Shown: in pieces, positions 1-64,000 of the stretch | Position numbering within the stretch: position 1 is the first letter of the stretch | Layout of the letters: each line of letters starts with the position of its first letter | From: Escherichia phage PECP14 | Sequence record: OQ870555.1 | DNA length: 64,000 nt | Strand: one strand, 5' to 3' | Notes under the pieces: generated by a model | The model's database searches: none | What the model was told of the DNA's origin: nothing | Seen by the model: the letters and a program-made list of their open reading frames with translations, nothing else | Made by a program: the position numbers and the translations under genes

Positions 1-9
1 AAAATTCAT

Positions 10-127
10 TGTCGGATTCGCACATATAAAAAATATTTCCCATCGGATTTGCACACTACCAAAAATTGTCGGATTCGCACATGCACGCTGGCACGTAATC
101 CGTGGGGGCAAATGTCGGATTTGCACA
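10..127. repeat. Four dispersed copies of a 15-bp motif TGTCGGATT(C/T)GCACA (10-24, 41-55, 67-81, 113-127)
   Basis: Read directly: near-identical 15-mers at four positions in non-coding DNA at the window start; candidate protein-binding sites. Confidence 0.8.
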
Positions 128-166
128 AAAGCGCAGGGCAAATAGAAAATGCCCTGCCTGCCGAAA

Positions 167-307
167 TGCGAATGATAATGAGATTGATTCGCATTTGAGA
201 AATTGAACGCGAATGAGAATGATTCGCGTTTAGAAAGCGGAATGAGAATGGTTATCATTTACAGAATTGAATGAGAGTGATTTGCATAATGAGAATGATC
301 TGCATTT
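167..307. repeat. Five tandem imperfect hairpin repeats, unit about GCGAATGAGAATGATTCGC(A/G)TTT
   Basis: Read directly: copies at 167-195, 208-230, 236-259, 268-286, 288-307; each contains the short palindrome GCGAAT...ATTCGC; not CRISPR-like (no uniform spacers). Confidence 0.8.
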
Positions 308-339
308 AGGAGGGGAAGTGAGAAACACTGTTATTTAAG

Positions 340-348
340 TTATCCACA
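340..348 (+). promoter_or_regulatory. DnaA box (TTATCCACA, perfect 9-mer consensus)
   Basis: Exact match to E. coli DnaA box consensus TTATNCACA; part of a 24-bp direct repeat GTTATCCACAGnnTTATnAACAG (339-362 and 400-423). Confidence 0.6.
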
Positions 349-400
349 GGTTTATTAACAGCACGATTTGACTTGACAAAATCCTAGCGATTTTGAGGCG

Positions 401-409
401 TTATCCACA
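401..409 (+). promoter_or_regulatory. DnaA box (TTATCCACA)
   Basis: Exact consensus 9-mer; lies inside the left arm of the 47-bp inverted repeat. Confidence 0.6.
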
Positions 410-447
410 GACTTATCAACAGGTTATTCTACTGTATAAATATACAG
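401..447. repeat. Left arm of a 47-bp inverted repeat (partner 4040-4086)
   Basis: Reverse complement of 4040-4086 equals 401-447 with 2 mismatches; each arm contains a DnaA box plus the LexA-like palindrome. Confidence 0.85.
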
Positions 448-449
448 TA
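430..449. promoter_or_regulatory. LexA (SOS) box-like palindrome TACTGTATAAATATACAGTA
   Basis: CTGT-N8-ACAG with an AT-only centre; 19/20 match to the ideal palindromic LexA operator TACTGTATATATATACAGTA. Function inferred, not demonstrated. Confidence 0.5.
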
Positions 450-561
450 TTCCTGCGTAGTGAATAACTCTAATATAGCTCTAAAACGCTCTATAACGCA
501 TTCTAACGCGTTTATTTTTGGGGGAGGTATTTTAATAAGGGGAAATTTGTTTGCAGGCAGA

Positions 562-590
562 AAAGGCGGGGCCGATAGTTGCGCCCCGTT
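562..590 (-). terminator. Rho-independent terminator-like hairpin (CGGGGC...GCCCCG) downstream of leftward gene 595-834
   Basis: GC-rich stem followed on the minus strand by CCTTTTCT; shares the motif CGCCCCGTTATTA with the hairpin at 1862-1885. Confidence 0.5.
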
Positions 591-594
591 ATTA

Positions 595-834
595 TTAGTC
601 TGCTATGTATTCCTTCTCGTAGTCGTCAAAGATCTGGACGGTTTCGGCTGGCGTATATCCATATGAATCAAAATGCGTACATGTTGAAACTGAATTGATC
701 CACGCCCCTAGCGCCGCCGTACTAGCTCCGCTTTTCTGCATTTCTAAAAATTGCGCATATTGCGCATCAGTTAAATGATGCTGCATAATATCGGTTTCTT
801 TACGTTCTACATATCGTAAAATTCTTACAGCCAT
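595..834 (-). CDS. hypothetical pre-early protein (79 aa)
   Basis: ORF in the leftward tandem array, followed by a terminator hairpin; no recognisable motif. Confidence 0.5.
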   Translation of the reverse strand: MAVRILRYVERKETDIMQHHLTDAQYAQFLEMQKSGASTAALGAWINSVSTCTHFDSYGYTPAETVQIFDDYEKEYIAD

Positions 835-961
835 GCCATTGCTCCTAGAATGAGAATGATTATCAATATCATTGTAAAGCCATTACCAAATCGTAAACGC
901 TGGGAATGTTTCCCAGCGGTATTATTAGATTTATGACTTTGTGTTTTTCGCCACCAGCTAT

Positions 962-1174
962 TCACGGTTTTAAATTCTCTATAGTTAATTTTGCGCGAAT
1001 AGTGATTCCATATAATTCGCCTCCCTTGTTTCTTACATCAGGTAGCCAGTCCCACAATTCAGAGTATCCGCTTAAAATTCCTAGCGATGCAAGATTAGCA
1101 ATAAAACCGGCTATAGTAACCGCTTCCAGTGAAATAGTTACACGATTATTAATAACTAAAGTAAACTTTTTCAT
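962..1174 (-). CDS. hypothetical protein (70 aa)
   Basis: ORF in the leftward array; 4-nt stop/start overlap with the upstream gene 1171-1515 suggests translational coupling. Confidence 0.45.
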   Translation of the reverse strand: MKKFTLVINNRVTISLEAVTIAGFIANLASLGILSGYSELWDWLPDVRNKGGELYGITIRAKLTIENLKP

Positions 1175-1515
1175 TGCGCTACCTTTCGAAACGCTGTTTC
1201 GATACTTTCAGCGGTTGATTGAATATATGCGCCTTTCATAATCAGGCGCTCCGTACATACTTTGCGGAAAATGTCAATAAATTCATTTTCATTTTCTGCT
1301 ACTAATGGCTCTCCCATAACCTGAATATCGCATGAGTTAAAAGTAAGAAACTGAAAGGCAAGCTCGCGAGCGACAACGGCATTAATCTTATAATGTGCTT
1401 TTCCTTCATAGATATTAACCACGCCTTTATAAACTGGTGAAAGCTGATTTAAATAGTTTGCTAATAATGCCGGACGGCAATTAGTAACAAAACGATTACC
1501 CTCGTAAATAACCAT
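1171..1515 (-). CDS. hypothetical protein (114 aa)
   Basis: ORF in the leftward array; coupled to 962-1174. Confidence 0.5.
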   Translation of the reverse strand: MVIYEGNRFVTNCRPALLANYLNQLSPVYKGVVNIYEGKAHYKINAVVARELAFQFLTFNSCDIQVMGEPLVAENENEFIDIFRKVCTERLIMKGAYIQSTAESIETAFRKVAQ

Positions 1516-1624
1516 TTGTCAAGCTCCTAAAGCTGGGAAAATATCAGGTACATTTTTAAAACAAATGCAGCGAATGAGCAAACAACGCCAACGGTAGCAA
1601 ACGCTAGAGCAATATATAAGGATC

Positions 1625-1843
1625 TCATAATACCCCACGAAAAGCAGCGTAAAAGGTGGCAAAGTGTTTAACCGTTTCGGCTACCAAATTTCCGCGCTTG
1701 TCAAATTTCTTTTCAGTAACACGAAACGCGTTTTTGTTGCGTGCTACATATTCGATTTTACAATCTGGACGCTCAAACGTGTTAACATCCACCAGCTTAA
1801 AACCTTTAGAACGGGCAAGGGAAACATTCTTTAACATTTGCAT
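1625..1843 (-). CDS. hypothetical protein (about 72 aa; start refined to internal ATG preceded by AGGAG)
   Basis: The listed ORF 1625-1930 runs through the hairpin at 1862-1885; the internal Met at 1843 has an AGGAG ribosome-binding site. Confidence 0.4.
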   Translation of the reverse strand: MQMLKNVSLARSKGFKLVDVNTFERPDCKIEYVARNKNAFRVTEKKFDKRGNLVAETVKHFATFYAAFRGVL

Positions 1844-1861
1844 GACTCCTAGTAAGGGAAT

Positions 1862-1885
1862 GAGGGGCGAAAGTAACGCCCCGTT
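1862..1885 (-). terminator. Hairpin GGGGCG-N7-CGCCCC between leftward genes
   Basis: GC stem read directly; the downstream T-run is weak, so this may be an attenuator or processing site. Confidence 0.35.
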
Positions 1886-1890
1886 ATTAA

Positions 1891-2121
1891 TTACATTAAA
1901 ACAATTTTCGCCGCTTGCTTTTTGGTGCAATGTTCTGATTTCAACGTGTCCAGCAAAAATCCGGCGGTTTGCTGGTCAATCTGATCATTATCATAAAGCG
2001 CCTGAATAGTAACATAAGTTTTACCTATCCCAAATTCCGAAACCATTTGATCAATGATCCAGCGATTAGATACCCAACCTTTACCAGTGAAAAGAGAGTC
2101 AGAAGAAGAGAAAGCAACCAT
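1891..2121 (-). CDS. hypothetical protein (about 76 aa)
   Basis: ORF with GGAGG 9 nt upstream of the ATG at 2121. Confidence 0.45.
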   Translation of the reverse strand: MVAFSSSDSLFTGKGWVSNRWIIDQMVSEFGIGKTYVTIQALYDNDQIDQQTAGFLLDTLKSEHCTKKQAAKIVLM

Positions 2122-2230
2122 TTTTAACGCCTCCAAAAAATTTTGGGAAAATTTTCAATCCACCGTTTCGGTGTAAAGGCATTATAACAAAAAAGGCCGC
2201 CGATTAAGGCGACCTTTACAAAACTTTACA

Positions 2231-2725
2231 TTAGACTATTTCTAATGCTTCAATGTTGAAACAGCGTTTTAATTCTTTCTGTAAAACGGCATATTCATCC
2301 CAACGGGAATTATCAGGAATATAAACAAGCTGTTTTAATCGATTTGCGTATAATAACGCCTTGTTACCAATTATTTCCGCGCCACCGTGTTTAATAATTA
2401 GTTTCATAACGGTATTAATAGGATCGCCGCCATTTACATAAGTACCAGACTTACTCAATTGATAATGATAAAGACTCGCATATACATTATCATTTTCAAT
2501 CCATTCCCCTGTTTCTTCATCTTCTTCCCCATCGCTACCGAAACGAGAAGCATTATCATATGCGTGTTCGTTTGCGAAAGCGTCCAGATCACAGCCAGCG
2601 GGAACAAAATGTTCCTCCGTCCAGCCCTCCCCGCAATAGCCAGTATGACAATCAACTAAAACGATCATATCGTGTTTAGCTTCATTCACACTTTCTAGCG
2701 AAAAGCCATATTTTTCTTCTGACAT
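2231..2725 (-). CDS. hypothetical acidic protein (164 aa) with Cys cluster (CHTGYCGEGW...GCD)
   Basis: ORF; acidic run SDGEEDEETGEW; function unknown. Confidence 0.55.
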   Translation of the reverse strand: MSEEKYGFSLESVNEAKHDMIVLVDCHTGYCGEGWTEEHFVPAGCDLDAFANEHAYDNASRFGSDGEEDEETGEWIENDNVYASLYHYQLSKSGTYVNGGDPINTVMKLIIKHGGAEIIGNKALLYANRLKQLVYIPDNSRWDEYAVLQKELKRCFNIEALEIV

Positions 2726-2761
2726 AATTAGTCTCCTAACAATTAACAGGGAAATAGTAAA

Positions 2762-2779
2762 GCGGGGAATAATCCCCGC
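2762..2779 (-). terminator. Hairpin GCGGGGA-ATAA-TCCCCGC (same hairpin as 6168-6185)
   Basis: Perfect 7-bp GC stem; on the minus strand followed by TTTACTATTT; sits between leftward genes 2789-3790 and 2231-2725. Confidence 0.5.
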
Positions 2780-2788
2780 TAGTAATTA

Positions 2789-3790
2789 TTATTCTGTTTC
2801 GGCGCTTTGAGTAAAGGTAGAAATGTCAATACCTTTTACCATTTCATCGATCATTTCAGCAATATTGAAACTCTGTACCATTTCCAACATTGCCGCTTCC
2901 ATTGCCGCGCCTGCTACCGCTTTCGCTTTCGCATTAGTCGGGGCGTACTGGTCAACCGCTACACTCAGCAGGTTAGCGATCACTACACGACCAATCGGCG
3001 TATCAATATAACCTTTAATCATAAACGGCGCTTTTTTCGCCGCTACTTTTGTGATTTGAGTCAGTGCAATTTTACCTGCTTCCAGTTTAGCAGCGTTAAC
3101 AACGGCGGATTTATTAGCGGCAACGATAGAAGATACTTTAGACATAATATTTCCTTTATTTTCAGTAGTTTGCGCATTTGCGCTTGAAGTTTGAGAGTTT
3201 ACAGCCTGTTTTGTTACGTTGTCAAGCGGTAAAAGTGTAAATCCAGCGTTTGCAACGTTTGATTCATTCCCATACTCTAAATAATCGTTAGGGATCAACA
3301 TGTTACCGCTAGCGCGTTCAAAACACAATACGCCAGTTGTTTCGATTGCGTCACTATCAGCACCTTTATAACTGGATGATAATTCACGCCAGATACTATT
3401 TAATAACGATCCGACACTATCAAGTCTGATACTATTTACTTTTGTTGCTGTTACCTGCTCTTTTTCTTGCACGTTATATAATCGCGCAATGTAACCATTA
3501 TGAGACTCACTATAACCAACAATGATAAAATCAATATCAGTTCCCCGACTATTACGGAAAATGTGATAATCACGGTTGAAAATTACTAGCGCCCTTGTCT
3601 GGTCTAGTAATAGCGTGAAATCATCAACTGAATAATGAGTATCATTATTGTCTAAAATTTCATCGTGAATCTTTTCTACAATAGTAGCGGTATGTTGTAC
3701 GCTTGCCGCACTACTACCATCTAGCAGGTTGCGCAAACTACCCTTAATAATAGTGGCGTTTGCTGGTACTGCAATTCTTACAGTAGACAT
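2789..3790 (-). CDS. hypothetical pre-early protein (333 aa)
   Basis: Long ORF with GAGGGAG upstream of the ATG; first gene of the leftward block; no motif recognised. Confidence 0.6.
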   Translation of the reverse strand: MSTVRIAVPANATIIKGSLRNLLDGSSAASVQHTATIVEKIHDEILDNNDTHYSVDDFTLLLDQTRALVIFNRDYHIFRNSRGTDIDFIIVGYSESHNGYIARLYNVQEKEQVTATKVNSIRLDSVGSLLNSIWRELSSSYKGADSDAIETTGVLCFERASGNMLIPNDYLEYGNESNVANAGFTLLPLDNVTKQAVNSQTSSANAQTTENKGNIMSKVSSIVAANKSAVVNAAKLEAGKIALTQITKVAAKKAPFMIKGYIDTPIGRVVIANLLSVAVDQYAPTNAKAKAVAGAAMEAAMLEMVQSFNIAEMIDEMVKGIDISTFTQSAETE

Positions 3791-4039
3791 TTCTTTGTCT
3801 CCCTCGTTAATCGGTGAGTGAATGATATAGATAATTGTTCGCTAGGGGCAAGAAAAAAGAAAAGGTTTTTTATTCCTTGCCTACTGCCTGTTTTTATGAT
3901 AGCCGCGCGTTTTCTATTTCTAGCTCTCTGTAAGCGTACACAAGGCTTTATTATAATAAGGGTAGCAGTGAGAAAACGCCGTGTAGCGCGTTCTAGGCCG
4001 CTTAAATTTGATTGCGGTTGTTACTGCTACCTATTTACC

Positions 4040-4055
4040 CTGTATATTTATACAG
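4040..4055. promoter_or_regulatory. LexA box-like palindrome CTGTATATTTATACAG
   Basis: CTGT-N8-ACAG with AT-only centre; mirror copy of the 430-449 element. Confidence 0.5.
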
Positions 4056-4077
4056 TAGAATAACCTGTATATAAGTC

Positions 4078-4086
4078 TGTGGATAA
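4078..4086 (-). promoter_or_regulatory. DnaA box (TGTGGATAA = TTATCCACA on the minus strand)
   Basis: Exact consensus 9-mer in inverted orientation. Confidence 0.6.
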
Positions 4087-4126
4087 GTCGCCAAAACGTC
4101 GCCTATTGCGTCAAGTTATTTTGTGC

Positions 4127-4135
4127 TGTGGATAA
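4127..4135 (-). promoter_or_regulatory. DnaA box (TGTGGATAA)
   Basis: Exact consensus 9-mer; a fifth 8/9 copy (AGTGGATAA) lies at 4411-4419. Confidence 0.55.
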
Positions 4136-4880
4136 CTTTGTGCATAACCTAAATGATAGTGGTTCTCACTTAGTCGATAGTTTCTTATAGTTATTATTTC
4201 TCTTTAATTTATAAGTATATTATATAATATGAAATAGTTAGTTGGCTAATAGGTTTTTAGAGTATTAATAGTCTGCTAACTGTTTCAGCTGTTACAATCC
4301 ACCAGCGTGATTATCCTCCTAGCGATTGTTAGTATGCTAATGGTCTGATACACGTCCAGACTTATTTGTCAATGAAAAATAACAGCAGAAAATACTTTTT
4401 TGAAAAATCAAGTGGATAACTCATTAAATTTCATTTTTGCTTTTTGTATAAGTTATTAACAGGGTCTAAAACGCTCTGTAAGCGATTCTAAGCGCCTCAA
4501 AGGAAAAGCTAGGCAAGTGCATTGCCTACTAGCCGTTATCGCCACTATGAGGATTTTAGATTTTGTCAAGTAGGGCAAAGCAAATATAAATGAAAAAATT
4601 ACTTGCTAAAATGGTTGTTTTGGTGTTATTCGCGCGCCCATTTCATTAAATTTAGTGCGCCGCTGGACGTTTGCGGGTAGTGGTTTTCTTTACGTTTCTT
4701 TACAAAAATACGCTTGCGCCATTTTCGGGAATAACCTATTATTTATCTCGTAGGACGGCGGGACGGAAACGAAACGCAAGATTACACGGCGGGGAAGTTT
4801 ACCGCCATGCTCTTTAAAAACTAGGGAACATCTTAAAGCCTATCGGCGGTAAACTTATATAATATAAGGAATCGACGATA

Positions 4881-5099
4881 ATGATCAAATCAAAAAACGC
4901 TTTAGTGATTAGTGCGAAACCTGCTAGCGCATTAGATAGCAGAACAAAAAATTTGTTGACAGTAGCGCAACGATCTGTAAAATACAGATTCAAGCAATAC
5001 AAGAAAGGTAAGCAGCAAGGTCTGGAAATGGTGTGGCGTAATATAATGATTGATTTATATAACTCCCATCAAATCGAAAAAAGTTTAAAAAACGCTTGA
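4881..5099 (+). CDS. hypothetical small basic protein (72 aa), doubtful
   Basis: ORF bracketed by a 23-bp inverted repeat; contains an internal TTGACA-N16-TAAAAT promoter-like sequence, so it may be non-coding. Confidence 0.25.
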   Translation: MIKSKNALVISAKPASALDSRTKNLLTVAQRSVKYRFKQYKKGKQQGLEMVWRNIMIDLYNSHQIEKSLKNA

Positions 5100-5263
5100 C
5101 ACGCTAGCCGATAGGTTTTAAGATGTTCCCCGTAGTAACTGCTCTTTAAAAATTTGGATAACGGTAATGTTTAGGCTAACTCCTAGCGGATTATAATCTA
5201 ATAGCGTTTCAAAGTATCGAGGCGCTATTGTGGAATAATCCCCAATAAACCGGAGTATTAAAA

Positions 5264-5515
5264 ATGCAAAACGTTATTACCGCGCCGAAAGTAGGTCAAT
5301 CTGTTTTCATTCCTTTTGTAACTAAAACTGATGAATTAACCGGAAAAGCCGAACGTATCAAAGGTGCGGCGCTTGATCCCTTTGATAAGATTGAAGCGGT
5401 CTATGCGGAAACGGAACGCAGTAACAACGGCAAGCCTATTTATAACGTCCGTGTTAAATCTGGCGACGTTGTAAAGGTCATTCAGAAAGATGATAAATGG
5501 CAAGCTATCGCCTAA
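5264..5515 (+). CDS. hypothetical protein (83 aa)
   Basis: ORF preceded by the conserved initiation region ACCGGAGTATTAAAAATG, which recurs at 6200-6218. Confidence 0.5.
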   Translation: MQNVITAPKVGQSVFIPFVTKTDELTGKAERIKGAALDPFDKIEAVYAETERSNNGKPIYNVRVKSGDVVKVIQKDDKWQAIA

Positions 5516-5740
5516 TAGCTTATTAATAACCCGCGCCTTTAATCGGCGTAAATAAATAAGGCTAGCGCCTCATGTTAGATTTTCGATATATTAACCATGT
5601 AGTGTGAACAATGTTATGGCACACAATTTAAACTTATATGATTAGTGTTACTTTTATATTCCCCTGAAATATGGGGAATATATGGATTAACATTAGTTAA
5701 TCATAATCCCTTAATTAATAATTGAATGGAGTATTAAATT

Positions 5741-6157
5741 ATGTCTAACGTTAAAACCGAAAAAACCGCAAAATTCTCTTGGAACGAAGAAAACACTGAA
5801 AAAGCTGTTTCTATGTATTCTGAAATGGTCGCTAAAAGCGGAATTGAATTTGCTAACAGTGACGGCTTGAAAGAAATCGCCGCCGCCGTTGGTGCTGCTA
5901 GTCCGGTGTCTGTACGTTCTAAATTGACCAGTGCAAAAGCCTACCAGAAAAGCGATAAACCGCGTAAAGTTGGCGGCGGGTCTAGTATCCGTAAAGCTCA
6001 CTATGTGCGCGTCATTGCTAAACATGCCATTGATAGCGGCATTGTAAAAGATGCCGATGATCTGGCAAGTCTGGAAAGTGCAAAACTTGAAACGCTGGAC
6101 GCCGTAGCGCAATTGTTAGGCGTAGCGGAGGAAGTAAAACAGGCCGCAGGTGAATAA
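5741..6157 (+). CDS. hypothetical protein (138 aa)
   Basis: ORF with AATGGAG upstream of the start and a terminator hairpin downstream. Confidence 0.55.
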   Translation: MSNVKTEKTAKFSWNEENTEKAVSMYSEMVAKSGIEFANSDGLKEIAAAVGAASPVSVRSKLTSAKAYQKSDKPRKVGGGSSIRKAHYVRVIAKHAIDSGIVKDADDLASLESAKLETLDAVAQLLGVAEEVKQAAGE

Positions 6158-6167
6158 ATTTTAATTA

Positions 6168-6185
6168 GCGGGGAATAATCCCCGC
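6168..6185 (+). terminator. Hairpin GCGGGGA-ATAA-TCCCCGC after gene 5741-6157
   Basis: Identical hairpin to 2762-2779; followed by TATAATTTCCCTTT. Confidence 0.5.
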
Positions 6186-6215
6186 TATAATTTCCCTTTG
6201 ACCGGAGTTATTAAA

Positions 6216-6443
6216 ATGATCTTCTTTCCTAGTGAAGCGTTTATTTTAGGTTTATTTATAGTTGCCGCTATATTTATATTTAATTACGGCAAATATATAA
6301 TCTCTATTATCGGCATTAATTCAGCTTATGCCGCTGATATGTTTAAACGTCAAGCTAATAAACAAAAATATCTAGCGATTATATTTTTAACGCTGGCTAT
6401 CAGTTGCGGTTTTAGTTCTAGTCTTATGCCAATTCTAGAATAA
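6216..6443 (+). CDS. small membrane protein (about 75 aa, two predicted transmembrane helices)
   Basis: Hydrophobic stretches FILGLFIVAAIFIF and LAIIFLTLAISCGF; start taken at the ATG preceded by ACCGGAGTTATTAAA. Confidence 0.5.
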   Translation: MIFFPSEAFILGLFIVAAIFIFNYGKYIISIIGINSAYAADMFKRQANKQKYLAIIFLTLAISCGFSSSLMPILE

Positions 6444-6551
6444 TATTGCAAATTATAACGCCTTTTAAATTGTCCTCACTTCAGGCAAGGCGTTATATTT
6501 GGCAATATTGCCAGTATTAATATTTATCCCTTTATAGGAGTTGATTTAGTT

Positions 6552-8216
6552 ATGAATATTTCCGCAGAAAAACAAGCTCAAATTCTGAAAATGGCCGCAG
6601 ATTTTAACTTCTACGGTAAGCGTTTACGCGCTACTAAATTGGAAGTTTGCGACGATATTTCAAAAGCTGTTTATGATACGCCGAAACATTCGACCGCAAT
6701 TTGTGACTGGTTAGAAGCAAATAAGCCAGCGAAACCGAAAGCGGCAAAAGCTGAAAAGGCGATTAAAAATGATGATCGCCCCGAAGCGGCGGGAATTGTT
6801 TCTAGTACCGTTGAACAATGGGAAGTTAAATCCGGTCGCCGTTTTATTCTAACGTCGATTCAAAATAATACTTTCCCGCATAAAAACTTTTTAGCAAGTC
6901 TGGAAAAATTCGCTGAATATTGCGGCGCTGAATTGCTGATTAGTAAATTCATTTATAATAAAAATGGATTCCAGAACGGGGAAGGGGCAAACGGTATTAA
7001 ATACGATCCCGCATTTGATAAATATGTTTGTGATAAAAACGTATTTTTAAATAATCGCCGCTTTGCTTTCATGGCTGAAATTAACGTTTTACCAACGGCA
7101 GATTATCCGCTTTCAGGATTCGCAGAAACCGCCACGGCTTTAAATATCGAAGGTCTGGCAATTGGTCACGCTAAAATCACCGCTGAAAGTGTGCCAGCGT
7201 TAAAAGGTGAAGTCGTGCGCCGTATGTATTCAACCGGAACGGCGACACTAAAAAACTATATCCAGCAAAAGGCGGGACAAAAAGCCGAGGCTTTACATAA
7301 TTTCGGCGCTTTGCTGGTAGAGTTTGACGACGACGGAGAATTTTATTGCCGCCAGCTTGAAACAATGGACGAAAGCGGAATGTTCTACGATTTGAACGTG
7401 TGCGCTACCGCTACCGGATGTTATGAAACATCGGGCCATGTTCTAGGCTTGCAATATGGCGATATTCACGCCGAAAAACTAGATGATGATTGCGCCGTCG
7501 CTTCATGGGCTAGTGAAAACAGCTTGCTTGATATTCTTAAACCGAAATATCAATTTATTCATGATGTGCATGATTTTACATCCCGCAATCACCATAACCG
7601 CGCAAGTGGTGTATTCCTTGCTAAACAGTACGCCGCAGGACGTGATAAAGTTATTGATGATTTGATTGATACCGGTCGCGTGTTGGAATCTATGGAGCGT
7701 GATTTCTCTCAAACAATCATTGTGGAATCTAACCATGATTTAGCTCTTTCACGCTGGCTAGATGATCGTAACGCTAACATTAAGGACGATCCCGCAAACG
7801 CGGAACTGTATCACCGTCTAAACGCTGCGATTTACGCCGCTATTGCTGAAAAGGATGATACCTTTAACGTGCTAGATTACGCCTTGCGGAACGTCGCAGG
7901 ATGCGAATTTAACGCCATTTTCTTGACTACTGACCAGTCATTTAAAATCGCTGGCATTGAATGCGGCGTACATGGTCACAACGGCATTAACGGCAGTCGG
8001 GGCAATCCTAAGCAGTTTAAAAAGTTGGGACGCCTTAACACTGGTCATACTCATACGGCTAGCATTTACGGCGGCGTTTATACCGCTGGCGTGGCGGGGT
8101 CGCTTGATATGGGCTACAACGTGGGCGCGTCAAGCTGGACGCAAACGCATTTAATTACCTATGCAAACGGTCAAAGAACATTGATTGACTTTAAGAATGG
8201 TAAATTCTTTGCATAA
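6552..8216 (+). CDS. A1: A1-like pre-early protein, calcineurin-type metallophosphoesterase (554 aa)
   Basis: Phosphoesterase motifs GDIHAE and ESNHDL in the translation; size and position next to A2-like and dmp genes match my recollection of T5 A1 (about 556 aa). Confidence 0.8.
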   Translation: MNISAEKQAQILKMAADFNFYGKRLRATKLEVCDDISKAVYDTPKHSTAICDWLEANKPAKPKAAKAEKAIKNDDRPEAAGIVSSTVEQWEVKSGRRFILTSIQNNTFPHKNFLASLEKFAEYCGAELLISKFIYNKNGFQNGEGANGIKYDPAFDKYVCDKNVFLNNRRFAFMAEINVLPTADYPLSGFAETATALNIEGLAIGHAKITAESVPALKGEVVRRMYSTGTATLKNYIQQKAGQKAEALHNFGALLVEFDDDGEFYCRQLETMDESGMFYDLNVCATATGCYETSGHVLGLQYGDIHAEKLDDDCAVASWASENSLLDILKPKYQFIHDVHDFTSRNHHNRASGVFLAKQYAAGRDKVIDDLIDTGRVLESMERDFSQTIIVESNHDLALSRWLDDRNANIKDDPANAELYHRLNAAIYAAIAEKDDTFNVLDYALRNVAGCEFNAIFLTTDQSFKIAGIECGVHGHNGINGSRGNPKQFKKLGRLNTGHTHTASIYGGVYTAGVAGSLDMGYNVGASSWTQTHLITYANGQRTLIDFKNGKFFA

Positions 8217-8268
8217 TTAAATTTAATCGGCGGTTGAAATATACCGCCATTAATAAAAGGTTTATTAA

Positions 8269-8526
8269 ATGAATATTGTATTACCTAAAACACTGGATAA
8301 AAAGCAGTATATAACGCCGGATGATATGGAATGCGGCAAGGTATACCAATTCGATTATATGTTGGCTAGTCCGACGAATACAGGTTGTATTATTGCAGTT
8401 GATACCCGTGATAATGACGTATTAACGTTTAATGATTATTCTGACTTTATGGAATGGTTAGATGATCAAAGTATTACTAATAACGGCGAATTAACGCCGT
8501 ATCAATTAACAATTGCAATTAAATAA
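8269..8526 (+). CDS. hypothetical protein (85 aa)
   Basis: ORF between the A1 and A2-like genes. Confidence 0.45.
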   Translation: MNIVLPKTLDKKQYITPDDMECGKVYQFDYMLASPTNTGCIIAVDTRDNDVLTFNDYSDFMEWLDDQSITNNGELTPYQLTIAIK

Positions 8527-8562
8527 ATTAATCCCGTAATTAAATAATCTGGAGTCATAAAC

Positions 8563-8955
8563 ATGAAACAACAAAATATTCCTTTTGATCGCGCTACTTC
8601 TTCCATCGTTCTAGTTTATTCTAATGGCGAACGTTATCACGTCGAGGCGGGGCAAGTTAATTTAGATTTGCTGAATTATAACGACGCTTTGCAGGTTACT
8701 ACCTTTGCTTATGATACCGGCAAAGTGGCAAGCCATACAAAAGCAAAAGGCGTTTACGCTGATACTTTGACAGTGCAAACAATTATTATTGATGCGCTTA
8801 AATCCGGTCTAGCGTTTGCAGTTGTTAAGCCGTGTCCGGTCTGCCATCCCGAAGCTAGCGCGATGGTTTACACTTGCGCGGGGATTCGCTCTAGTGTACA
8901 TGGTGAAGATCTTAGCTTTATCGCCGATGCTCTCGCTTTTGGTCTGGCGTTCTAA
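8563..8955 (+). CDS. A2-like pre-early protein (130 aa)
   Basis: Size and position after A1 are consistent with T5 A2 (about 14-15 kDa); assigned by synteny only. Confidence 0.5.
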   Translation: MKQQNIPFDRATSSIVLVYSNGERYHVEAGQVNLDLLNYNDALQVTTFAYDTGKVASHTKAKGVYADTLTVQTIIIDALKSGLAFAVVKPCPVCHPEASAMVYTCAGIRSSVHGEDLSFIADALAFGLAF

Positions 8956-8978
8956 TAGTTAATTGAACATTGCCAGCT

Positions 8979-9009
8979 AATCTAATATAATTAGCTGGCA
9001 AGATTGAAT
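8979..9009. other. Perfect 11-bp stem hairpin TGCCAGCTAAT-N7-ATTAGCTGGCA between A2-like gene and dmp
   Basis: Read directly; no T-run follows, so it may be a processing or regulatory structure rather than a terminator. Confidence 0.5.
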
Positions 9010-9042
9010 TAACCTAAATCCCTTAAATGGAGAATGTAACAA

Positions 9043-9777
9043 ATGAATCAAGTCAACATGAATATTACCCGCACTTTCCCGCATATTTCCCGCGTTATGA
9101 TTTGGGATTTAGACGGAACGATTATAAATTCTTTCCATCGTGTAGCGCCTTGCTTTGACGATAACGGGAATTTAGATTTAGTTAAGTATTCCCGCGAAGC
9201 CTGCAAACATGAATTAATTATGCAGGATTCCTTATTACCATTGGTTGAATATATGCGCCAATGTATGAATGATCCCAATACCTTAAACCTTATTTGTACC
9301 GCTCGCTTAATGGGTAAATCTGATTATTATTTCTTGCGTAAACAAAGTCTAAGAGGGCGCGGAAATAGTAATATTCGCGTATTTTCCCGCGATACATTAC
9401 ATAAATACTTTGATGCAAATAAGGTTAGCGAAATATACCACAGTAAAGACGCTGTATATAAATCTTATTACTTTGAACTGTTTAAACAGCTATACCCTAA
9501 CGCTGATTTTACGATGATTGATGATCATAAAGGTGTATTATCGGCGGCGGCAAGTGCTGGATTTAAAACGCTGGACGCTCAAGCCGTTAATGATATCCTA
9601 TCAATCGGGGTAACATTGATCGGTGAAACCTTTATTGATGAATCGTTAGATGATGATAACGATTATCAATTCCTAGCCGAACGTTTAAAAATGTGTTGGG
9701 AAGGTATGACCGAGGAAGAACGCGCGGAATATAGTACCACACCGCAACAATTCATTGATAAATTAAAAGTTGCCTAA
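9043..9777 (+). CDS. dmp: 5'-deoxyribonucleotidase, HAD superfamily (244 aa)
   Basis: HAD motif I (IWDLDGTII) near the N-terminus; length matches my recollection of T5 Dmp. Confidence 0.75.
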   Translation: MNQVNMNITRTFPHISRVMIWDLDGTIINSFHRVAPCFDDNGNLDLVKYSREACKHELIMQDSLLPLVEYMRQCMNDPNTLNLICTARLMGKSDYYFLRKQSLRGRGNSNIRVFSRDTLHKYFDANKVSEIYHSKDAVYKSYYFELFKQLYPNADFTMIDDHKGVLSAAASAGFKTLDAQAVNDILSIGVTLIGETFIDESLDDDNDYQFLAERLKMCWEGMTEEERAEYSTTPQQFIDKLKVA

Positions 9778-9795
9778 CAATTAAAAATAAAATAG

Positions 9796-9830
9796 TCACG
9801 GTGTGTAACGATAACATGCCGTGACTATTA
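9796..9830 (-). terminator. Rho-independent terminator (stem TAGTCACGG / CCGTGACTA, then TTTTATTTTT on minus strand)
   Basis: 9-bp stem plus T-run; closes the leftward small-gene operon and lies just after the dmp stop. Confidence 0.55.
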
Positions 9831-9935
9831 GCTTGCTAAGTACCGGGGCGGTAATGAGACTCATTCTCATCTAGGGAACCTCTGGGCACACCTTCATGTG
9901 TAATCTTAGGAGATTTGGCAAAAGTCAAATTAGCG

Positions 9936-10151
9936 CTATTTACGGACTGACTGCTTGAGAATGGACTGCCATAGAGGGTCAGTCTTAACAAGATTATTGA
10001 TGTACTCAATAGCTTCATCAAATCTCATAAATCCTTCTGGAATTTCCGAAGACTTAGGAAGAACCTGTAGTAACTCCTGAGTGATGCCCATCTTTTCAAG
10101 TTCTTCTTGGGTTATCTCAAACTCCCCGAAAAACTTCCCGAATTCTTTCAT
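9936..10151 (-). CDS. hypothetical small soluble protein (about 71 aa)
   Basis: ATG at 10151 overlaps the TGA of the upstream gene (ATGA) and is preceded by AGGAGAAG; the longer listed ORF (to 10232) is probably an upstream extension. Confidence 0.4.
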   Translation of the reverse strand: MKEFGKFFGEFEITQEELEKMGITQELLQVLPKSSEIPEGFMRFDEAIEYINNLVKTDPLWQSILKQSVRK

Positions 10152-10393
10152 GAGCTTCTCCTGTCTACTGGCTTGTCTCCCGATTCTGACATACGAAATC
10201 TCCTCCGCGACGCCCGAGATCCATCCGACCACTCTCGCTCAAACTCCTCCCGTTTCTCCGCAAACCTCCGCTCCCTTTCCGAAAGCTCCCGCGATACTCC
10301 CGCAACATATTCACGATGCTTGTTAATAGCCCCGAGTGTTCCGAAGATTCCCGCAAGTACCCCGATAATGAAGATAGCTACAAAGCTAAACAT
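10148..10393 (-). CDS. small membrane protein (81 aa; N-terminal transmembrane helix, charged Arg/Glu-rich tail)
   Basis: N-terminus MFSFVAIFIIGVLAGIFGTLGA is hydrophobic; start overlaps the stop of the 34-aa ORF (TAATG). Confidence 0.45.
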   Translation of the reverse strand: MFSFVAIFIIGVLAGIFGTLGAINKHREYVAGVSRELSERERRFAEKREEFEREWSDGSRASRRRFRMSESGDKPVDRRSS

Positions 10394-10497
10394 TATTTAT
10401 CTCCCCGCAGCTTACGTTCGATACGAGCTAAATGGTTATCTAGAATGCACTGCCCGATAATTACCACAACTAGTAAAGCAATAATCACTACTTCCAT
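10393..10497 (-). CDS. very small transmembrane peptide (34 aa, MEVVIIALLVVVIIGQCILDNHLARIERKLRGDK)
   Basis: Hand-translated (below the 60-aa ORF cutoff); start and stop both overlap neighbouring genes by TAATG. Confidence 0.3.
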   Translation of the reverse strand: MEVVIIALLVVVIIGQCILDNHLARIERKLRGDK

Positions 10498-10682
10498 TAT
10501 AACCACCCCGCCATAGCTGCTAACCAAAAGAGTACAAAGATAAAGAATAATACAGTTCCGAATCCGAAACTATTTATCCAACTTTCGTATACTTCTCCGC
10601 GTCTGTTCTTTCTTCTGTTGTCGTTTGACATCTCTTTGCTTCTCCTGTAAGCCTGGTATTTGGAAGATTCTAGCAATTGCAC
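10497..10682 (-). CDS. small tail-anchored membrane protein (61 aa or shorter; C-terminal transmembrane helix)
   Basis: C-terminus FGFGTVLFFIFVLFWLAAMAGWL is hydrophobic; overlaps the upstream 104-aa ORF, so the exact start is uncertain. Confidence 0.4.
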   Translation of the reverse strand: MQLLESSKYQAYRRSKEMSNDNRRKNRRGEVYESWINSFGFGTVLFFIFVLFWLAAMAGWL

Positions 10683-10884
10683 GAACCATTACGACTGTCC
10701 CGATAAGATCCATTACTTCGTCGAAGCCGGATTCTTCTAGTAAGAAGGATGTTCCCATCACGTCTTCCATTGTATCTTCTATGACGTCTTGAATGATTTC
10801 GTTAATTGCATCATGTATTGCTTTAGTCCTGGGATCTATTTCAAAGTTAACAGGTTCCTGAAAGGACTTTTCTTCATCTTGCAT
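10570..10884 (-). CDS. hypothetical acidic protein (104 aa)
   Basis: ORF immediately downstream of llp on the same strand; acidic N-terminal half. Confidence 0.4.
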   Translation of the reverse strand: MQDEEKSFQEPVNFEIDPRTKAIHDAINEIIQDVIEDTMEDVMGTSFLLEESGFDEVMDLIGTVVMVRAIARIFQIPGLQEKQRDVKRQQKKEQTRRSIRKLDK

Positions 10885-10958
10885 TGTGTTTGCTACCTGT
10901 ACCTCATCCCAGAAATAAAAATTTTTGTTTACTTCGAGATCTTTTTACTTTATACTAA

Positions 10959-11225
10959 TTACAAGTGACCAGATTGTTCTAGTTTAAATTTGCAATCGCC
11001 ATATTTGAGGTCAAACTGTGACAAATCCCACCACCCAAACTTAGTGCGTAACTGAGTTTTAGGGAATCGGTAGCCCACAGTACGTGCTTCTCGAATATCT
11101 AAAGCATAGTGTTCTTCACCAACATGACCATAAGACTTCACGTATGCCTTACAGAATGGCTCGGGAGCCGGTACACAACCCGTCAACACTGCTGCTGCAA
11201 CTACGATGGCTAGTAACTTTTTCAT
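10959..11225 (-). CDS. llp: Llp-like lipoprotein (receptor-blocking superinfection-exclusion protein, 88 aa)
   Basis: Signal peptide plus lipobox (AAAVLTGC); divergently placed next to the receptor-binding-protein gene, as I recall for T5 llp/oad. Confidence 0.75.
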   Translation of the reverse strand: MKKLLAIVVAAAVLTGCVPAPEPFCKAYVKSYGHVGEEHYALDIREARTVGYRFPKTQLRTKFGWWDLSQFDLKYGDCKFKLEQSGHL

Positions 11226-11254
11226 AATCGTTCCTCTGTTTAATTTATAAATAT

Positions 11255-11283
11255 ATTATAGCAAAATAGAGGGATCTAAGCAA
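11255..11283 (-). promoter_or_regulatory. Early sigma70-type promoter for llp (TTGCTT-N17-TATAAT)
   Basis: Minus-strand -35 TTGCTT at 11278-11283 and -10 TATAAT at 11255-11260 with a 17-nt spacer and AT-rich downstream region. Confidence 0.6.
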
Positions 11284-11308
11284 ATACATTTTTAAAGAAG
11301 GAGATTGT

Positions 11309-13090
11309 ATGAGTTTTTTCGCAGGAAAATTTAGTGATGGTAAAACTGTATTATCTCTAAACGCTGCTAATGGTGGTGATATAAATCAGCACTACTCTCC
11401 AAATACTAATAGTATCTTCCACTCAGATATGCCCTTCGTCCTAGTTGATGGGACTTATGAGGCTGCCCTAGGTGATGCAGGTAATGGGTACTTTGTTACT
11501 CAGATGCCTTGGGATATTATAAACATTAAATCCAATGATCCTGGTAGAGTTATATTAACTGCTATTGAGATAAATGGTACTCATAGGGGTTTCCTTAATG
11601 GTACACAATCTCAGGTTGGCCAGTTCTTATCATTCTTTGAAGACCAACCACGTGCTGGTGCTGAACTGGCTATAACATCTGCTTTTGCAATCGGTGATAG
11701 TTTAGCTCACGGTACTTATATATATAATGGTGGTCTTGGTCATGAGGAATCTATTGCTAGGCAAGGAACTGGTGGTACTTTACTACAATCTTCCGGTTTC
11801 CAGATCTTTAGACCTGGTGGTGTTTCCGCAGGTGAAGCTATTTCCAGAGCCTGGGGATTAATGGGCTTTCCTACTGGTGTTTCTACTGTTCCTATAGATG
11901 GTGGTAACGCCGATTATTGGGAACCTAACTGGCAAGCGCCTGTTGGTTCTGCTGGTAGAGGCCATGATTGGTTTTATGTTTGTAATTCTAATATTCGTGG
12001 CTTCGCAGGTAAGAAAGGTGTACTACCAGATAACGTAAACGTTCTTTACCAATCTCCTGCATATCCAGAAAAAATATATGTTTGTAGAGGTTCTACTTCT
12101 AATATGGCTGCTCAGTCTGCTAGAAAGGTATATGTACAGGACTGGTATAACGTTACGCCAACTAAGGTTATTTGGTATGTGCTAAATCTGCGCTATTCTA
12201 ATGGTAGTATGGGGGTTTCTGGTAATCCATTTACCGGTTCAGATATCCTAATATCTCCATCTAACTTTACTATTAAAGGTGTTAGCCTACCAAATACAGG
12301 CTATAAATTTATTAACCAGAATGCTTTCGGAAACTTAGGCTATCGCCCTGATATGGAGTATGTTGGTAATAACGCCGCGTATACCGGAGTTTTTGGTGAT
12401 AATACTGCACGATGTGAATTTATTGGCTCTAGTAACGGTGGGTTGTGGTCACCCGTTAACTATGGGGGTGCAGCTTCTCAAATTAGCCTATATAAATTTG
12501 GTGTAGGTAAACAATGGTATGTAGATACTAATACCAACTCCATTGGTAATGAACATGGACCTGTCTGGAGTCCTAGTACTGTACCCCTCAGGTTATTCCC
12601 AGGCAACGTTGCAAGTACTTATGTAGGGGATGATATAACTCCATCCTACCCTGGTGCTGGTGACTTCTACACACCTTTGGCCACAGTTTGGTTGGGATTA
12701 CCAAATGCTCACTCTACTGTTATATTAACTACTGAAGTTATTATGGGTAATCTTAATACTGCTGGAATGCCTGTGCGTACTTATGGTGGTAGTGCTTGGC
12801 AGGTACAAGGTAGACGTCAACAAAGTTATACAGCTGGTGATGGTGTATTCCATCAGATTCTTACTCTGCCACCTGGCTATCTAGTACCTTATCACAGTAC
12901 AACTTCCTATAGTTATACACAAACTTGGGCTAGTAGGCCAGATGAGTTTGCTTTCCGTAGGAACGGATATATTTATACTATTAAAAACCTTGGTAATGGC
13001 AACGTTGAGTTGGGTGTTATCATTCACGCTGCAGAAGCGGCAGCTGTTTTCTTGCCAAGACTACGTGTAACAGTTCAACGCCTAACCTAA
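11309..13090 (+). CDS. receptor-binding tail protein (pb5-like, 593 aa)
   Basis: Large Gly/Asn/Thr-rich protein divergent from llp and just upstream of the terminase genes; assigned by synteny. Receptor specificity cannot be read from sequence. Confidence 0.7.
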
Positions 13091-13100
13091 AGGAGGATAT

Positions 13101-13583
13101 ATGGCAAATGATGTATTAGTTCCCGATCTCATGTCTCCCGAAGGCATGGATGTTATTGAAGCCTATTTACAATGCGGTAGTGATGTTCCTGCCGCTGCTC
13201 GTAGTCTTGGGATGTCCGAGATTGCATTCCGTGATATAATGAATCGTGGGGAAGTTAAAAACTATCTTAACGATATCTTTATGGAAAGCGGCTTCCGTAA
13301 TCGTGACCGTTTGTTTGGGGTTCTTGATGAAGTTATCAAGCGTAAGCTAGAAGAACTTGAAGAAACTGGCATGGGTTCTGACCAGGATATCATGGATATT
13401 CTCTGGAAGGCGCACAAGATGAAAATGGAAGAAATGAAAATGATGGTAGAACTGGAGAAAGTGAAGGCAGCAGCCCGTACTCCGGCTAACCAGACTAACA
13501 TTCAGAATAATATTATTGCTGGAAGTGGTGACGAAAACTATATGAATCTTATTACCGCTCTAGCAGGAGGAGGTAAGAGATAA
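13101..13583 (+). CDS. terminase small subunit (160 aa)
   Basis: Immediately upstream of and overlapping the large terminase (ATGA); helix-turn-helix-like N-terminus and coiled-coil C-terminus. Confidence 0.6.
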
Positions 13584-14899
13584 TGAAAGTCTCTAGAGAC
13601 TATATTAACACCACAGATGTTATTGACTTTGGTATTGACAAACGATTCTTTCGTCTACCAGTCTCTAGCATCCTAGCACAAGAGGGAATTACACCTAATG
13701 CCCCTCAAATTGCAATTATTAATGCGTTGGAAGACCCAAGACACCGTTTCGTGACCGCATGTGTATCACGTCGTGTAGGTAAGTCATTCATCGCATATAC
13801 ACTTGGGTTCCTGAAGCTTCTGGAGCCTAATGTGAAGGTGCTAGTAGTTGCACCTAACTACTCACTGGCTAACATCGGTTGGTCTCAGATTCGTGGTCTT
13901 ATTAAGAAATATGGGCTACAGACTGAACGTGAGAACGCCAAAGATAAGGAGATTGAACTAGCGAATGGTTCTCTCTTTAAGCTGGCTTCTGCGGCACAGG
14001 CTGACTCCGCGGTTGGTCGTTCGTATGACTTCATCATCTTTGACGAAGCAGCTATTTCCGATGTTGGTGGTGCAGCTTTCGATATTCAGTTACGTCCTAC
14101 CCTAGATAAACCAAACTCTAAAGCTCTATTTATTTCTACACCTCGTGGTGGTAACTGGTTCAAAGAGTTCTACGAGAAAGGATTTAATGAAACGTTACCT
14201 AACTGGGTATCTATTCATGGTACATATCGTGATAACCCACGTGCTGACCTGAACGATATCGAGGAAGCGCGTCGTACTGTTAGTAAAAATTACTTCCGTC
14301 AAGAATACGAGGCTGACTTCTCCGTATTCGAAGGTCAGATCTTTGATACCTTCAATGCTATCGAGCATGTTAAAGACCTCAAAGGTATGCGTCACTTCTT
14401 TAAAGATGATGAGGCTTTCGAAACATTACTTGGTATCGACGTTGGTTATCGTGACCCTACAGCAGTTCTTACTATCAAGTATCACTACGATGAAGATGTT
14501 TATTACGTACTGGAAGAATATCAGCAAGCTGAAAAGACTACAGCTCAACACGCTGCTTACATACAGCACTGTATAGATCGTTATAACGTTGATCGTATAT
14601 TTGTAGACTCCGCTGCTGCTCAGTTCCGTCAGGACTTGGCATATGAACATGAAATCGCTTCTGCTCCTGCTAAGAAATCTGTCCTAGATGGTCTGGCATG
14701 CCTACAAGCACTGTTCCAGCAAGGTAAGATCATCGTAGATGCTTCATGTACCTCATTGATCCACGCCCTAGCGAACTACAAGTGGGACTTCCAGGAGGGC
14801 GAAGAGAAATTATCACGTGAAAAACCACGTCATGATGCGAACTCTCACCTTTGTGACGCACTGCGTTATGGAATTTACTCAATTTCCCGTGGGAAATAA
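13583..14899 (+). CDS. terminase large subunit (438 aa)
   Basis: Walker A-like CVSRRVGKS and Walker B DFIIFDEAA; length matches my recollection of T5 TerL. Confidence 0.9.
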   Translation: MKVSRDYINTTDVIDFGIDKRFFRLPVSSILAQEGITPNAPQIAIINALEDPRHRFVTACVSRRVGKSFIAYTLGFLKLLEPNVKVLVVAPNYSLANIGWSQIRGLIKKYGLQTERENAKDKEIELANGSLFKLASAAQADSAVGRSYDFIIFDEAAISDVGGAAFDIQLRPTLDKPNSKALFISTPRGGNWFKEFYEKGFNETLPNWVSIHGTYRDNPRADLNDIEEARRTVSKNYFRQEYEADFSVFEGQIFDTFNAIEHVKDLKGMRHFFKDDEAFETLLGIDVGYRDPTAVLTIKYHYDEDVYYVLEEYQQAEKTTAQHAAYIQHCIDRYNVDRIFVDSAAAQFRQDLAYEHEIASAPAKKSVLDGLACLQALFQQGKIIVDASCTSLIHALANYKWDFQEGEEKLSREKPRHDANSHLCDALRYGIYSISRGK

Positions 14900-14910
14900 A
14901 TAAGTATAGG

Positions 14911-14939
14911 ATGGGATACTACTCAGTTGGTATCCCATT
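14911..14939 (+). terminator. Hairpin ATGGGATAC-N10-GTATCCCAT after the large terminase gene
   Basis: Perfect 9-bp stem followed by TCCTGCATTTT. Confidence 0.45.
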
Positions 14940-15013
14940 CCTGCATTTTAAAATCCCCTTTACAAATTCGACATGATTATGTATACTATATTCATACAGT
15001 TGAGGAGAATACT

Positions 15014-15451
15014 GTGGCAGGAAATGTAAAATATAAACGTGATGCTATATCACTCATGCGAGACGGTATAAAAAGTCAATATAAAAAAGCCGATCGCTGC
15101 GAAATCTGTGGTTGTGGTGAAGAATTAGAGCTTCATCATTACCATACAGTGTCTCTACTAGTTAAAAAATTTGCTAAAGAACTCCAATTGGATTTCACTG
15201 ACGAAGAAACAGTCCTCTCAAATAGGACGGCATTCTATGAAAGATATAGGCATGAGCTAGTAGATGACACTGTTACCCTTTGTGTCCACCATCACCAACT
15301 ATTACATAAGGTGTACACTAAAGAACCTCCCCTTTTCTCTGCTAATAAGCAGAAGGTATGGGTTCTTAAACAAAAGGAAAAGCTACAGAATCCTCAAGAA
15401 AAGACACAAGTCAAGACTGAAATTAAATCAGGATTCGCAAGGTTCTTATAA
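15014..15451 (+). CDS. HNH-family endonuclease-like protein (about 145 aa; start uncertain)
   Basis: Cys/His-rich motifs CEICGCGEELELHHYH and CVHHHQLLH; GTG at 15014 is preceded by GAGGAG, whereas the listed ORF begins upstream at a TTG inside the hairpin. Confidence 0.55.
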   Translation: MAGNVKYKRDAISLMRDGIKSQYKKADRCEICGCGEELELHHYHTVSLLVKKFAKELQLDFTDEETVLSNRTAFYERYRHELVDDTVTLCVHHHQLLHKVYTKEPPLFSANKQKVWVLKQKEKLQNPQEKTQVKTEIKSGFARFL

Positions 15452-16668
15452 TGGGTTTAAAAAGCTGGATTACTGAAAAGCTAAATCCGGGTCAACGTAT
15501 TATAAGAGACATGGAACCCGTTAGTCATCGCACTAACCGTAAGCCATTTACCACTGGACAAGCCTACAGTAAGATTGAGATTCTCAACCGAACTGCTAAC
15601 ATGGTTATCGATAGTGCGGCTGAGTGTTCTTATACTGTCGGAGATAAATATAATATTGTCACGTACGCTAATGGCGTCAAGGCAAAGACTCTAGACACTC
15701 TCTTAAATGTACGACCTAATCCATTCATGGATATAAGCACATTCCGTAGACTTGTAGTCACTGACCTACTTTTTGAGGGTTGTGCATACATCTATTGGGA
15801 TGGCACAGCACTTTACCATGTCCCTGCTGCACTAATGCAAGTAGAGGCAGATGCCAATAAGTTTATCAAAAAATTCATATTTAATAACCAGATAGACTAT
15901 CGCGTAGATGAGATTATCTTTATAAAGGATAACAGTTACGTGTGTGGCACAAACTCCCAAATTTCTGGACAATCTCGTGTTGCTACAGTTATTGACTCTC
16001 TTGAGAAGCGTTCTAAAATGCTTAACTTTAAAGAGAAGTTCCTCGATAACGGCACAGTGATTGGTCTTATTCTTGAGACGGATGAAATCCTGAACAAGAA
16101 ATTGCGTGAGCGTAAACAAGAAGAATTACAACTCGATTATAATCCTAGTACTGGTCAGTCTACTGTCCTGATTCTAGATGGTGGTATGAAAGCAAAACCG
16201 TACTCCCAAATATCCTCTTTTAAAGATCTAGACTTCAAGGAAGATATCGAAGGATTTAATAAATCCATCTGTCTTGCCTTTGGTGTTCCGCAAGTGTTAC
16301 TTGATGGTGGTAATAATGCTAACATTCGACCAAACATCGAATTGTTCTATTACATGACTATCATTCCTATGCTGAACAAGCTGACTAGTTCTCTTACTTT
16401 CTTCTTTGGCTACAAGGTTACTCCTAATACTAAGGAAGTAGCTGCACTGACGCCAGATAAAGAAGCTGAGGCTAAACATTTAACCTCTTTGGTTAATAAC
16501 GGTATCATGACTGGTAACGAAGCTCGTGAAGAGCTTAACCTTGAACCTTTAGATGATGAGCAGATGAATAAGATTCGTATTCCTGCTAACGTTGCTGGTT
16601 CTGCAACAGGTGTATCTGGTCAAGAAGGTGGTAGACCGCAAGGCACTGCCGATGGGGATAAAGAATGA
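15451..16668 (+). CDS. portal protein (405 aa)
   Basis: Position after terminase and before protease/capsid; size typical of T5-like portals. Confidence 0.8.
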   Translation: MGLKSWITEKLNPGQRIIRDMEPVSHRTNRKPFTTGQAYSKIEILNRTANMVIDSAAECSYTVGDKYNIVTYANGVKAKTLDTLLNVRPNPFMDISTFRRLVVTDLLFEGCAYIYWDGTALYHVPAALMQVEADANKFIKKFIFNNQIDYRVDEIIFIKDNSYVCGTNSQISGQSRVATVIDSLEKRSKMLNFKEKFLDNGTVIGLILETDEILNKKLRERKQEELQLDYNPSTGQSTVLILDGGMKAKPYSQISSFKDLDFKEDIEGFNKSICLAFGVPQVLLDGGNNANIRPNIELFYYMTIIPMLNKLTSSLTFFFGYKVTPNTKEVAALTPDKEAEAKHLTSLVNNGIMTGNEAREELNLEPLDDEQMNKIRIPANVAGSATGVSGQEGGRPQGTADGDKE

Positions 16669-17147
16669 TTGATTATGATGGTCTAAAGGCCATTTTTGGT
16701 GAAAAGCTGCCAGAATCTCATATCTTCTTTGCTACGGTTGCAGCACACAAGTTCGTTCCAAACTACGCTACTCTACGTAAAGAGTTTGGAATGACCACTG
16801 CACATACCAACCGCAAGGTTTGGAATAAGTTCAAAGAAGTATACGAAGTTACTGCTCCGGTTGTTCCGGCTCTAGCTTTCACGAAGAATCTGGCTAAAAC
16901 TCTAGCTGTTGATACTGGTGCAGCAATTAATCTGGGCGTAACAGTTACTGGTGGTACTGCACCATATACTTATGCTTGGACTAAAGACGGTTCTCCACTT
17001 AGTGGTGTTACTGGCCCTAATTTCAACAAAGCTACAGCTGCTGCAGAAGATGCTGGTACTTACAAAGTTGTTGTAACGGATAGTAAATCTACTTCTATTA
17101 CTTCTAACGAGTGCGTAACAACTATCAACCCTGCGCCGGAGGCTTAA
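16665..17147 (+). CDS. capsid decoration protein with C-terminal Ig-like domain (pb10-like, 160 aa)
   Basis: C-terminal half (TGGTAPYTYAWTKDGSPLSG...GTYKVVVTD) matches an Ig-like fold pattern. Confidence 0.6.
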   Translation: MIDYDGLKAIFGEKLPESHIFFATVAAHKFVPNYATLRKEFGMTTAHTNRKVWNKFKEVYEVTAPVVPALAFTKNLAKTLAVDTGAAINLGVTVTGGTAPYTYAWTKDGSPLSGVTGPNFNKATAAAEDAGTYKVVVTDSKSTSITSNECVTTINPAPEA

Positions 17148-17150
17148 TAA

Positions 17151-17783
17151 ATGACAAATGCTGCTATTGACTATAACAAGTTAAAATCAGCACCGGTTCA
17201 TTTAGACGCTTACATTAAGTCTATTGATAGCGAATCCAAAGAGGGTGTTATAAAAATCCGTGGATTCGCTAATACAATTAGTAAAGATCGCGCTGGTGAC
17301 GTAATTCCTGCTTCGGCATGGAAAACGTCTAATGCACTTGCTAACTACATGAAAAACCCGATTATTCTTTTCGGCCACGACCATCGTCGTCCAATCGGCA
17401 AGTGTATTGATCTTAACCCTACTGAAATGGGTCTCGAAATTGAATGCGAGATTTATGAAAGTTCTGATCCAGCTATCTTCTCACTAATTAAAAACGGTGT
17501 ACTGAAAACCTTCAGTATCGGATTCCGCTGCCTAGACGCAGAATGGGATGAAGCTACTGACATATTTATTATTAAAGATTTAGAACTATACGAAGTTTCG
17601 GTAGTTTCTGTACCTTGTAATCAGGACTCAACGTTCAACCTCGCTAAGAGTATGAATGGCCACGATTACACTGAATGGCGCAAATCTTTTACTGCAACAA
17701 GTTCTAAGGCTGTCCCAGCTCAAGAACGTAATCTTTCTGAACTAGAAAAACTTGCGATAGCTTTAGGCTACGTTAAAGAATAA
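17151..17783 (+). CDS. prohead maturation protease (210 aa)
   Basis: Immediately upstream of the major capsid gene; size matches the T5 head protease. Confidence 0.7.
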   Translation: MTNAAIDYNKLKSAPVHLDAYIKSIDSESKEGVIKIRGFANTISKDRAGDVIPASAWKTSNALANYMKNPIILFGHDHRRPIGKCIDLNPTEMGLEIECEIYESSDPAIFSLIKNGVLKTFSIGFRCLDAEWDEATDIFIIKDLELYEVSVVSVPCNQDSTFNLAKSMNGHDYTEWRKSFTATSSKAVPAQERNLSELEKLAIALGYVKE

Positions 17784-17800
17784 CGGAGAATTATTTAAAA

Positions 17801-19177
17801 ATGACTATTGATATTAATAAGCTGAAGGAAGAACTTGGTCTGGGTGATCTGGCTAAATCTCTGGAAGGTCTGACTGCTGCTCAGAAAGCTGCGGAAGCTA
17901 AGCGTCTGCGTGAAGAGCAGGAAGAAAAAGAACTGGCTCGTATGAACGACCTAGTATCTAAAGCTGTTGGTGAAGACCGTAAGCGTCTGGAAGAAGCTCT
18001 GGATCTGGTTAAGAACCTGGACGAGAAGTCTAAGAAGAGCGCAGAATTGTTTGCACAGACTGTAGAAAAGCAACAGGAAACCATCGTTGGTCTTCAGGAC
18101 GAAATCAAGTCTCTGTTGGCAGCTCGTGAAGGTCGTTCCTTCGTTGGTGATAGCGTAGCTAAAGCTCTTTATGGCACTCAGGATGCTTTCGAGGATGAAG
18201 TTGAGAAACTGGTTCTTCTGTCTTATATGATGGAGAAGGACGTATTCGAAACTGAACATGGTAAGGCTCACGTTAAAGCTGTAAACGGTTCTTCTTCCGT
18301 TTCCATGTCTAGCGAAGCATACGAAACTATCTTCTCTACCCGTATTATCCGTGACCTGCAGAAGGAACTGGTAGTTGGTGCACTGTTCGATGAACTGCCA
18401 ATGTCCAGCAAAATCCTTACTATGCTCGTTGAACCAGAAGCTGGTCGCGCTACTTGGGTAGATGCTTCCAAATTCGGTACTGACGAAACTGTTGGTGACG
18501 AAGTTAAAGGTCAACTGACTGAAATCAGCTTCAAAACTTACAAGCTGGCTGCTAAGTCCTTCATCACTGATGAAACTGAAGAAGATGCAATCTTCTCCCT
18601 GCTGCCTCTGCTGCGTAAGCGTCTGATCGAAGCACACGCTGTTTCTATCGAAGAAGCTTTCATGTCCGGTAATGGTACTGGTCAGCCTAAGGGTCTGCTG
18701 AAACTGGCTGCTGATGATGGTGCTAAGGTTGTTACCGAAGCTAAAGCTGACGGTTCTGTTCTGGTAACTGCTAAGACTATCTCCAAGCTGCGTCGTAAAC
18801 TGGGCCGTCACGGTCTGAAACTGAGCAAACTGGTACTGATCGTATCTATGGATGCTTACTACGATCTGCTGGAAGATGAAGAATGGCAGGATGTTGCCCA
18901 GGTTGGTAACGATGCTGTTAAACTGCAGGGTCAGGTTGGTCGTATTTACGGTCTGCCGGTTGTAGTTTCTGAGTACTTCCCAGCTAAAGCTGCTTCCGCT
19001 GAATTCGCAGTTATTGTTTATAAAGATAACTTCGTAATGCCGCGTCAGCGTGCCGTTACTGTTGAACGTGAGCGCCAAGCTGGCAAACAGCGTGATGCAT
19101 ACTACGTTACCCAGCGTGTTAACCTGCAACGTTACTTCGAAAACGGCGTTGTATCTGGTGCTTACGCTGCATCTTAA
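17801..19177 (+). CDS. major capsid protein with N-terminal scaffolding (delta) domain (458 aa)
   Basis: Coiled-coil N-terminal about 150 aa followed by an HK97-like body; length matches T5 pb8; strong terminator downstream. Confidence 0.9.
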   Translation: MTIDINKLKEELGLGDLAKSLEGLTAAQKAAEAKRLREEQEEKELARMNDLVSKAVGEDRKRLEEALDLVKNLDEKSKKSAELFAQTVEKQQETIVGLQDEIKSLLAAREGRSFVGDSVAKALYGTQDAFEDEVEKLVLLSYMMEKDVFETEHGKAHVKAVNGSSSVSMSSEAYETIFSTRIIRDLQKELVVGALFDELPMSSKILTMLVEPEAGRATWVDASKFGTDETVGDEVKGQLTEISFKTYKLAAKSFITDETEEDAIFSLLPLLRKRLIEAHAVSIEEAFMSGNGTGQPKGLLKLAADDGAKVVTEAKADGSVLVTAKTISKLRRKLGRHGLKLSKLVLIVSMDAYYDLLEDEEWQDVAQVGNDAVKLQGQVGRIYGLPVVVSEYFPAKAASAEFAVIVYKDNFVMPRQRAVTVERERQAGKQRDAYYVTQRVNLQRYFENGVVSGAYAAS

Positions 19178-19195
19178 TACAGGCTTTTCAGCCGA

Positions 19196-19224
19196 CAAGG
19201 AGAGCTTCGGCTCTCCTTTTTTAT
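19196..19224 (+). terminator. Rho-independent terminator after the capsid gene (GGAGAGC-TTCG-GCTCTCC-TTTTTT)
   Basis: Perfect stem-loop plus T-run, followed by the conserved junction TTATTGGGAAAAATAAATG. Confidence 0.8.
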
Positions 19225-19236
19225 TGGGAAAAATAA

Positions 19237-19749
19237 ATGCAAATCATCACTGTTGAAGATTATAAACTATATGGGAATTTAAAACGTCCTGATATGGAAA
19301 CTCAGGTTGAGATGATGATTAAAGCTGCCAATACGCTGATTACAAGCCTTCTAGGTATGGATGATGCAGATGCGGTAGATCAATTAATTACCACAAAACC
19401 TAGCCGTAGGAAATATTTCCTGAGTTCTCCTTCAGCCACATCTATTACAAAGATGACTATTAACGAGAATGAAATAGACCCGGAACAGTTTAAACTGTAT
19501 CCTGATGGTGTTATTCTCCTTAAGTTTAATCCTCCTGAAGGATATATGGATGTAGAGTATACTCAAGGTGGTTTCAATCCAATGCCTGAAGATCTTAAAC
19601 TGGCAGCATGTCTGTTAGTAGATCACTGGCATAAGCAAGATTATCGTCAAGCCAAGACTATTGGTGGTGAGACAGTTACGTTTAACAATACTAAGTCTGG
19701 TATTCCAGAGCATATTCGTACAATCATCGAAGTCTACAGGAGAGTATAA
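19237..19749 (+). CDS. head completion / head-tail adaptor protein (170 aa)
   Basis: Position between capsid and tail genes; synteny only. Confidence 0.5.
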   Translation: MQIITVEDYKLYGNLKRPDMETQVEMMIKAANTLITSLLGMDDADAVDQLITTKPSRRKYFLSSPSATSITKMTINENEIDPEQFKLYPDGVILLKFNPPEGYMDVEYTQGGFNPMPEDLKLAACLLVDHWHKQDYRQAKTIGGETVTFNNTKSGIPEHIRTIIEVYRRV

Positions 19750-20516
19750 TGGCTCTTTCTGATCTAGCTAGACAAATTATTAAAGAGCAGCTAGATACTG
19801 CAGGACGATCTGAGAATAATAAGAATACTGTTGTGTATACAGTTGAGACAGGTTTGAAAGATCCTACAAGAGATGGTACAGTTGCACAGGTATCTTTCAA
19901 ATTCTCGAAACCAGTATCACAAGACTTATTAAATGTTAGGACAGCATCTATACTGAAGGCTGTTTCTTCTAACTTAGATCTTTCTGGTGATTTAGGTGCT
20001 CTAGAGAATCTAATTCAAGCAACCGCAGGTAAACGTTCCGCCGTTGGTAAAAAACGTTCTACCGGTAGAGTTCAGGTAAACTTTGGAGATCCTAGAGATA
20101 CTGAAGATGGCTATTCTGGTGCAGTAACAGGTGCTTCCGGTCGTTTCGTATCGAATAGTAACATGCGTGCTATTCTTGAGATAGTAGCTAAGGAATACTT
20201 AATCAAGGATATGAAAAAAGCAGGGGCACCATTGAAGTTCAGAACTGGTCGCTTTGCTAACTCCTTAAAGATTAAAGACGTTATGCTACGTGATGCAGAA
20301 ACTAGTAAAGGTGCTCCAGAGCTGAATGTGACATATAATTATATGGTTCGTCCTTACTCTGTATTCAACCCCGCAGTTTCTACATATCGAAGACTTTCTC
20401 TACGACCTTACCCTGGCGCTCGAAACCCTCAAAAACTTATTGGGGAAGCAATCGCAAAAGCTGCAAGAGACCTGATTCACTCTAGATATAAAATCAAGGT
20501 TAATCAAGGAACCTAG
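19749..20516 (+). CDS. putative neck / head-tail joining protein (255 aa)
   Basis: Synteny only; start overlaps the upstream stop (TAATG). Confidence 0.45.
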   Translation: MALSDLARQIIKEQLDTAGRSENNKNTVVYTVETGLKDPTRDGTVAQVSFKFSKPVSQDLLNVRTASILKAVSSNLDLSGDLGALENLIQATAGKRSAVGKKRSTGRVQVNFGDPRDTEDGYSGAVTGASGRFVSNSNMRAILEIVAKEYLIKDMKKAGAPLKFRTGRFANSLKIKDVMLRDAETSKGAPELNVTYNYMVRPYSVFNPAVSTYRRLSLRPYPGARNPQKLIGEAIAKAARDLIHSRYKIKVNQGT

Positions 20517-20519
20517 TAA

Positions 20520-21005
20520 ATGGATCACAGAACAAGTATTGCACAAGCAGTGGTTGACCGAATCGCCACACAAATGGATGGTTCACAACCTGACGAGTAT
20601 TTCAATAACCTTTATGGAAACGTTTCTCGTCAAACTTATAAATTCGAGGAAATCCGAGAATTTCCTTATGTGGCAGTCCATATCGGAACTGAAACTGGGC
20701 AGTATCTTCCTTCAGGCCAACAGTGGATATTTTTAGAACTTCCAATCCTCGTGTATGACAAAGAGAAAACAGATATTCAAGAGCAACTTGAAAAACTCGT
20801 AGCTGACATAAAAACCGTCATTGACACAGGTGGAAATTTAGAATATACTGTTAGTAAACCTAATGGATCGACCTTCCCATGTGAGGCAACTGATATGAGC
20901 ATCACCTCAGTAGCTACAGATGAGGGTCTACTGGCCCCATATGGTTTAGCGGAAATAAATGTAACAGTGAAGTATCAGCCACCTCGTAGGGCACTTCGCA
21001 GATAA
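20520..21005 (+). CDS. putative tail terminator / tail completion protein (161 aa)
   Basis: Directly upstream of the tail tube gene; synteny only. Confidence 0.5.
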   Translation: MDHRTSIAQAVVDRIATQMDGSQPDEYFNNLYGNVSRQTYKFEEIREFPYVAVHIGTETGQYLPSGQQWIFLELPILVYDKEKTDIQEQLEKLVADIKTVIDTGGNLEYTVSKPNGSTFPCEATDMSITSVATDEGLLAPYGLAEINVTVKYQPPRRALRR

Positions 21006-21031
21006 GTTACAGATTAGGAGAATATAAATAA

Positions 21032-22441
21032 ATGTCTTTACAACTATTACGTAATACTCGAATCTTCGTGTCTACGGTTAAGACTGGTCACGATAAGACC
21101 AACACGCAAGAGATTCTAGTTCAAGATGATATTTCTTGGGGTCAGGACAGTAACTCAACTGATATTACTGTTAACGAAGCTGGTCCGCGTCCAACTCGTG
21201 GTTCAAAACGTTTCAACGACTCCCTGAACGCAGCTGAGTGGAGTTTCTCTACTTACATCCTGCCTTACTTAGATAAGACTACTAGTAAGCAGATCGTTCC
21301 GGACTACATGCTGTGGCATGCTCTTTCTAGTGGTAAGCCTATCAACCTAGATGGTGATACAGGTGCACACACTAACGAAACTAACTTCATGGTTAACTTT
21401 AAGGATAACGCATACCACGAACTGGCAATGCTGCACATTTACATCCTTACCGATAAAGCATGGAGCTACATCGATTCCTGCCAGATCAACCAGGCTGAAG
21501 TAAACGTTGATATCGAAGATATCGGTCGTGTAACTTGGTCAGGTAATGGTAACCAGCTGATCCCTCTGGATGCTGCTCCATTTGATCCTGATACTGTAGG
21601 TATTGATGATGAAACTTACATGACCATCCAGGGTTCTTACATCAAGAACAAACTGACTATCCTCAAAATTAAGGATATGGATACTGGTAAGGCATATGAC
21701 ATTCCGATCACTGGTGGTAGCTTTACAATCAACAACAACATCACCTATCTGACCCCGAACGTCATGTCCCGCGTTAACATCCCAATCGGTTCATTTACTG
21801 GTGCATTCGAGTTAACTGGTTCTCTAACTGCTTATCTTAACGATAAAGCTCTAGGTTCTATGGATCTGTACAAAGATCTGATTAAGACTCTTAAAGTAGT
21901 TAACCGTTTCGAAATCGCCCTAGTACTTGGTGGTGAATATGATGATGAGCGCCCAGCTGCTGTTCTAGTTGCTAAGCAAGCTCATGTAAACATCCCAACT
22001 ATTGAGACTGACGATGTACTTGGTACTTCTGTAGAGTTCAAAGCAATTCCTACTGATCTGGATACTGGTGATGAAGGTTATCTTGGTTTCTCTAATAAGT
22101 ACACCAAAGCTACTATTGCAAATCTGATTGCAACTGGTGACGGTGGTAAAGCAGCTCCAGTAAAAGTAACAGGTATTACTGTTAAATCTGCGGGTGATGC
22201 AACTTCCGTCGAGAATAGTGCAACTCTTCAGATGACTGTAGATATTTTGCCTGCTGAAGCTACTAATAAGGAAGTAACTTGGTCTATTTCCTCCGGTACT
22301 GCTGCTACTATTGATGCAACTTCTGGTTTACTGACCGCTGATGCTTCTAAGACTGGTGCAGTTACTGTGAAAGCCGTAGCTAAAGATGGTTCTGGTGTAG
22401 AAGGTACTAAGAGCATTACAGTTACTGCTTCTGGTGGCTAA
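21032..22441 (+). CDS. major tail tube protein with C-terminal Ig-like (Big_2-type) domain (pb6-like, 469 aa)
   Basis: C-terminal about 90 aa (VKVTGITVKSAGDATSV...VTVKAVAKDGSG) has a bacterial Ig-like pattern; size and position match T5 pb6. Confidence 0.85.
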   Translation: MSLQLLRNTRIFVSTVKTGHDKTNTQEILVQDDISWGQDSNSTDITVNEAGPRPTRGSKRFNDSLNAAEWSFSTYILPYLDKTTSKQIVPDYMLWHALSSGKPINLDGDTGAHTNETNFMVNFKDNAYHELAMLHIYILTDKAWSYIDSCQINQAEVNVDIEDIGRVTWSGNGNQLIPLDAAPFDPDTVGIDDETYMTIQGSYIKNKLTILKIKDMDTGKAYDIPITGGSFTINNNITYLTPNVMSRVNIPIGSFTGAFELTGSLTAYLNDKALGSMDLYKDLIKTLKVVNRFEIALVLGGEYDDERPAAVLVAKQAHVNIPTIETDDVLGTSVEFKAIPTDLDTGDEGYLGFSNKYTKATIANLIATGDGGKAAPVKVTGITVKSAGDATSVENSATLQMTVDILPAEATNKEVTWSISSGTAATIDATSGLLTADASKTGAVTVKAVAKDGSGVEGTKSITVTASGG

Positions 22442-22445
22442 TTAA

Positions 22446-23345
22446 ATGTACTACTCTCTAATGAGGGAGTCAAAAGTTATAGTTGAGTATGATGGCAGGG
22501 CTTATCATTTTGATGCCCTGTCAAATTACGATATCAATACGTCCTATGAGGAATTTAAAACTCTTCGTAGGACTATCCATCGTAGAACCAACTATGCTGA
22601 CTCTATTATTAATGCACAAACTCCATCTTCAATATCGCTGGCTATAAATTTTAGTAATACCCTTACTGAAGCTAACTTCTTTGAATGGATGGGCTTTGAC
22701 CGAGAGGGTAACACATTCCTACTACCACTTTATAGTACAAATATTGAGCCAACAATGTTTAATATATACATAGTTAATAAAGATAATAACTGTGTGTATT
22801 TTGAGAATTGCTATGTATCTACTGTAGACTTTTCTCTAGATAAAAGCGTTCCTATTCTAAACGTAGGAATTGAATCTGGTAAGTTCTCTGAGGTGTCTAC
22901 TTTTACTCCTGCTGGTTCTATTGTTCAGGGTGAAGTTATGTCATATAGTCCTCCTAGAGTATCTACTAACAGTAACGTTTTACCGGCTCTTTTATCCGCT
23001 TCTATGTCATTCCAGCAACAATGTTCTTGGAGAGAAGATAAAAGCGTATTTGACATAAACAAAATATATAATAATAAGAGAGCTTATGTTAATGAGATGA
23101 ATGCTTCGGCAACAATTGCATTTTACTACACTAAGCGATTTGCTGGTGATATGTTTTATAATATTGAACCCGAAACTGACATACCATTAACCATCCGAAA
23201 TGAACATATTTCGATTGACTTTCCTTCAGCACGTATAACAAAACGCCTACAATTCTCGGATATATACAGAGTTGAATGGGATGTAATCCCTACTGCAGAC
23301 TCTGATCCGGTAAGAATCGACTTCTTTGGAGAAATAAAGAAATGA
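22446..23345 (+). CDS. tail protein (p140-like, 299 aa)
   Basis: Position between tail tube and chaperone/tape-measure genes. Confidence 0.45.
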   Translation: MYYSLMRESKVIVEYDGRAYHFDALSNYDINTSYEEFKTLRRTIHRRTNYADSIINAQTPSSISLAINFSNTLTEANFFEWMGFDREGNTFLLPLYSTNIEPTMFNIYIVNKDNNCVYFENCYVSTVDFSLDKSVPILNVGIESGKFSEVSTFTPAGSIVQGEVMSYSPPRVSTNSNVLPALLSASMSFQQQCSWREDKSVFDINKIYNNKRAYVNEMNASATIAFYYTKRFAGDMFYNIEPETDIPLTIRNEHISIDFPSARITKRLQFSDIYRVEWDVIPTADSDPVRIDFFGEIKK

Positions 23346-23746
23346 TCAATTTAAAAGATATTACCCTTGAAACTCGTACTATTGAGCTGGCTTACCCAGG
23401 TATGCCTAACTTCAAGCTACAACTGAACTACATGTCTCGTGCTGCATCTAAGCGTGTTATCTCTTCCGCTAAGCGTGATGAGTGGGTTAACGGTACTATG
23501 ATTCAGGTTCAGGATGATGATAAGTTTATTGAAGCTTTCGTTGATACTGCAATTGCTGGCTGGACTGGCTTGACGATTGGAGATGTTGAGAAGCTGATGC
23601 TTATCGAAACTGAGGCTGATCCTACTACTGAAGTTCCATTTAGTCGCGATAACGCTATCATGCTTATGCAGAACTCTGCTGCGTTTGATTCTTGGATCAA
23701 CCAGACAGTGTTCCACTTAGACACTTTTCGTAGCTCAAAAGCGTAA
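23342..23746 (+). CDS. putative tail assembly chaperone (134 aa)
   Basis: Small acidic protein upstream of the tape measure gene. Confidence 0.45.
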   Translation: MINLKDITLETRTIELAYPGMPNFKLQLNYMSRAASKRVISSAKRDEWVNGTMIQVQDDDKFIEAFVDTAIAGWTGLTIGDVEKLMLIETEADPTTEVPFSRDNAIMLMQNSAAFDSWINQTVFHLDTFRSSKA

Positions 23747-23807
23747 GCAGTTACTAGATGCTGTTGCCGATTTTGCAGATAAATGCATTAAATCCTCAGC
23801 ATCTAAA

Positions 23808-24176
23808 ATGACAAAACAACAATATTTAATGCTTTGTGAGTCTCTAGGTATTGAACCTGATCCTAAGGCAATGCCTGTTGAACTCGAAGATTTTCCACCT
23901 ATTGTATCTACTAGTATGAATATTTATAACAGTCTTATTGACTGTTTCATACCAGGTGACTTTCCTATCTTTATAGGAAAAGACAAAAGTGCATTAGGTG
24001 TTTTATTTGATATCTATGGGATTACTGATCCTATAGAGAAAGAGTTTGTTCTACACATCATCAATATATTTGATTCGAAAGCTGTAGATGCAGCTCGTAA
24101 GAGAGCCGAGAAGCATAGTAAACCTAATGGTCGTACCCCGAACATTAAGCCACATGCTAGATCTCGAGCTCAGTAA
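23808..24176 (+). CDS. hypothetical protein, possible second tail assembly chaperone (122 aa)
   Basis: Position only. Confidence 0.4.
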   Translation: MTKQQYLMLCESLGIEPDPKAMPVELEDFPPIVSTSMNIYNSLIDCFIPGDFPIFIGKDKSALGVLFDIYGITDPIEKEFVLHIINIFDSKAVDAARKRAEKHSKPNGRTPNIKPHARSRAQ

Positions 24177-24210
24177 AAAGTTTCCTCCAATGGGCGTTCC
24201 ACGATGAGGC

Positions 24211-24246
24211 TTGGCTCTGGGTGATTTGCCCAGAGCCTTTTTTATT
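24211..24246 (+). terminator. Terminator hairpin GGCTCTGGG-N7-CCCAGAGCC-TTTTTTATT upstream of the tape measure gene
   Basis: Perfect 9-bp stem plus T-run, followed by the same TTATTGGGAAAAATAAATG junction seen after the capsid gene. Confidence 0.7.
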
Positions 24247-24257
24247 GGGAAAAATAA

Positions 24258-27200
24258 ATGACTGATAAGCTAATACGAGAACTACTTATAGATGTAAAGC
24301 AGAAAGGGGCAACCCGTACTGCAAAATCTATTGAGAACGTTTCCGATGCGTTAGAAAATGCTGCTGCCGCTTCCGAACTGACTAATGAACAGTTAGGAAA
24401 AATGCCCAAAACTCTTTACTCCATTGAGAGGGCGGCGGATAGAGCAGCTAAAAGTCTAACTAAAATGCAGGCTAGCAGAGGTATGATGGGCATCACCAAA
24501 TCTATGGATAGTATTGGTGCTAAGTTAGATGACCTTGCTATTGCTATGATCGAGGTATCTGATAAGCTAGAGTCTGGATTTACACATGTTGGTAAATCTG
24601 TTAAGGCTATGGGTAACGATGTAGCTGCTGCAACTGAAAAAGTTCAAGATAGATTATATGATACTAACCGAGCACTAGGTAATACTGCTAGAGGCTTTAA
24701 TGATACAACTACCGCTGCAGGACGTGCTAGTCGTGCAATTGGTAATACTTCTGGTTCAGCACGTGGTGCAACTCGTGACTTCGCAGCTATGGCTAAAGTG
24801 GGTGGTGGTTTACCTCTTATGTACGCTGCTATCGCATCTAACGTGTTCGTTCTACAATCTGCATTCGAACAGCTTAAGATGGGTGACCAGTTAAACCGTC
24901 TTGAGAAGTTTGGTACTATTGTTGGTACTCAAACAGGTACTCCGGTACAAACGCTAGCTAGATCTCTACAAGAGGCTGCTGGTTATGCAATTTCCTTCGA
25001 AGAAGCAATGAGACAGGCATCCTCTGCTTCTGCATATGGATTCGATGCTGAACAACTTAATAAATTTGGTCTAGTAGCTCGTCGTGCTGCTGCTGTTCTT
25101 GGTGTTGATATGACTGATGCACTTAATCGTGTAATCAAGGGTGTATCTAAACAAGAAATCGAACTTCTGGACGAACTTGGTGTTACTATTCGTCTTAATG
25201 ATGCTTACGCTGACTATGTTAAACAGTTAAATGCTGCTAACACAGGTATCACATATAACGTCAATAGTCTTTCAACTTTCCAGAAACAACAAGCATATGC
25301 TAACGCAGTAATCGCTGAATCTACTAAACGTTTCGGCTACCTGGATGATGTACTTCGTGCAACCCCATGGGAACAGTTTGCTGCTAATGCTGATGCTGCA
25401 CTGAGAAAGGTTCAACAGGCTGCTGCTAAGTATTTAGGGCCAGTAATTGATTCTATCAACGCAGTATTCTATACTTCTCAAGCATCTATTTCAGCTTCTG
25501 CTGCTAGAGCACAGGAAGAAACTAACCGTCAGATTGACCCCACTAACGTTGGTGCTGTAGCTTTAAGTCTTTCCGCTTCTGAGGAAGGATATAATAAAGC
25601 TCTTGATATGTATAAAGAATCTCTAGAAAAGCGTAATAAGTTAAAAGCTGATCTAGATAAGCGTATGGAACAGGCTGACTTCTTTACTGCAGGTGCAATT
25701 CGTTCTGTGGCTCAAGGTGTTCCGGTAAGTGCTGCGGCTCTTGGTGCTTCGGAGGAAAACAAGAAGTTCGTAGCTGAAACTGCGGCTATGGCACTCCAAG
25801 TAGAACGTTTGGATAAGGAAGTTACTGATTCAACTGATAACTTAGGTGCATGGAAGTCTGCATATCAAGCTGCTGGTGCTGCGGCTGCTAAGGCTAATCC
25901 AGAATTCCAGAAGCAGATTAATCTGCAGAAGGATATGAATGACCCTGATGCGGTTTATGACTTTAACTCTGCAACCCTAAAAGGACTGACAGAGCAGCAG
26001 AAAGCATATGATCAAGCTAAGAAAACTGCTAGTGACTTAGCTAACGATATCCAGAACATCGCTCAGAACACTAACACTGCGGCTAAAACTAGTGCATCCC
26101 TATCAGATACGATTAAGACTATTGAGTCTCTATCTGCGGGTACTGGTAAAAATGCTGATGAGTATGTTAAGAGCCTGAACTTAGGGTATAATACTCTTAG
26201 TGAGATGAAGACTGCTTCACAAGCTCTTGCTGGTTACGTAAAATTAACTGGTAATGAGACTAAGAATCAGTTAGAAGTTCAGCAGAAGATTGCCGAAGTG
26301 TACAACCAGACTAAGGACAAAGAGAAAGCTCAGGAAGCTGGTAGACGTCTGGAAATTCAACAGTTAGAAGAACAGGAAGCAGCTCTTAAGCGTGTCCTAG
26401 AAACTAACAAAGGTAACAAAGCAATCGAAGGTGAAATAGCTAAGATTCAGTTAGAACGTATCAAGATTACTAACCAGGGTATGGAAGCTCAGAAGAAGGT
26501 TAAGGACTATACCGATAAGATTCTTGGTGTTGATCGTGAAATTGCTCTCCTGAATAACCGTACTATGACAGATACTCAATATCGTTTAGCTCAGTTGAAC
26601 CTTGAACTGACTGTCGAGAAAGAAAAGTATGAATGGTACTCCAAACAGGTTGATAAGCATAAGGAAGCTGAACAATCAAGACGTGCTCAGGCACAAATTG
26701 AACGTGAAATCTGGAAATTCCGTCAGGATCAGCAAAAGGAAATGGCTGCTGGCAGGGAAGAGGAGCAACAAAGAAAATTTACTGCAAATCCTTTAATGGG
26801 AGCTGCGGAACGTATCAAGGAGCAAATCCAGCTATTCGAAGACCTTAAGCAAAAAACTTTAGGGAATGCTGCTGCTCAGCTAGAATATAACAAAAAGCTA
26901 GCGGAAACTAGGGCACAGTTAGCAGCTCTAAGAGTACAACGTGATGCAGAGATGCAATCTTCTGTAGGTGCAGCTGTAGGGGCTACTTATACTCCTACTA
27001 CTGGATTAACTGGAGAAGATAAAAACTTCGCAGATATGCAGAATAGAATGGCATCCTATGACCAGGCTATTTCTAAGCTATCTGAACTGAACTCCGAAGC
27101 AACTGCCGTAGCACAAAGCATGGGTAACCTAACTAATGCTATGATCCAGTTCTCTCAAGGATCTCTGGATACTACCTCTCTAGTAGCGGCTGGTATGCAA

Positions 27201-27938
27201 ACTGTGTCTTCAATGATTCAGTATAGTGTTGGTCAACAGGTAAGTGCTATTGATGCAGCTATTGCAGCAGAACAGAAACGTGATGGTAAATCTGAGCAAT
27301 CTAAAGCTAAGATCAAGAAGTTAGAGGCTGAAAAGCTCAAGATCCAGCAAGATGCGGCTAAGAAGCAAATCATTATCCAGACGGCAGTAGCGGTGATGCA
27401 GGCAGCAACAGCTGTTCCGTATCCATTCTCTATTCCTCTGATGGTTGCGGCTGGTTTAGCAGGTGCTATGGCTCTTGCTCAAGCATCCTCTGCATCTGGT
27501 ATGTCTTCTATTGGGGACTCTGGTGCTGAGACAGCTGGTTACTTAACTCTTGGAGAGCGCCAGAAGAACGTAGACGTTTCTATGTCGGCTAACGCAGGAG
27601 AACTTTCTTATATTCGAGGTGATCAAGGGATTGGTAATGCTAACTCTTTCGTACCTCGTGCAGAAGGTGGTAATATGTATCCTGGAGTTAGTTACCAGAT
27701 GGGTGAGCATGGTACCGAAGTAATCACTCCTATGGTTCCGATGAAGGCTACTCCTACTGATGAACTCAAAGGATCTTCAAAGGGTACATCGGGTAGACCT
27801 ATTGTGCTGAACATCAGTACGATGGATGCGGCTAGCTTCCGAGACTTTGCTTCGAGCAACAGTGCTGCTTTCAGGGATGCCGTGGAACAGGCTCTTAATG
27901 AGAATGGAACCACCCTGAAATCACTTGGTAATTCTTAA
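24258..27938 (+). CDS. tail tape measure protein (pb2-like, 1226 aa)
   Basis: Very long, Ala/Gln/Lys-rich coiled-coil protein with a hydrophobic segment near the C-terminus; longest gene in the tail module. Confidence 0.9.
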   Translation: MTDKLIRELLIDVKQKGATRTAKSIENVSDALENAAAASELTNEQLGKMPKTLYSIERAADRAAKSLTKMQASRGMMGITKSMDSIGAKLDDLAIAMIEVSDKLESGFTHVGKSVKAMGNDVAAATEKVQDRLYDTNRALGNTARGFNDTTTAAGRASRAIGNTSGSARGATRDFAAMAKVGGGLPLMYAAIASNVFVLQSAFEQLKMGDQLNRLEKFGTIVGTQTGTPVQTLARSLQEAAGYAISFEEAMRQASSASAYGFDAEQLNKFGLVARRAAAVLGVDMTDALNRVIKGVSKQEIELLDELGVTIRLNDAYADYVKQLNAANTGITYNVNSLSTFQKQQAYANAVIAESTKRFGYLDDVLRATPWEQFAANADAALRKVQQAAAKYLGPVIDSINAVFYTSQASISASAARAQEETNRQIDPTNVGAVALSLSASEEGYNKALDMYKESLEKRNKLKADLDKRMEQADFFTAGAIRSVAQGVPVSAAALGASEENKKFVAETAAMALQVERLDKEVTDSTDNLGAWKSAYQAAGAAAAKANPEFQKQINLQKDMNDPDAVYDFNSATLKGLTEQQKAYDQAKKTASDLANDIQNIAQNTNTAAKTSASLSDTIKTIESLSAGTGKNADEYVKSLNLGYNTLSEMKTASQALAGYVKLTGNETKNQLEVQQKIAEVYNQTKDKEKAQEAGRRLEIQQLEEQEAALKRVLETNKGNKAIEGEIAKIQLERIKITNQGMEAQKKVKDYTDKILGVDREIALLNNRTMTDTQYRLAQLNLELTVEKEKYEWYSKQVDKHKEAEQSRRAQAQIEREIWKFRQDQQKEMAAGREEEQQRKFTANPLMGAAERIKEQIQLFEDLKQKTLGNAAAQLEYNKKLAETRAQLAALRVQRDAEMQSSVGAAVGATYTPTTGLTGEDKNFADMQNRMASYDQAISKLSELNSEATAVAQSMGNLTNAMIQFSQGSLDTTSLVAAGMQTVSSMIQYSVGQQVSAIDAAIAAEQKRDGKSEQSKAKIKKLEAEKLKIQQDAAKKQIIIQTAVAVMQAATAVPYPFSIPLMVAAGLAGAMALAQASSASGMSSIGDSGAETAGYLTLGERQKNVDVSMSANAGELSYIRGDQGIGNANSFVPRAEGGNMYPGVSYQMGEHGTEVITPMVPMKATPTDELKGSSKGTSGRPIVLNISTMDAASFRDFASSNSAAFRDAVEQALNENGTTLKSLGNS

Positions 27939-27942
27939 TACT

Positions 27943-27970
27943 GGAGGAGGACTTTATGTCCTCCTTTTCT
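27943..27970 (+). terminator. Terminator hairpin GGAGGAC-TTTAT-GTCCTCC-TTTTCTTT after the tape measure gene
   Basis: Stem-loop plus T-rich tail read directly. Confidence 0.65.
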
Positions 27971-27981
27971 TTATGGAAAAA

Positions 27982-28010
27982 TAAAAATTTCTTGATAAAA
28001 TTTTCCAATC
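27982..28010 (+). promoter_or_regulatory. sigma70-like promoter TTGATA-N17-TATAAT upstream of the Dit/baseplate genes
   Basis: -35 TTGATA at 27982-27987, 17-nt spacer, -10 TATAAT at 28005-28010; the gene start follows at 28047. Confidence 0.5.
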
Positions 28011-28046
28011 CTATTATAATATTGTTATTAAGAGGAGAAATTAACT

Positions 28047-28661
28047 ATGAGACTACCAGACCCATACACGAACCCAGAGCTATCAGGGTTAGGTTTTGAA
28101 AGCGTTAACTTAGTAGACAATGACCCTATGATTCGTGATGAATTACCTAATGGTAAAGTTAGGGAGGTTAAGGTGTCTGCTCAATATTGGGGTATTAATA
28201 TCTCTTATCCAGAATTATTCCCAGATGAATTTGCTAAATTAGACTCATTCATTCTAGATTATAAAAGAACAGGTAGCTATATTGATGTGTTATTACCACA
28301 ATATGAAGCTTTCCGAGTTCGTGGTGATACTAGTGTTGTAAATATTCCTGCTGGACAAAAAGGTTCAACAGTTATTATGGACACTAAAGGTACACTTCGT
28401 GGACTGCCTAAACCAGGCGATTTATTTAAGTTGTCCAATCATCCAAAAGTGTATAAAATCACTTCTATCAATACAGCAGGAAATACTTGGAATATAAGTG
28501 TTTACCCTGACCTATTCATTACTACTACGGGTAGTGAGAAACCGGTATTTAATGGTATTCTGTTTAGAACTAAATTAATGAACGGAGACAGTTTTGGCTC
28601 TACGTTAAATAGTAATGGTACATATACTGGTATTTCACTTTCCTTGAGGGAAAGTCTATGA
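28047..28661 (+). CDS. distal tail protein (Dit, pb9-like, 204 aa)
   Basis: Position directly after the tape measure gene; length matches T5 pb9. Confidence 0.7.
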   Translation: MRLPDPYTNPELSGLGFESVNLVDNDPMIRDELPNGKVREVKVSAQYWGINISYPELFPDEFAKLDSFILDYKRTGSYIDVLLPQYEAFRVRGDTSVVNIPAGQKGSTVIMDTKGTLRGLPKPGDLFKLSNHPKVYKITSINTAGNTWNISVYPDLFITTTGSEKPVFNGILFRTKLMNGDSFGSTLNSNGTYTGISLSLRESL

Positions 28662-31507
28662 AGAAAATTCTTGACAGTGCAAGAGAGTATTTAAGAACCA
28701 ATAATAAAATAAAAACTGCATGCCTTATTACTCTTGAATTGCCAAGCTCTACCGGATCAAGTTCTGCGTACATTTATCTTACAGACTATTTTAGGGATGT
28801 AATTTATAATGGTATTCTTTACACATCCGGTAAAGTTAAGTCTATAACAACACATAAACAAAATAGAAAACTTTCCATTGGTAGCCTTTCTTTTACTATC
28901 ACAGGTACTGCTGAGGATGAAGTATTAAAACTAGTCCAAAATGGTGTATCCTTCCTAGATAGATCCATCTCAATCCATCAAGCGGTTATTGATGAAGAAG
29001 GTAACATTCTTCCTGTAGATCCAGACACCAATGGTCCTTTACTTTACTTCCGTGGTAAAATCACTGGTGGTGGTATTAAGGATAACATTGGTACTTCTGG
29101 AGTTAGTACATCTGTTATTACATGGAACTGTTCAAACCAATTCTATGACTTTGATAGAGTAAACGGACGTTTCACAGATGATGCTGACCATAGAGGACTT
29201 GAGATTGTTGCTGGCCAATTAGTTCCATCTAATGGTGCTAAACGACCTGAATATCAAGAGGACTACGGATTCTTTCATGCTAACAAGAGTATTTCTATTC
29301 TTGCTAAGTATCAGGTTCAGGAAGAACGTTATAAGTTACAATCTAAGAAAAAGTTATTTGGTCTTTCTAGAAGCTATAGCCTAAAGAAATACTATGAGAC
29401 TGTAACTAAGGAAGTCGATCTTGATTTTAACTTAGCAGCTAAATTCCTTCCAGTAGTATACGGAGTTCAGAAAATTCCTGGAATCCCAGTATTTGCAGAT
29501 ACTGAACTACATAACCCTAATATTGTATATGTAGTATACGCTTTCTGTGAGGGTGAGATTGATGGATTTCTAGATTTCTACTTTGGTGATGTACCAATGA
29601 TCTGTATTGATCCTAATGATAGTAAGTCTCGTACTTGCTTTGGTACTAAGAAAGTAGCTGGTGATACCATGCAACGTATTGCTTCTGGTCAACCAAGCTC
29701 TGAACCTTCTGTTCATGGGCAGGAATATAAGTATAATGATGGTAATGGTGATATCCGTATCTGGACTTATCATGGTAAGGCTGATCAATCTGCTGCTGAT
29801 GTTCTAGTTAACATTGCAAAAGAGAAAGGTTTCTATTTACAGAACATGAATGAGAATGGACCGGAATACTGGGACTCTCGTTATAAACTGTTAGATACTG
29901 CTTATGCTATAGTTCGCTTTACTATTAATGAAAACAGAACAGAAATTCCAGAAGTTAGTGCAGAAGTTCAAGGTAAGAAGATTAAGATCTATCATTCAGA
30001 TGGTAGAGTAACTGCTGATAAGACTAGCTTAAATGGTATCTGGCAAACTCTGGACTACCTAACCTCTGATCGCTATGGTGCTAATATCACTATCGATCAG
30101 TTCCCGCTCCAGCAACTTATTCAAGAAGCAGCTATTTTGGATATCATTGATGAATCCTATCAGGTTTCTTGGCAACCCTATTGGAGATACGTTGGATGGA
30201 CTGATGCTGTAGGAGAGAATAGACAAATAGTCCAAATGAACACTATTCTGGATACCTCTGAGTCAGTATTTAAAAATGTTCAGGGATTAATAGAGTCTTA
30301 TGGTGGTGCTATCAACAACTTATCGGGACAGTATAGGATAACTGTTGAGAAGTTCTCAAATACTCCACTAGAGATTGACTTCTTAGATACCTACGGTGAT
30401 TTGGAGCTATCAGATACCACAGGTAGAAATAAGTTCAACTCAGTACAAGCCTCCATATTAGATCCTGCATTAAGCTGGAAGACTAACTCCATTACATTCT
30501 TTAACTCTATATTTAAGGAACAAGATAAAGGATTAGATAAAAAACTTCAGCTTTCTTTTGCAAATATCACTAACTACTATACTGCACGTAGCTTTGCAGA
30601 TAGAGAACTGAAAAAGTCTCGTTACTCACGAACTCTCACATTCTCATTACCATACCATTTCATAGGCATTGAGCCTAACGATCCGATTGCTTTTACATAT
30701 GGTCGTTATGGTTGGGACAAGAAATACTTCCTAGTTGATGAAGTTGAAAACTCTAGAGAAGGTAAGATTAATATTACACTGCAAGAGTACGGTGAGGATG
30801 TATTCATTAACTCCGAGCAGGTTGATAATAGTGGTAACGATATCCCTGATGTTAGTAATAACGTACTGCCTCCTAGAGACTTTATGTATACACCAACACC
30901 GGGGGGACAAGTAGGATCTATTGGTAAGAATGGTGAGCTATCTTGGCTTCCTAGCTTAACTAATAACGTTGTTTATTACTCCATCGTTCACTCTGGGCAT
31001 GCTGATCCTTATATAGTACAGCAACTAGAAACTAATCCAAATCTACGAATGATCCAAGAAATTATTGGAGAACCTGCTGGTTTAGCAGTCTTTGAGATTA
31101 GAGCTGTAGATATTAATGGTAGACGAAGTTCTCCTGTAACATTATCGGTAGAACTTAACTCTGCTAAAAACTTAAGCGTCGTTAGTAATTTCAGGGTTAC
31201 TAACACAGCTTCAGGAGATGCATCGGAGTTTGTAGGACCAGACGTTAAGTTGGCCTGGGATAGAATTCCAGAAGAAGATATCATTGATGGAATCTTCTAC
31301 ACTCTCGAAATCTACGATAACCTAGATCGTTTATTAAGAAGTGTACGAATTGAAGATCAGTATGTCTACGATTATCTACTGATATACAATAAGGCAGACT
31401 ATGCTCTTCATAACGAGGATGCTCTAGGTATTAATAGGAAGTTACGCTTCCGTATAAGAGCAGAAGGTGATAATGGCGAGCAATCTGTGGATTGGGCATC
31501 TATTTAA
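28658..31507 (+). CDS. baseplate hub protein (pb3-like, 949 aa)
   Basis: Large protein after Dit; length matches T5 pb3. Confidence 0.75.
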   Translation: MKKILDSAREYLRTNNKIKTACLITLELPSSTGSSSAYIYLTDYFRDVIYNGILYTSGKVKSITTHKQNRKLSIGSLSFTITGTAEDEVLKLVQNGVSFLDRSISIHQAVIDEEGNILPVDPDTNGPLLYFRGKITGGGIKDNIGTSGVSTSVITWNCSNQFYDFDRVNGRFTDDADHRGLEIVAGQLVPSNGAKRPEYQEDYGFFHANKSISILAKYQVQEERYKLQSKKKLFGLSRSYSLKKYYETVTKEVDLDFNLAAKFLPVVYGVQKIPGIPVFADTELHNPNIVYVVYAFCEGEIDGFLDFYFGDVPMICIDPNDSKSRTCFGTKKVAGDTMQRIASGQPSSEPSVHGQEYKYNDGNGDIRIWTYHGKADQSAADVLVNIAKEKGFYLQNMNENGPEYWDSRYKLLDTAYAIVRFTINENRTEIPEVSAEVQGKKIKIYHSDGRVTADKTSLNGIWQTLDYLTSDRYGANITIDQFPLQQLIQEAAILDIIDESYQVSWQPYWRYVGWTDAVGENRQIVQMNTILDTSESVFKNVQGLIESYGGAINNLSGQYRITVEKFSNTPLEIDFLDTYGDLELSDTTGRNKFNSVQASILDPALSWKTNSITFFNSIFKEQDKGLDKKLQLSFANITNYYTARSFADRELKKSRYSRTLTFSLPYHFIGIEPNDPIAFTYGRYGWDKKYFLVDEVENSREGKINITLQEYGEDVFINSEQVDNSGNDIPDVSNNVLPPRDFMYTPTPGGQVGSIGKNGELSWLPSLTNNVVYYSIVHSGHADPYIVQQLETNPNLRMIQEIIGEPAGLAVFEIRAVDINGRRSSPVTLSVELNSAKNLSVVSNFRVTNTASGDASEFVGPDVKLAWDRIPEEDIIDGIFYTLEIYDNLDRLLRSVRIEDQYVYDYLLIYNKADYALHNEDALGINRKLRFRIRAEGDNGEQSVDWASI

Positions 31508-33565
31508 ATGATTTCGAATAATGCACCAGCCAAGATGGTCTTAAATAGTATTATGACTGGATATACTATGGCGTATATCCAGCATTCTATCTATACCGAC
31601 TACGATGTTATCGGTAGATCATTCTGGCTTAAACTTGGCGAAGAAGTGGATAGAAGAGATTTCACTGGAATCGACACTTTCTTTGTTATGATCAATAACT
31701 TAACTCCCTCAACTACCTATCAGGTTCAGGGAGCTTTTTATGACTCAATTATTGACTCAGAACTTTTAAATGCAAAAATTGGTATTAACCTCTCTAATGA
31801 AACTAACTTTAAAACAAAAGAGAAGCCAATAATTGTTACAGCAAGGTCTGAGTCAGAACCAGTGGATGTTGGGGTGGGCGCACCGATAGTTGTTGTGGAA
31901 ACTACTGGTGAAGCAAGTTACTGTACTATTGAGTTAAAAAGTACAGCCACGGAAGATAGTCCTTGGACTAAGTATTACATTGGGGCTTTAGGTTCTACTA
32001 TTAAATTTGGTGGAGTTCCTATCGGAGATTATAAGATCAGAATATCTGGTCAAGTAACTATGCCTGATGGTGTTACAGTTGATTCTTCTGGTTACTATGA
32101 GTTCCCTAGTATTCTAACTGTAGCTTATAATTTTGTTCCTCCTACTGCACCTATCGATATTGTTTTTAAAGCTGCACGAATTGCTGATGGTAAAGAACGA
32201 TATGATGTTAGAATTGAGTGGGATTGGGAACGCGGTGCTGGTGCTAATGTTCGTGAGTTCTTGGTTACTTATATAAACTCCGAAGAATACGCTAAGACTG
32301 GCTGGGCTAAAGCTCAAAAGATAAACGTGGGGGCTGCTAGAGCTGCAACGATTATATCATTCCCATGGAAAGTTGAACATACCTTTAAGGTTTCATCAAT
32401 TGCCTGGGGACCAAATAAGCAAGATATAACAGAATCAGCTCCTGTAACATTTATTCTGAATGAGGATACTCCTCTAGATAACAGTTTTGTCAATGAGACG
32501 GGTATTGATGTTAACTATGCCTTTATTAAGGGTAGTATGAAAGATGGGGAAATCTGGAGACAGACATTCTTAATTGATGCAGCTACTGGTGCTATTAACA
32601 TTGGTCTGCTCGATGAAGAAGGAAAAGCACCTATTTCTTTCGACCCTATAAATCGTGTTGTTAACGTTGATGGTAAAGTAATTACTAGAGATATTAATGC
32701 TGCGAACTTTATCATGACTAACTTGTCTGGTAAAGATAATCCAGCAATTTACACTCAAGGTAAATCTTGGGGAGATAATAACTCTGGTATTTGGATGGGT
32801 ATGGATAATACCTCTGCCAAAGCGAAACTAGACATTGGTAATGCTACACAATGGATACGTTATGATGGTACTACTCTGCGCATCTCTAGTGGTGTAGTAA
32901 TTGGAACGCCAAATGGTGACGTAGATATTGGAACTGGTTTACAAGGTAAGCAAACAGTATTTGTTTATAAGTTAGCAACATCTTTACCGGCCAAACCGCT
33001 AGAACAAGATTATCCGCCTCCTGGTTGGTCAAAAACTCCACCTAACCGTACAGATATGACACAAAATATCTATGCGACTACAGGTACACTTGATCCAGTT
33101 ACTAACAAACTTCTTGAAGGTACTAGCTGGTCTGATGTAGTTCAGTGGAGTGGTACTGAAGGTACTATAGGACATGATGGACAGCGTGGTCCTGGGATGT
33201 ACTCCATGGGTATTCCTGGACTAGGTGGTTGGGATGATGGACAAGCTAACGCATTCTTCCAAAATAACTTTGGAAAACCTCCGGTTAAGTATGATGTTCT
33301 AACACAATTTAACAGTAATGCTCCGCAAACAGCATTTACCCGTCAATGGAACGGAGCTGGATGGATTAACCCTGCAATGGTTCTTCATGGCAATATGATT
33401 GTTAATGGGACTGTTACTGCGGATAAGATTGTGGCAGGAAATGCCTTCTTATCGCAAATCGGTGTTAATATAATCTACGATAGAAATGCTGCATTATCAG
33501 GGAACCCTGAAGCATACTACAAGATGAAGATAGACCTAAATAGTGGGTATATCCATATAAGGTAA
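31508..33565 (+). CDS. tail tip / central fibre protein (pb4-like, 685 aa)
   Basis: Position after the hub gene; synteny with T5 pb4. Confidence 0.65.
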
Positions 33566-33570
33566 TTATA

Positions 33571-33993
33571 ATGAGTACAGAAAACCGAGTTATTGATATT
33601 GTTGTTGATGAAAAAGTACCTTATGGTCTTATCATGCAATTTATGGATGTTGATGATAGTGTATATCCACCAACAGAAGTTCCTGTTAACTTGACGGGGT
33701 ATTCTCTCCGAGGGACTATTAAGTCTAGTTTAGATGAGAACGCCGAGGTTCTAGCTAATTTTAAAGCTCGTGTTATTGATGCTGCTCAAGGTGCTGCTGC
33801 AATTAGTCTTTCTGTTGCAGACGTTACAAATATTGGTGAAAAAGCATCTAAAGAACGTGATAAGTACAACCCAAGACAACGTTTTGCAGGTTATTATGAT
33901 ATCCTAATGACTCGTGATGTGATTGGCTCTGAAGTCAGTTCTTTCCGTATTATGGAAGGTAAAGTATACATCAGCGATGGAGTAACTCAATAA
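33571..33993 (+). CDS. tail collar protein (p132-like, 140 aa)
   Basis: Small protein immediately upstream of the tail-fibre gene; size matches T5 p132. Confidence 0.5.
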
Positions 33994-36900
33994 TGGCACT
34001 TAAAACTAAAATTATTGTACAGCAGATTCTGAACATAGATGACACTACAACTACTGCTAGTAAGTATCCTAAATATACAGTAGTTTTAGGTAATTCTATT
34101 AGTTCTATTACTGCTGGTGAATTAACTGCTGCTGTAGAAGCCTCTGCTGCTTCTGCTGCGGCAGCAAAAGATTCTGAAATAGCAGCTAAGGAATCTGAAA
34201 CAAATGCTAAGGACTCGGAGAACCTAGCTGCAATTTATGCTACTTCTTCTGAAACATCTGCAACTCAATCTGCGGCATCTGCCGCGGAAGCTGAGAGACA
34301 AGCTGGTCTGTCACAAAAGAGTGCTGAAGCATCCGCTACATCGGCGGAAGAATCTAAAGGATTCAGGAATTCTGCTGAATTAGCTGCTCAAAATGCGGAG
34401 ACCAGTCGTAGACTTGCCGAACAAGCTAAAACTGCGGCTCAACAAGCTCAGACAGCTGCAGAAACTGCTAAGACTGGTGCTGAAACAGCAAAAGCAGGTG
34501 CAGAAGCTGCTGCTACAACTGCTGGAGAACATGCTGCTTCCGCTAAACAATCAGAATTAAATGCTAAAGAATCAGAAACTAATGCGGCTGGTTCTGCTGT
34601 AGAAGCAGGAGATAAGGCTGTAGATGCTACTACTGAGGCAAATCGTGCTAAGGCTGAAGCCGATCGCGCAGCTCAGATTGTAGATAGCAAGCTGGATAAA
34701 GAAGATATATCTGGTTTCATCAAAGTTTATAAGACAAAAGCAGAAGCTGATGCAGATGTTGCAAATCGTGTTCTGGGTGAAAAGATTCTAGTCTGGAACC
34801 AAACTGATTCAAAATATGGTTGGTATAAGGTTGCTGGTACTGCTGAGGCTCCTGTCCTAGAATTAGTAGAAATTGAACAGAAACTCGTATCAATCAATAA
34901 CGTTCATGCAGATGATGCTGGTAACGTACAGATCACTCTTCCAGGAGGTAACCCTTCTTTATGGTTAGGTGAAGTTACTTGGTTCCCTTACGATAAAGAT
35001 TCGGGTGTTGGATACCCTGGTGTTCTGCCAGCTGATGGTCGTGAAGTACTTCGTGTTGACTATCCTGATACTTGGGAAGCCATCGAAGCTGGTCTAATTC
35101 CTTCTGTTTCAGAAGCTGAATGGCAGGCCGGTGCAACTCTCTACTTCTCCACTGGTGATGGTTCCACAACCTTCCGTTTACCAGATATGATGCAAGGGCA
35201 GGCTTTTCGTGCACCTACTAAGGGAGAAGAAGACGGCGGTGCTATTAAGGAACAGATTCCTTATATCACTACTGTGAATGGAATTGGTCCTGCTGATGAT
35301 ACTGGAGCTATTAAGCTTCCTTACGTGGCAATGGTCAATGGAACTATTCGTCCAGATGAGAACGGAAATCTAGCACTAGGTAACGTAGTAACCAAAAACG
35401 TTTGGAACGGTACTGATGGAGAAGTCTTACTAAGGGGTGCATTTGGTTTAGGTGGTGCTGGTATAATTCTTAATGAACCAGATCTAGTATCCTTCTTTAA
35501 AGCAATGCGTGCTTTCGGTTCAGGGTATTATAGAAATGATAACGAGAGTAACTTAGTAATCCCTAAGTATTCTGCTGGATTCTACTCTAAAGTTGGAGAT
35601 ACCCATACCTTTATTTGTTCTGCCTATAGCAATGGTGTTGCTTTTGTAGCTTCTGCTTCTGATAGAGATTTAGATGAAGAATCTACAGTACATACTAATA
35701 TTCTTTATGGTACTGCAAATAAGCCTGATTTAAATAATGATACTCAAGGTGTCTTAGGTCTCGATAAAGGAGGAACAGGAGCTTCTACAGTTAGTTCTGC
35801 CAAAACTAACCTAGAAGTGGATAGAATAAAGCAGCTAGTAGGAGGAACACATATAACCTCTCAGGATCAAAATATAGTGTTTATGGTTCAGGACACTAAA
35901 ACCTGGGGGGTATACGACCATTCTGAAAACAAGTGGATATCTTTACCTGTTGAACATGGGGGTACTGGAGCTACTGAGCCAGTTCAAGCTAGAAAAAATT
36001 TAGGGGCTGCAAGTGCCGGTATTAACTCCGATATTACTCAGCTACGTAATATGGAGGGTTGGCCTCTTAGCATTAAGAACGGTGGTATTATTACTCGTAA
36101 ATACCACGCAGTTCCTTCGGATGGGTTTTACTTAGGATCGGAAGTTTTTTCTGCTCAGGTCCAACTGGATAATTCAGAGGATCCAGATACCCCTCGTTTA
36201 GAGGCATTATTTTACGCTGAAGGTAACTATGCCCAATCTCGTACTGAAAGGGCTACAGTAGCTGCTTATAGGCGTACTGCAGATGGTTCGTTAACTGCTA
36301 CTAAATATGCTAACCTGTACATGGATTCAGGGGCTTGGAATGCAGAACGTATGCAAGCTCTAGGGTATTCTAAAGGTTGGGACGATGATTCCTTTGGTTT
36401 CCTCGCTCCTTTTCAAGCTTCTGATGTAACGGGCAATGATCATGGATTCGTACCTATTATTAGTGCTATGACTCAATCCACAGGTGGCTACCCAATGAGG
36501 GCTACTACTGGATTAATATCTCGAGGTACTAGTACTTGGCCTGCCTATGCATTTAGACTTCGTGGAGATTCTAATTGGGGATGTACCTATCAGTTCCACA
36601 TGACAGGGGATATTGACGGATGGGGGTCAGACTATAATAACGTTGTCTTTAACTTTACTTACACAAAAAATGCGGTGTCGGATATCAATCTAAAAGATAA
36701 TATTCAAGACGTATCGGGTGAAGAATCTCTTGAAAACATTGAAAAAATGGAGTTCAAGAAATTCACCTATAAGTTTGATAAGAAAAAGAGTATTAGACGT
36801 GGTGTTATTGCACAACAAATAGAGTTGATTGATCCTCAATATGTTAAAGCTATTGGCAATCCTGAAACCGACGATATTACTTTAACCCTAGATACCAATC

Positions 36901-37076
36901 CATTGTTAATGGATGCTTTAGCTGCTATTAAGGTATTATCTGAAAGAAATAAGTCTCTTGAGACTAAACTACAAGAGATGTCTACTGTTATTGAAAACAT
37001 TAACGAAAAGCTTAATTTGATGACTAGATTATCAAATATAGAAGCAGAGTTAGATAAAATGAAAGGTACTAGTTAA
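33993..37076 (+). CDS. L-shaped tail fibre protein A with C-terminal intramolecular chaperone (auto-cleaving) domain (1027 aa)
   Basis: N-terminal Ala/Glu/Ser-rich repetitive helical region; C-terminal about 130 aa (SDINLKDNIQDVSGEE...GVIAQQIELIDPQYV...) fits the peptidase-S74-type chaperone pattern. Confidence 0.8.
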   Translation: MALKTKIIVQQILNIDDTTTTASKYPKYTVVLGNSISSITAGELTAAVEASAASAAAAKDSEIAAKESETNAKDSENLAAIYATSSETSATQSAASAAEAERQAGLSQKSAEASATSAEESKGFRNSAELAAQNAETSRRLAEQAKTAAQQAQTAAETAKTGAETAKAGAEAAATTAGEHAASAKQSELNAKESETNAAGSAVEAGDKAVDATTEANRAKAEADRAAQIVDSKLDKEDISGFIKVYKTKAEADADVANRVLGEKILVWNQTDSKYGWYKVAGTAEAPVLELVEIEQKLVSINNVHADDAGNVQITLPGGNPSLWLGEVTWFPYDKDSGVGYPGVLPADGREVLRVDYPDTWEAIEAGLIPSVSEAEWQAGATLYFSTGDGSTTFRLPDMMQGQAFRAPTKGEEDGGAIKEQIPYITTVNGIGPADDTGAIKLPYVAMVNGTIRPDENGNLALGNVVTKNVWNGTDGEVLLRGAFGLGGAGIILNEPDLVSFFKAMRAFGSGYYRNDNESNLVIPKYSAGFYSKVGDTHTFICSAYSNGVAFVASASDRDLDEESTVHTNILYGTANKPDLNNDTQGVLGLDKGGTGASTVSSAKTNLEVDRIKQLVGGTHITSQDQNIVFMVQDTKTWGVYDHSENKWISLPVEHGGTGATEPVQARKNLGAASAGINSDITQLRNMEGWPLSIKNGGIITRKYHAVPSDGFYLGSEVFSAQVQLDNSEDPDTPRLEALFYAEGNYAQSRTERATVAAYRRTADGSLTATKYANLYMDSGAWNAERMQALGYSKGWDDDSFGFLAPFQASDVTGNDHGFVPIISAMTQSTGGYPMRATTGLISRGTSTWPAYAFRLRGDSNWGCTYQFHMTGDIDGWGSDYNNVVFNFTYTKNAVSDINLKDNIQDVSGEESLENIEKMEFKKFTYKFDKKKSIRRGVIAQQIELIDPQYVKAIGNPETDDITLTLDTNPLLMDALAAIKVLSERNKSLETKLQEMSTVIENINEKLNLMTRLSNIEAELDKMKGTS

Positions 37077-39061
37077 TGTCACGTAATTTAATGCCAAAAA
37101 GTGGGGCTATGGCCCCATATGTTGTAGTTAATAGAGACGCCGCAGTTGCCGGCGTTTTCTCTGTTGATGGAGAAGCTGGTGCTGTTGTGCTAACTTCCAA
37201 ATACCTGCAAATCTCTAAGTATACTACTGATAAAGCTGCTACTGATGCAGCTATCAATAATATTAACGAGTCGATTGGTAATATTAATACTGCATTAGGA
37301 GGTGTTAATACTACTTTAGATACTAAAGCTGCTAAAGGTGCCAATAACGATATTACAGAATTAAATGCACTTACTAAAGCTATTAAAATTTCTCAAGGTG
37401 GTACTGGGGCAGTAACGCTAGAAAATGCTAGAGCAAATCTACAAGTAGAACGCCTACGTCAGCAAGATAACGGAACTTTTATTACCTCTCCTGACGGTAA
37501 ATATTCTTTATTTATCTATAATAGTGGAGATTTTGGTTTAATTAATAGTGCTAGTACAGCAGTTAGTGCTATGAAAGTTGCTTTCGGTGGTACGGGTGGA
37601 ACTACTCCTAAAACTGCAAGAAAAGGCCTTAATGTCCCTGTTGGTGCCTTGGCTGAGATAGTACCTGATGGAGATAACGTATTGAACTATGTAGCTGTTG
37701 CTGGCCAGAGTGGGTATTATTCCTCTGGTGACGCAATAGTTAACGGGCCTCCCAAGCAAGAGGGTTGGTGGACGTATAACTTCCACTGTCATGGAGTAGA
37801 CATAAATGGTGTGGCACAATACGGTATACTTCGTGCAGTTGGATTGTCTGGTAGTTCCTGGGTTAACGTTCTTGATGGTACTGATAACTGGAGAGGATGG
37901 CAGGAACAATTTAATGTTCAAACTACTGTTCAAATCTCTAATGGGGGTACTGGTGCTCAGAGTGTAGGACAAGCAAGAAGTAATCTTGGAATTGGTGAAA
38001 CTGATATTCCTGTTTTTAGGGGTGTGAATCTTATTGAAAAGAATGGTGCTAATTCCGGCATTCTTTACCTAATAAACAAGAACGCAGAAGGTGTGCAACT
38101 TTCATATTCCAGGATCTACAATGAAATTCAAGGAGCGACCGCTAAAGCAACAATACAAGTAACAAGAGAAGGTGGTGATAATAACTATTATCAATTTGAC
38201 GAGCATGGTAATGCACTAAACTATAACTCTATAACAGTAGGTCGTGGTATTGGTAACGCTCTTGGTGATAATTCATTGGTTATTGGTGATACTGACACTG
38301 GCTTTAAATGGGGTGGTGATGGTATTATTCAAATTCATTGCAATGGTAGTAATATTGCATCTTATGAAGCGCACAATATGCATATTAATGGATTACTTAC
38401 AATATGGCCTACTGAGAATAACGCAAATGGGGTTAGAGTTTCAGGCGCTAGAACTGGTGGCGGTAATGCGTTAATTGGGGGTCAAATTGCTGGCGGCGGC
38501 TGGGATGGTTGGCGAGATCGCGCATCTGGTCTACTTGTTGAACTACCAGGTGATGATGCCGCATCAAACATATTCAAGGCTGTTAGGTGGGGCGGTGATT
38601 GGGCTGCTGGTCTTGATGTTGTAAGATATGGTGCTGGAGGTTGTGAGGCGCACCTTAATATAAGAGGTGCAACTTACACATTTAATGATGCTGGGTATGC
38701 GTCTGCTGTTCAGTGGGTTAACACATCCGATATTCGCCTGAAAGCAAATCTAAAAGAGATTGAAAGCGCTAAAGAAAAAGTGAAATCGATTAAGGGTTAT
38801 ACTTATTTTAAGCGTAATAATCTTGATGAAGATGAACACTCTATTTATTCTGAGGAAGCGGGTGTAATAGCTCAGGATGTGCAGGCTGTTTTGCCGGAGG
38901 CTGTTTATAAAATCTCTAACAGTGAGTATTTAGGTGTAAGTTATAGTGGTATTACCGCTCTCCTAGTTAACGCTTTTAATGAACTTAATGAAGTTGTTGA
39001 AAAGCAGCAGCAAGAAATTGATGAACTTAAGAAATTGGTAAAACAATTACTTGATAAGTAA
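37076..39061 (+). CDS. L-shaped tail fibre protein B with C-terminal intramolecular chaperone domain (661 aa)
   Basis: Gly-rich body; C-terminal SDIRLKANLKEIESAKEK...GVIAQDVQAVLPEAVYK chaperone-type domain paralogous to the C-terminus of the preceding gene. Confidence 0.75.
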   Translation: MSRNLMPKSGAMAPYVVVNRDAAVAGVFSVDGEAGAVVLTSKYLQISKYTTDKAATDAAINNINESIGNINTALGGVNTTLDTKAAKGANNDITELNALTKAIKISQGGTGAVTLENARANLQVERLRQQDNGTFITSPDGKYSLFIYNSGDFGLINSASTAVSAMKVAFGGTGGTTPKTARKGLNVPVGALAEIVPDGDNVLNYVAVAGQSGYYSSGDAIVNGPPKQEGWWTYNFHCHGVDINGVAQYGILRAVGLSGSSWVNVLDGTDNWRGWQEQFNVQTTVQISNGGTGAQSVGQARSNLGIGETDIPVFRGVNLIEKNGANSGILYLINKNAEGVQLSYSRIYNEIQGATAKATIQVTREGGDNNYYQFDEHGNALNYNSITVGRGIGNALGDNSLVIGDTDTGFKWGGDGIIQIHCNGSNIASYEAHNMHINGLLTIWPTENNANGVRVSGARTGGGNALIGGQIAGGGWDGWRDRASGLLVELPGDDAASNIFKAVRWGGDWAAGLDVVRYGAGGCEAHLNIRGATYTFNDAGYASAVQWVNTSDIRLKANLKEIESAKEKVKSIKGYTYFKRNNLDEDEHSIYSEEAGVIAQDVQAVLPEAVYKISNSEYLGVSYSGITALLVNAFNELNEVVEKQQQEIDELKKLVKQLLDK

Positions 39062-39068
39062 AAGAAAA

Positions 39069-39090
39069 CCCCAGTGGATTTCCACTGGGG
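39069..39090. terminator. Bidirectional terminator CCCCAGTGGA-TT-TCCACTGGGG between convergent late and early units
   Basis: Perfect 10-bp stem flanked by A-run upstream and TTTATTATTAT downstream. Confidence 0.8.
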
Positions 39091-39097
39091 TTTATTA

Positions 39098-39364
39098 TTA
39101 TCTGCTGCCAGCAATAACACCTAAGTTAAACACTGCTAACATAGCTCTAAGAGTAGGATCTTCTGAATTGCTACATAGTTCGACAAAAGCCTCTTCATCC
39201 CACTGGATTACATTGCCTTCACGATCTACCTTAAGAACTACGTTATTCACATCCGGTTCTGCTACCATAACATGATGATACGTAGCGGGATGTTCAAATG
39301 ATCCTATCATATTAGGATCAGCAAAATTATTTACTTCCTGAGCTTCCAAAGCCGCCTTCTCCAC
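39098..39364 (-). CDS. hypothetical protein (88 aa, GTG start)
   Basis: ORF with AGGAG upstream of the GTG; overlaps the dUTPase 3' end. Confidence 0.4.
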   Translation of the reverse strand: MEKAALEAQEVNNFADPNMIGSFEHPATYHHVMVAEPDVNNVVLKVDREGNVIQWDEEAFVELCSNSEDPTLRAMLAVFNLGVIAGSR

Positions 39365-39773
39365 GATCAGTCTCCTCTAGTTCGTCAACGATTTCAAAAT
39401 GATGAGTTGAGTAGTGTGGTAGTACTACTAGCTGACAAAGTCTCTCGAAATTCTCCAGAGTTTGCATTTCAGAACCGTAGTTAAACAGGTTCATCTTAAT
39501 AGTACCACGGTAGTCTGAGTCGATCACTCCTGCGGTATTTGCGATCATTAGTTTACGCTTACCTAAAGAGCTGCGAGGAACTACCAAACCAAACCAACCT
39601 CGCGGAATTTCCACCGCGACACCGGTGTCAATCATAAGGGATTTGCCTGGTGCAATAGCACGTAAATCTGCCGCAAGGTTAGTACCAAAGAATGCACGCA
39701 GATCCATACCTGCGGCATCATCAGAACCAATCCTCGGCATGCAATCTGGATGAGTTAGTTTAATTTTAATCAT
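39327..39773 (-). CDS. dut: dUTP diphosphatase (148 aa)
   Basis: dUTPase-type motifs AAGMDLRA, RSSLG and DSDYRG in the translation. Confidence 0.85.
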   Translation of the reverse strand: MIKIKLTHPDCMPRIGSDDAAGMDLRAFFGTNLAADLRAIAPGKSLMIDTGVAVEIPRGWFGLVVPRSSLGKRKLMIANTAGVIDSDYRGTIKMNLFNYGSEMQTLENFERLCQLVVLPHYSTHHFEIVDELEETDRGEGGFGSSGSK

Positions 39774-40645
39774 TGTCCTGCGATCTCCAAAATATCTTTC
39801 GTAAACTTATCTAATACGTCTTGACCCACAGCAGCAATAGCATCTACACAATAGGTCGGTAAATCAACCAGAATCAGATTTCGGAAAAGCAACTCCTCCG
39901 ATGCGTTCAGATTCTGTATATATTTCTGTTTCCCAGGCAGAGGGAGTTGATCAATAATATCCAGAACATTACCAAATTCACGGATAATATTATAACCACG
40001 TTTTGCACCGATGCCTTCAACACCACGGATGTTATCACCAAGATCTCCCATAATTGCTTTCAGAGAGATAAACTGATCTACATCGTCAACGTTATGATGT
40101 TCATACATATCACGAAGATGGTACTCACGACGTGTGGTGAAGGAGAAGCGAGAAACTCGATCAGTTAATAGAGTATCCCAGTCACCATCAGTAGAGATCA
40201 GCCAAACGTGATCATATAAATGACCAATGAGCTTAACAATATAAGCTGCCATATCGTCTGCTTCTACACCACGAATAGTGAAAGTTGGGAATGTGGTTTC
40301 ACACAACTCGAAAGCATCACGAAGATACTCGAAGAACTGTTCATCTAGTGCTTTCTCTTCTTCTGTACGTTGAGCATACTTTTCATCACGGTTGCCCTTA
40401 TAATCAGGAAGGTGCTCTAAACGGAATACAGACTTTCCTTTATCACCGAGAACGATTGTAGTTCTAGCTGAGTAGGATTTTGCGAGAGATTGAATTGTAG
40501 AAACATAACTTGAAGCGAAGGGTTTCTTACTATTATTATGTTTGAAGCGGAAGCCTAAGTTAGTTCCATCAACAATCATTAGGTTGCGACGAGAAGCCAG
40601 CTCAGCTTCTTCCTCTTCAATAAATTTTCCCCAGGATTTACTCAT
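39770..40645 (-). CDS. D15: flap endonuclease / 5'-3' exonuclease (D15-like, 291 aa)
   Basis: N-terminus MSKSWGKFIEEEEAE...MIVDGTNLGFRF and acidic metal-binding residues match my recollection of the T5 D15 exonuclease. Confidence 0.9.
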   Translation of the reverse strand: MSKSWGKFIEEEEAELASRRNLMIVDGTNLGFRFKHNNSKKPFASSYVSTIQSLAKSYSARTTIVLGDKGKSVFRLEHLPDYKGNRDEKYAQRTEEEKALDEQFFEYLRDAFELCETTFPTFTIRGVEADDMAAYIVKLIGHLYDHVWLISTDGDWDTLLTDRVSRFSFTTRREYHLRDMYEHHNVDDVDQFISLKAIMGDLGDNIRGVEGIGAKRGYNIIREFGNVLDIIDQLPLPGKQKYIQNLNASEELLFRNLILVDLPTYCVDAIAAVGQDVLDKFTKDILEIAGQ

Positions 40646-41127
40646 TATTTAATTAAGTCCTCAACAGATGCGTGATGTAACCACGGTTCGAATAACCCGA
40701 TTACGATTTCCATGTCTTTCTTATTTAACACCATATGGGTACGACTCATTAAGTTGTCGACCATAGGGTCTGAGCTATCCAAAGCAATTAACCACTGTCC
40801 TCTGTCTTTCTTGAATATTAAGGCTGGTTTGGAGTTCATCTGTTCACCTTCACGGGAACACTGCTGCCACCACTTCTCTAGAGTGGATTCACCAACGTTA
40901 AATAAATTACTTGATATGTTATCATCTTTATACCACTTAACTTCGAAGCAGTATTTACTAATGTGTCCGCTTTGTGGTGGAAGGTAGATGTCACCCTTCA
41001 GTCCATGGCTCTGGCCAAAAGCACCAGAACCTGGAACACGTTCCCACTCAAGACCTGTACGTTCACGTAGTATATCTCTTACCTGATATTCACCACGTTT
41101 ACCTTTCTCTCTACTATCTACGGCCAT
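40645..41127 (-). CDS. hypothetical protein (D14-like, 160 aa)
   Basis: Position between the D13 and D15 homologues. Confidence 0.5.
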   Translation of the reverse strand: MAVDSREKGKRGEYQVRDILRERTGLEWERVPGSGAFGQSHGLKGDIYLPPQSGHISKYCFEVKWYKDDNISSNLFNVGESTLEKWWQQCSREGEQMNSKPALIFKKDRGQWLIALDSSDPMVDNLMSRTHMVLNKKDMEIVIGLFEPWLHHASVEDLIK

Positions 41128-41130
41128 GTT

Positions 41131-42969
41131 TTATTCTAAGTAGGAAAATCCTTCTGCATCTTTTTTGACAGTAATCTTATGGGCTACTGGATGCGTATGC
41201 CCATGAGAAACAATGATAGAATTCAGACTATCTTCCTCATTTAATAATTCAACGAGAGTATCAAGTCCTTTCGTATCAATAAAGCTAATAACTTCGTCAA
41301 GGAACAGAAGATTAATATTAACTTTACTAATAGATGTTAACAGCATTCGAATAGCTAACAGAGTTGCTAGGTTAATTCTACTCTGCTGACCAGTAGAGCA
41401 GTTCTCCATACTGGTGCGGTTTCCATCATTGAAGATTACTACTTGTAATTTAGTTTCATCAAGTTCAAATCCAAGTGCGAACTTACCACCAGTCATAATA
41501 GAAAGATATTTATTAATCAATTCCTCAAATACTTTCACACTATGCTCTAATTTATATCCTACCAGATTTTTCAATGCAGTGATCAGAATATCAAGATCAG
41601 CAACAGCTTCTGATACTCCATCCAGTTTGGACGTTATCTCAGACATTTCTGCCTCAGCTTTCTCAATCTGTTCTAGTTTCGCTTTATATTTTGCATTGGC
41701 TAACTCGACATTTGCATTATGCTCTTTGGCAATTGCAACTTTAGAACGTCCATCTGCGATTTCCTGTTCTAATTGTCGGATTTGCACCTGTAGGATTTGC
41801 ACATTGAGTTCTTCAAAAGAAGCATCACTCATTGAATTTTTGAACTCGTCCCTAGCTGCTATTGCCTTATCCAAAGCATCCTTAGCTCTAGTATATGCAG
41901 TGTACTCGACTTGTTCTTTCTTCAACTGCTCCAATGTAGCTTCAAGAGATTGTTTCTCTTTAAACAGAGGATCATATTCTGTTCTAGCCATATCCATTGC
42001 TTTTTGAGCAGCAGTTGTATCAAGATGCGTACCACAAGTAGGACATTCAGTATTTGAAGCCTCTTGCTTAAACTTCTGATAACGTTTCTTGACTTCTCCC
42101 GCACGTGAGGTAACAATCGTTAAGTCACGCGTAACACTTGAGATCTCTTCAGATTGGTCAGTGGGCGCAGGGAAATTTTTGAAAGGCTCGAAAGATTGTT
42201 CGGCAACTTGTACAGCTTTGTCCAAATTACGGAGTTTAGTAATATTAGCCTCTTGTGACTTGGCTAATGCCGCCTTAATTTTCGATTCAGTAAGTTCTTG
42301 TGCTAATGGTTCTTCATCAAACTCTGGAACTTCAACTGGCTCTTGTAAACTTCCGAGATTGCCTTTTCCGTTGAGGATCTTCGTAATTACGGCCATCTGG
42401 CCTTGCAAGTTACTTAACGTACTTGCCACTTCTTTACGATCAGCCTTAATAGTTTCTGACATCTCTTTATACTGTTCCTGATTGAACAGATTAACAAGAA
42501 AAGCTTTACGTGTCGCATCAGTTGCTTTGAGGAAGTCTAGATTGGAACCTACAGATTGATAGATCAGTTTAGTGAATGTTTGGAAGTCACCACCCATAAT
42601 CTCTTCAATCATCTTATACGTTTGAGTTGCTGTGTGTCCACTGATATCTTCTCCATTCTTAATCAGTGTAACCTTAGCAGTTGATTTAACTACTTTATGC
42701 AATTCATACTCATCTTCATCTTTCGAGAAGTAAGCATGCATATCATACTCTTTCTTCGGAGAACCCCAAGAGAATAGGGCGTCCTTCTTGATACCACGTG
42801 AGTTCTTGTTATAAAACAATTCCTCAATAACAGTAGCAATAGTGGACTTCCCTAGACCGTTTCCTCCGATTAACTGAGTAACTGGATTCTTATCGAAATG
42901 AATTACGATATCCTTACCGTAAGACATAACGTTGCTGAATTTTAGTGTCTTAATTATAATCTTTGACAT
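41131..42969 (-). CDS. D13: SbcC/Rad50-like ATPase (D13-like)
   Basis: Walker A GGNGLGKST, long central coiled coil, C-terminal signature/D-loop region (LFLDEVISFID); start taken at an internal Met, the listed ORF extends to 43044. Confidence 0.8.
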   Translation of the reverse strand: MSKIIIKTLKFSNVMSYGKDIVIHFDKNPVTQLIGGNGLGKSTIATVIEELFYNKNSRGIKKDALFSWGSPKKEYDMHAYFSKDEDEYELHKVVKSTAKVTLIKNGEDISGHTATQTYKMIEEIMGGDFQTFTKLIYQSVGSNLDFLKATDATRKAFLVNLFNQEQYKEMSETIKADRKEVASTLSNLQGQMAVITKILNGKGNLGSLQEPVEVPEFDEEPLAQELTESKIKAALAKSQEANITKLRNLDKAVQVAEQSFEPFKNFPAPTDQSEEISSVTRDLTIVTSRAGEVKKRYQKFKQEASNTECPTCGTHLDTTAAQKAMDMARTEYDPLFKEKQSLEATLEQLKKEQVEYTAYTRAKDALDKAIAARDEFKNSMSDASFEELNVQILQVQIRQLEQEIADGRSKVAIAKEHNANVELANAKYKAKLEQIEKAEAEMSEITSKLDGVSEAVADLDILITALKNLVGYKLEHSVKVFEELINKYLSIMTGGKFALGFELDETKLQVVIFNDGNRTSMENCSTGQQSRINLATLLAIRMLLTSISKVNINLLFLDEVISFIDTKGLDTLVELLNEEDSLNSIIVSHGHTHPVAHKITVKKDAEGFSYLE

Positions 42970-43927
42970 ATTTAGCAGCTCTAGCCAAGATTCTATCAAT
43001 GTCGTCTTGAGACAGCTTTTCAACTTCACGGAAGTAAAGCTCAAGCTCGCCTAACATATCAAGATCAACAAGATTTAACTTAGCATCTTTAGTAACTCGA
43101 TGGTTAATCTTTTTATCTAAGAGATCGGAATCTTTAATAGACTTTAACTGAACGACGTCACCAGTGACTTCATAAATTACACGGTCATAGTCACTAGGCT
43201 CCATTTCCTCACCAACTCCGATTGTTTTACGAATCAGTTGTGGTAAGTCACCAAGTTCAATCCATTCTACTTTTAATGTGTCGGTATCAATGATAAAACA
43301 ACCATTTGTACCTTTTGTTCGTTCTCTATGGAACGATGTAGTTAATGGAGATCCTGGATAAAGAAGTCTAGTAGAACCAACAGTTTGACTATTAGTATAA
43401 GAATGTAAATCGCCAGCAATTACAGTGTCATAACAGTTATACCTCGTTAGATCAATCTCTGGTTTTACATGTGGAGGGATTTCACCACGAACATGCGTGA
43501 AACATAGTTTTGATTCAGATGGTTTCCACTTTGGTTTGTGGATTTCATCATAAGGGATAATATCAAATTCAGGAGAACGATATGGTTTAGTAATGACTTC
43601 CCAATTTCCGTTTGTTACTTTATTAATAACTCCTGCATAATGATACAGACATGAAATAGTTTTAGTTAACATTTCATGGTTCCCAGTGAAGATCTTGCCT
43701 GAATGGTCAAGTCTTGACATGAACTGTTCAAGAAGTTCTATTTCTTCCGACGATGGGTCGGCAACATCAAGAATATCACCACCAGCAATATGCAGATCAC
43801 AGTTATGATTATGGAATATGTCATTTAACCGTTCTCCTAGCATCAGGAAGCGACGCTTCTGCCATTCCTTTGGAACTTTATCTTGTCCTAATTTGATATG
43901 ATGATCAGCACTAAATAGTATTCTCAT
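42950..43927 (-). CDS. D12: SbcD/Mre11-like metallophosphoesterase nuclease (D12-like, 325 aa)
   Basis: Phosphoesterase motifs ADHH, GDILD, GNHE and GDLH; paired with the Rad50-like ATPase. Confidence 0.8.
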   Translation of the reverse strand: MRILFSADHHIKLGQDKVPKEWQKRRFLMLGERLNDIFHNHNCDLHIAGGDILDVADPSSEEIELLEQFMSRLDHSGKIFTGNHEMLTKTISCLYHYAGVINKVTNGNWEVITKPYRSPEFDIIPYDEIHKPKWKPSESKLCFTHVRGEIPPHVKPEIDLTRYNCYDTVIAGDLHSYTNSQTVGSTRLLYPGSPLTTSFHRERTKGTNGCFIIDTDTLKVEWIELGDLPQLIRKTIGVGEEMEPSDYDRVIYEVTGDVVQLKSIKDSDLLDKKINHRVTKDAKLNLVDLDMLGELELYFREVEKLSQDDIDRILARAAKYVKDYN

Positions 43928-43966
43928 AAGTTAAAAAGAAAGGGAGCCGTAGCTCCCCTTGGTTTA

Positions 43967-44740
43967 TTAGTCGTCCAGATCGCTAGCAGCTTCAGCGTCG
44001 ATGCCTTTCTGAGAACCAGCATCACCACCAGACTTAGTGTCACCGCCGTCTTGCTTCTCACGACCTTCCATGAAGGCGAGAATAGCTTCTTTCTGCTCTT
44101 CGTAGGACGGAACCGGGTAGGTTTCTTCCAGAGAAGGAACTTTTTCAAACTTGATGAACTCACCAGTATCATCACACATAGCTTCACCGAGAATATCGGC
44201 ATCTGCGGCGTGCAGTTTAGCTTCTGCGCTAGTAGGATCTTTCAGAGCCATCTGGAACTGCATTGCTGCGATCTGCTGTACATCGTACTCAGTATCGAAG
44301 CCTTTACCTTTCTTCTCGATAGAAATATCGATATCGAACGGGTCGGACAGTTTCAGCTGCTTCATGATAGACTGGATGCCTTTCAGGATAGTAGCTTTAA
44401 CTTCCATAACTTTCAGTTTGTTATCAGAACGGTCGATAACGAAAGCGATGTAGTTTTTCTTCGGTTTCAGCGGAACACGATTACCATCTTTGTCCAGCTC
44501 TTTCTCGAAGAAGCCCATTTCGTGAATCGGGTCAGCTTTACCGCGAACGAAGCTCTCTTTAGTACGGTTGAAACGCAGGCACTCAAACGGAGCTGCATTA
44601 CCATCTTTGTTAGTCAGCCAGTAGACATAACGTGGAAGAACACCAGAAACGATACGAACACGAGTTACACCGTTGTTGAATTTCAGGAAGTCGATTTTAT
44701 CGTTAGAACCGCCAGTAGTTTCGCCCCAAGACTTAGCCAT
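43967..44740 (-). CDS. hypothetical DNA-metabolism protein with acidic C-terminal tail (257 aa); possible single-stranded DNA-binding protein
   Basis: Position inside the replication cluster; acidic C-terminus ...AASDLDD is reminiscent of SSB tails. Speculative. Confidence 0.45.
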   Translation of the reverse strand: MAKSWGETTGGSNDKIDFLKFNNGVTRVRIVSGVLPRYVYWLTNKDGNAAPFECLRFNRTKESFVRGKADPIHEMGFFEKELDKDGNRVPLKPKKNYIAFVIDRSDNKLKVMEVKATILKGIQSIMKQLKLSDPFDIDISIEKKGKGFDTEYDVQQIAAMQFQMALKDPTSAEAKLHAADADILGEAMCDDTGEFIKFEKVPSLEETYPVPSYEEQKEAILAFMEGREKQDGGDTKSGGDAGSQKGIDAEAASDLDD

Positions 44741-45095
44741 ATTTTATTTCCTCTTTAAAGATTATCTTCGATTTATTGATTGCAATTAGTGGGTTAGTGT
44801 CGATTACAGAACGTGGTATCCATATGGGAACATATTGCATGTCCAAACTCGGATCGTTTGTAAACTTATATTCGGCATAATTTCGTAGACTTAGAATTCC
44901 TAGATATTCTGCCAGTTGTCTATTAGACAATTTGTAAGGGTTATCAACAATAGTTGATTCATTCAAGATGAATGAAGAACCGACCAGTAACTGGTGAGCA
45001 TCAGGCTCTGCAAGCATTCTATTAAATAGCTTGACAATCAGGTCGGAGTTTCCTCTAGCTAAGAGGTAAATTCTCTCGTAATCAAAGAATTTCAT
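44733..45095 (-). CDS. hypothetical protein (120 aa)
   Basis: ORF directly downstream of two tandem early promoters; GAGAGA ribosome-binding site. Confidence 0.5.
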   Translation of the reverse strand: MKFFDYERIYLLARGNSDLIVKLFNRMLAEPDAHQLLVGSSFILNESTIVDNPYKLSNRQLAEYLGILSLRNYAEYKFTNDPSLDMQYVPIWIPRSVIDTNPLIAINKSKIIFKEEIKYG

Positions 45096-45122
45096 TTTTG
45101 TCTCTCATCAATTTATGTATAT

Positions 45123-45152
45123 ATTATACATTAAATCGGGAGGATTTGACAA
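45123..45152 (-). promoter_or_regulatory. Early promoter (TTGTCA-N18-TATAAT)
   Basis: Minus-strand -35 at 45147-45152, -10 at 45123-45128; conserved downstream leader ATATACATAAATTGATGAGAGA carrying the ribosome-binding site. Confidence 0.55.
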
Positions 45153-45223
45153 GTACAATTTTTATTTTTCTGCTTCGGACTTTCTTATCAATCCGAAACT
45201 TTCTCTCTCAAATTTATGAGTAT

Positions 45224-45252
45224 ATTATACAATAATTATGAGCAGTTGCCAA
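45224..45252 (-). promoter_or_regulatory. Early promoter (TTGGCA-N17-TATAAT), tandem with the promoter at 45123-45152
   Basis: Minus-strand -35 at 45247-45252, -10 at 45224-45229; overlaps the 3' end of the D10 helicase gene. Confidence 0.55.
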
Positions 45253-46588
45253 ATGCAATTTTAGCTAATTGTACTGCTTTCTCCGGAGTCATAGTAATAG
45301 TTTTCCATGCATTATTGCGATACACGGCCATACGTCCAGAAGCCTGTCTTAAACCAGTACCTCCTTTCATAATTAAATCTACAACAATCGGATCTAGCTT
45401 TCCGTCAACAATACGTTGAACGCGGCCTGCTAACTGTTCTATGAGAGATTCATTATTAATGAGACTTCCCATTATTAAACAAGACAGCTCGTTAAGAGAA
45501 ATACCTTCTGAGAAGATACTCTGAGCTGCTGCAAGCACACAGGGTCCGCCCTCCGCTACATCTTTCTGGATTCTCAATCGGTCATCCAAAGGAGTTGCAC
45601 CTATAATCTCATAGGTTGTAACACCACGTTGTGCGAGAGCTTCTAATATTGTTTGGATTAGTTCCGTCCTATCACTTACAAAGAGAACCTTATGCCCCAT
45701 AGACACATATAAATGTGCTAGGTTTATAATAGTTTCCCGATATTCAGGATGATTATATACATCATTAGCACGTAGTGCCCACGGTACGTTCTGGTTTCCT
45801 GATAACTCGACAGGTACGGAGTACCTATGGATTGTGGGTGGAACAGTGTTATTAACAGGGGGACTAAAGATCTTATATCCAAAGAAATCTTTGAACATAA
45901 CTTGTAGCCCATCTTTACGTTTTAATGTACCTGATAGACCGATCTTGTAGCGAGCACATGAGATCTCTAGGAAATTAGTGAAAGTTGTAGCTACACAGTG
46001 GTGAACTTCATCAACTATAACAGTACCGAATACCTTAGAAAGATTATTCGCATGTTTGTTCACTGTTTGTATATTACTGACCACGATTGGTGGATCAATG
46101 TTATACTTTCCAGAACCTATAATACCCGGCTCGAATCCAAACCATTTACGAACTTCTGCAGCCCACATTTCACGAATGGATGTGTTAGTGCAGATTACCA
46201 GAGTTTTCTGGCCAAACTTATATGCAAGAGCTAGAGCTAGGATAGTTTTACCAAATCCAGGCTTACCATTAATAATACAGGTATCATCGCACTCTTCATA
46301 TATAGGAAGCTGATCTTCTTCACGTAGCTTGAACTGAGGTTCTGGTATTTCTACCGGAGCTAATGTGCGTTTATCAACTAATTCGTATTTTACTCCCTTA
46401 GCATCTAGTAAATCCAGACGCGTAATGGGAATCCACTTAATCTCTTTAGCAACAACACCACTATTCTTATACATAATAGGGTATTTACTAGTCATTGTCT
46501 CGATGTGATAAGTGGTTTGCTTACTACAATAATCCCAGAGTTCATCATCGGGCTTGAAATAGGCTTTATTAGATATAACAACCTTCAT
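45236..46588 (-). CDS. D10: SF2 DNA helicase (D10-like, 450 aa)
   Basis: Walker A GKPGFGKT and DEAH-type box VIVDEVHH; helicase motif VI region QLAGRVQR. Confidence 0.85.
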   Translation of the reverse strand: MKVVISNKAYFKPDDELWDYCSKQTTYHIETMTSKYPIMYKNSGVVAKEIKWIPITRLDLLDAKGVKYELVDKRTLAPVEIPEPQFKLREEDQLPIYEECDDTCIINGKPGFGKTILALALAYKFGQKTLVICTNTSIREMWAAEVRKWFGFEPGIIGSGKYNIDPPIVVSNIQTVNKHANNLSKVFGTVIVDEVHHCVATTFTNFLEISCARYKIGLSGTLKRKDGLQVMFKDFFGYKIFSPPVNNTVPPTIHRYSVPVELSGNQNVPWALRANDVYNHPEYRETIINLAHLYVSMGHKVLFVSDRTELIQTILEALAQRGVTTYEIIGATPLDDRLRIQKDVAEGGPCVLAAAQSIFSEGISLNELSCLIMGSLINNESLIEQLAGRVQRIVDGKLDPIVVDLIMKGGTGLRQASGRMAVYRNNAWKTITMTPEKAVQLAKIAFGNCS

Positions 46589-47082
46589 AATTTTATTCTA
46601 AGTCTAGGAATTTCAGGCTCCTCTTGATGGACTTGATAAATAACAGGGCTATTATTTACCAGAATATAGCTTATATAAGCTGGAACATAGGATAGCACGA
46701 ATGGATACGGGACTTTAGCCACATAGCATTGATACTTTCCATTATAAATTCTTGCAGAATGCAGAACTTTAGATGTGATAACATCATAGAACGTAGTTTT
46801 CTTCCAGTTAATGAGATTTCCATCAGAATCTATGAACTGGCTACGCTTTGACCCAACTAATTGGGACAACATTGATATTCTACCACGAATAGGATAGAGC
46901 TTATAAGGTAATTCTTTCCGCTTCTCAAATAAGGCTAACCTACGTTGAGAGAATGTGCCAGGCAACTCCCTGTTATCCAGCACATATTTATTATATCTTG
47001 TTGTAATTACGGAATAATCACCTTCCTGCTCAATTGATACAAACGCCCGTAAAGCATATACGGGCAATTTGAAATCAAGCAC
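46585..47082 (-). CDS. hypothetical protein (165 aa)
   Basis: ORF between the DNA polymerase and helicase genes, overlapping both by a few nucleotides. Confidence 0.5.
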   Translation of the reverse strand: MLDFKLPVYALRAFVSIEQEGDYSVITTRYNKYVLDNRELPGTFSQRRLALFEKRKELPYKLYPIRGRISMLSQLVGSKRSQFIDSDGNLINWKKTTFYDVITSKVLHSARIYNGKYQCYVAKVPYPFVLSYVPAYISYILVNNSPVIYQVHQEEPEIPRLRIKL

Positions 47083-49642
47083 CTAAAATCCTTTTCACAT
47101 TATCCAGATCTTTACATACAGCAATAAACTTATCATCCTTGTACTTGCTGTGGTCTGGATGCTCTTTATCCATTGCAGCTAACTTCTTATACTCGAAATC
47201 TGCATCGAGTAATACACCCTTAACATAACGAGTATACTCATCATCATCAATACAAGCGATTGATGGGTGCTGTTTCTTCATCTTACCACAAGAGTAGTCA
47301 CGAGAACCACCTTTCTCAGAATCAGAATCAATACCGATTGGGCAGCCAGGGATACTAATACCACGATCCTTCTGGATGTTACGAATCAGAATCTCGTTAT
47401 ATTGATCAATCAGATCTTCACGTACAATAGCAACCACGGAGTCGTGAACCAACATGACGATCTTCATCTCTTTTCCTAGACCCAGGGACAGGATTTCCTC
47501 ATCCGCATCAATAGCACCTAACAACAGGCTATCAGAAGATGCAGACTGAATGATTGCGTTAAATCCAGAACGGATTTCTTCACCCTGAACACCGCGATCT
47601 TCGGAGTGGATATTGTGCAGACGACGCTTACGACCAAAGTGACTATAGATGAATCCAAAGTTCTTGATCTGATCGTGGCACTTATCAATCCAACGCTTAA
47701 GCTGAGGGAACTGACCGAAGTAAGTTTCGATATAGTCCTTCGCATCTGCAACGGTACATTCAACAAACGGTTCGCCTGTCTTAGCAGCCTGTTCCAGAAG
47801 AGCTTCGTTAACAGAATGAGCTACTTTAGCTGGGCCAGAACCATACAGAATACCGAAGGTAATTGCCTTAGCAGCCTGACGCAGAGCTGGGAACAGCTTC
47901 TTAACATCACGTGGTTCACAGGTCAGTTTAAATACCATGTGTGCGATGTTTGAGTGGAAGTCAGGGTATTTATCAGGCTCATTCTTCATGTTGATAAATA
48001 CTTGTTGCATGTTTCTGTCACCAGACAGTACAGCAGCGTAATAAACTTCCGCAGTTGTTAAGTCCCATGCGATTACACGATATCCAGGGGGAGCTACTAC
48101 ACAACCCTTAATAATAGATTCATCACGTGGTAACTGTTGCAGGTTTAGCTTACCAGAAGAACTCAGACGACCAGAAGTAGTCATGTGTTCGTGGAAACCG
48201 GTACGAATGCAACCATCTGCATCGATGCTCAGAAGAATCTTCTCAACATAAGTAGAGATCAGCTTAGTCAGCTTACGAATCTCTAGCAGAGTTTTCGCAA
48301 TCGGGTGCTGAGTAGCCAATTCATTCAGAGCTTCTGCGTTTGTAGAATCTGCACCTGTATCTGTCAGTTTACCAGTTGGAGTCAGACCAACATAATCAAA
48401 CAGAAGAACACGAAGTTGCTTAACAGAGTTCGGGTTAAATGCTTCGTTCTGATCTTTCTCTAGCTGAACGACTTCTGGATAAGTATACAGCTTTTCACGA
48501 GCCTTGTTCAGGTTGTGAGTTAACTGATACTGAGCTTCTTTCAAGCGATCAACAGAAATTGGTACACCACGATCTTCAACACGTTGCAGGAATACGCAAC
48601 CAGGCATCAGAACATCATAGTATAGACTGCGAAGTTTTTCATTCTTCTCAATTTTCGGTAAGAAGAAGTTATGCAGACGCAGAGTAGCATCGGTATCTTT
48701 TGCAGCATATGGCCACATAATATCAAATGGAATCAGATCATAGCTGAAATCCTCTTTTTTGATCTTATGTGCCTTGCAATAATCATCCTTGAACTTATCC
48801 AGTTCAAAGTCGTAATCGCCCATGTCAGTATACTTCATAGCCAGAGATTTCAGGCCGTGGGTACCACGACGTTCATCGAGAACATAGTGTTGTAACATGG
48901 TATCATGAAGTCTACGCTCTTTATGTGCTTTCTCAAAGGAAAGTCCTAAATGATAGGAATAAAAGTGCATATCGAACTTCAAGTTATGAAAAACGATCTG
49001 ATGATTCTTGCTATCCAGAATTTTCTGGAGATAATGTACAGCTACTTCGGTGATGCTGTCAGAGTCAATATAAACACCCTGATACTCTTGGTGAGACATA
49101 GAAACACCAAGCAGATAACCATCACGAGCGTACAAAGCTGAGGTTTCGGAGTCGAATGCGACAGGTCCGATAACCATGTTATACACCATCTTAATGTATT
49201 CTTCAGCTTCGTCTGGATCAGTAATAGGACGATAATCACCAGCTTTTGCAATCTTCTCACGACCATTAATAATGTCATGAATACTTTCTACAGTTGCATC
49301 GAAAACTGGTTTCATTTCAGGTTTAAAGTGTAGCTGAGCTGGACTAATACTTGCAATCCAGTTGGCATAGCCGCCATGCTCTACACGTTTACCAGTATAA
49401 TCACCGATACCTTTCTTACCTGCGAAATACAGGAAAGGTTCAGCACCAACTAGTACAACAAAATCGTAATCGTTCGGATCGAACGGGTTAACTGGAGTTC
49501 CGATTGTAATATGCTTTTTCAGCAAACGGCCAGATAACTTCTCGTTACACATATGGAATACATCAACTTCCTCACCGTAAAGCTGGAAGTGTTTATCATA
49601 ACGAGTGTTATTTAGAGCTTTATCAACTACTGCAATTTTCAA
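47075..49642 (-). CDS. family A DNA polymerase with 3'-5' exonuclease domain (855 aa)
   Basis: Pol I-type motifs (DYxxAE-like region, RxxAKxxxFGxxYG motif B, VHDS motif C); length matches my recollection of the T5 polymerase. Confidence 0.95.
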   Translation of the reverse strand: MKIAVVDKALNNTRYDKHFQLYGEEVDVFHMCNEKLSGRLLKKHITIGTPVNPFDPNDYDFVVLVGAEPFLYFAGKKGIGDYTGKRVEHGGYANWIASISPAQLHFKPEMKPVFDATVESIHDIINGREKIAKAGDYRPITDPDEAEEYIKMVYNMVIGPVAFDSETSALYARDGYLLGVSMSHQEYQGVYIDSDSITEVAVHYLQKILDSKNHQIVFHNLKFDMHFYSYHLGLSFEKAHKERRLHDTMLQHYVLDERRGTHGLKSLAMKYTDMGDYDFELDKFKDDYCKAHKIKKEDFSYDLIPFDIMWPYAAKDTDATLRLHNFFLPKIEKNEKLRSLYYDVLMPGCVFLQRVEDRGVPISVDRLKEAQYQLTHNLNKAREKLYTYPEVVQLEKDQNEAFNPNSVKQLRVLLFDYVGLTPTGKLTDTGADSTNAEALNELATQHPIAKTLLEIRKLTKLISTYVEKILLSIDADGCIRTGFHEHMTTSGRLSSSGKLNLQQLPRDESIIKGCVVAPPGYRVIAWDLTTAEVYYAAVLSGDRNMQQVFINMKNEPDKYPDFHSNIAHMVFKLTCEPRDVKKLFPALRQAAKAITFGILYGSGPAKVAHSVNEALLEQAAKTGEPFVECTVADAKDYIETYFGQFPQLKRWIDKCHDQIKNFGFIYSHFGRKRRLHNIHSEDRGVQGEEIRSGFNAIIQSASSDSLLLGAIDADEEILSLGLGKEMKIVMLVHDSVVAIVREDLIDQYNEILIRNIQKDRGISIPGCPIGIDSDSEKGGSRDYSCGKMKKQHPSIACIDDDEYTRYVKGVLLDADFEYKKLAAMDKEHPDHSKYKDDKFIAVCKDLDNVKRILGA

Positions 49643-49703
49643 ATTTAGTCTCCTTTTGGTAAGTAAGTATAACTTCAGTGTTTCTTCTCTAACTTACCAA
49701 TAT

Positions 49704-49732
49704 ATTATACCAAATCTTTGAGCGATTCGGCA
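49704..49732 (-). promoter_or_regulatory. Candidate promoter with extended -10 (TGGTATAAT) upstream of the DNA polymerase gene
   Basis: Minus-strand TATAAT at 49704-49709 preceded by TGG; the -35 is weak; lies inside the 3' end of the primase gene. Confidence 0.35.
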
Positions 49733-50595
49733 ACTAAAATTTCAATACGTTGAGCCAACATATCGATCTCTTCTTTATTTAAATCACCTGGGTCTTTGCC
49801 TTCTGGAAGAAGGAAGTTACCAACTACAGGTGTTAAACGTGTTTTTGTACGAATTAGCTTCGCTAGTGCTTGAGCAGCTTTATTACCAGAGGCATCATTA
49901 TCTAATAGGATAACTACTACTCTTACTCCAGCAATAATGTAAGGACTGAACTTATCAGCAATGTTATCAGATGTAAACTGATGTGTACCAAAGCAGCAAG
50001 AAGCATAATCCACACCGTTATCTTCTAGATTTAACATATCAAAGATACCTTCAACTAGAACAAGAACTGGTGTATTATATCGTACAGGGAAAATCGGTGG
50101 TGAAACTTGTTTTGGTTTTACTAAGTATTTAGGAGGGGCAGAACCGTTTATAGAACGTCCCAGAAATAGGATATTGCGTCCAACAGCATCTGTTATTGGG
50201 AATACAATTCTGCCTTCCCAGTCTGCTTGATGTTGGAAAGCAAAATATTTCTTCAAGGTCTTAGAACTGATACCTCGGAAATCACCTTCGAAAAGGTAAG
50301 CAGATTCAGGAATTGCAAGATTCGTAGATCCATTCCTAATCTCTGAAATCTTTTTACGTACTTGTGACAATCTTGGTGACTGTCTGTACTGAGTCTCATT
50401 AAAATAATGGTAAATGCTCGGTATTCCTCTACCGAAGCCACAACTCAAGCAGTGCATAATACCTGATTCAGGATCAATACGCAAACTTGGGTGTTTATCA
50501 TCATGATCTGGATTGAGACAACAGATGAGGATGTCCCCACCTGTGTCTTTGTATTCAATGCCTTTCAGATCAAGTAGTTCTGTTATTCTACTCAT
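49705..50595 (-). CDS. DnaG-like DNA primase (zinc-binding domain plus Toprim, 296 aa)
   Basis: CHC2-type zinc motif CLNPDHDDKHPSL...HCLSCG; Toprim-like VLVEG and LLDNDASGNKAA. Confidence 0.8.
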   Translation of the reverse strand: MSRITELLDLKGIEYKDTGGDILICCLNPDHDDKHPSLRIDPESGIMHCLSCGFGRGIPSIYHYFNETQYRQSPRLSQVRKKISEIRNGSTNLAIPESAYLFEGDFRGISSKTLKKYFAFQHQADWEGRIVFPITDAVGRNILFLGRSINGSAPPKYLVKPKQVSPPIFPVRYNTPVLVLVEGIFDMLNLEDNGVDYASCCFGTHQFTSDNIADKFSPYIIAGVRVVVILLDNDASGNKAAQALAKLIRTKTRLTPVVGNFLLPEGKDPGDLNKEEIDMLAQRIEILVAESLKDLV

Positions 50596-52064
50596 ATATC
50601 GCTGGCCTGTTCACCTGTTGAATTTTCAGCTTTGTCTTTCTTAGCACGTTTAGGTTGAGCTGGTTTATCCTTTTCAATAGGAATAACGAACTCAGCTTCC
50701 ATTTGCGCAATATCTTCCATTGCTAGGTTGGTAGTATTATCCATTCGCAGAGTTTCCCAGTTCATCTTAGGCATAAACTTCACACTATCAGAGGAACGAG
50801 TCTTAACGAAGTCAAACATAATAGCACCTTGACCGTTATCAGCTTTTGCAGCATTAAGATTAGCAGCCATATCTGCGGAATCAAGAATCCCTTTAGACAT
50901 ACGCGTTCTACCATCTTGGTCAATCTGGTAAGGGGCAACACCAGCCACGTTATGTTTCTGGCAGATAGATTTGAAAGATGAACTAACAACCATCTGTTCT
51001 TTCCAGTCATACATATCAATGGTCTTTGAATCTGGAAGTCTTGTTTGGTTAATATAGTCTAGAAGAGCTACAGTAACCTTATCACCATACTTAGCAACTA
51101 GTTTATTTAATTCTACGTCAACCGTCGTAATAGACAGTTCAGGATCGTAAACGATGATCATAGGAGTGTGAAGCTCATAGCCTTCAAGGAGTTTACTTTC
51201 CATATCATAGAAGTCACTCATTTTAGCCATAGTGTATTGCTTAACGAAGTTATCGAAAAGCTCTTCACCACCATTAAACATCCTAGCCCTAGTTCTGGCT
51301 AATCTCAACAGAGCAGCACCTTCAAGAGTGTTATTACGCATTGCTAATGCAGATACTCCAGCTAACATAGCCAGATTACGTCTAAACACTTCGTGCTCTT
51401 TCATCTCAATTGAGAAGTATGGAGCAATGTCTCCATTCAAATATTGCTGAACCTGTATGTTTGAACAGATAATGGATTTACCAGTACCACGCCAACCACC
51501 AAGCAGTAACGTTTCTGTGCGAGCTAAACCAATTTGAGCGTCGAACTCATTACAAATACCAAGAGCGATCAAGTTCAGTTTGGTATCTTCTTCTCTCTGG
51601 AAAATACGCATTGTGTCTGCGTTGAATACCTTTCCAGTATTCGTTACTTTCTCTTCTAATTTTAAGTGAAGGGAGGCAACTCGGTTGAGAATTTCTCCCT
51701 GATCCAGCATTGTTAAATCTTGAAGCACGTCTGTTTCTAGAAGTTTCAGGAATAGATCCTGTGTATATTCGGCTTCTAGGACTTCAAGCGCCTGTTCCAT
51801 GCTCACTTCTGGAATTTGAGTGTTAGCTAAGACGACAAGAGCTTGAGAAAGGCGGGCGTTCCTATTGGCCTCAAGCATCAGTGCGTCAATGGACGGCATT
51901 GCGTTATATTTCTTATAATAATTCTGGACGGCTTGGTAAATTGAGGAGAAAGCGTCATTAAAATGATCTTTATGCAGTTTTGAGAATGTTTCCAATGCTA
52001 TTTGCTTCTGTTCAGAAGCGAGAAGCATCTTCAACACTACAGCTTGCACGTTAAACAAGGTCAT
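50592..52064 (-). CDS. DnaB-like replicative helicase (about 490 aa)
   Basis: Walker A GGWRGTGKS with RecA-like core; start set at the ATG preceded by AGGAG (the listed ORF extends to 52115). Confidence 0.75.
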   Translation of the reverse strand: MTLFNVQAVVLKMLLASEQKQIALETFSKLHKDHFNDAFSSIYQAVQNYYKKYNAMPSIDALMLEANRNARLSQALVVLANTQIPEVSMEQALEVLEAEYTQDLFLKLLETDVLQDLTMLDQGEILNRVASLHLKLEEKVTNTGKVFNADTMRIFQREEDTKLNLIALGICNEFDAQIGLARTETLLLGGWRGTGKSIICSNIQVQQYLNGDIAPYFSIEMKEHEVFRRNLAMLAGVSALAMRNNTLEGAALLRLARTRARMFNGGEELFDNFVKQYTMAKMSDFYDMESKLLEGYELHTPMIIVYDPELSITTVDVELNKLVAKYGDKVTVALLDYINQTRLPDSKTIDMYDWKEQMVVSSSFKSICQKHNVAGVAPYQIDQDGRTRMSKGILDSADMAANLNAAKADNGQGAIMFDFVKTRSSDSVKFMPKMNWETLRMDNTTNLAMEDIAQMEAEFVIPIEKDKPAQPKRAKKDKAENSTGEQASDI

Positions 52065-52107
52065 TCTCCTTTGCACGCTTTCGTGCCTTCTAAATGCAAA
52101 AAGGGGA

Positions 52108-52140
52108 AGGAGCATAGCCCCCTCCCCTTAGGTTTAATTT
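52108..52140 (-). terminator. Terminator hairpin (AAGGGGAGG / CCTTCCCCTT) followed by TTTTGCATTT on the minus strand
   Basis: GC-rich stem with one bulge plus T-run, directly downstream of gene 52147-52914. Confidence 0.55.
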
Positions 52141-52146
52141 ACCAGA

Positions 52147-52914
52147 TTATTCAGCAGCCGCAGCTTTTGCATCCAGTTTAGCACGCTTAGCGGCACCATC
52201 ATAGTCCTTAGCAACCAGACCACGACGAGACAGCATAGATTTAACACCGCGCTCAGACTTACCAGTTTTCTCAGCGATCTCAGCAACAGTCATGTTAGCC
52301 AGATCCAGACCTTCTAACAGATCTTCACGAGTTTTAGCACTTGAAGTTTCCTGTACCGGCATAGCAGCGATACGACCTTCACGAAGCAGACTCAGAGCTT
52401 TACCACGGATCTGCTTAATATTGCGACCGAAGTGAGCAGCGATAGCTTCAATAGTAGCACCAGCAACAACCTGATTAACGAAATCAGTTTCTTCGTCAGG
52501 AGTGAAGGAACGAACAGCAGCAGCTTTTTCGGTTGGCTTAACAGAAGCAGTCATTTCCAGACTCAGGATCTTACCCTGTACCTGCTTAGCACCGAACTGA
52601 CCACCAGCTACAGCAGCAGCGATTTCAGCGTAAGTATACTGACCAGCATGAGCGTTCAGGAAATCAACCAGTTCAGCTTCCTGCTCAGGAGTCCACGGGG
52701 ATTTCTGTACTTCGTTTGCTTTCTGTACTTCGAAACCTTCTTTACGCAGCTTAGAGCCAACAGAGCGAGCGGTAACGTCTTTGCCAGTCTCGGTAGCCAA
52801 TTCAGCAGCGATAGCAGCTACTTGTTCTTGAGAGATTACAGCAACACCCAGAGCAGTGGCTTTTGCTTTCAGAGACTCGGTTACACCTTCTACGTTCCAG
52901 TTCAGTTTAGACAT
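52147..52914 (-). CDS. DNA-binding protein with four tandem helix-turn-helix-like repeats (255 aa; possibly D5-like)
   Basis: Four repeats of the pattern (V/I)AxIAxx(T/F)G(K/R)...(K/R)xLxxxG; position next to the replication genes. Assignment to D5 is tentative. Confidence 0.55.
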   Translation of the reverse strand: MSKLNWNVEGVTESLKAKATALGVAVISQEQVAAIAAELATETGKDVTARSVGSKLRKEGFEVQKANEVQKSPWTPEQEAELVDFLNAHAGQYTYAEIAAAVAGGQFGAKQVQGKILSLEMTASVKPTEKAAAVRSFTPDEETDFVNQVVAGATIEAIAAHFGRNIKQIRGKALSLLREGRIAAMPVQETSSAKTREDLLEGLDLANMTVAEIAEKTGKSERGVKSMLSRRGLVAKDYDGAAKRAKLDAKAAAAE

Positions 52915-53689
52915 TATTATTTTTCTCCAATAGTTCTTTAATCGACAGGATTTCTATCCCATTCGTTTCGGCTTTCTTATAAGATGAGGAAGAACGTTTT
53001 GATTCATCCTCACAGATTAGGTATTTGACGTCTTTGGTAACGGACTTCTTAACCGTATATCCTAGACTTTCTAAATAGTTTGTTGCATCCGTTCGATTTG
53101 CAAAATCTTGCAAAGATCCGGTAATACAGACCGTGATTCCATTTGGCTGGGTAACTAAATCATCTGTAATGATGATATCCGCTTTAGCACCTCGAATACC
53201 TGTTGAGAATTTCCACGGTAATTCAATAACATCCTTGCCTTGTGGGGAATTTAGCCAGGTTTTGTAATTTTCTCCAGCCTTGCCGTCAGCCTTCACATCG
53301 TGGAAGCTAGTGCAATTTTGGGACAGTTTCTTTGCTGCAACCTCTCCAATAAGAGGAATTCCTAAAGAACCGAGAACTGAACCAAAGTCAGTGTCTCCGC
53401 GAACCTTAGTATTTAACTCGCTAATCAATTTAGCGGCAACCTTGCTACCCACAGCTCCGACCAAATCTTCTTCGGTCAGGTAAAACAGTTCTGAGATCTT
53501 AGTCAGCTCCAGCTTCTCAATAGTTTTCGGGCCAAAGCCCTTTAACTTCATTTTTGTGCAGAAGTTCTCGATTAACTTACTTGATTGCGCTGGACAGTTG
53601 GACTTATTCCTACAGAATAATTGCCCGTTGACAAGATCTAGCTTAGAACCACAAGAGGGACATTGTGTTGGAATTTCGATTTTCATCAA
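52907..53689 (-). CDS. NAD-dependent DNA ligase, C-terminal part (zinc finger, HhH and BRCT region; 260 aa)
   Basis: Four-Cys zinc finger CPSCGSKL...CRNKSNCPAQ, helix-hairpin-helix GFGPKT and a BRCT-like tail; separate ORF from the adenylation-domain gene. Confidence 0.75.
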   Translation of the reverse strand: MMKIEIPTQCPSCGSKLDLVNGQLFCRNKSNCPAQSSKLIENFCTKMKLKGFGPKTIEKLELTKISELFYLTEEDLVGAVGSKVAAKLISELNTKVRGDTDFGSVLGSLGIPLIGEVAAKKLSQNCTSFHDVKADGKAGENYKTWLNSPQGKDVIELPWKFSTGIRGAKADIIITDDLVTQPNGITVCITGSLQDFANRTDATNYLESLGYTVKKSVTKDVKYLICEDESKRSSSSYKKAETNGIEILSIKELLEKNNNV

Positions 53690-53717
53690 ATTTCTTCCTT
53701 ATCAATTTATATAAATA

Positions 53718-53746
53718 TTATAACAAGTATTTAAGCATTTAGCAAC
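53718..53746 (-). promoter_or_regulatory. Early promoter TTGCTA-N17-TATAAT in the gap between the two ligase ORFs
   Basis: Minus-strand -35 at 53741-53746, -10 at 53718-53723, TG immediately upstream of the -10. Confidence 0.6.
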
Positions 53747-53888
53747 TACAATTTTAACTAACTTTGCTTACCCTCGCCATAACTTTCTATCCCTCAACTG
53801 AATGATAATAGTATATACCTAAGCGGCGAAAATGTCAATAACCACTTTATAATTCCGACATGGTAAACGGGTAGCAAAGGGTTACGAA

Positions 53889-54860
53889 TTAGTCGTATAC
53901 TCGCTCTACTATACAAGGGATTACACCACCAGCACGAATCACTCGAATCTGGCAACCGATCTCTAAATCGAGAGCGTTAATATAATCAACGTTATTAAGA
54001 GTTGCTTTAACGATTGTGGCATCATCAATAATCACCGGCTCGAAATAACCAACTGGAGTTACTTTACCAGAAGCCCCTACTTGCCATTCAACTTTAACAA
54101 GTGTGGTAATTTCGCCTTCTTCATCCTCTTTAATAGCAAATGCGCCACGAGGAAATTTATTAGTCCAACCTTCACGGAAGAATTTGTTGTTATCATTAAT
54201 ACGAACAACTTTACCATCTGTCGGAATCCATTTAAAGAAGGAACGAACATTAACAACTGTCAAGAAGTTCTCATTCTCTAGCCAAAGCATATCTTTTAAA
54301 TAGGCTTCTGTAATACCGACTGTTTCCGCTGAACACTGGATACCATATGCAACGAAGATTAAACCACCTTCACCAATACGTTGGATGAAATCATCGCTGT
54401 CTTTCAGGTTAATAGCACCTGAAGCGTAGTTACGTTTGTTCTCTACTTCTTTAGTAATGAGAACTTCACCAGTGATTTGAGTTGGAACTTTTTGGGAAAT
54501 AGTTTTAGGGATGTTCAGCATTTTAACATTATGCGTTACATCATTCCCTAGAATACCGTTACCACGAGTTAACGCTTGAACAAATTCACCATTAATATAT
54601 AATAGAGAAATCGCACAACCATCTAACTTATCAGTTTCAACCTGACCTAATGGATTGAATGGAGCTTTATCACCGCGACCGTAATAGACTTTCTGCAAAG
54701 AATACATACGATACAAATGAGGAATATCACCTTTCGGTCCGATTTCTTCCTCCAGTGGGAATCTTTTAATCAGACGATCATATTCTTCATCGGAAATAAG
54801 ACTCATTCCCTGGTAGTACGCTTCTTGACAACGTTTGATAAAGTCTTTTACATTATTCAT
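53889..54860 (-). CDS. NAD-dependent DNA ligase, N-terminal adenylation domain part (323 aa)
   Basis: Adenylation motif I KLDG (ETDKLDGCAIS) and following nucleotidyltransferase/OB region; ends 200 bp upstream of the C-terminal-part ORF. Confidence 0.75.
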   Translation of the reverse strand: MNNVKDFIKRCQEAYYQGMSLISDEEYDRLIKRFPLEEEIGPKGDIPHLYRMYSLQKVYYGRGDKAPFNPLGQVETDKLDGCAISLLYINGEFVQALTRGNGILGNDVTHNVKMLNIPKTISQKVPTQITGEVLITKEVENKRNYASGAINLKDSDDFIQRIGEGGLIFVAYGIQCSAETVGITEAYLKDMLWLENENFLTVVNVRSFFKWIPTDGKVVRINDNNKFFREGWTNKFPRGAFAIKEDEEGEITTLVKVEWQVGASGKVTPVGYFEPVIIDDATIVKATLNNVDYINALDLEIGCQIRVIRAGGVIPCIVERVYD

Positions 54861-55053
54861 CGTCTGCGATTTCCATTTTGAGTTCTTTGTTATACTGAGC
54901 AGCCATACCAGCTAAATCAGCAGCTTCTTTCAACCACGCATCTTTGTACGCTTTCTGGTTTGGAGTGCCGATACTATCCTGGTAATTGATTCTTGCTATG
55001 GAGAGCAAATTAAGTTTTGCTTGAATCTTTGGAAGTGTTATTGTCATTGCCAT
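54853..55053 (-). CDS. hypothetical small protein (about 66 aa)
   Basis: ORF directly downstream of an early promoter; start set at the ATG 6 nt after GAGAGGA. Confidence 0.4.
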   Translation of the reverse strand: MAMTITLPKIQAKLNLLSIARINYQDSIGTPNQKAYKDAWLKEAADLAGMAAQYNKELKMEIADDE

Positions 55054-55082
55054 AATTGATCCTCTCATCAATTTATATAAAT

Positions 55083-55111
55083 ATTATATATGAAAACTGA
55101 GTCGAAAGCAA
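55083..55111 (-). promoter_or_regulatory. Early promoter TTGCTT-N17-TATAAT
   Basis: Minus-strand -35 at 55106-55111 and -10 at 55083-55088; conserved downstream leader. Confidence 0.6.
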
Positions 55112-55127
55112 GTACATTTATAAAGAA

Positions 55128-55150
55128 AAAGCCAAGAACTAGGCATTCTT
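55128..55150 (-). terminator. Terminator hairpin GCCAAGAA-N7-TTCTTGGC followed by TTTTTCTTTAT on the minus strand
   Basis: 8-bp stem plus T-run at the 3' end of gene 55139-55447. Confidence 0.5.
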
Positions 55151-55447
55151 GGCTTTGAGTTCTTCAGCTCGTTTCTGTACTTCATGCAAGACCTCGGATT
55201 CACTGAGGATTTGCGTAAAAGCGTAGAATAGCTGTGATGTAGTTTCTAGGGTATAAGGAAAAGAGAAGCCGGATTTCGTTGGAAACCACTCTCCAGTAAT
55301 ATCTTGGAGCCAGTAACGAATTCCCATGTATAGATTCCCACGAAATTCAGATACGGTTAGTCTTACTTGTTCCCCCTCCTTCTCCCAAAGCATGATGGAC
55401 TGGTCGTCAACGTGTCCTTCATAGTTTTGATTTACCTGATCGCTCAT
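55139..55447 (-). CDS. hypothetical protein (102 aa)
   Basis: ORF with terminator hairpins at both flanks. Confidence 0.5.
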   Translation of the reverse strand: MSDQVNQNYEGHVDDQSIMLWEKEGEQVRLTVSEFRGNLYMGIRYWLQDITGEWFPTKSGFSFPYTLETTSQLFYAFTQILSESEVLHEVQKRAEELKAKNA

Positions 55448-55469
55448 TTACATATCCCAAATACACAAA

Positions 55470-55490
55470 AAGCCCCATATAGGGGCTAAT
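55470..55490 (-). terminator. Terminator hairpin AGCCCC-N5-GGGGCT followed by TTTTTGTGTATTT on the minus strand
   Basis: Stem plus T-run downstream of gene 55498-55794. Confidence 0.5.
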
Positions 55491-55497
55491 TGGTTTC

Positions 55498-55794
55498 TTA
55501 TCGGCCTACTGGAGAAGCACGATCTAACTCTGACTGGAGGCTCGTCACACGGCGAACTTTCGCAACAGGAATGAAACGGAAGCTATCGTTAGTACGAGAG
55601 AAAACGAGGATTTCATCTTCTTTCGGCTTACGGATGCGCTCACGTTTAATACGCTCAGCCAGGTATTTATCCTGAGCTGGATCAAATTCCATTGTACCCT
55701 GAAGGTACGTGGTTCCTTTCTGACGAAGTTTTTCGTAATGAAGATAAAACTCACCAAATTTTTCGCATTGAGCAATAATTTCAGCTTTATTCAT
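55498..55794 (-). CDS. hypothetical protein (98 aa)
   Basis: ORF in the early leftward array. Confidence 0.5.
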   Translation of the reverse strand: MNKAEIIAQCEKFGEFYLHYEKLRQKGTTYLQGTMEFDPAQDKYLAERIKRERIRKPKEDEILVFSRTNDSFRFIPVAKVRRVTSLQSELDRASPVGR

Positions 55795-55830
55795 AACTGT
55801 ATTCCTTGTGTTGGTGGATTTATCTAAGAA

Positions 55831-56241
55831 TTACTTAGTGATAGCTCGGATAGCTTCTGCCAGATGAGCAGCTGCTTTACCGGTCAGCTTGTCGATGATT
55901 GCGTCGTCCAGGAAGTCCGGTGCTAAGCCAGCATCAGAGAATGCAGAGCGAAGATCGGAGTGAGCCTGAGCTTTGGAAGTACGAGAACCACCAGAAGCTT
56001 TTTCTCCAGTAGATGCGCTTGATTTAGAAGTAGAGCCAGCAGCTTTCTTGATATACAGACCTGCTTTGGTCAGCTTCATACGGAAACCGTTCGGAGTTAC
56101 ACCATTTTCCTGAGCAATTTCGCTAACAATTTCCATGCTAACGCCCGGACGCTCATCTTCTGGGAATTGCTCCATACGAGCAACGTAGTCGGAAGACATT
56201 TTTTCGAACAGTTCATCAGTCCACTGAGTTGGAGTAGTCAT
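55831..56241 (-). CDS. hypothetical protein (136 aa) carrying one HTH-like repeat related to those in 52147-52914
   Basis: Motif EIVSEIAQENGVTPNGFRMKLTKAGL resembles the repeat unit of the 255-aa protein; possible paralogue. Confidence 0.5.
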   Translation of the reverse strand: MTTPTQWTDELFEKMSSDYVARMEQFPEDERPGVSMEIVSEIAQENGVTPNGFRMKLTKAGLYIKKAAGSTSKSSASTGEKASGGSRTSKAQAHSDLRSAFSDAGLAPDFLDDAIIDKLTGKAAAHLAEAIRAITK

Positions 56242-56299
56242 ATTTTTCGATTTCCTTAATTAAGAATTAAACAGAATAGTTCTTTCAAACTATGAGAAT

Positions 56300-56328
56300 A
56301 TTATATCAAGAATTACAGGATTAAGCAA
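56300..56328 (-). promoter_or_regulatory. Early promoter TTGCTT-N17-TATAAT
   Basis: Minus-strand -35 at 56323-56328 and -10 at 56300-56305. Confidence 0.55.
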
Positions 56329-56348
56329 CTGAAATTTTTCAGTAACTG

Positions 56349-56603
56349 CTACACATCTAGTTCAACGATCTCCCAATCGTTGGCCAGAGCTTCGTCTAGA
56401 GTTAGCTCAGTGGTTTTCCACGATGCATCGTCTAGCGTGAGTTTAGTGCGTCCATCTTTAGACCACCACCATGTAAATTCTACGATGTCATTATTATCAA
56501 CATCTACTTTGATAATAGTAGTAGAATAAGTATTGTTTTCCCAGCTATCTCGCTGGAGATATTTTACATCTCCAGCTTTTAACAGATCAGTTAGTTTACT
56601 CAC
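56349..56603 (-). CDS. hypothetical protein (84 aa)
   Basis: ORF; start overlaps the upstream gene by 8 nt. Confidence 0.45.
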   Translation of the reverse strand: MSKLTDLLKAGDVKYLQRDSWENNTYSTTIIKVDVDNNDIVEFTWWWSKDGRTKLTLDDASWKTTELTLDEALANDWEIVELDV

Positions 56604-57300
56604 GGCGTTTTCCTTTCTCTTTATCGAGTTTCAGGGCAGCTTTAACAGCTTCATTAACCAACGTGATAACTTCTTCACGACTCCACTTAAAGCCTAGAGC
56701 TTTAACGTCAACACCCAGCTTTTCCAGATGTTTAACAGAAGCTAATTCGTAGTGCATATAGTGCACGTTCTGTTGTTTACCTTCTGATAACAACCAAACA
56801 CGATAACAACCAACTGGATTAGTCATTGCTTTCTTGATCTCACCAATACACTGATAGCCAGGAACCCAAACAAGTTCACCAACTTCAAACTCTTCTGCCA
56901 TTGCATCATCAGGAATCAGCGGAGGATTCAATGGATCAACAATATCGTTTAAACGAAGCAGAGCACCATAACGTTCCAGAACAGATTTAATCATCGCTAC
57001 AGAACGATAGTTACGATCAGCAATTTCTTCAAAAGAATCACCAGAAAGATACTGTTCAATTACGTTTGCAAGCTCAACACCCTCAATCAGTGTTCCGCGC
57101 TTCTTCTTTTTCATTTCCGCAACTTGAACCTGACGATCTCTCCATTCTTCGATCATTCGTTCCATAGTTGGGTTAGAAGAAACACCGAGCATTTCACATG
57201 CTGCTTTCTTAGTACCACCATTCTCCAGATGTTCAATAACCTTTTTAAAGGTTTCATCAGGGATTTCATGGATAAGTTTCTTTCTACGAGAACCAGCCAT
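56596..57300 (-). CDS. putative DNA-binding protein with N-terminal helix-turn-helix (234 aa)
   Basis: HTH-like segment KKAACEMLGVSSNPTMERM; first gene after an early promoter. Confidence 0.5.
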   Translation of the reverse strand: MAGSRRKKLIHEIPDETFKKVIEHLENGGTKKAACEMLGVSSNPTMERMIEEWRDRQVQVAEMKKKKRGTLIEGVELANVIEQYLSGDSFEEIADRNYRSVAMIKSVLERYGALLRLNDIVDPLNPPLIPDDAMAEEFEVGELVWVPGYQCIGEIKKAMTNPVGCYRVWLLSEGKQQNVHYMHYELASVKHLEKLGVDVKALGFKWSREEVITLVNEAVKAALKLDKEKGKRRE

Positions 57301-57331
57301 ATTTAAACTCCTCTCTCAAATTTATGAATCT

Positions 57332-57360
57332 ATTATACAGAAAATTTTTCCTGAAAGCAA
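57332..57360 (-). promoter_or_regulatory. Early promoter TTGCTT-N17-TATAAT
   Basis: Minus-strand -35 at 57355-57360 and -10 at 57332-57337; leader with GAGAGGAG ribosome-binding site. Confidence 0.6.
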
Positions 57361-57369
57361 ATAAAATTT

Positions 57370-57603
57370 TTATGATTCTTTGAGCAAAGAAGCAAGTTCA
57401 GCATAGACTTTATCTAACTCAAAGCCAATGCGAAGAGACACACGAGTCTTCCGTTGTTTAAGTAACCATATGGAGACATTAGGGATGCCAGCGAGACGAG
57501 GTGGTACAACCCTACATAGTTTCTCCGCAGTATCGTAAACAGAAGTTTTACGTTCTTTTATGGGAAACTTCCTTGTTTCCCACTTTTTATTCTTCACTGT
57601 CAT
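57370..57603 (-). CDS. hypothetical basic protein (about 77 aa)
   Basis: ORF with GGGAG upstream of an internal ATG; the listed longer form overlaps the upstream gene. Confidence 0.4.
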   Translation of the reverse strand: MTVKNKKWETRKFPIKERKTSVYDTAEKLCRVVPPRLAGIPNVSIWLLKQRKTRVSLRIGFELDKVYAELASLLKES

Positions 57604-60376
57604 TTCTAGCTCCCAATTCAGCAAGAGCTTCCTCATGCATCTGACGTTCTTCATCTGTCATAAACTTAACTGGAATCGGCATACATTCGATCTTACAGTA
57701 AGTTCTGTACCAGTCCACAATCTTTTCCGTATCCAGATCTTTACCGATACCCATCATGCCAAGATACATACGAGCATATTTTGGGTTAGCGCTCTGACCT
57801 GTCTTAAGGAAGAAATCCTTCTTCTTATTCTTAAGAGCTTCGATAAACGGTTTGATTGTTACGTTTGAACACTTTTTAATATCTTCCCAGAACATCTCGT
57901 GCATCTTATGGAAAAATGCAGCTCGATCATTCGGTTTATCCTTGATATACTGTTCAACGTGTTCCACTGTTACATCTTTAATAGAATCCAGATGATAATA
58001 GCGAACCAGAAGTAACTTGGCTTCATAGGCATCTGCATGACGTGGTGCGCAATATTCAGGAGTTGAGTGCAGAATAGCTTTGATTCGCTCTTCTGTATAC
58101 TCTTTGCCTGCACCTTCGATAGTCCCCCAGCTTTCACTGAAGATATCAATAGTTGCACCTTGATCGAGAAGATAATAACGCAAAGTACTGGTATAGTTTC
58201 TAGATTCCAGCTCACGACGGCGTGCGTACAGTTGCTGAGCTAACTCAATCCAACCCTCGTCAATATTATATTGCTCGGAACCCGCAGAGAATCCACTCGT
58301 AGATTTATCAATAAAATAATAAATGTTCTGAGCACCACGGTCGCGCCTGATTGCTTGAAAACGCATGTTTGGCGCTTGGTTTGAGGTTCTAGTGATTACG
58401 AATACGTTATCAAAATAGTTAAAGTCAACACCACTCGTTACAGATGGACTACATAATAAACAATCAATCTGTTGATCAATTAGCTCATTAGTTGTATAAT
58501 CCAGAATACGTCGGATATCTACATCAGACGTAGAGTTTGAGTGAATTTCTTTAACTAACGCACCAGTATTACGACGTAATGCCATTCCCTTCTCATTCAG
58601 TTCATCCGGGCCACAGTCAGATACTAGGATTGATTTCTCCCCCATCTCTAAAGATGTTTGAAGTGCAACCCAAATACTGGATTCATCAGGGAATTCATAA
58701 GCATGAGCTTTCGCCAGCATTTTACGGTGGTGATTATAAAATGCGACTGGTTTATCAAAATCAATCAAAGAACCATAGGCTTCAATCGTTTCTGCACTGA
58801 TATCACCATCGGATAAGATAACAGTTTTAGCAGTAATAAGGATATCACGAAGAACCTGAATACATTCACGACGGTTTTTAACAACCGGAGCGAATAACAG
58901 ATCATTCATTACTGCGTCACATTCATCAATAAAGATCGTATCAATCTGACCCACAAAGCTCTTGAACTTATGGATAGAGTGAATAGTTGAAGACATACGA
59001 TCAATGGCACCACGTTTGAAGTTCAGCATATCAACTGACTTATCATACTGACCAGCACCGAATTTCTTCGCGTTAGAAGATACAAGTGCCCTAGTATTTG
59101 TGATTGCAATAAAGTTTCCTGGAAGAACACCTGCATCTAGCCACTTAGTTACTGCTGTAGTTTTACCCGTACCAAGACTTGCCTTAACAAATGTTAAATG
59201 TCCTTTTGGGGGTACAATGTTAATTTTCAGGTACGGAACTTCTGGTGGAGAATCTGTGTCTAGACGTTTTAATGGTACACCTTTTAAGTTTGGTGGAATC
59301 TCACGTTTGGAGTTATTTACAAAGGCTTTGAGAGCCTGCTTACGACCGTTATTAAAGTAATCTTGAATATTACGACTATTATCTTTAGTCGCAATATACT
59401 CAGATAAAGCTGGTTTAATCTCACGTTCTAACCACGTAAAGTCAACACCATCTTCTAACGCTCTGTGATAAAGTTTTGGGATAATACGCAGGTACACTCC
59501 ATCCTCAGCTTCTTCTAGTTCGCTGATGGTTTCTTCCACTTTATCAGATGCAGCCTTCTTGCCTTTAATTTGATCAAGTAAGGAGTAGAACTCTTCTTTA
59601 AACTCACCTCTAGTTGTTTCAAAGTCAACTAGGTTATTAGGTAGATTCACCTTCGAACCCTTAACATATACAAGACGTGGTTTATTCTCCGCTTTAAACG
59701 GATCGACTATACCATCATCAAATAAGGGATCTGCAAAATAGTGAAGCTGAACAGAAGAATAATAAGCTAAGTCAGCAATATCAAAGCCATACTTTTGCTT
59801 ACTACTGTCATTGATAGATGTAAATAAGAACTTTAACTGTCCCTGCGTTACCTTGACATTAGATTCTAGCATTAAGTGCATTCGGATACCTGGTTTTAAT
59901 CCAGCCGAAGACGATGCATGGGCAATAAACCCTGCATCAAGAGGAAACATATCCTCACTAATACTATTCAACATCTTAATAATATGACGTGCCATGCCAA
60001 CAAGATTAAACTTGTCATAGCCACCAGTATCTACAATACCATCCACGTCCATAGCAATAATATGACTAGGATTGGATACGTTAAAGTTTCCCCTGGTACG
60101 ACGCACATTATCTTTTGGAGCTAAACATTTACCACGAATAGCTACAATATGCGGGTCTTTGGTAAGACGACGCATGATAGGTAACATTTCAGCAAGGTTT
60201 TGCGGGTCAAGTTCTTCAAGTACATCAAATTTGAAGGGCATGGAAGCTGGTTTACCTTCTGGATGCTCTTTAGAGAATCGCTTTGCAAAGGTGTAATCTT
60301 CCACTTTGATCTCTTTCCAGATGCCAGTGGCTTTATCTCTGGAAAATCCTGCGTGACCTTGTAGGATTGAGAACAC
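57587..60376 (-). CDS. putative replication-origin-binding / SF2 helicase-like protein (about 930 aa; start uncertain)
   Basis: Walker A ASLGTGKTTAV and DExD-like IFIDECDAV; GTG at 60376 is preceded by AGGAG, while the listed ATG at 60499 adds a Cys-rich, non-protein-like 41-aa extension. Confidence 0.65.
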   Translation of the reverse strand: MFSILQGHAGFSRDKATGIWKEIKVEDYTFAKRFSKEHPEGKPASMPFKFDVLEELDPQNLAEMLPIMRRLTKDPHIVAIRGKCLAPKDNVRRTRGNFNVSNPSHIIAMDVDGIVDTGGYDKFNLVGMARHIIKMLNSISEDMFPLDAGFIAHASSSAGLKPGIRMHLMLESNVKVTQGQLKFLFTSINDSSKQKYGFDIADLAYYSSVQLHYFADPLFDDGIVDPFKAENKPRLVYVKGSKVNLPNNLVDFETTRGEFKEEFYSLLDQIKGKKAASDKVEETISELEEAEDGVYLRIIPKLYHRALEDGVDFTWLEREIKPALSEYIATKDNSRNIQDYFNNGRKQALKAFVNNSKREIPPNLKGVPLKRLDTDSPPEVPYLKINIVPPKGHLTFVKASLGTGKTTAVTKWLDAGVLPGNFIAITNTRALVSSNAKKFGAGQYDKSVDMLNFKRGAIDRMSSTIHSIHKFKSFVGQIDTIFIDECDAVMNDLLFAPVVKNRRECIQVLRDILITAKTVILSDGDISAETIEAYGSLIDFDKPVAFYNHHRKMLAKAHAYEFPDESSIWVALQTSLEMGEKSILVSDCGPDELNEKGMALRRNTGALVKEIHSNSTSDVDIRRILDYTTNELIDQQIDCLLCSPSVTSGVDFNYFDNVFVITRTSNQAPNMRFQAIRRDRGAQNIYYFIDKSTSGFSAGSEQYNIDEGWIELAQQLYARRRELESRNYTSTLRYYLLDQGATIDIFSESWGTIEGAGKEYTEERIKAILHSTPEYCAPRHADAYEAKLLLVRYYHLDSIKDVTVEHVEQYIKDKPNDRAAFFHKMHEMFWEDIKKCSNVTIKPFIEALKNKKKDFFLKTGQSANPKYARMYLGMMGIGKDLDTEKIVDWYRTYCKIECMPIPVKFMTDEERQMHEEALAELGARNDSEE

Positions 60377-60872
60377 AACAATACTCCTATGTTGGTTATT
60401 CGGATATCTTTCTTTAGGACTATTCAAAAGAATAGAACAACTATTACTACCATTTACACAAACATTAATCATCATCAAGCAGTATGAATAAGTTATCATA
60501 CCTCAGTGCTGCGCTCTCTTAACTCTTATCCAGATCAGAACCTAGGTCATTGGCCGCTAAGCCGATTCTGATTGCCCTCACTATCCTATTGGTAGGTGGC
60601 TACTGGACGTGTCACCATTCGCTGCTCTTTTCGTTCGCACCCCCATATAAAGCTCTGCCTATATAACGAGCTAAATATGCACGGTTTGGATTTACCTTTC
60701 CGAATTCAGGGTACGCAGATCACTTAATTGATAATTAACTAATGCAGTATAAACACTAGTAATAGTTAAAACAACCCTTAATGGGGCAGCCTAACTGTTC
60801 CGTATTGCGGATTGTAAACAAGAAAAATTAGCAAAATCAATTTTTACTAATGTCTCTCAATTCAATATAAAT

Positions 60873-60901
60873 ATTATATCAAGATTTTGAGCATCCTGCA
60901 A
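60873..60901 (-). promoter_or_regulatory. Early promoter TTGCAG-N17-TATAAT
   Basis: Minus-strand -35 at 60896-60901 and -10 at 60873-60878; unusually far (about 500 nt) upstream of the next gene start. Confidence 0.55.
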
Positions 60902-60948
60902 GTAAAATTTTTCCGAAGGTGCTATCAGTGTCTTTGAGCACAGAGAAA

Positions 60949-60969
60949 ACCGAGTCAAAACGACTCGGT
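60949..60969 (-). terminator. Terminator ACCGAGTC-GTTTT-GACTCGGT followed by TTTCTCTG on the minus strand
   Basis: Perfect 8-bp stem plus T-rich tail downstream of gene 60993-61388. Confidence 0.6.
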
Positions 60970-60992
60970 AATCAGGATTGAGCTAATGAAAA

Positions 60993-61388
60993 TCAATCAT
61001 CATTTAGGCCTGGGACATAGATTCCAATGCGATTTAATCGACCTTTAGCTTCTTCGAGAATATCTTCGGTGTACTCCCAAATATCATCTTCTACTTGCAA
61101 AAGATAAGGGGATTCACCAGTTTCGGGGTCACGTGTAATGGCTAAACCACGTGGATGGAATATAGAGAAGTTGAGGGCAACAATCAAGCCCATGCTGGAC
61201 AATTCATTCCAGTCAGCTTCCCAACCATCATCTTCATCTTCGTCCACAAAGACACCTACACTAGGGTCTGTTACAGAAGTAAACGGAAATGTTACACTAA
61301 CCTTGTCAACCCCCAACCAACGTGCAAGGAGCCCCTCAGCACGCTCTACCAAACTAGGATCTATCTGACGCCAAAATACTTGTTCCAT
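60993..61388 (-). CDS. hypothetical protein (131 aa), paralogue of 61398-61826
   Basis: Shares the pattern W..EL..MGL..ALN...F.P...TGE.P...QV...PGL with its neighbour. Confidence 0.5.
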   Translation of the reverse strand: MEQVFWRQIDPSLVERAEGLLARWLGVDKVSVTFPFTSVTDPSVGVFVDEDEDDGWEADWNELSSMGLIVALNFSIFHPRGLAITRDPETGESPYLLQVEDDIWEYTEDILEEAKGRLNRIGIYVPGLNDD

Positions 61389-61397
61389 TCTGCCTCC

Positions 61398-61826
61398 TTA
61401 AGCAGTTAAACCTGGGATCATATACCCGAAACGACGAAGTTTCTGAATCCCCTCATTTACTTCTTCGGGCGAGTATGACCAGCCCTCACGTTCATTTACC
61501 TGGAAAGCAGGAGCTTCACCAGTGCGATAATTTACAATAAGACGGTGATTTGCAGGCATAAACAGCTTATGGTTCAAGGCAAAAACCAGACCCATTTCAT
61601 CAAGTTCTTTCCAGTCTACAATCTCTTCTACTCCCTCGCCTAAATCCACACTAACTCCAATACACGGAGCTTCCTCTAGCGGGCCTTTAAAGGATAAGAA
61701 GATATCGTTATTCTCACACCAAATCTTGAGCAGATTGATGGTTTCATTATACATACCATTAGGGAGAGAGCGCCAGAAGTTGAGAAGCATAGGATTTACC
61801 TCTTTCATGAAAATATTATTGAACAT
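61398..61826 (-). CDS. hypothetical protein (142 aa), paralogue of 60993-61388
   Basis: See 60993-61388; tandem duplication. Confidence 0.5.
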   Translation of the reverse strand: MFNNIFMKEVNPMLLNFWRSLPNGMYNETINLLKIWCENNDIFLSFKGPLEEAPCIGVSVDLGEGVEEIVDWKELDEMGLVFALNHKLFMPANHRLIVNYRTGEAPAFQVNEREGWSYSPEEVNEGIQKLRRFGYMIPGLTA

Positions 61827-61828
61827 GC

Positions 61829-62368
61829 TTATACCTTAAGTTTCTGAAGAGCCTTACACATTTCAAGATCTGGACTAAATTCCAGCATATAGCTGATAGC
61901 ATTTAAATCTTGAAGGTTTATTCCAGTCCTGCCATTTACAATAACAGTAGGAAATTGGTACATCATAGCACCAGCATCATCTAGGACGCACCAATGCTTG
62001 AGCTTATGTTTTTCTACGAAACGTAAGACAGAATTACCCCGAGATAAACCACCTCCAGTAAAATCTGTTGTACCAAGAAAACGATCGATCAAACCGAGTC
62101 CGGTCATAATCTGAACGTTCTCCATTTCATTTCGTACAGAAAACCATGAAGATACCCCAACAATCATTATTGGGGATGGCTTAAGAAAGTTCTGAAAAGC
62201 CTGGAGTAATGGCTTGTAAACCCAATCACCACCAAAGAATAGCTTCTCACTATCTGGAGCATGATGGTGAGAGATGCTCGAATTGAGCACCCCATCAATA
62301 TCCAGGAAAATCACAGGAGTATTACTTATTTCCACCAGTAGCATCCCACGTCCAGACTTTAACTTCAT
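61829..62368 (-). CDS. HAD-superfamily phosphatase-like protein (179 aa)
   Basis: HAD motif I FLDIDGVL and a C-terminal VLDD motif; second HAD-type enzyme in the window besides dmp. Confidence 0.55.
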   Translation of the reverse strand: MKLKSGRGMLLVEISNTPVIFLDIDGVLNSSISHHHAPDSEKLFFGGDWVYKPLLQAFQNFLKPSPIMIVGVSSWFSVRNEMENVQIMTGLGLIDRFLGTTDFTGGGLSRGNSVLRFVEKHKLKHWCVLDDAGAMMYQFPTVIVNGRTGINLQDLNAISYMLEFSPDLEMCKALQKLKV

Positions 62369-62507
62369 CAGTAAAAGGAACTGGAACCTTCAATTCACCT
62401 TTACCCCACATAACAGATAGGAACAGAGAATAAATGGTAATCATACCGATTAGGTTGACAAACCATACTAGACCTTTCCAGATACCCTTAAAAATCTTCT
62501 TCACCAT
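62322..62507 (-). CDS. small membrane protein (about 61 aa)
   Basis: Hydrophobic helix GLVWFVNLIGMITIYSLFLSV; AGGAGGGAG ribosome-binding site before the internal ATG. Confidence 0.4.
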   Translation of the reverse strand: MVKKIFKGIWKGLVWFVNLIGMITIYSLFLSVMWGKGELKVPVPFTDEVKVWTWDATGGNK

Positions 62508-62670
62508 ATTCTCCCTCCTTAATAAGGAACTCTTTCCATTCTGCTGTATCCTCATAGATAACGCAGAAATCATCACTCTTCCATGAGAAGTCATCAGTAG
62601 CAAATTCGAAACGGTAGCACCAACTACCGTCTGGCCATACTAAAAGATCACACATGCTTTTCTGGGACAT
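62488..62670 (-). CDS. hypothetical small acidic protein (about 60 aa)
   Basis: GGAGGGA upstream of the internal ATG; the longer listed form overlaps the Sir2-like gene. Confidence 0.35.
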   Translation of the reverse strand: MSQKSMCDLLVWPDGSWCYRFEFATDDFSWKSDDFCVIYEDTAEWKEFLIKEGEYGEEDF

Positions 62671-63499
62671 AAATATTTCCCTCCATAAAAGCTTCAACTT
62701 GATCAATAAAGTGTTTATTACCAAAAACTTCGGCAGCTCCAGCACGCCATACAGTAACACCACGTTTCTCATACTCAAGCTGTTCGTCATAACGAACTTG
62801 TGGGTTAACAACCATCATCTTAGTTCCACGACATACAGCAGGAAATAGCTCCCAGTTGAAGTCGATTACTTGGTTGCTACAACCTACTACAATAACCATA
62901 TCATTGCTAGTAAGTGTATCAAACAGGTTAATCTGACCCATATACCACGGAGCCGTCTCACCAAAGAATGTTACGTTTGGTTTTACCCATTCGTAATCCT
63001 CAGGGGCAATCGCAGTATACCCAACATCTTCGATGATTTGGTTGCGACCCTGACGATAGATCACCTCTTTCAAGTACCCGTGAGCGTGAATGATTTCATC
63101 ACGAGGGATACCAGCACGTTCCAGAAGGTCATCAACGTTAGTAGTGAAGTTCTTCACGCTATCCTCACCATAACGCTGGAACCATTCTGCAATTCGCAGA
63201 TGGGCAATGTTAGGCTCAACAGTCTGTAATTCCTGACGACGCATGTTGTAGAACTCATGAGTCTTGAGATACAGATCGTTACCATCTTTATCAATGCCAG
63301 GGAAACGAGCACTGAAGTAGTTAGGATCATCTTCACCACAGAAGCGACGGAAGCCAGCTTCAAAGTTAGGCAAGCTACATACTTCCTCTAGATCGTACTC
63401 ATCCCACAAGGATTTCCCACTAGCAGTATCAGTACGGAAAGCACGAACACCACTATCTACACTCAAACCTGCACCACTAACAACGATTAGTCTACGCAT
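62648..63499 (-). CDS. Sir2-family (sirtuin-like) NAD-dependent protein, no zinc-ribbon module (283 aa)
   Basis: Sirtuin signature motifs in order: GAGLSVDSGVRAFR, TTNVDDLLERAG, HAHG, PNVTFFGE, VVVGCSNQV; no CxxC zinc-binding pairs. Confidence 0.7.
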   Translation of the reverse strand: MRRLIVVSGAGLSVDSGVRAFRTDTASGKSLWDEYDLEEVCSLPNFEAGFRRFCGEDDPNYFSARFPGIDKDGNDLYLKTHEFYNMRRQELQTVEPNIAHLRIAEWFQRYGEDSVKNFTTNVDDLLERAGIPRDEIIHAHGYLKEVIYRQGRNQIIEDVGYTAIAPEDYEWVKPNVTFFGETAPWYMGQINLFDTLTSNDMVIVVGCSNQVIDFNWELFPAVCRGTKMMVVNPQVRYDEQLEYEKRGVTVWRAGAAEVFGNKHFIDQVEAFMEGNIYVPEKHV

Positions 63500-63693
63500 T
63501 ATACGATTCCTTGCTTGAATCCTTCGATGATATTTTGGAGCAGAATTGCTTCTTCTGGGCGAACCTTCTCTTGCTTAATAAGCATATCCAAACCAGCAAT
63601 ACAGGTAGCTACTCCAGCATTATACCCAGCATTCCACTGCTCCATGAGCATATTTTCTAAATTACTTTTTAGATTCTGATTCAAGAAGTCCAT
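63499..63693 (-). CDS. hypothetical small protein (about 64 aa)
   Basis: GGAGGAAAAA upstream of the internal ATG; immediately upstream of the Sir2-like gene. Confidence 0.4.
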   Translation of the reverse strand: MDFLNQNLKSNLENMLMEQWNAGYNAGVATCIAGLDMLIKQEKVRPEEAILLQNIIEGFKQGIV

Positions 63694-63865
63694 AAAGTTT
63701 TTCCTCCAATTCCATAATACGATTTTCGTAAGAAGCACGCAGCTTCTCGATGGACAAAGCACGAACTGTAACTTCATCTGAATTGATCGCTAGCTGAGCT
63801 AGATCTTCTGTTTCCATACGTCCGTTGTAAATTAAGCGATATTTAAGATGTTTTACGTTTTTCAT
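63662..63865 (-). CDS. hypothetical protein (67 aa)
   Basis: ORF with coiled-coil-like C-terminus; part of the overlapping small-gene chain. Confidence 0.4.
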   Translation of the reverse strand: MKNVKHLKYRLIYNGRMETEDLAQLAINSDEVTVRALSIEKLRASYENRIMELEEKLYGLLESESKK

Positions 63866-63874
63866 TCTTGTTCC

Positions 63875-64000
63875 TTAGTTCTGTACTGTAAATTCATTCT
63901 TATCACAGTGAGCATAATAATACCCATACATACGATAAATTTTCACAGCCTTAGTAGACCCCTTCGATTCTTCATAATCAATCCAGAGCCACTTGTCTTT
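63875..64000 (-). CDS. partial CDS (3' end only; gene continues beyond the window)
   Basis: Open frame running off the right edge and ending at TAA 63875-63877 (...HCDKNEFTVQN*). Confidence 0.35.
   Translation of the reverse strand, partial: KDKWLWIDYEESKGSTKAVKIYRMYGYYYAHCDKNEFTVQN

Follow-up and report, generated by a model that had tools for sequence, protein, structure and literature searches.

A zinc-less sirtuin and a capless HAD phosphatase in an early operon of T5-like phages: a possible cut-down module for NAD+-dependent clean-up of nucleic-acid ends

The genes for a Sir2-like protein and a HAD phosphatase that share an early operon in Escherichia phage PECP14 might constitute a T5-type, cut-down phage module for the NAD+-dependent clean-up of phosphate-bearing nucleic-acid ends, a reading that we advance tentatively and to which we assign a probability of roughly 0.35. 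The window, i.e., the whole 64,000-nucleotide stretch of record OQ870555.1 that was analyzed, belongs to a T5-like phage and shares ~99% identity with Salmonella phage Stitch and Escherichia phage DaisyDussoix. The pairing of the two genes is real but already known: the Sir2 gene of T5-like phages has been annotated since 2005 (T5.102), and its neighborhood with a "Swiss-army-knife" HAD was described in 2022 together with a prediction of NAD-dependent KptA/Tpt1-like RNA repair (PMC9503650). The present analysis adds a link between HAD_SAK_2 and NARP1-type operons, the capless fold of the HAD, the clade-wide loss of zinc and the replacement of Sir2 alleles. Our literature search found no experimental work or enzyme assay on any phage member of the Sir2 clade or of HAD_SAK_2.

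The Sir2 gene corresponds to T5.102 and the HAD gene to T5.105, both within an eight-gene early operon that runs from 63865 to 60993 on the minus strand, between nrdD and the primase and among nucleotide-metabolism genes. The "chain of overlapping small genes" noted in a preliminary description of this DNA is real, comprising eight co-directional ORFs with overlaps of 1–32 nt or gaps of at most 9 nt. The 5′ end of the operon lies outside the window; in T5 the promoter comes after nrdD. In the order of transcription the features are:

63662..63865, minus strand: small ORF of 67 aa (PHROG 5236), upstream operon member
63499..63693, minus strand: small ORF, 64 aa as annotated in relatives (PHROG 5827), its stop overlapping the Sir2 start by 1 nt
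62648..63499, minus strand: Sir2-like protein of 283 aa, a class III (CobB/SIRT5-like) sirtuin in the T5.102 orthologue slot
62488..62670, minus strand: small ORF of 60 aa (PHROG 5116) with a GGAGGG ribosome-binding site and a 23-nt overlap with the 3′ end of the Sir2 gene
62322..62507, minus strand: small hydrophobic ORF of 61 aa (PHROG 11166) with the ribosome-binding site AAGGAGGG
61829..62368, minus strand: HAD_SAK_2 phosphatase, capless (C0), T5.105 orthologue
61398..61826, minus strand: DUF7415 protein a, 142 aa, T5.106 orthologue
60993..61388, minus strand: DUF7415 protein b, 131 aa, T5.107 orthologue and paralogue of DUF7415 protein a
60949..60969, minus strand: intrinsic-terminator-like hairpin (9-bp stem with 5 GC pairs, T-rich tail) closing the operon

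The hairpin corresponds to the terminator annotated after T5.107. Both small ORFs between Sir2 and the HAD have strong GGAGG ribosome-binding sites; the PHROG 5116 ORF occurs in some T5-like phages only and also lies 3′ of Sir2 in two non-T5 loci (L046 and L048), and the presence of the PHROG 11166 ORF likewise varies across T5-like phages. Scans with Pfam, NCBIfam, PHROGs and PADLOC assigned no function to the two DUF7415 proteins or the four small ORFs. The HAD ORF spans 179 aa from its first ATG, and its relatives are annotated as a 168-aa form starting at 62335; the candidate start codons are GTG at 62335 and ATG at 62344 and 62368.

The profile search suggested in the preliminary description returned matches to SIR2 and HAD_SAK_2, both far beyond chance. 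The Sir2-like protein matches Pfam SIR2 (PF02146) with 77.9 bits against a cut-off of 24 (E = 1.2e-21) and PHROG 2162 with E = 1.4e-107, and by profile scan it is a single-domain protein. All five sirtuin motifs listed earlier are present and in order, namely G9-A-G-x-S13-x-x-S16-G17-x-x-x-F21-R22, T119-T-N121-V-D123-D-L125, H140-G141, F179-G180-E181 and V205-G206-C-S208, and they are invariant or nearly so among the 72 members of its clade. Within these, G9, A10, G11, S13, S16, F21, R22, N121, V122 and D123 show no variation (n = 72), with the Gln of the second motif replaced by Thr120. The catalytic His/Asn context likewise stands on alignment: both N121 and H140 are invariant in the same 72 sequences, and H140-G141 aligns with the HG of E. 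coli CobB. Beyond the clade, in an alignment of the window protein with the nearest cluster representatives, the catalytic His is found in 149 of 151 sequences and the YxxR motif in 108 of 151. The class III signature Y84-x-x-R87, which aligns to CobB "FYNARR", is invariant in the clade (n = 72), and the hydrophobic residues of the acyl-lysine tunnel (V176, F178 and F179) are conserved in it. Residues 47–76 form a variable insert that is missing from many members. Since GAGxS, F21/R22, N121/D123, H140, FGE and GxS remain invariant in 72 members of only ~58% mean column identity, the window protein is, judging by its sequence, almost certainly an active NAD+-using enzyme. An artefact or pseudogene was rejected, the ORF being intact and 99% conserved in more than 100 records with invariant catalytic residues. 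A structure model from the single sequence was too poor to use (pLDDT 40.7). The clade is present in ~970 of 50,697 deposited phage genomes, T5 among these, and at a fixed slot of T5-like genomes one Sir2 allele has repeatedly given way to another.

By sequence the protein is closest to E. coli CobB (which the clade profile matches with E = 9e-25), Sir2Af1/2, SIRT5 and Sir2Tm. The NCBIfam CobB-type deacylase models also match it, with scores below their equivalog or subfamily cut-offs (70.5 vs 320 bits for NF040867, 72.3 vs 318 for NF001755 and 87.8 vs 243 for NF001753). With E. coli CobB and human SIRT5 it shares the Rossmann NAD motifs, the N and D of the TQNID-type motif, the catalytic His, FGE, GxS, the class III "GxW" after FR and Y-x-x-R. 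It differs from them in having TTNVD for TQNID, V-I-N/D-F in place of the substrate-staple V-Y-P of CobB, the 30-residue variable insert and no zinc cysteines, and in being encoded by a phage within an early operon. Regarding the zinc ligands, the absence of the zinc-ribbon CxxC pairs observed earlier was borne out, for the protein has just four cysteines (41, 54, 207 and 223), none of them within the small-domain segment 141–173, where the CobB cysteines align to Tyr or gaps. The nearest ~25 cluster representatives likewise have no zinc cysteines, and more distant relatives have two CxxC pairs; in these alignments the loss of zinc extends through the whole Sir2 clade. The length of the small-domain segment is retained despite this loss. 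A 2016 study had pointed out zinc loss in phage Sir2 proteins, made the small-domain length argument for KVP40-type phage Sir2, named T5 as a carrier of a homologue, and proposed, in silico only, that the KVP40-like protein deacetylates acetyl-CoA synthetase (PMC5107563). The Sir2/CobB proteins of such KVP40-like vibriophages (phiSt2 and phiGrn1) are comparable to the window protein as phage-encoded CobB-like sirtuins without zinc ligands, but are only ~31–35% identical to it.

The HAD-like phosphatase reported next to Sir2 was confirmed by a match to Pfam HAD_SAK_2 (PF18143) with 69.7 bits against a cut-off of 27.5 (E = 4.4e-19) and by intact catalytic motifs. The SAK HAD domain was reportedly defined in the 2016 RNA-repair paper of Burroughs and Aravind. 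In the numbering of the 168-aa form, D12-I-D14, S62/S63, R99 and D119-D120 are invariant or nearly so across 66 sequences with 28% mean column identity. Its predicted structure displays a capless Rossmannoid HAD fold (pLDDT 96.7), and the solved folds nearest to the model are those of MDP-1, Scp1 and the 3′-phosphatase domain of T4 Pnkp, the last being a weak similarity (Foldseek rank 6, probability 0.89, TM 0.41). Searching solved structures with the HAD sequence, alone or as a profile, gave nothing significant. MDP-1, Scp1 and the T4 Pnkp domain are all HADs whose target phosphates sit on macromolecules. The absence of a cap together with these nearest folds suggests that a macromolecular substrate would fit the enzyme better. 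An IMG/VR scan with the HAD alignment, for which one peptide pattern was used, returned mostly T5-like loci.

Across T5-like phages, Sir2 and HAD_SAK_2 show three arrangements: they adjoin each other, have one or two small ORFs between them, or are reversed as HAD–small ORF–Sir2 (L065 and L105). In a distant locus (L057; Sir2 38% identical), HAD_SAK_2 lies 2.4 kb downstream. Some T5-like phages, namely L006, L007, L015 and DT57C, code for Sir2 but have lost the HAD, and HAD_SAK_2 is also found without Sir2; the coupling of the two is therefore not obligatory. In 145-kb myoviruses, members of the same Sir2 clade (45–56% identical) are embedded in the string Metallophos–Rnl1-type RNA ligase–cREC–AAA_33 kinase–Sir2–DNA ligase–MazG, which was observed in eight complete loci and in rearranged or partial variants (L008, L017, L022, L044 and L051). 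This string independently reproduces the published Sir2 neighborhood (PMC9503650). In terms of the sirtuin-centered phage RNA-repair systems of Iyer, Burroughs, Anantharaman and Aravind (2022), it recapitulates their type 2 (RNA ligase, cREC, kinase, MazG, calcineurin-like), and the window has the same locus type as their type 3, i.e., that of the Tequintavirus Escherichia phage SP15.

A further set of neighborhoods connects both genes to NAD+ reconstitution. Homologues of the HAD (35–48% identical) precede a Prs-like and NAPRTase-like pair in four myovirus loci (L066, L104, L107 and L109), either immediately or at a distance of one to two small ORFs, with a stop/start overlap in two of them. 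These pairs, 38% identical to that of Bas62, are NARP1-type by likeness and may be either Adps/Namat or Prs/NadV. Bas62, a myovirus, and the NARP1 reference phage, Bas63, belong to one collection of E. coli phages. Eight type-B loci also have a NARP1-type pair 4–6 kb from Sir2, transcribed divergently; in L056 the distance is 1.3 kb, and in L058 a NAMPT gene is situated directly 5′ of Sir2. A close relative, TrudiRoth, has a Sir2 that is 97.9% identical to the window protein and carries a proven NARP3 counter-defense operon. A 2.5-kb stretch of Aeromonas T4-like phages contains HAD_SAK_2 together with RNA ligase A and a DUF7415-like ORF, and the HAD of Aeromonas phage PX29 is flanked by td and nrdA.1. 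The neighbors of Sir2 in phi92-type phages obtained no function from the Pfam, NCBIfam, PHROGs and PADLOC scans.

The precedent for an end clean-up reaction comes from the Tpt1/KptA–Cpd1–Poa1 pathway, which removes the 2′-phosphate left after tRNA ligation: an NAD+-dependent transfer yields nicotinamide and ADP-ribose 1″-2″ cyclic phosphate, on which a cyclic phosphodiesterase and then a phosphatase act. We propose a functional analogy only, and no homology, in which the three roles would go to Sir2, cREC and HAD_SAK_2, respectively. The fold of Tpt1 is of the ADP-ribosyltransferase type and Poa1 belongs to the Macro domains, whereas the window protein is a Rossmann-fold sirtuin and does not have the Tpt1/KptA fold. 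No ligase that would make the 2′-phosphate junction was found in the T5-type operon or elsewhere in the window; ligase and end-healing genes adjoin the same clade in the 145-kb myoviruses. The two steps of Tpt1 correspond one-to-one to the two steps of sirtuins, and retention of the catalytic His thus fits a reaction on RNA ends. T4 Pnkp, which acts on nucleic-acid ends and repairs tRNA with Rnl1, likewise uses a capless HAD phosphatase; the T5-type operon differs from that system in having neither a kinase domain nor a ligase. The NARP1-AP operon (Adps–Adpp–Namat) resembles the four myovirus loci in having a small phosphatase gene inside a Prs-like/NAPRTase-like operon, but its published phosphatase is a Macro domain rather than a HAD, and no match to Adps or Namat was found inside the window. 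In a comparable NARP1 operon position, this Macro domain has been shown to work as an ADPR-1″-phosphate phosphatase (bioRxiv 10.64898/2026.01.28.702374), so that the placement of HAD_SAK_2 before the NARP1-type pair speaks for a phosphate of ADP-ribose as substrate.

The gene identities, catalytic residues, operon and neighborhoods are observed here; what each enzyme acts on, and that the two are coupled, is what we infer. Early in infection the sirtuin would bind NAD+, an oxygen nucleophile would attack C1″ with displacement of nicotinamide, and the 2″-OH, activated by His140, would attack in a second step. Its target would be a phosphate on damaged RNA (a 2′-phosphate as with Tpt1/KptA) instead of an acyl-lysine, and the reaction would leave repaired RNA together with nicotinamide and an ADP-ribose (cyclic) phosphate. 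A terminal phosphate would then be stripped by the capless HAD_SAK_2, either from the RNA end or from the ADP-ribose phosphate to give plain ADP-ribose. In the large myoviruses, the genes encoded nearby would supply the remaining pathway, comprising a 5′-kinase, the cREC and calcineurin-like end-healing enzymes, an Rnl1 ligase and the NARP1-type pair that rebuilds NAD+. The T5-like phages would have kept only Sir2 and the HAD, relying on host ligases and drawing NAD+ from a separate source, which in close relatives is NARP3. Several observations speak against this reading. The active site looks like that of an ordinary deacylase, and the nearest relatives are CobB, Sir2Af and SIRT5. There is no RNA ligase, kinase or cREC in the window (tblastn) or beside the T5-type pair, whose coupling is dispensable as noted above, and the Sir2 gene of phi92-like phages is remote from their RNA-ligase cluster. 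The myovirus neighborhood could be a general early or counter-defense island (tRNA array, NARP1 and repair genes) rather than a pathway, and the type-B loci may share one ancestral arrangement and hence be non-independent observations.

The main rival holds that Sir2 is a phage protein lysine deacylase, a CobB-like deacetylase or desuccinylase that has lost its structural zinc, with the HAD as an unrelated neighbor; we consider it only slightly less likely than the clean-up reading. Such an enzyme might, with the same modest likelihood, take acyl groups off host or phage proteins early on, for example metabolic enzymes, RNA polymerase or ligases. The best matches and CobB-type models described above, the invariance of Y84-x-x-R87, of His140 and of the tunnel's hydrophobic residues in the FGE region, the wide retention of YxxR and His beyond the clade, and a small domain that keeps its length without zinc, as in KVP40-type phage Sir2 (PMC5107563), are all in its favor, as is the persistence of Sir2 in T5-like phages that have no HAD. 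Against this, the scores fall far under the CobB equivalog cut-offs, the substrate-staple of CobB is altered and the recurrent neighbors (RNA ligase/cREC/kinase, HAD_SAK_2 and NAD+ reconstitution genes) are left unexplained; further, E. coli and Salmonella own CobB, making the gain from a second copy not obvious. Another alternative, which we regard as improbable, is a counter-defense module acting on NAD+ or ADP-ribose, with the HAD as a non-Macro analogue of Adpp and Sir2 converting or destroying an ADPR-derived molecule or modifying a defense protein. The HAD substrate would then, equally improbably, be the ADPR-1″-phosphate that RES-type NAD+ phosphorylases make, or else NADP+ or a similar phosphorylated form of NAD or ADPR. 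The HAD_SAK_2 genes heading NARP1-type operons in four loci, two with stop/start overlaps, argue for such a function, with the phosphatase that extends NARP1 against aRES as precedent, as do the occurrence, in several lineages, of Sir2 next to genes for NAD+ salvage or reconstitution, the NARP3 operon of TrudiRoth and the repeated allele replacement at a fixed slot, which is typical of arms-race genes. Yet in T5-like phages no Adps or Namat lies near the HAD, so that the ADPR made would not rebuild NAD+; the capless fold better suits macromolecules, CobB-like sirtuins have no known activity on immune signals and no PADLOC or anti-defense family was matched.

It appears very improbable that Sir2 serves in host shut-off or superinfection exclusion as a toxin with NADase or ADP-ribosyltransferase activity and that the HAD is a nucleotide 5′-phosphatase of the nearby nucleotide metabolism. 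Sirtuin domains are able to act as NADases or ADP-ribosyltransferases (literature summarized in PMC9503650). The location of the operon between nrdD and the primase, and of the PX29 HAD between td and nrdA.1, would also suit this proposal. However, the protein resembles CobB-type deacylases rather than defense NADases, has no SLOG, HerA or Macro partner and keeps the catalytic His; class M ADP-ribosylating sirtuins have lost that residue. A drain on NAD+ would also harm the phage because T5-like phages use an NAD+-dependent DNA ligase and close relatives encode NAD+ synthesis. The roles offered in the preliminary description (NAD/ADP-ribose metabolism, host protein modification and counter-defense) are broad, and all of them stay as candidates. 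The tie to the Sir2 NADases of anti-phage systems drawn there finds no support in the sequence, with no PADLOC family matching any of the six operon proteins scanned at E <= 0.01 and the closest relatives being CobB/SIRT5-type deacylases. We accordingly rejected a defense-type NADase (ThsA, DSR1/2, SIR2-HerA or SIR2-APAZ), there being neither a PADLOC match nor a partner domain in this CobB-like protein, as well as a SirTM-Macro toxin pair, given that a profile scan found no Macro domain in the operon and His140 is retained.

Returning to the clean-up of phosphate-bearing ends, a bolder and rather doubtful extension is that this clade represents the first sirtuins with a nucleic-acid phosphate as natural substrate, a Tpt1/KptA analogue on a deacylase scaffold, and HAD_SAK_2 a second, non-Macro class of ADP-ribose-phosphate phosphatases that recycles the by-product into ADP-ribose for rebuilding NAD+ and could further neutralize RES-type NAD+ phosphorolysis, the two jointly linking RNA repair to the NAD+ arms race. 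Carriers of the clade include T5, a model phage, and several members of an E. coli phage collection that is amenable to genetics. If either the RNA-repair or the ADP-ribose reading holds, it would define a new class of sirtuin substrate and add a phosphatase family to the NAD+-centered conflict between phages and their hosts; if Sir2 is a plain deacylase, large virulent phages would edit the acylome of their host.

The window comes from the genome of a T5-like phage (Demerecviridae), and its segment 61000-64000 matches 465 phage records, with 99.1–99.3% identity to Klebsiella phage 150049, the Salmonella phages Stitch, 3-29 and fuchur, and Escherichia phage DaisyDussoix (Bas31). It spans structural and replication regions only; T5-like phages typically carry many tRNA genes, and none were found across these 64 kb. 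The preliminary description had placed a Sir2-like protein and a HAD-like phosphatase in a chain of small genes, and the minus strand indeed carries an unbroken chain of eight genes from 63865 to 60993.

Elements of the chain, upstream to downstream
upstream end, minus strand: two small ORFs, 5′ of the Sir2 gene
62648-63499, minus strand: Sir2-like gene, 283 aa, Pfam SIR2
between Sir2 and HAD, minus strand: two small ORFs, both preceded by strong GGAGG ribosome-binding sites
61829-62335/62368, minus strand: HAD gene, Pfam HAD_SAK_2
60993-61826, minus strand: two paralogous DUF7415 genes, last in the chain
60969-60949, minus strand: terminator hairpin with a 9-bp stem, closing the chain

The T5 counterpart, T5.100-T5.107, has an annotated promoter following nrdD and an annotated terminator following T5.107; its T5.102 and T5.105 correspond to Sir2 and HAD. 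The Sir2–HAD gap (62322-62670) holds 0–3 small ORFs depending on the T5-like phage (clusters c11, c49, c69 and c85). One of these, a strongly hydrophobic 61-aa ORF (62322-62507), looks like a membrane peptide, and the family of the 60-aa ORF also occurs 3′ of Sir2 in L046 and L048, non-T5 contigs among the loci retrieved for comparison. At 57587-60499, following about 450 nt free of genes, is a 970-aa ORF for the primase or ‘replication origin binding’ protein (T5.108).

Profile searches bore out both domain assignments. The 283-aa protein matches Pfam SIR2 with 77.9 bits against a cut-off of 24 (E = 1.2e-21), and among solved structures E. coli CobB comes closest (E = 1.3e-16 from the single sequence, 9e-25 from the clade profile), ahead of Sir2Af1/2, SIRT5 and Sir2Tm; the protein scores far under the CobB equivalog cut-offs. 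Across two clade alignments (23 and 72 members), all the sirtuin motifs listed earlier, together with the class III signature Y84-x-x-R87 and P96-N97-x-x-H100, are invariant or nearly so. The reported lack of zinc-ribbon CxxC pairs is equally real: none of the four cysteines falls in the small-domain segment 141-173, where those of CobB align opposite Tyr or gaps. Only 18 cluster representatives out of 1.84 billion searched reach E ≤ 1e-30. Zinc loss is thus a genuine clade trait, with a small domain that persists metal-free, since among the 150 nearest representatives the closest ~25 lack the zinc-segment cysteines while more distant ones, whose segment is about as long, have two CxxC pairs there.

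The 179-aa HAD protein matches HAD_SAK_2, described in Pfam as ‘HAD domain in Swiss Army Knife RNA repair proteins’, with 69.7 bits against a cut-off of 27.5 (E = 4.4e-19), and an alignment of 66 sequences (28% mean column identity) shows conservation of all four HAD catalytic motifs. The AlphaFold model from that alignment is confident (pLDDT 96.7, pTM 0.92) and displays a minimal Rossmannoid core with only a β-hairpin flap; hence, the enzyme is predicted to be capless.

The feature is already known and has a published functional prediction. In T5 and hundreds of relatives, the Sir2 gene carries the annotation Sir2 or NAD-dependent deacetylase; a 2016 vibriophage paper (PMC5107563) described phage Sir2/CobB proteins without the zinc ligand and listed T5 as a carrier; and the sirtuin has been proposed to act like KptA in removing RNA 2′-phosphates (PMC9503650). 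As Escherichia phage SP15, which stands for type 3 in the latter paper, is a Tequintavirus, that description covers the window's own locus type. We found no experimental work on any clade member in the literature. Several records are misannotated: T5.105 (NC_005859 57588-58094), a HAD, and many of its relatives carry the RefSeq label ‘Sir2 (NAD-dependent deacetylase)’, a mistaken name that PHROG 18062 takes over, and the Sir2 of Klebsiella phage vB_Kpn_3 and the same region of ZBSTP12 are named ‘tail assembly protein’ and ‘tail tube protein’, respectively. Five ‘Campylobacter phage’ records (MG065692, MG065642, MG065650, MG065661 and MG065674) contain T5-like or rV5-like Sir2 and HAD genes that hardly differ in type from their enterobacterial phage counterparts; probably, the host labels are wrong or the samples were mixed.

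We compared 60 loci with Sir2 relatives from viral contigs, clustering the neighbors and scanning representatives against Pfam. The common T5-like order is nrdD ... Sir2–(0–3 small ORFs)–HAD–DUF7415 x2–primase, with HAD directly after Sir2 in L035, L038, L039 and L041, and absent from L006, L007 and L015. More distant T5-like contigs (L065, L105) show the reverse, HAD–small ORF–Sir2, and an 86-kb contig (L057) with a Sir2 only 38% identical has HAD_SAK_2 2.4 kb downstream. Members of the same Sir2 clade (45–56% identical) also occur in 145-kb myoviruses. Eight complete loci there, along with incomplete or rearranged versions, have the gene order calcineurin-like phosphoesterase–Rnl1-type RNA ligase–cREC–AAA_33 kinase–Sir2–ATP-dependent DNA ligase–MazG-like, reproducing the published type 2 neighborhood (PMC9503650). 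In the phi92-like exception, the Sir2 neighbors are uncharacterized and the RNA-ligase cluster lies elsewhere in the genome.

Within T5-like phages, the Sir2 gene itself is a mosaic hot spot. In a comparison of 62648-63499 with L021-L041 and T5 (L032), the window and T5 Sir2s are only 51–52% identical, against 90–96% for the flanks (HAD 90–92%, primase 94%, upstream ORF 91%), and in a rough neighbor-joining tree the T5-like Sir2s split into four or more lineages, between which those of large myoviruses fall. This implies repeated replacement of Sir2 at a fixed slot, which is compatible with selection by host defenses.

Gene neighborhoods also link both genes to NAD+ reconstitution. A divergently transcribed Prs-like and NAPRTase-like pair lies 4–6 kb from Sir2 in the 145-kb myoviruses (1.3 kb in L056), and in L058 a NAMPT gene is directly 5′ of Sir2. 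A pair of this type in phage Bas63, NARP1, was shown to use ADP-ribose and nicotinamide to rebuild NAD+ (bioRxiv 10.1101/2024.02.11.579819). Homologs of the window HAD (35–48% identical) occur just before such a pair, or 1–2 small ORFs before it, in four loci.

HAD_SAK_2 genes preceding NARP1-type pairs
L066/L067, Serratia phage ChuuTotoro, 38595-39104: stop/start overlap
L107, Acinetobacter phage ABPH49: stop/start overlap
L104: metagenomic contig
L109: metagenomic contig

The pairs are 38% identical to that of Bas62, a myovirus that shares its E. coli phage collection with Bas63, and could be either Adps/Namat or Prs/NadV. Some NARP1 operons include a Macro-domain phosphatase that converts ADPR-1″-phosphate to ADP-ribose and thereby defeats RES-type defense (2026 preprint, bioRxiv 10.64898/2026.01.28.702374). 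By analogy, the position of HAD_SAK_2 before NARP1-type pairs suggests that it could be a phosphatase for an ADP-ribose phosphate, a HAD-type alternative to the Macro enzyme. The HAD is not mentioned in that preprint, nor is its association with NARP1 in the accessible text of the NARP1 and NARP1-AP papers. In Aeromonas T4-like phages, RNA ligase A is two genes away from HAD, and a DUF7415-like ORF (L064 7260-7532, L097, L098, L100) lies directly 3′ of the ligase, 1.8 kb from HAD_SAK_2; thus, the HAD–DUF7415 association recurs outside T5-like phages. Separately, 145-kb myoviruses (loci L016, L019, L020, L042, L045, L052, L053, L055, L056, L110) have an RNA-repair cluster (phosphoesterase, RNA ligase, kinase) divergent from the NARP1-type pair and side by side with it and a tRNA array, which together look like one counter-defense island. 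The NARP3 NAD+ salvage operon (NadR-like and PnuC-like) was demonstrated in Escherichia phage TrudiRoth (Bas30, MZ501109), whose Sir2 shares 97.9% identity with that of the window; hence, this allele occurs together with an NAD+ supply of phage origin. The window itself contains no NARP3.

The interpretation in the preliminary description is only partly supported, and the functions it names stand as predictions. We tentatively favor NAD+-dependent phosphate removal (probability about 0.35), as it best ties together the links of Sir2 to HAD and to RNA ligase, cREC and kinase, and those of HAD to NARP1-type pairs and to Rnl1 and DUF7415. The sirtuin would take the Tpt1/KptA role, cREC, where present, would open cyclic phosphates, HAD would remove the remaining phosphate from RNA or ADP-ribose phosphate, and NARP-type genes would restore NAD+. 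Tpt1 works in two chemical steps that have their parallels in the sirtuin reaction, so the conserved His is compatible with such a role. However, YxxR and the hydrophobic tunnel residues are conserved, and the active site resembles the one in standard class III deacylases; a plain protein deacylase is a possibility ranking just behind. Also against phosphate removal, T5-like phages have no ligase, kinase or cREC next to the pair, some of them dispense with HAD, and the myovirus loci with the RNA-ligase string may go back to a single inherited arrangement and not to independent events.

The myovirus region is, moreover, also an early/counter-defense island with a tRNA array, again counting against phosphate removal. 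A counter-defense role on small NAD/ADPR molecules seems unlikely. Sir2 matched none of the defense-system models, and an NADase or toxin role is more improbable still. The locus retains its value as a tractable test case, in T5 or related E. coli collection phages, for the function of phage sirtuins, one which the HAD–NARP1 link found here sharpens.
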